IMG/VR virus record: IMGVR_UViG_3300029905_000179
Location: 1 to 6,331 of that record
From: a virus
Strand: one strand, 5' to 3'
Length of the DNA: 6,331 bases
Shown: positions 1-6,331 of the stretch, piece after piece
How the letters are laid out: the number at the start of each line of letters is the position of its first letter
How positions within the stretch are numbered: position 1 is the first letter of the stretch
The notes under the pieces: generated by a model
What the model saw: only the letters and a program-made list of their open reading frames with translations
What the model was told of the DNA's origin: nothing
Database searches by the model: none
Program-made: the position numbers and the translations under genes

Positions 1-80
1 ATAAAACTATCTCTTTTCGTTTTAGAAGGTGATTTAAAATCAGAAATAATCTTCTGAATGTCTTTAATAAACTTATCCAT
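1..80 (-). CDS. Wrap-around duplicate of the 5' end of the 123-aa ORF (first 26 codons plus 2 nt). It is not an independent gene.
   Basis: A minus-strand ATG at 80-78 corresponds to the ATG at 6312-6310 (80 + 6232 = 6312). The sequence is identical because it lies inside the terminal redundancy. Confidence 0.6.
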   Translation of the reverse strand, partial: MDKFIKDIQKIISDFKSPSKTKRDSF

Positions 81-99
81 AATTATTATCCATTTGTTG
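1..99. repeat. Terminal redundancy, copy 1, of a circular genome. It is identical to 6233..6331.
   Basis: Base-by-base comparison shows nt 1-99 equal nt 6233-6331 (99/99). A direct terminal repeat of this kind on a ~6 kb contig is the usual signature of a circular molecule assembled past its own start. The unit length is 6232 nt. Confidence 0.95.
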
Positions 100-102
100 A
101 TA

Positions 103-134
103 CAAAGATACAAAAAAATAACTTACCAACCAAA
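103..134 (-). promoter_or_regulatory. Candidate Bacteroidota-type promoter (-33 TTTG, 20-nt spacer, -7 TAnnTTTG) upstream of the 123-aa ORF.
   Basis: The minus strand reads TTTG (134-131), then 20 nt, then TATCTTTG (110-103). The ORF ATG is at 80. By visual scan this is the only exact TAnnTTTG match I found in an intergenic position on the coding strand. The motif definition comes from published Bacteroides fragilis promoter consensus. The region is very A/T-rich, so a chance match is possible. Confidence 0.35.
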
Positions 135-172
135 AAAAATTAAAAATATTTTAACTTAATGATGGTCAGTAA

Positions 173-217
173 GTTACAACAAGTAACAAAAATGTTACCA
201 AGTAACAGAAGTGTTAC
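173..217. repeat. Array of five GTAAC/GTTAC half-sites, comprising two tandem GTAACA-N4-TGTTAC palindromes plus one extra half-site. It spans the VP2 stop codon.
   Basis: Half-sites are gttac 173-177, gtaaca 183-188, tgttac 193-198, gtaaca 202-207 and tgttac 212-217. The units aagtaacaAaaAtgttacca (181-200) and aagtaacaGaaGtgttacca (200-219) match at 18/20. Half-site spacing is about 9-11 nt. Confidence 0.7.
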
Positions 218-1379
218 CACTAGAGGTAGCGCCATAAGAACTACCTCCAGCGGTGGGAATAAATCCAGCAATGGAGTTAAGCACATTGCAAATGTTACCT
301 ATAATGGCATCAGCATTACGACGCTTACGACCTTGTTTCATCTCTTTCAACAACTCATCAACATATCCACCGTCCATCAACTCTTGCTGCTTGATATATT
401 CTAAGGTGGCAATTTGCGCCTCTGCATATGCCTTTGTCTGCTGCTCTTTAACAACAACACTTTGAGCATTTGTCATCATTGTCTGTGCGGCAATGAGTTC
501 CTGCTGGAGTTGGCCTAGGCGTTCCTGCTGGTCTTTCTTAATCCTGGTCAGCATGCCCTGCATTTGAAGAAGATACTCGCGCTGCTCGGACTCGTCAATC
601 TGTTGTGTCATAAGTTCAATTTTCTTACCATTAACCTCAATTGTCTTTGTTTTCAAAAGCGTATCCTCTTTAATGTTAGAAATTTCAGCGCGAATTTTAT
701 TAATTGTCTCCTCTTTGTACATCTGGTCTAATTGTGCATTATATCGCTTAAATTCTAAATCAATAGACTTAGATAAATTATCAAGCATTTGACCATCTGA
801 CTGCTGATATTTCAACTGTGTATCTGCAGTATAATTATCGGCTTGAGCGCGGGATACCTGGTTCTGTGCACGGTTACGCAACATCTGGGAAATAGAACTA
901 CCAAGAGAAGCACCTGTACCAGCAACACCAGTAAGCATTTGGAAAACACCCATCAACTGCTCAAATGAATTGGACATCGGACGGGTAGAGGAGGGAGCAG
1001 AAGCACCACTGCCAGAAGAAGGAGTCTGGCCACTTTGTACCGCAGGAGCATTAATTGAACCGCTAGCATACATCATAGCGGGGTTTATACCATTTTGACG
1101 CATCTGGTCAATCTGGCCACCGATAGACTGATAACGTTCATACATTTCTTCCTGCCAGGCACGGTCTTCGCGATACATGTTCTGTTGCCATTGGTTCTGC
1201 TGATTCTGCATCCAGTACTGATAGAACATATTAGCGTAATCAGTACCACCTGGTAAAACACCATTCTCTTCATCCTGAATAGAACCAGTTCCACCATGTA
1301 TAGAGCGAACAAACGCCTGAAATTCAGGGTCATCGAACCAGGAAGCATAATCTCTGTTTTTTTTTCTATAACTTGACAT
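195..1379 (-). CDS. VP2: Microvirus DNA pilot / minor capsid protein (VP2-like, functional analogue of phiX174 gpH), 394 aa.
   Basis: This is a long ORF downstream of the capsid gene on the same strand. It is Gln-rich with a long predicted coiled-coil C-terminal half, a Gly/Ser/Ala-rich low-complexity segment, and an NGINPAMMY motif resembling the (A/N)G(L/I)NPxL motif I recall in microvirus VP2 proteins. The stop is TAA at 195-197. The assignment rests on recognition and synteny, not on a search. Confidence 0.75.
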   Translation of the reverse strand: MSSYRKKNRDYASWFDDPEFQAFVRSIHGGTGSIQDEENGVLPGGTDYANMFYQYWMQNQQNQWQQNMYREDRAWQEEMYERYQSIGGQIDQMRQNGINPAMMYASGSINAPAVQSGQTPSSGSGASAPSSTRPMSNSFEQLMGVFQMLTGVAGTGASLGSSISQMLRNRAQNQVSRAQADNYTADTQLKYQQSDGQMLDNLSKSIDLEFKRYNAQLDQMYKEETINKIRAEISNIKEDTLLKTKTIEVNGKKIELMTQQIDESEQREYLLQMQGMLTRIKKDQQERLGQLQQELIAAQTMMTNAQSVVVKEQQTKAYAEAQIATLEYIKQQELMDGGYVDELLKEMKQGRKRRNADAIIGNICNVLNSIAGFIPTAGGSSYGATSSGNTSVTW

Positions 1380-1385
1380 AACAAA

Positions 1386-1709
1386 TCAAATAAATGATGC
1401 AATTGAAGCCAATGTTTGCAAAGCAAAGTTCACACCTTTAAGAGCCTTGCTATAACCACTCTGTTTCTTAGCCTGACGCTTCTCCTGGGAAGTCAAACCA
1501 GTACCGGAATAATCAGGCTTAAACAAATCAGAGAAAAAATCCATTCCAGACGAAATAGAGCCAATTATACTAGCATAAGGAGCAACCTGGGAAAGACCAT
1601 GACGTAATTTCTGACCAAAAGTTGGTCCAGGAGACGGACGCATATGTAAAGAGGGAGAACTCATAGTAGTAACTGGACCTCTTATATTTCGAAAAGCATA
1701 ACTTGACAT
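1386..1709 (-). CDS. Hypothetical protein, 107 aa, immediately upstream of and in frame with VP2.
   Basis: An ATG-initiated ORF fills the gap between the hairpin and VP2. It ends in TGA at 1386-1388, 6 nt before the VP2 ATG. It shares a 15-nt start context and the first four codons (MSSY) with VP2. I recognise no domain. Confidence 0.6.
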   Translation of the reverse strand: MSSYAFRNIRGPVTTMSSPSLHMRPSPGPTFGQKLRHGLSQVAPYASIIGSISSGMDFFSDLFKPDYSGTGLTSQEKRQAKKQSGYSKALKGVNFALQTLASIASFI

Positions 1710-1769
1710 AACTATTATGTTTTATTAACTGATTTTATGGATTCTGTCAAACCGCAATAATTACTCAAG

Positions 1770-1816
1770 AAAGGCGGCTTGCTCCCGAGCTGACTCGGGA
1801 GCGGGCTGCCGCCTTT
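1770..1816 (-). terminator. GC-rich nested hairpin, candidate intrinsic terminator or attenuator between the capsid block and the pilot-protein block.
   Basis: The outer stem is aaaggcggc (1770-1778) paired with gccgccttt (1808-1816). The inner stem is gctcccgag (1781-1789) paired with ctcgggagc (1794-1802), with the 4-nt loop ctga. On the coding strand the stem is followed by CUUGAG after the stem's own UUU, so the U-tract is weak. It lies in the 112-nt gap between the 99-aa ORF stop (1822) and the next ATG (1709). Confidence 0.5.
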
Positions 1817-1821
1817 GACAA

Positions 1822-2121
1822 TTATTCAGACGATTGTGCAGGTGCGGAAGTAGGGGCGCTGCTACCTGCCTGCTGCGTACTACCATGTCCCTGGTTAGCA
1901 ACTAATCCAGCCTTTTTGAGGGCACGAGAGAGCATAATCGCATCAAACTCATCGTTTATACGAATACCGACCTTTTCAATCTCCTGAATGCCATTATAAA
2001 CGACTTCTGCGGAATTATCAGTAATCTTATGTGTATCAATGAGTTCATCAATGTTAGGAAATAGTCCAGGTATCACTTTACCGACATCCTTTTTCTTATC
2101 AAATTTACAAATTTGTATCAT
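1822..2121 (-). CDS. Hypothetical protein, 99 aa, slightly acidic, with a Ser/Ala/Gln/Thr low-complexity C-terminal tail. A possible scaffolding-type accessory protein.
   Basis: The ATG ORF starts 12 nt after the VP1 stop on the same strand and ends in TAA at 1822-1824. I recognise no motif. The scaffolding suggestion is positional inference only. Confidence 0.6.
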   Translation of the reverse strand: MIQICKFDKKKDVGKVIPGLFPNIDELIDTHKITDNSAEVVYNGIQEIEKVGIRINDEFDAIMLSRALKKAGLVANQGHGSTQQAGSSAPTSAPAQSSE

Positions 2122-2133
2122 AATTATGTGAAA

Positions 2134-3783
2134 TTAAAGCATTCGACCACGATAAGGGATATCCTCTTTATGAGTGTCTTTAAGGTCACCGAGAGTTGGC
2201 ATTACCCACTCACTGAAAGGAGACACTTTTTTATAGTTCAAATACATATCAAGCCAAGCGGAAAAACCACTGACAGAAGTACTTACGGCCTGAACCTGGT
2301 CAAGATAAGATTCTGGTATTTGCAAAAATTCAGTAGACAAGTCAGGTGTATCAGAAGTAGGGAATGAACGCTGCAAAGCAAAAGCCTCAAGGTCAGAACC
2401 ATCTACCAAAAGACCATGTACCTCATCATCATGATACTTCACCTCGCTATACTGCTGCTGGTAACCGAAAATGGATTCTTTAAAACCAGTACCAAGCATA
2501 CCGTTCAACTCACAAGAATAGATAGGCTGCTCACCAAGCCCCTGCAAAAGGGGCATTGGTATATCACCTCTAGTGTTATACGTAAGGTGGCGCCTTATAC
2601 CAGTAGAATAGTAAGCGTGAGGAACAATAGATGCCAAAATCATGAGATAACCATGCTCGGTTGACTGGAAGCCAGAAACAAGATTACCATCCTTAAATCC
2701 TTGCGAAGAAGCACCAGAAGAACCAACGTTACCAATGAAAGGATTTCGAGAATCGTCAACAGTTGACTGACCACCTTGCTGATAAACAGAACGGTTGTAA
2801 ATGCCGAACATATCACTACCGAGGAAGATGGCACGATTAACGACTGCATCAGAAGGCATTGTACCGAAGTGACCTTTAATCTGGTCAGCATACTCCTCAC
2901 CACAAACGTTGTTACGCTCCATCCAGCGTTGGAGAACATTTGCCTGACGGAGGGCGGAAATAGAAATCTCACCAGTATCTCCAGATGTGTCAAACTCAAC
3001 GGTTGAGCCAAGAACGTCACCAGATGCCTGCGGATAAAGTGCAGCAGTGGTAAAATAGTCCTTTGCCCAATTACGCTGACGGAGTGCAAAAATAGAAACA
3101 TCATCAGCAAGTTTAAGTGGACCGAAAGTTGTTATATCTGGATCTGGACTTGACGCTTCAAGATAATTGAAACCAATCTCACCAGAAAACCAAGGAAGTG
3201 AACCAACGGTATTGATAACAGGCGAACCAGGAGTGGTACTTGTATTATAATTTACAAATACACGCTGCTGAATCTGCTTACTTCGATACCAATCATCATA
3301 TATCTTATGATAAGCAAGATAAGGAAGAATATTTGGAATGTAATAACCACCAGCGGGGCAAGAGGTCATATTAACCTTAGAACCAAGGTAATCAGTGAGA
3401 GAGCCACGACCAAAAATGGGGTTAGTACAATCAGTAGTAATAACATAAGGAAGACGAGTTGGACGGACAACGGGGGTAGAATAAGGATTGTTGAAAGGCA
3501 TAGTAAAGAAATTCTGCCAACCGCCCCAAAGGGTACGCATAGGGACGAAAAACGCTTCAAGACGCATATCAATGCGGCCGAAAAAGTTGGTTGCCATAGG
3601 GGGCAAGGTAACCTGGGAAAGGTGACCGATATTGAACGTCTCATTAGGTGAGACAAACTCGCAAAGCACGGGAACAAGAGTTCCGCACTTCATGGTGAGA
3701 AGATTCTCAAATGACATGTCGTAACCAGAGCGGTTAGGAATGTCCACTTTTTGACTAGTAAAGATTTTACTTAAATGTGCCAT
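2134..3783 (-). CDS. VP1: Microviridae major capsid protein (VP1 / phiX174 gpF family), 549 aa.
   Basis: The N-terminus NRSGYDMSFENLLTMKCGTLVPVLCEFVSPNETF fits the family pattern R-x-x-F/Y-D-L/M-S ... T-x-x-x-G-x-L-x-P ... V-x-P-G/N-D/E-T-F. It is followed by FFVPMRTLWGGWQNFF, the FFVPxRxxW hallmark. Size is typical for Gokushovirinae/Alpavirinae capsids. The stop is TAA at 2134-2136. Confidence 0.93.
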   Translation of the reverse strand: MAHLSKIFTSQKVDIPNRSGYDMSFENLLTMKCGTLVPVLCEFVSPNETFNIGHLSQVTLPPMATNFFGRIDMRLEAFFVPMRTLWGGWQNFFTMPFNNPYSTPVVRPTRLPYVITTDCTNPIFGRGSLTDYLGSKVNMTSCPAGGYYIPNILPYLAYHKIYDDWYRSKQIQQRVFVNYNTSTTPGSPVINTVGSLPWFSGEIGFNYLEASSPDPDITTFGPLKLADDVSIFALRQRNWAKDYFTTAALYPQASGDVLGSTVEFDTSGDTGEISISALRQANVLQRWMERNNVCGEEYADQIKGHFGTMPSDAVVNRAIFLGSDMFGIYNRSVYQQGGQSTVDDSRNPFIGNVGSSGASSQGFKDGNLVSGFQSTEHGYLMILASIVPHAYYSTGIRRHLTYNTRGDIPMPLLQGLGEQPIYSCELNGMLGTGFKESIFGYQQQYSEVKYHDDEVHGLLVDGSDLEAFALQRSFPTSDTPDLSTEFLQIPESYLDQVQAVSTSVSGFSAWLDMYLNYKKVSPFSEWVMPTLGDLKDTHKEDIPYRGRML

Positions 3784-3827
3784 ATAAACGATTAATTAAT
3801 AGATTTTCCTTTTTAGCGATAAACTCA

Positions 3828-5183
3828 TCATAGGTTATATTTGAGGCCTTTGGCGTAGAAATCGTATAGTTTACGCGTCTTCGACGCAGCACGGCGTAAA
3901 GCATCCTGACGAATCCATACCTCAGCGGCAACGAGACTTTCCAAATCCGTTCGGCCAAAGAGGAAGGACGCAACCTCGAATAGACGGTCATGTAAGCGCT
4001 TAGTACACTCATTGACCATATAAGCCTTAAACGTACGCCATATAGGACTCGTGACATCCTTACGCCAAACAAGGCGTTCCTTAAGTTCATTTGTTTTTTT
4101 ATCAACATACTGTACAAAAACTTTTATAGAGGGAAATACTTTATCAATGTAATAACGGGGTATACGGTAACGGAATCCGTTACGAAGTGTAGTAAAACAA
4201 TGAGATAACCACTCACAAAATTTAGGTGTGAGATAATACTTACGTGTATATAAACGGTCATAATGAACATTACCATCATTGTCTCTCCAAGACTTTATCT
4301 CTCGAATCTCTCTATGAGATATCTCTCGTCTGCCATCAGACAAGTCATTCCACTGCTCAATCATTTCAATCAAATCACTCATATAGTTAGAACCGAGTTT
4401 CTTGGAAATAAGACGGAAACACTTCGGAATGACATGATTGACAACATAGGGATTCTCTGCGAAAGAAGGCTTAGAACAATACTTAGCAACGTATGCCATA
4501 GCGTCACCGACACCGTTTTTTTTAAAATACTGAATGGGCCGACCTTTCCACTTAACATTACCATAATTGGACTGCCAATCAGAAATGAAGTATTTAGAAA
4601 AGTCTGCCACATTGAAATTGACGAAGATAACGGCATGATAGTGAGGGCGGAACGTAGAAGGGCCATACTCGCTGCATATAAAATACTTAAACTTAAGACG
4701 TTCACCATCATGGTCATATGCATACTGCTCACGTACACGTTTGAGCCAATTCTGAACATCTTGTTTTGAAACACAGGGAATTGGTATACCGACTTCAATG
4801 TTGTCAGGACACACATACGCTGAATGCTCATCAAGATGCTCACGCAAACGCCTCAAGTGCCTATTCTCTGGCATATTAACAAAATAGTTACGTATATTGT
4901 CCAGGTATTCAGGGTGCTCCGTTTCCTCAACATAATCGGTAAAACCGTCATCATCGTAAACTACACGGGATTCTACGGGAGTTTCAAGTGTAACATACGG
5001 AATATGATTATTGTCATAAGTCATTGTAATAAAATAAGCATACTTCCATTCACGGAATTCCTGCTCAAGACGGAATGTCCAATCATTCTGGTACTTTTGA
5101 ATACATTCAACACACTTACCGCAGGGGAAAGTAACAACTTCTCCTGTACTAAAATGGCGCATTGTGATTGGACTAATACACAT
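3828..5183 (-). CDS. VP4: Rolling-circle replication initiation protein (VP4 / phiX174 gpA-like HUH endonuclease), 451 aa.
   Basis: The N-terminal Cys cluster is FPCGKCVECIQKYQNDWTFRL. RCR motif I is FITMTY (nt 5016-5033). Motif II is the HUH element HYH within RPHYHAVIF (nt 4635-4643). Motif III is YVAKY with two Tyr (nt 4479-4493), the same pentapeptide as the phiX174 gpA active site. The stop is TGA at 3828-3830. Confidence 0.93.
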   Translation of the reverse strand: MCISPITMRHFSTGEVVTFPCGKCVECIQKYQNDWTFRLEQEFREWKYAYFITMTYDNNHIPYVTLETPVESRVVYDDDGFTDYVEETEHPEYLDNIRNYFVNMPENRHLRRLREHLDEHSAYVCPDNIEVGIPIPCVSKQDVQNWLKRVREQYAYDHDGERLKFKYFICSEYGPSTFRPHYHAVIFVNFNVADFSKYFISDWQSNYGNVKWKGRPIQYFKKNGVGDAMAYVAKYCSKPSFAENPYVVNHVIPKCFRLISKKLGSNYMSDLIEMIEQWNDLSDGRREISHREIREIKSWRDNDGNVHYDRLYTRKYYLTPKFCEWLSHCFTTLRNGFRYRIPRYYIDKVFPSIKVFVQYVDKKTNELKERLVWRKDVTSPIWRTFKAYMVNECTKRLHDRLFEVASFLFGRTDLESLVAAEVWIRQDALRRAASKTRKLYDFYAKGLKYNL

Positions 5184-5208
5184 AGGAATTCTTTGTTTTA
5201 CCGCTCTA

Positions 5209-5240
5209 AAAGGAGCACTGCTCCTTTGGCCGCGGGGCCA
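5209..5240 (-). promoter_or_regulatory. Two abutting small hairpins in the rep leader, candidate attenuator or translational control structure.
   Basis: Hairpin 1 is aaaggagc (5209-5216), loop act, gctccttt (5220-5227). Hairpin 2 is tggcc (5227-5231), loop gcgg, ggcca (5236-5240). They lie between the mini-ORF stop (5277) and the rep ATG (5183). Confidence 0.4.
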
Positions 5241-5276
5241 TAACCACGGAAGTTTTTCATGAGTTTAATTTTTATG

Positions 5277-5363
5277 CTAGTGTATGCTCTCAACGCAATT
5301 ACAACAAGGGAAAGTGACAACTTCTCCTGTACTCGAATAGAGCATTCGATTATTGACTCGCAT
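5277..5363 (-). pseudogene. Decayed duplicate of the rep 5' end, a 28-codon mini-ORF (MRVNNRMLYSSTGEVVTFPCCNCVESIH*).
   Basis: On the minus strand, nt 5363-5277 align to the first ~30 codons of rep (5183-5097). AGTACAGGAGAAGTTGT(C/T)ACTTTCCC matches at 25/26. About 43 of 54 positions match over the conserved core by hand alignment. The peptide STGEVVTFPC-x-x-CVE is shared. The third Cys is replaced by Ser and a TAG follows. Confidence 0.55.
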
Positions 5364-5372
5364 GAAGGTCGC

Positions 5373-5499
5373 TTCATTGTCACCTGCTAGGCACAAAGAT
5401 GCTATGCGCTCCACTGGTTGTCAAGGCTATAACAAGCGCTGCGCGGCCTTGACAACGTTACGCGCATGACGCTCAAAGTGCCTATCAGGTGACAATGAA
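5373..5499. other. Imperfect inverted repeat of about 127 nt (cruciform or long hairpin), candidate replication origin or primosome-recognition element.
   Basis: The outer stem pairs 5373-5394 with 5478-5499 (22 positions, 1 mismatch at 5387/5485). The middle stem pairs atgcgc 5404-5409 with gcgcat 5462-5467. The inner stem pairs gttgtcaaggc 5417-5427 with gccttgacaac 5446-5456 (11/11). The 18-nt apical loop contains agcgct and gcgcg. The element is non-coding and lies between the 86-aa ORF and the rep-like mini-ORF. Confidence 0.65.
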
Positions 5500-5517
5500 A
5501 CGCCGTACAAAGAACTA

Positions 5518-5778
5518 CTAATTGGAACGTACGCGCACGTCACGCACACGTGTAACACGCGCGCGCGTCACGCGGTCTAGTTCAACATTTTGGGCGCTAG
5601 GCCTATAATGAATGTACGTAGAATCAACGGACTCTATATAACGCGTGCGCTCATATCCAGCACGGATAGCACTGCACGAATTTGCAGTTGTTAACAAGAA
5701 CGCGCAACATGCGCCCAAAATGAGAACAACTAGACCTTTCCAGCCGTACTTTTTGAGGAAGTCAATAATCTTCTGCAT
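5518..5778 (-). CDS. Small membrane or lipoprotein-like protein, 86 aa, with an Arg-rich periodic C-terminal tail. Function unknown.
   Basis: The N-terminus has basic residues (KK..K) followed by the hydrophobic stretch GLVVLILGACCAFLLTTA and then NSC, which is lipobox-like but non-canonical. The C-terminus is RVTRARVTRVRDVRVRSN. The ATG at 5778 overlaps the preceding ORF by 17 nt. The stop is TAG at 5518-5520. Confidence 0.6.
   Translation of the reverse strand: MQKIIDFLKKYGWKGLVVLILGACCAFLLTTANSCSAIRAGYERTRYIESVDSTYIHYRPSAQNVELDRVTRARVTRVRDVRVRSN
5527..5574. repeat. CpG-dense tract of three consecutive 14-nt alternating purine/pyrimidine blocks, with a 14-nt direct repeat at 28-nt spacing.
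   Basis: The blocks are acgtacgcgcacgt (5527-5540), cacgcacacgtgta (5541-5554) and acacgcgcgcgcgt (5555-5568), followed by cacgcg. The direct repeat gcgcAcgtcacgcA (5533-5546) and gcgcGcgtcacgcG (5561-5574) matches at 12/14. By hand count there are 13 CpG and 38/60 G+C in 5521-5580. The tract overlaps the last ~19 codons of the 86-aa ORF. Confidence 0.75.
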
Positions 5779-5944
5779 AATATGAAAGTTTCGAAGTTAA
5801 TGATTTACAATTGTTAATAACGCCGTCAAGCATATCAATGACGCCATGTATCTGCTGCAAAGTCGCTATATCCAGAGCATCGAACCTCTGGGAGAGGTCG
5901 ATGCTATCTGAATAAAGCTTACATATGGATAAAAATTGATTCAT
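5762..5944 (-). CDS. Hypothetical protein, 60 aa, predicted helical and acidic.
   Basis: Its ATG overlaps the stop of the upstream 123-aa ORF as ATGA (5944-5941). Its TGA stop (5762-5764) lies 17 nt inside the next ORF. This is the packed, coupled arrangement typical of real phage genes. I recognise no motif. Confidence 0.5.
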   Translation of the reverse strand: MNQFLSICKLYSDSIDLSQRFDALDIATLQQIHGVIDMLDGVINNCKSLTSKLSYYAEDY

Positions 5945-6312
5945 TTCTTTTCAATGTTTAAAATGTCCATAATGCATTCAACGGCAGAAATATATCCACG
6001 GAAGTAATCGACAGTATGAGAACGAACAGAAAGCTGCGAAATAATACTCCGACGTTCTTCTGCAATGTCAATCATAGACATTATACGCTCAAATTGAAAA
6101 GGGGAAATCTCCTTATTACGAGGTATCGTATCATCACAAAGACGTTTTGTATAACTTAAAAGAGCTTTACTAAGTTCTTCAACAACTTCAGATATACCAT
6201 AATAGCGATATAAATCGCATTCAGTGCAAACAATAAAACTATCTCTTTTCGTTTTAGAAGGTGATTTAAAATCAGAAATAATCTTCTGAATGTCTTTAAT
6301 AAACTTATCCAT
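5941..6312 (-). CDS. Hypothetical protein, 123 aa, predicted mostly helical.
   Basis: This is the first ORF downstream of the candidate promoter. The ATG is at 6312 (equal to 80 in the wrap-around copy) and the TGA stop at 5941-5943 overlaps the next ATG. I recognise no domain. Confidence 0.6.
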   Translation of the reverse strand: MDKFIKDIQKIISDFKSPSKTKRDSFIVCTECDLYRYYGISEVVEELSKALLSYTKRLCDDTIPRNKEISPFQFERIMSMIDIAEERRSIISQLSVRSHTVDYFRGYISAVECIMDILNIEKK

Positions 6313-6331
6313 AATTATTATCCATTTGTTG
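6233..6331. repeat. Terminal redundancy, copy 2. It is identical to 1..99.
   Basis: See copy 1. There is a 99/99 identity starting at a6233 (ataaaactatctc...). Confidence 0.95.

Follow-up and report, generated by a model that had tools for sequence, protein, structure and literature searches.

Why does a small microvirus genome carry a second, decayed copy of the start of its replication gene just upstream of the working gene? The DNA analysed here, referred to as the window, is a stretch of 6,331 nt whose first 99 nt are identical to its last 99 nt, showing that it is a free circular genome of 6232 nt. All of its genes lie on the minus strand, as do all features whose coordinates are given below. 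They include a major capsid protein of the Phage_F type (2134–3783; PF02305, 2.8e-50), the functional rep (3828–5183; 451 aa, or 444 aa from the ATG at 5162 where gene callers start it), a pilot-like protein of 394 aa, and several small ORFs. Rep matches the REP_ORF2-G2P domain (PF23343) at 3e-12, and the match maps to residues 138–238. The first-pass annotation had pointed to a mini-ORF upstream of rep as a diverged duplicate of the rep 5′ end, and had offered as its possible origins a scar of aberrant rolling-circle termination or template switching, a recombination footprint, or a retained leader ORF.

Among GenBank phages, no Rep is more than about 30% identical to that of the window. In a large protein collection, relatives with graded identities were found (90, 82, 79, 57, 55, 45% and so on). 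The homologue with 79% identity (P0004) belongs to an integrated provirus of ~6.1 kb within a 29.7-kb bacterial scaffold (L002), the proviral stretch of which is identical to a contig of 6299 nt (L003). This provirus is bounded by an 18-bp direct repeat with a dif-like arm, located in an intergenic position after the pilot gene; a search of the window for this att sequence gave nothing convincing. Because this relative is integrated and the remoter Rep relatives are located in Bacteroidales MAGs, the window virus is assigned as a temperate, Bacteroidales-associated microvirus. It combines a Phage_F capsid with a VP4-like Rep on a circle of ~6 kb, and its relatives are dif-site proviruses in Bacteroidales; by gene content and relatives it is thus Alpavirinae-like, the subfamily itself being defined by capsid phylogeny. 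Bacteroidetes-associated microvirus proviruses (BMV / Alpavirinae) have been described (PMC3091885), and the integration of L002 at a dif-like repeat and the relatives in Bacteroidales MAGs resemble them, whereas the window is a free circular genome. The comparisons below cover 24 close loci, with Reps 55–94% identical to that of the window, and 38 distant microvirus loci.

The duplicate, called psi-rep5′ (psi) here, contains a mini-ORF that runs for 28 codons from the ATG at 5363 to a premature TAG at 5277 and reads MRVNNRMLYSSTGEVVTFPCCNCVESIH before the stop, the counterpart in Rep being MCISPITMRHFSTGEVVTFPCGKCVECIQK. It is a decayed copy of rep codons 1–30, and the homology perhaps continues for 9 nt beyond the stop codon to reach the first base of the adjoining cassette U, so that the whole in-frame, truncated copy occupies 5268–5363 and matches rep codons 1–30/33. 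Without gaps, a direct repeat (D2) of 79 nt was found between 5268–5346 and 5085–5163, with 75% identity and a spacing of 183 nt (61 codons); allowing one 3-nt deletion, the homology extends back to the first rep ATG. The best local alignment of psi and rep has 47 of 57 nt identical and a score of 64, in comparison with 16.7 ± 2.3 (maximum 28) for 200 dinucleotide shuffles. Its most conserved part is a 26-nt core (5308–5333 vs. 5125–5150), AGTACAGGAGAAGTTGT[C/T]ACTTTCCC, which encodes STGEVVTFP and is identical at 25 of 26 positions. The first-pass description of a diverged duplicate with a 25/26 nt core, about 80% identity over ~54 nt and an end after 28 codons is therefore confirmed, and the distance from the mini-ORF to the rep ATG at 5183, given there as ~95 nt, is 93 nt.

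The duplicate is real and reproducible. The sequence from the upstream cassette H through psi and U to rep is 100% identical in four assemblies, namely the window itself (JGI/IMG), L005 (ENA ERZ27239279, k119), L006 (Logan SRR4096739) and L070 (ENA ERZ27239296), and population variation within this lineage is accordingly nil. It is also unique to this lineage among the loci compared. No duplicate of the rep 5′ end was found in the 24 close and 38 distant loci, where the best score was 30 (vs. 64); in the close relatives, the region upstream of rep scores 15–22 against the rep 5′ end. A partial rep duplication is thus not a regular feature of microviruses, as the first-pass annotation had supposed. 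Gene finders also call an ORF of 59 aa across psi and U in another frame (5198–5377), but this ORF occurs only in this genome and has no relative among 5.8 billion proteins, and it was rejected as a real gene.

The setting of psi becomes clear when the interval between an upstream 86-aa ORF and rep is compared among the relatives, which show two arrangements, H-type or U-type. Both begin at a GC box (5528–5569), an alternating purine–pyrimidine tract that codes for the Arg-rich end of the 86-aa ORF product, hardly varies in nucleotide sequence in any H- or U-type genome, and serves as the left anchor for either cassette. In the H-type genomes (L001, L002/3 and L007–L010; Reps 82–55% identical to that of the window), the GC box is followed by cassette H (~150 nt) and then by rep, which starts 16–20 nt past the 3′ arm of H. 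In the U-type genomes (L004 and L011–L025), which form a cluster with ~90% Rep identity, H is absent and cassette U (~85–95 nt) is the sole element upstream of rep, directly 5′ of its ATG.

Cassette H (5363–5509 in the window) is a long imperfect hairpin with 32-nt arms (5363–5394 and 5478–5509) and an inner hairpin (5417–5456); an example of its core sequence is TTTGTGCCTAGCAGGTGACAA. The region 5150–5600, which contains H, is predicted to fold as single-stranded DNA far better than shuffled sequences (z = −6.5), and 8 of the 47 predicted pairs in H show compensatory changes. H remains 86–90% identical even where the Reps of two genomes share 55% identity. Cassette U (5184–5268) consists of an invariant 22-mer (5247–5268), a first hairpin (5230–5249) with the stem CCGNG...GCGG, a second hairpin (5209–5227) with a perfect stem of 8 bp, and an A-rich leader to the rep ATG. 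U also contains a short ORF, MKNFRGY. The sequence of the second hairpin is wholly different in the two subtypes U1 and U2, with compensatory changes inside each subtype (GCAGTGC / GCGGCGC; AAACAC..GTGTTT / AACCAC..GTGGTT).

Every other genome examined has either H or U, never both. The score for H is 158–188 in L001–3 and L007–10 and about 20 in L004 and L011–25, whereas the score for U is 69–159 in L004 and L011–25 and 14–26 in L001–3 and L007–10. Only the window, with scores of 294 and 186, respectively, has the two cassettes together, arranged as GC box, H, psi, U, rep. In relatives with 25–33% identical Reps there is no spacer, and the rep ATG overlaps or abuts the stop codon of the upstream ORF, so that H and U are clade-specific insertions and H cannot be an origin found universally before rep. 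An attachment-site role for H in the prophage was likewise rejected, as the L002 provirus is bounded by its dif-like repeat far from H. Alignments of U with H stayed at background (z from −1.2 to 2), except that of U1 with the H of L010 (z 3.2–4.9, p about 0.005 among 30 tests), and a short motif, GTTAT(A/G)GCC, is common to H and U in or beside hairpin loops. The overall U–H homology is not significant, and a tandem duplication of H plus the rep 5′ end, with U as a decayed H, is therefore unsupported. No known RNA family was found in the window with Rfam, and neither H nor U has a match in GenBank phages or PLSDB plasmids.

Based on their mutual exclusion, strand specificity, folding, conservation exceeding that of the proteins, location just 5′ of rep and absence from remoter relatives, the most likely role considered for H and U, by analogy, would be that of single-strand origins. 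The n′ site of phiX174 and the primase site of G4 are alternative complementary-strand origins, and ssoA, ssoU and ssoT are interchangeable single-strand origin cassettes of rolling-circle plasmids. H and U resemble these elements in being folded, strand-specific and non-coding, in occupying the same locus of homologous replicons, in being exchangeable without a change of Rep, and in being dispensable in remoter relatives. However, they have no sequence similarity to known sso or primosome sites.

Within this framework, psi lies where rep itself would be expected. In alignments with L001, L003, L007 and L010, its ATG falls 16–20 nt past the 3′ arm of H, which is the position of the rep start in these genomes. 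Sliding identity shows that 5277–5640 is closest to H-type genomes (84–88% to L003), while on the rep side, below ~5250, the nearest sequences are those of the U-type genomes L011, L012 and L023 (76–92%). The patchwork extends further, with 5700–5900 closest to L012 (84–90%) and the pilot-gene region 262–862 closest to H-type genomes (about 80% vs. about 40%); the genomes of this clade are patchworks, and the family is strongly mosaic. To the left of psi, homology with relatives continues unbroken into H. The sole novel junction, read by eye from the alignment, would thus be between psi and its U-type flank, at 5269–5282. Here the sequence CACTAGCATAAAAAT can be read as rep codons 29–33 (10 of 15 nt identical) and also as the variable stretch after the GC box of U-type genomes (ACTAACGAGCATAAAAG in L011, CACTAGCGACCATAA in L004). 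A doubly readable junction of this kind would be the expected product of illegitimate recombination mediated by microhomology, or of copy-choice.

The sequence of psi shows that it is under relaxed constraint. Psi differs from nine real rep 5′ ends by 11.5–19 nonsynonymous changes, whereas these differ among themselves by 1–9.5, an excess of about 10 changes in psi; only nonsynonymous counts were used, since synonymous sites between psi and rep are saturated (pS about 0.6), rendering dN/dS of psi unreliable. One codon is deleted relative to rep. In an alignment of 18 Reps, the N-terminal residues G7 and C14-G15-x-C17-x-x-C20 (P0001 numbering) are near-invariant (≥90% conserved), and two of these five are missing from psi (G15→C, C20→S). 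The loss of one Cys claimed earlier is thus real (Cys27 of Rep is Ser in psi), and a near-invariant Gly has been replaced by Cys besides. As a rep gene, the 28-codon mini-ORF fails in this N-terminal cluster and is without the HUH and catalytic Tyr motifs and the REP_ORF2-G2P domain. It does show the properties of a pseudogene fragment, namely homology to an intact paralogue, disabling changes, and flanks from two parental arrangements, H-type on the left and U-type on the right. These flanks are better preserved than psi itself, with U 94–96% identical to subtype U1 and H 86–90% identical to all H types, whereas psi reaches 76% at best, to the rep 5′ end of L004, followed by 73% to those of the window and L023 and 65% to the sampled H-type ones.

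Since psi is located at the ancestral rep position, after H and before U, and is both unique and decayed, it is very probably the scar of an illegitimate recombination or template switch between the two cassette types, without conserved function. Of the origins proposed at first, a recombination footprint or template switch is the one that fits all of the comparative evidence. An H-type left part, comprising the GC box, H and rep codons 1 to about 30, would have been joined to a U-type right part contributing U and a complete rep, by illegitimate recombination or by a template switch during replication. The result would be two normally alternative rep-upstream cassettes in tandem, with psi as the pseudogenised remnant of a rep 5′ end. 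The working rep would be translated from its own start behind U, and any translation of the 28-codon relic would be incidental. The mechanism and the succession of events are both inferred from sequence, and in a family with such reticulate descent 96 nt are too few to establish which event came first.

Two observations fit this scar less easily. The 10 core codons (5304–5333, STGEVVTFPC) show only synonymous differences from rep, whereas 12 of the remaining 18 codons are changed; the nominal probability of such an unchanged run is about 0.01 in a post-hoc hand calculation. Gene conversion from the working rep, at a spacing of 183 nt, may have patched the core; otherwise the core may be a product of chance or a sign of residual constraint on a peptide or nucleic-acid motif. 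In addition, a simple H-type donor requires an unsampled parent, given that psi is nearer to the rep starts of the U clade (73–76%) than to those of H-type genomes (65%). This second point favours either such an unsampled donor or a different polarity of events.

Exact copies of the invariant U 22-mer occur in two metagenome contigs of ~35 kb that represent the same locus (L071, L072). A search of IMG/VR found neither this 22-mer nor a close relative of the window. The first 40 nt of U, at its 5′ end and taken from L004, are identical to L071/L072 at 36 of 40 positions in register (90%), and the 14 of 18 identities beyond the given 22-mer have a chance probability of about 4e-6 (hand calculation). 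The order of the blocks that follow (stem, variable hairpin, GAGAGCG) is common to U and L071/L072. When the downstream 56 nt are globally aligned by themselves, with gaps, the score exceeds that of shuffles only weakly (z about 1–2.3). No microvirus gene is present near the element in either contig. Instead, it is found ~70–110 nt upstream of an IS110-family DEDD transposase (PF01548 + PF02371), on the opposite strand, whose closest named homologues are annotated as ‘IS110 family RNA-guided transposase’ of Dysgonomonas (Bacteroidales). A second copy of the insertion sequence (P0130), 94% identical, keeps the adjoining 11 nt of the motif. Around the bacterial element no known RNA family was found with Rfam, and the IS110 locus has no match in GenBank phages or PLSDB plasmids.

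In IS110 elements, the long non-coding ends encode bridge RNAs, and repeated palindromic elements are often targeted (PMC11208160). U resembles this system in its homology to a non-coding region beside a DEDD recombinase; however, the phage has no transposase, and U is antisense to the direction of the transposase. The features of a bridge RNA were not found, as U has two simple hairpins, no two-loop fold was shown and the window genome has no recombinase. The U-like bacterial sequence may belong to the insertion sequence, as its left end, or be a repeat that it targets, and the similarity to U hints that sequences move between mobile elements of the host and temperate microviruses.

The strongest competitor, which is possible although we consider it unlikely, is that the window is a surviving primary intermediate of the first capture of U in this clade, a sub-scenario that differs from the scar described above only in polarity. 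Copy-choice would have run through H and rep codons 1–33, taken up ~85 nt of foreign DNA and re-entered at the rep ATG; the U-type genomes would then have lost H and psi by a deletion from the end of the GC box to the end of psi. In its favour, a single event would account for the duplication as well as for both novel junctions, psi resembles the rep 5′ ends of the U clade rather than those of H-type genomes, the window Rep falls outside the 90% cluster that contains all other U-type Reps, and U, having a bacterial relative, was imported at some point. Furthermore, GACGTGCGC from the end of the window GC box plus ACTAGC from the end of psi equals GACGTGCGCACTAGC of L004, as read by eye. However, the window U is nested in the present U diversity (94–96% identical to U1, 76–79% to U2), and the window rep is nearest to the U2 group, leaving no clean outgroup. 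The psi branch carries ~10 extra nonsynonymous changes per 66 sites, in comparison with a per-branch dS of about 0.27 between the window and L004; this very rough count, based on very small numbers, suggests that psi arose after the U-type reps had split. The nested U, the U2-like rep and the rough branch lengths favour a secondary event, and we tentatively prefer an unequal exchange, by crossover or copy-choice, at microhomology shared by rep codons 26–33 and the sequence after the GC box of a U-type genome. Either polarity fits the sequences, and under each of them psi is a scar.

A more comprehensive history, which we offer as speculation, would make the window a transitional form of cassette replacement. 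An element of ~85 nt, derived from the non-coding region or target repeat of an IS110 element, would have been captured just 5′ of rep by copy-choice that also duplicated the rep start, and U would then have replaced the ancestral, highly conserved H functionally in what became the most abundant branch. H and U would be interchangeable cis-acting replication elements, e.g., complementary-strand origins, and the mini-ORF a fossil of the swap.

An improbable origin for psi is aberrant termination or re-initiation of rolling-circle replication, in which case its boundaries would mark the nick site of the plus-strand origin. Rolling-circle replicons are able to make duplications and deletions between origin-like sites, the GTTAT(A/G)GCC motif recurs in or near the hairpin loops of H and U, and the H loop CTTGTTATA resembles the nick consensus of phiX174 and pC194-type replicons, CTTG/ATA (slash, nick). 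However, no junction exists at the left edge of the duplicate, where homology with relatives continues into H, and the single novel junction at 5269–5282 has no nick-like motif and is not repeated elsewhere. The missing spacer before rep in remoter relatives, which denies H the status of a universal origin, and the lack of significant overall homology between U and H also argue against it.

The suggestion that the mini-ORF is a functional leader whose translation tunes rep expression is very unlikely to be correct. The mini-ORF does begin with an ATG and stays in the rep frame throughout its 28 codons; it lies on the rep strand, 93 nt ahead of the gene, and its 10-codon core is invariant in amino acids, with synonymous differences only. 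In these respects it is like upstream leader ORFs and attenuator peptides, which are short same-strand ORFs upstream of a gene; unlike them, psi is not conserved, neither adjoins nor overlaps the rep start, and is derived from rep. Start, frame and stop are absent from the 24 close and 38 distant loci, even where the Rep is 90% identical, and genomes with a single cassette manage without a mini-ORF, H or U standing directly before rep. There is no geometry for translational coupling, with 93 nt of structured U before the rep ATG, and the sequence around the start has drifted away from the A-rich leader that precedes rep in H-type genomes. The relaxed constraint on psi (~10 extra nonsynonymous changes, a codon deletion, loss of a conserved Cys and Gly) points the same way, and no alternative terminator/antiterminator pairing was identified at psi.

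Finally, although the metagenomic origin and the proximity of the repeat to a long inverted repeat might raise the suspicion of an assembly chimera, this is scarcely credible and was rejected, because the four identical assemblies come from at least two ENA analyses, Logan and JGI with different assemblers and k-mers, and the two copies share no exact word of more than 17 nt, whereas the assembler k-mers here are all longer (30, 99 and 119 nt, as gauged from terminal overlaps), leaving the repeat unable to confuse the assembly graph.

The preferred reading, a scar of unequal exchange, can be set beside known recombination products. In eukaryotic ssDNA viruses, the boundary between rep and the intergenic region is a recombination hot spot. 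Modular recombination in Microviridae and other small ssDNA viruses, with breakpoints concentrated where rep meets the intergenic region, is an event of the same kind, and the patchwork genomes of this clade have the breakpoint at the rep 5′ end or intergenic cassette; here, however, the crossover would have been unequal, leaving both cassettes and a 96-nt partial duplicate rather than a clean swap. No other example of a comparable unequal product was found in the 62 microvirus loci. Recombination in eukaryotic ssDNA viruses is covered in a review (PMC3187698). Psi also resembles the gene-fragment pseudogenes found at joints in phages, being a truncated, decaying and lineage-specific 5′ fragment beside an intact essential gene. 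It differs from them in its setting, a tightly packaged ssDNA genome of 6.2 kb from which quick loss is expected; yet it has persisted long enough to diverge by about 25%.

Thus, the mini-ORF is a neutral-looking scar, and its annotation as a gene or regulatory leader is unwarranted. Taken alone it is a modest finding; the surrounding cassette system and the link to IS110 are worth following. The value of psi is that of a marker, which identifies the gap between the 86-aa (small basic/lipoprotein-like) ORF and rep as a place where cassettes are exchanged in this group of gut microviruses. The site can be occupied by either of two unrelated elements, both strongly structured and both with compensatory changes; unequal exchange happens there, and its product can persist in a circulating, packaging-limited genome of 6.2 kb. 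If cis-acting signals for replication or packaging are sought in the clade, H and U are at present the best candidates, and the genome with both cassettes is a natural construct for testing which of them is needed.

Cassette U, the ~85-95-nt two-hairpin cassette upstream of rep, was found to have a counterpart in bacterial DNA. Its 5′ 40 nt are identical at 36 of 40 positions to a non-coding element in two bacterial metagenome contigs, L071 (~1960-2056) and L072 (~1715-1813), where this minus-strand counterpart of window 5184-5268 lies upstream of a Bacteroidales-type transposase of the IS110 family (RNA-guided). Beyond these first 40 nt, the blocks follow the same order in U and in the bacterial element. 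The 36/40 identity, together with the same block order, suggests that U was captured from, or is common to, a host mobile element or that element's target repeat. Moreover, a putative short ORF (5199-5261, minus strand) beginning with MKNFRG(Y/S) starts at the conserved ATG within the U 22-mer and occurs at the same place in the U-type relatives (L004, L011-L025) and in L072. This ORF is 20 aa long in subtype U1, 8-11 aa in subtype U2 and ~40 aa in the bacterial element, whose N-terminus reads MKNFRGSALAA vs. MKNFRGYALAA in L004; this similarity may stem from coding or from nucleotide conservation alone.

Positions 1-99 of the window recur at 6233-6331 as a perfect terminal direct repeat of 99 nt, showing that the window covers an entire circular genome, 6232 nt in length. 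When the whole window was compared with the relatives L001, L007, L011, L012 and L020-23, the modules were seen to be strongly shuffled. The pilot-protein region (262-862) shares ~80% identity with L001 and L007, both H-type (i.e., carrying the long-hairpin cassette H), and ~40% identity with most genomes having the window's rep type. Among the same relatives, region 1262-1462 finds matches in L011 and L001 only, and ~6100-6300 has a close match in none.

An integrated relative, a provirus of ~6143 nt in scaffold L002, is flanked by an 18-bp direct repeat, TAACATAATGGCGATTGT, at 5599-5616 and 11742-11759. The left copy of this repeat reads ATTTAACATAA, which corresponds in reverse complement to the XerD arm found in E. 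coli dif. Dif-like attachment sites have been described for Bacteroidetes microvirus proviruses (PMC3091885), and the L002 repeat, as a putative attachment site, fits these. The stretch 5530-11828 of L002 is 100% identical to L003 (6299 nt, from another sample), an identity that takes in 70-90 nt of bacterial flank on either side.

Cassette H (5363-5509, minus strand) is a long hairpin, conserved with compensatory changes and containing an inner hairpin at 5417-5456. Its apical loop contains GCGCTTGT(T)ATAGCC, which resembles the consensus (CTTG|ATA) at which phiX174 and pC194-type rolling-circle replicons are nicked. The 981-nt assembly contig L070 has its position 1 at window 5364, one base ahead of the ATG of the mini-ORF, the decayed copy of the rep start. 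At this position the 3′ arm of H has its inner end, and the contig start looks like an assembly break due to the long inverted repeat.

The left border of both cassettes is a GC-rich tract of ~42 nt (5528-5569, minus strand) with three alternating purine-pyrimidine runs (GACGCGCGCGCGTGTTACACGTGTGCGTGACGTGCGCGTACG), set in an AT-rich surrounding genome. Its nucleotide sequence is almost invariant in every H- and U-type relative, even where Rep identity is as low as 55%; this conservation far exceeds the need of its Arg-rich coding role, and the tract may serve as a cis element or be a hot spot of recombination. An 86-aa ORF upstream of the cassettes (5518-5778, minus strand) has a hydrophobic N-terminal segment that closes with the lipobox-like ...LLTTANSC, and its C-terminal tail (RVTRARVTRVRDVRVR) is rich in Arg. 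The ORF has no match in Pfam, and its predicted product may be a small lipoprotein (possibly for lysis) or a basic DNA-binding protein.

In the rep-upstream regions of distant microviruses with 25-40% Rep identity (L026, L027, L033-L037), the upstream ORF has a stop codon that either overlaps the ATG of rep or lies immediately next to it. Thus, the site occupied by H and U is an innovation of the window's clade.

Follow-up and report, generated by a model that had tools for sequence, protein, structure and literature searches.

Hairpin H, a conserved fold upstream of rep in a Bacteroidales-associated microvirus, is a candidate signal for second-strand synthesis and/or rep transcription

Hairpin H, an imperfect palindrome located upstream of the rep gene of a microvirus, is conserved in sequence and structure, and we regard it as a good but unproven candidate for a signal that starts second-strand synthesis and/or rep transcription. 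The window, i.e., the whole stretch of 6,331 nt that was analyzed, is a circular microvirus genome of 6232 nt with a 99-nt terminal redundancy. In the reading that we prefer, to which we assign a probability of about 0.35, hairpin H is a single-strand promoter that primes the complementary strand and that, in the duplex form, is the promoter of rep. That RNA polymerase binds, that a primer is made and that the motif acts as a promoter are inferences, and so is any origin or priming role. The coordinates of the features are given in Table 1.

Table 1. Features in and around hairpin H; positions refer to the window unless a provirus contig is named.
Feature	Position	Strand	Remarks
Hairpin H, three nested helices and a 3-bp apical stem	5373..5499	-	folding, conservation, covariation
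Outer stem, 5′ (left) arm on the coding/viral strand	5478..5499	-	invariant in relatives
Outer stem, 3′ (right) arm on the coding strand	5373..5394	-	transcription start predicted to lie here
Inner 11-bp perfect stem, GTTGTCAAGGC / GCCTTGACAAC, with 18-nt apical region	5417..5456	.	arms 5417-5427 / 5446-5456
Bacteroidetes-type promoter-like motif, TTG-N20-CATCTTTG	5394..5424	-	motif scan, alignment, fold
CpG-rich hairpin, 17-19 bp, apex GTG-TTA-CAC	5531..5576	-	within the 86-aa ORF, at its 3′ end
86-aa ORF upstream of hairpin H	5518..5778	-	hydrophobic N-terminus; Arg-rich tail encoded by the CpG tract
rep 5′-end remnant, 22 codons (MLYSSTGEVVTFPCCNCVESIH) then stop	5277..5345	-	recombination scar between the H and L modules
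L module, alternative conserved rep-upstream element, ∼90 nt	5184..5270	-	alone, replacing the hairpin, in L005, L251 and L273
rep, rolling-circle initiator, PF23343	3828..5183	-	database gene calls begin at the second ATG, 5162
TAACATAATGGCGATTGT repeats at provirus junctions	L002 5594-5616 and 11741-11763; L272 about 3860 and 9768

Genome, host and integration

All genes are encoded on the minus strand; besides rep and the capsid gene (PF02305) there are six ORFs, none of which matches a family. Family knowledge from phiX174, which we take to hold here, and the T-richness of the coding strand (32% T), a trait of packaged microvirus strands, together suggest that this should be the packaged strand. 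The non-coding stretch carrying hairpin H measures 334 nt (5184-5517), while the other two measure ∼112 nt. The original prediction, which had called it the only sizeable non-coding stretch of the genome, is thus roughly right in terms of length; against it stands a 59-aa ORF that gene callers place at 5198-5377 in identical contigs and that spans the recombination scar. The flanks are those originally described, a rep-like duplicate (5268-5346, 75% identical to 5085-5163) on one side and the CpG tract on the other.

GenBank phage records contain no close relative; the best capsid match among them is 57% identical and belongs to unclassified faecal Microviridae. Membership in the Alpavirinae is not established. 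The clade is an undescribed one that is associated with Bacteroidales. Two of its members, L002 and L272, are proviruses that share the same insertion point between mgsA/rarA-like and APH-family genes, and in a homology search the flanking phosphofructokinase was 80% identical to proteins from Bacteroidales MAGs. Placed by these two proviruses, the host is a member of the gut Bacteroidales.

The provirus junctions (attL, attR) share the repeat TAACATAATGGCGATTGT, within which ATTTAACATAA is identical to the XerD arm of E. coli dif. Integration at dif-like sites has been proposed for Bacteroidetes microviruses (PMC3091885), and the junctions match this proposal. The L002 provirus has a second dif-like motif (6076-6100). 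A search of the window for the 21-mer repeat gave no match within 3 mismatches. As the relatives of the window phage integrate at a dif-like site, a folded attachment site resembling the XerCD-dependent attP of CTXphi, which is an imperfect ssDNA hairpin of ∼150 nt, was considered for hairpin H. This candidate was rejected. The hairpin arms are not dif-like, and in L002 hairpin H occupies 6355-6497, ∼750 nt inside the provirus and thus away from the junctions.

Several other repeats were seen in the window. An identical 15-mer, ATAACTTGACATAAC, is present at 1368-1382 and 1698-1712, where two successive genes begin; these are the 394-aa and 107-aa ORFs, which share the initial MSSY and the bases upstream of it. 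The end of the 394-aa ORF carries a tandem 19-nt repeat, CAAGTAACA(A/G)AA(A/G)TGTTAC (180-217), next to the AT-rich intergenic region that is the point of opening in related proviruses. A GC-rich hairpin with AAAGG/CCTTT flanks (1773-1810) separates the 99-aa ORF from the 107-aa ORF. Only hairpin H folds more strongly in this genome, and relatives have the GC-rich hairpin at the same position. Its appearance is that of a terminator working in both directions.

Fold, conservation and exchange of hairpin H

Inverted-repeat search and folding together recovered the three nested stems that had been described over this interval. The outer arms pair over 22 positions with one mismatch, the middle stem (ATGCGC/GCGCAT) sits between the outer and inner stems, and a weaker inverted repeat prolongs the structure to 5363-5509. 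The minimum free energy as DNA is −39.5 kcal/mol for the plus strand and −39.9 kcal/mol for the minus strand. Dinucleotide-shuffled controls, the comparison by which the original prediction could be judged, gave −17.7 ± 2.4 and −17.5 ± 2.6, respectively (z = −9.0 and −8.5), and none of 200 shuffles folded as well. Hairpin H also ranks first in a scan of the genome with a sliding window of 130 nt (−40.4; genome mean −12.2, sd 4.8), followed by a fold of −32 near 1740-1900. It is thus the strongest secondary structure of the genome; the original prediction had called it the largest.

The two strands fold equally well and give no signal of strand asymmetry. In the alignment described below, G.T pairs occupy only 3 of 320 cells. 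Few G.T pairs and equal energy on both strands are more in keeping with duplex DNA than with structured RNA, and we read hairpin H as a DNA-level duplex structure. It was also considered as an intrinsic terminator, and this was rejected: hairpin H has no T-run, no terminator-like sites were found in 5100-5700, and in relatives hairpin H is followed by an A-run.

For the comparison between genomes we searched for Rep homologs, fetched their contigs and aligned hairpin H from eight distinct genomes (the window, L003, L004, L006, L009, L010, L262 and L272), of which L003 is identical to part of L002. In the hairpin-bearing genomes with a recorded Rep match, Rep is 45-100% identical to that of the window. 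The 86-aa ORF and the CpG tract always precede hairpin H, and rep follows directly in seven of the eight. The copies of hairpin H share 85-94% identity with that of the window, and the corresponding values are lower in rep (62-79%), VP1 (69-80%) and the 86-aa ORF (70-81%). The mean column identity of the hairpin alignment is 89%.

Pairing is kept across the eight genomes. Standard pairs are found in 98.4% of the cells, and five pairs have changed on both sides, a value that none of 500 shuffles matched. Compensatory changes from T-A to C-G occur in the inner stem, and one further position covaries among relatives as T-A, C-G or a mismatch. Structures slid by 1-3 columns score much lower than the true pairing, and RNAalifold concurs. 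The 15 outer-stem pairs never vary, which demonstrates constraint on the sequence and says nothing about pairing. The covariation is supportive, not conclusive, because the sample is small (eight) and its members are related. On the strength of the alignment, the base pairing in hairpin H is selected, and the structural conservation that the original prediction called for is present. In six further contigs of the same virus, which come from other samples, the hairpin region is unchanged at every position, and this rules out that the arrangement arose by misassembly.

A search of GenBank phage records gave no homolog of hairpin H and a sole match, 28 nt of CpG sequence in MG945672.1. Searches of IMG/VR with the Rep protein alone or with three exact hairpin or CpG patterns gave no relative; there was one palindrome match, L001, within an 88.7-kb contig. 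Searching genome and metagenome contigs for GTCAAGGCCGCG-N12-18-GCCTTGAC likewise gave no relative among the matches listed, which include chance matches in high-GC bacteria because this pattern is too GC-rich. Of 69 distant relatives in IMG/VR, only two show an outlier hairpin in the 330 nt that precede rep, and in several the strongest hairpin lies 600-1500 nt upstream of it.

In addition, L005 (Rep 90% identical), L251 and L273 are without hairpin H in the available sequence, which is incomplete for L005 (2.9 kb examined) and L273. Close relatives without the hairpin imply that it is dispensable or replaceable. In these three genomes the interval between the CpG tract and rep holds a different, highly conserved element (AAACTCATGAAAAACTTCCGCGG...), the L module, which contains a short conserved ORF start, MKNFRGY. 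L252 also is without hairpin H and has an L-like sequence inside an ORF. In the window the order is hairpin H, the 22-codon rep remnant, the L module and rep. The presence of both modules along with the remnant identifies the window as a recombinant, and its homology with H-type genomes ends exactly at the base of the hairpin (5377). The distribution of H and L does not follow the Rep tree, from which we conclude that they are exchangeable cassettes. The block of 60-aa ORF, 86-aa ORF, CpG tract and hairpin (5377-5950) is ∼84% identical in L004, L006 and L009, the rep and capsid genes of which are only 62-80% identical to those of the window. Either this module evolves slowly or it was exchanged recently.

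The CpG hairpin next door consists of alternating CG/TG runs within the part of the 86-aa ORF that encodes the Arg-rich C-terminus, and it was found in relatives with and without hairpin H. In the window and most relatives, 2-5 of its 17-19 pairs are G.T, and it is more stable on the coding strand by 3-9 kcal/mol in 14 of 15 cases, the window copy differing by only 0.9. The same type of CG/TG hairpin is present in 5 of 80 distant microviruses; it was noted in L297, L306, L332, L342 and GenBank MG945672.1. We read it as a strand-specific structure acting in viral ssDNA or mRNA, and as a candidate for a universal signal at the ssDNA or RNA level. As it is strand-biased and universal in the clade, it competes with hairpin H for the role of an ssDNA-specific signal.

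A promoter-like motif and the readings of hairpin H

Bacteroidetes promoters have the consensus −33 TTTG and −7 TAnnTTTG (PMC7366714). A motif scan confirmed the originally predicted CTTG-N20-CATCTTTG motif (5424→5394, minus strand). Both of its boxes open with C instead of the consensus T. The −33 TTG (5424-5422) lies within the invariant perfect inner stem, while in the −7 box (5401-5394) the A is bulged and the TTT is in a conserved 3×3 internal loop. In the form TTG-N20-cAnnTTTG, each box being off at its first base, the motif is found in all eight hairpin-bearing genomes and points at rep. In seven of these its end is separated from the rep ATG by 29-52 nt, after which comes an A-rich leader; in the window itself the distance to rep is 210 nt. 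The six specified −7 positions are invariant in the alignment of eight sequences and both "n" positions vary, one of them being compensated by its pairing partner. The strand opposite the −7 loop varies as well (TTT, TCT, TCG, TTA) whereas the motif strand does not. Thus, with a Bacteroidales host and a motif recurring at a similar place before rep, the idea of a promoter, originally mentioned as conceivable, has gained comparative support.

Scanning both strands of the genome with the relaxed motif TTG-N19-21-nAnnTTTG gave exactly two matches, both intergenic, on the coding strand and with N20: the motif in the 3′ arm of hairpin H and the site at 133→103. Since shuffles give ∼1.1 such matches per genome, the count alone is not significant, and relatives also show similar matches inside genes; the comparison between genomes weighs more. 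The strict −7 box with −33 TTTG at N20 occurs once in the genome, at 133→103 (TTTG-N20-TATCTTTG, minus strand). This is a canonical Bacteroidetes promoter, 17 nt before the ATG of the 123-aa ORF, which is the first small ORF, and it overlaps a weak 29-nt inverted repeat (119-147 / 148-176). It is probably the main promoter of the block of small ORFs. A sigma-70 promoter (TTGACA-N16-18-TATAAT) was rejected for hairpin H, in which a TTGACA is present with no −10 box at the right spacing; the only sigma-70-type site in 5100-5700 is at 5582-5609 on the plus strand.

Hairpin H would most naturally be folded when the genome is single-stranded. In the reading that we prefer, it would be a cis element of the packaged, coding-sense strand that rebuilds the duplex of the rep promoter in ssDNA. 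The three helices would form in the incoming strand, and the single strand does fold as a long, stable, imperfect hairpin. This would present the −33 TTG in perfect duplex and the −7 A and TTT bulged or in an internal loop, like a promoter that is already melted. The RNA polymerase of the host, carrying the primary sigma factor of Bacteroidetes, might then bind and copy the 5′ arm (the template arm) and the DNA 5′ of the hairpin, including the CpG hairpin. The motif is found on the 3′ arm of the coding strand, an orientation that would yield RNA complementary to the entering strand, provided that the latter is the coding strand. Such an RNA would prime synthesis of the complementary strand. 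After conversion to double-stranded DNA the same motif would face rep and act as its promoter. An essential origin function is weakened by the relatives with up to 90% Rep identity and no hairpin, by the rarity of such hairpins (2 of 69 distant relatives) and by the universal CpG hairpin; the strongest argument against it is the combination of close relatives lacking hairpin H and a universal CpG hairpin next to it.

More tentatively, we propose that hairpin H is a promoter with these two states, the first single-strand promoter for the Microviridae and for a Bacteroidota host, and that H and L are interchangeable cassettes for priming, which phages would swap through recombination inside the beginning of rep.

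Alternatively, hairpin H could act in duplex DNA only, as a rep promoter whose activity the palindrome modulates via a cruciform or a bound protein, with no part in priming. In one variant, extrusion in the supercoiled replicative form would hide the promoter. The motif and its position agree with this, the equal stability of the two strands is as expected for a cruciform, and relatives lacking the hairpin apparently manage without a rep-specific promoter motif. However, an element of 125 nt built of three nested helices that show compensatory changes does not look like an operator. Moreover, an imperfect palindrome with a GC-rich center would be expected to extrude poorly, and a genome that is regularly single-stranded should fold hairpin H spontaneously. 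We therefore consider control confined to duplex DNA unlikely.

Another explanation is an RNA structure in read-through mRNA from an upstream promoter, serving RNase III-type processing, stability or translational control, which would separate the message of the small ORFs from rep. Hairpin H is in the sense strand between the stop codon of the 86-aa ORF and rep, and folding as RNA gives minimum free energies between −53 and −64 kcal/mol. With its internal loop, the long and imperfect lower stem is reminiscent of the RNase III sites of phages. Against this, pairs of the G.U type are nearly absent from hairpin H, in contrast to the CpG hairpin, and the structure is not terminator-like. Rfam covariance models gave no matches at E ≤ 1 over the whole window. 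The internal promoter, if real, would also produce a rep mRNA without the hairpin. We find a function in RNA rather improbable.

Hairpin H might instead be a complementary-strand origin for primosome or primase, comparable to the n′/PriA site of phiX174 or the DnaG site of G4, and be recognized as SSB-free duplex DNA, possibly along with the CpG hairpin; the promoter motif would then be coincidental. It is the largest stable ssDNA fold and adjoins a second conserved hairpin, and phiX174 and G4 provide the precedent (PMC9865509). No recognizable consensus is known for such sites, and what hairpin H shares with them is only the general property of a stable hairpin in an intergenic region. The absence from close relatives and the pattern of invariance in the −7 box, which this explanation leaves unaccounted for, make such an origin improbable indeed.

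We hold it to be very unlikely that hairpin H is a Rep-dependent plus-strand origin or packaging signal, at which Rep would nick the exposed CAACTTTG loop. This loop is invariant and single-stranded in the viral strand, in a cruciform-capable element next to rep, and it resembles the nick context of phiX174, CAACTTG; yet the shared pentamer is short enough to be due to chance. Hairpin H does not accompany every cognate Rep (L005, L251, L273), an observation that is not absolute given the two incomplete sequences, and the element common to all genomes is the CpG hairpin. Least probable of all is a palindrome without phage function that spread by recombination, hitch-hiking with the conserved block of small ORFs: presence and absence that ignore the Rep tree, homology that breaks off precisely where the hairpin begins and the unusual conservation of the whole 60-aa/86-aa block suit it, but hairpin H is more conserved than the flanking coding DNA, its pairing is maintained by compensatory substitutions, and its position and orientation are fixed in eight genomes.

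Relation to known systems and significance

We know of no microviruses other than phiX174 and G4 in which the start of the complementary strand is known, and to our knowledge almost nothing is known about cis elements of microviruses in Bacteroidota hosts. In the minus-strand origin of the Ff phages (M13/f1), RNA polymerase recognizes the promoter-like hairpins [B] and [C] and makes a short primer. That origin likewise has two adjacent hairpins, here represented by hairpin H and the CpG hairpin. It differs in virus family, host and sigma factor and is not also a gene promoter. The single-strand origins of rolling-circle plasmids (ssoA, ssoU and others) are structured, RNA-polymerase-dependent and non-essential cassettes that are swapped irrespective of Rep type. 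This swapping parallels the exchange of H for L, whereas the sso plasmids are those of Gram-positive bacteria and have no sequence similarity to hairpin H.

The closest analogy to the reading that we prefer is with the Frpo/ssi elements of conjugative plasmids, in which a long imperfect ssDNA hairpin offers duplex promoter boxes and the transcript primes the complementary strand (PMC7690428, PMC11541004). As in the F plasmid, the non-template elements are on the 3′ arm of the hairpin. In contrast to Frpo, hairpin H measures 125 nt rather than about 328 nt, is unrelated in sequence and would carry Bacteroidetes −33/−7 boxes in place of −35/−10. In addition, the entering strand would here be the sense strand, so that a transcript made on ssDNA could only be a primer and not an mRNA.

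Within the Microviridae, the n′ (PriA) site of phiX174 and the primase origin of G4 are conserved intergenic hairpins of the viral strand that start the complementary strand (PMC9865509). They are located in the F-G region and depend on PriA or DnaG, whereas hairpin H lies before rep, is larger and has a promoter motif. Conserved hairpins before Rep have been described in reekeekeeviruses, where they are 64 nt long and directly upstream, and in roodoodooviruses; they show compensatory substitutions and were tentatively linked to initiation of the complementary strand, a role that "cannot be certified" (PMC9865509). Hairpin H resembles these in kind. Compared with the reekeekeevirus hairpins, for which no promoter motif was reported, it is twice the size, apparently unrelated in sequence and from another clade. 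What is new in detail is that a promoter motif lies within the hairpin and that the H and L cassettes are exchanged.

Hairpin H offers a precise, conserved and mutable target: its three helices contain covarying pairs, and its bulged A and TTT loop match the −7 box of the host. Nature provides the controls in the form of relatives without it and one genome with both modules. Should the reading with two states fail, hairpin H would remain a regulatory element of rep whose structure is well supported. If that reading is true, single-strand promoters, described for plasmids and filamentous phages, would also exist in icosahedral ssDNA phages and with a promoter grammar other than that of sigma-70.
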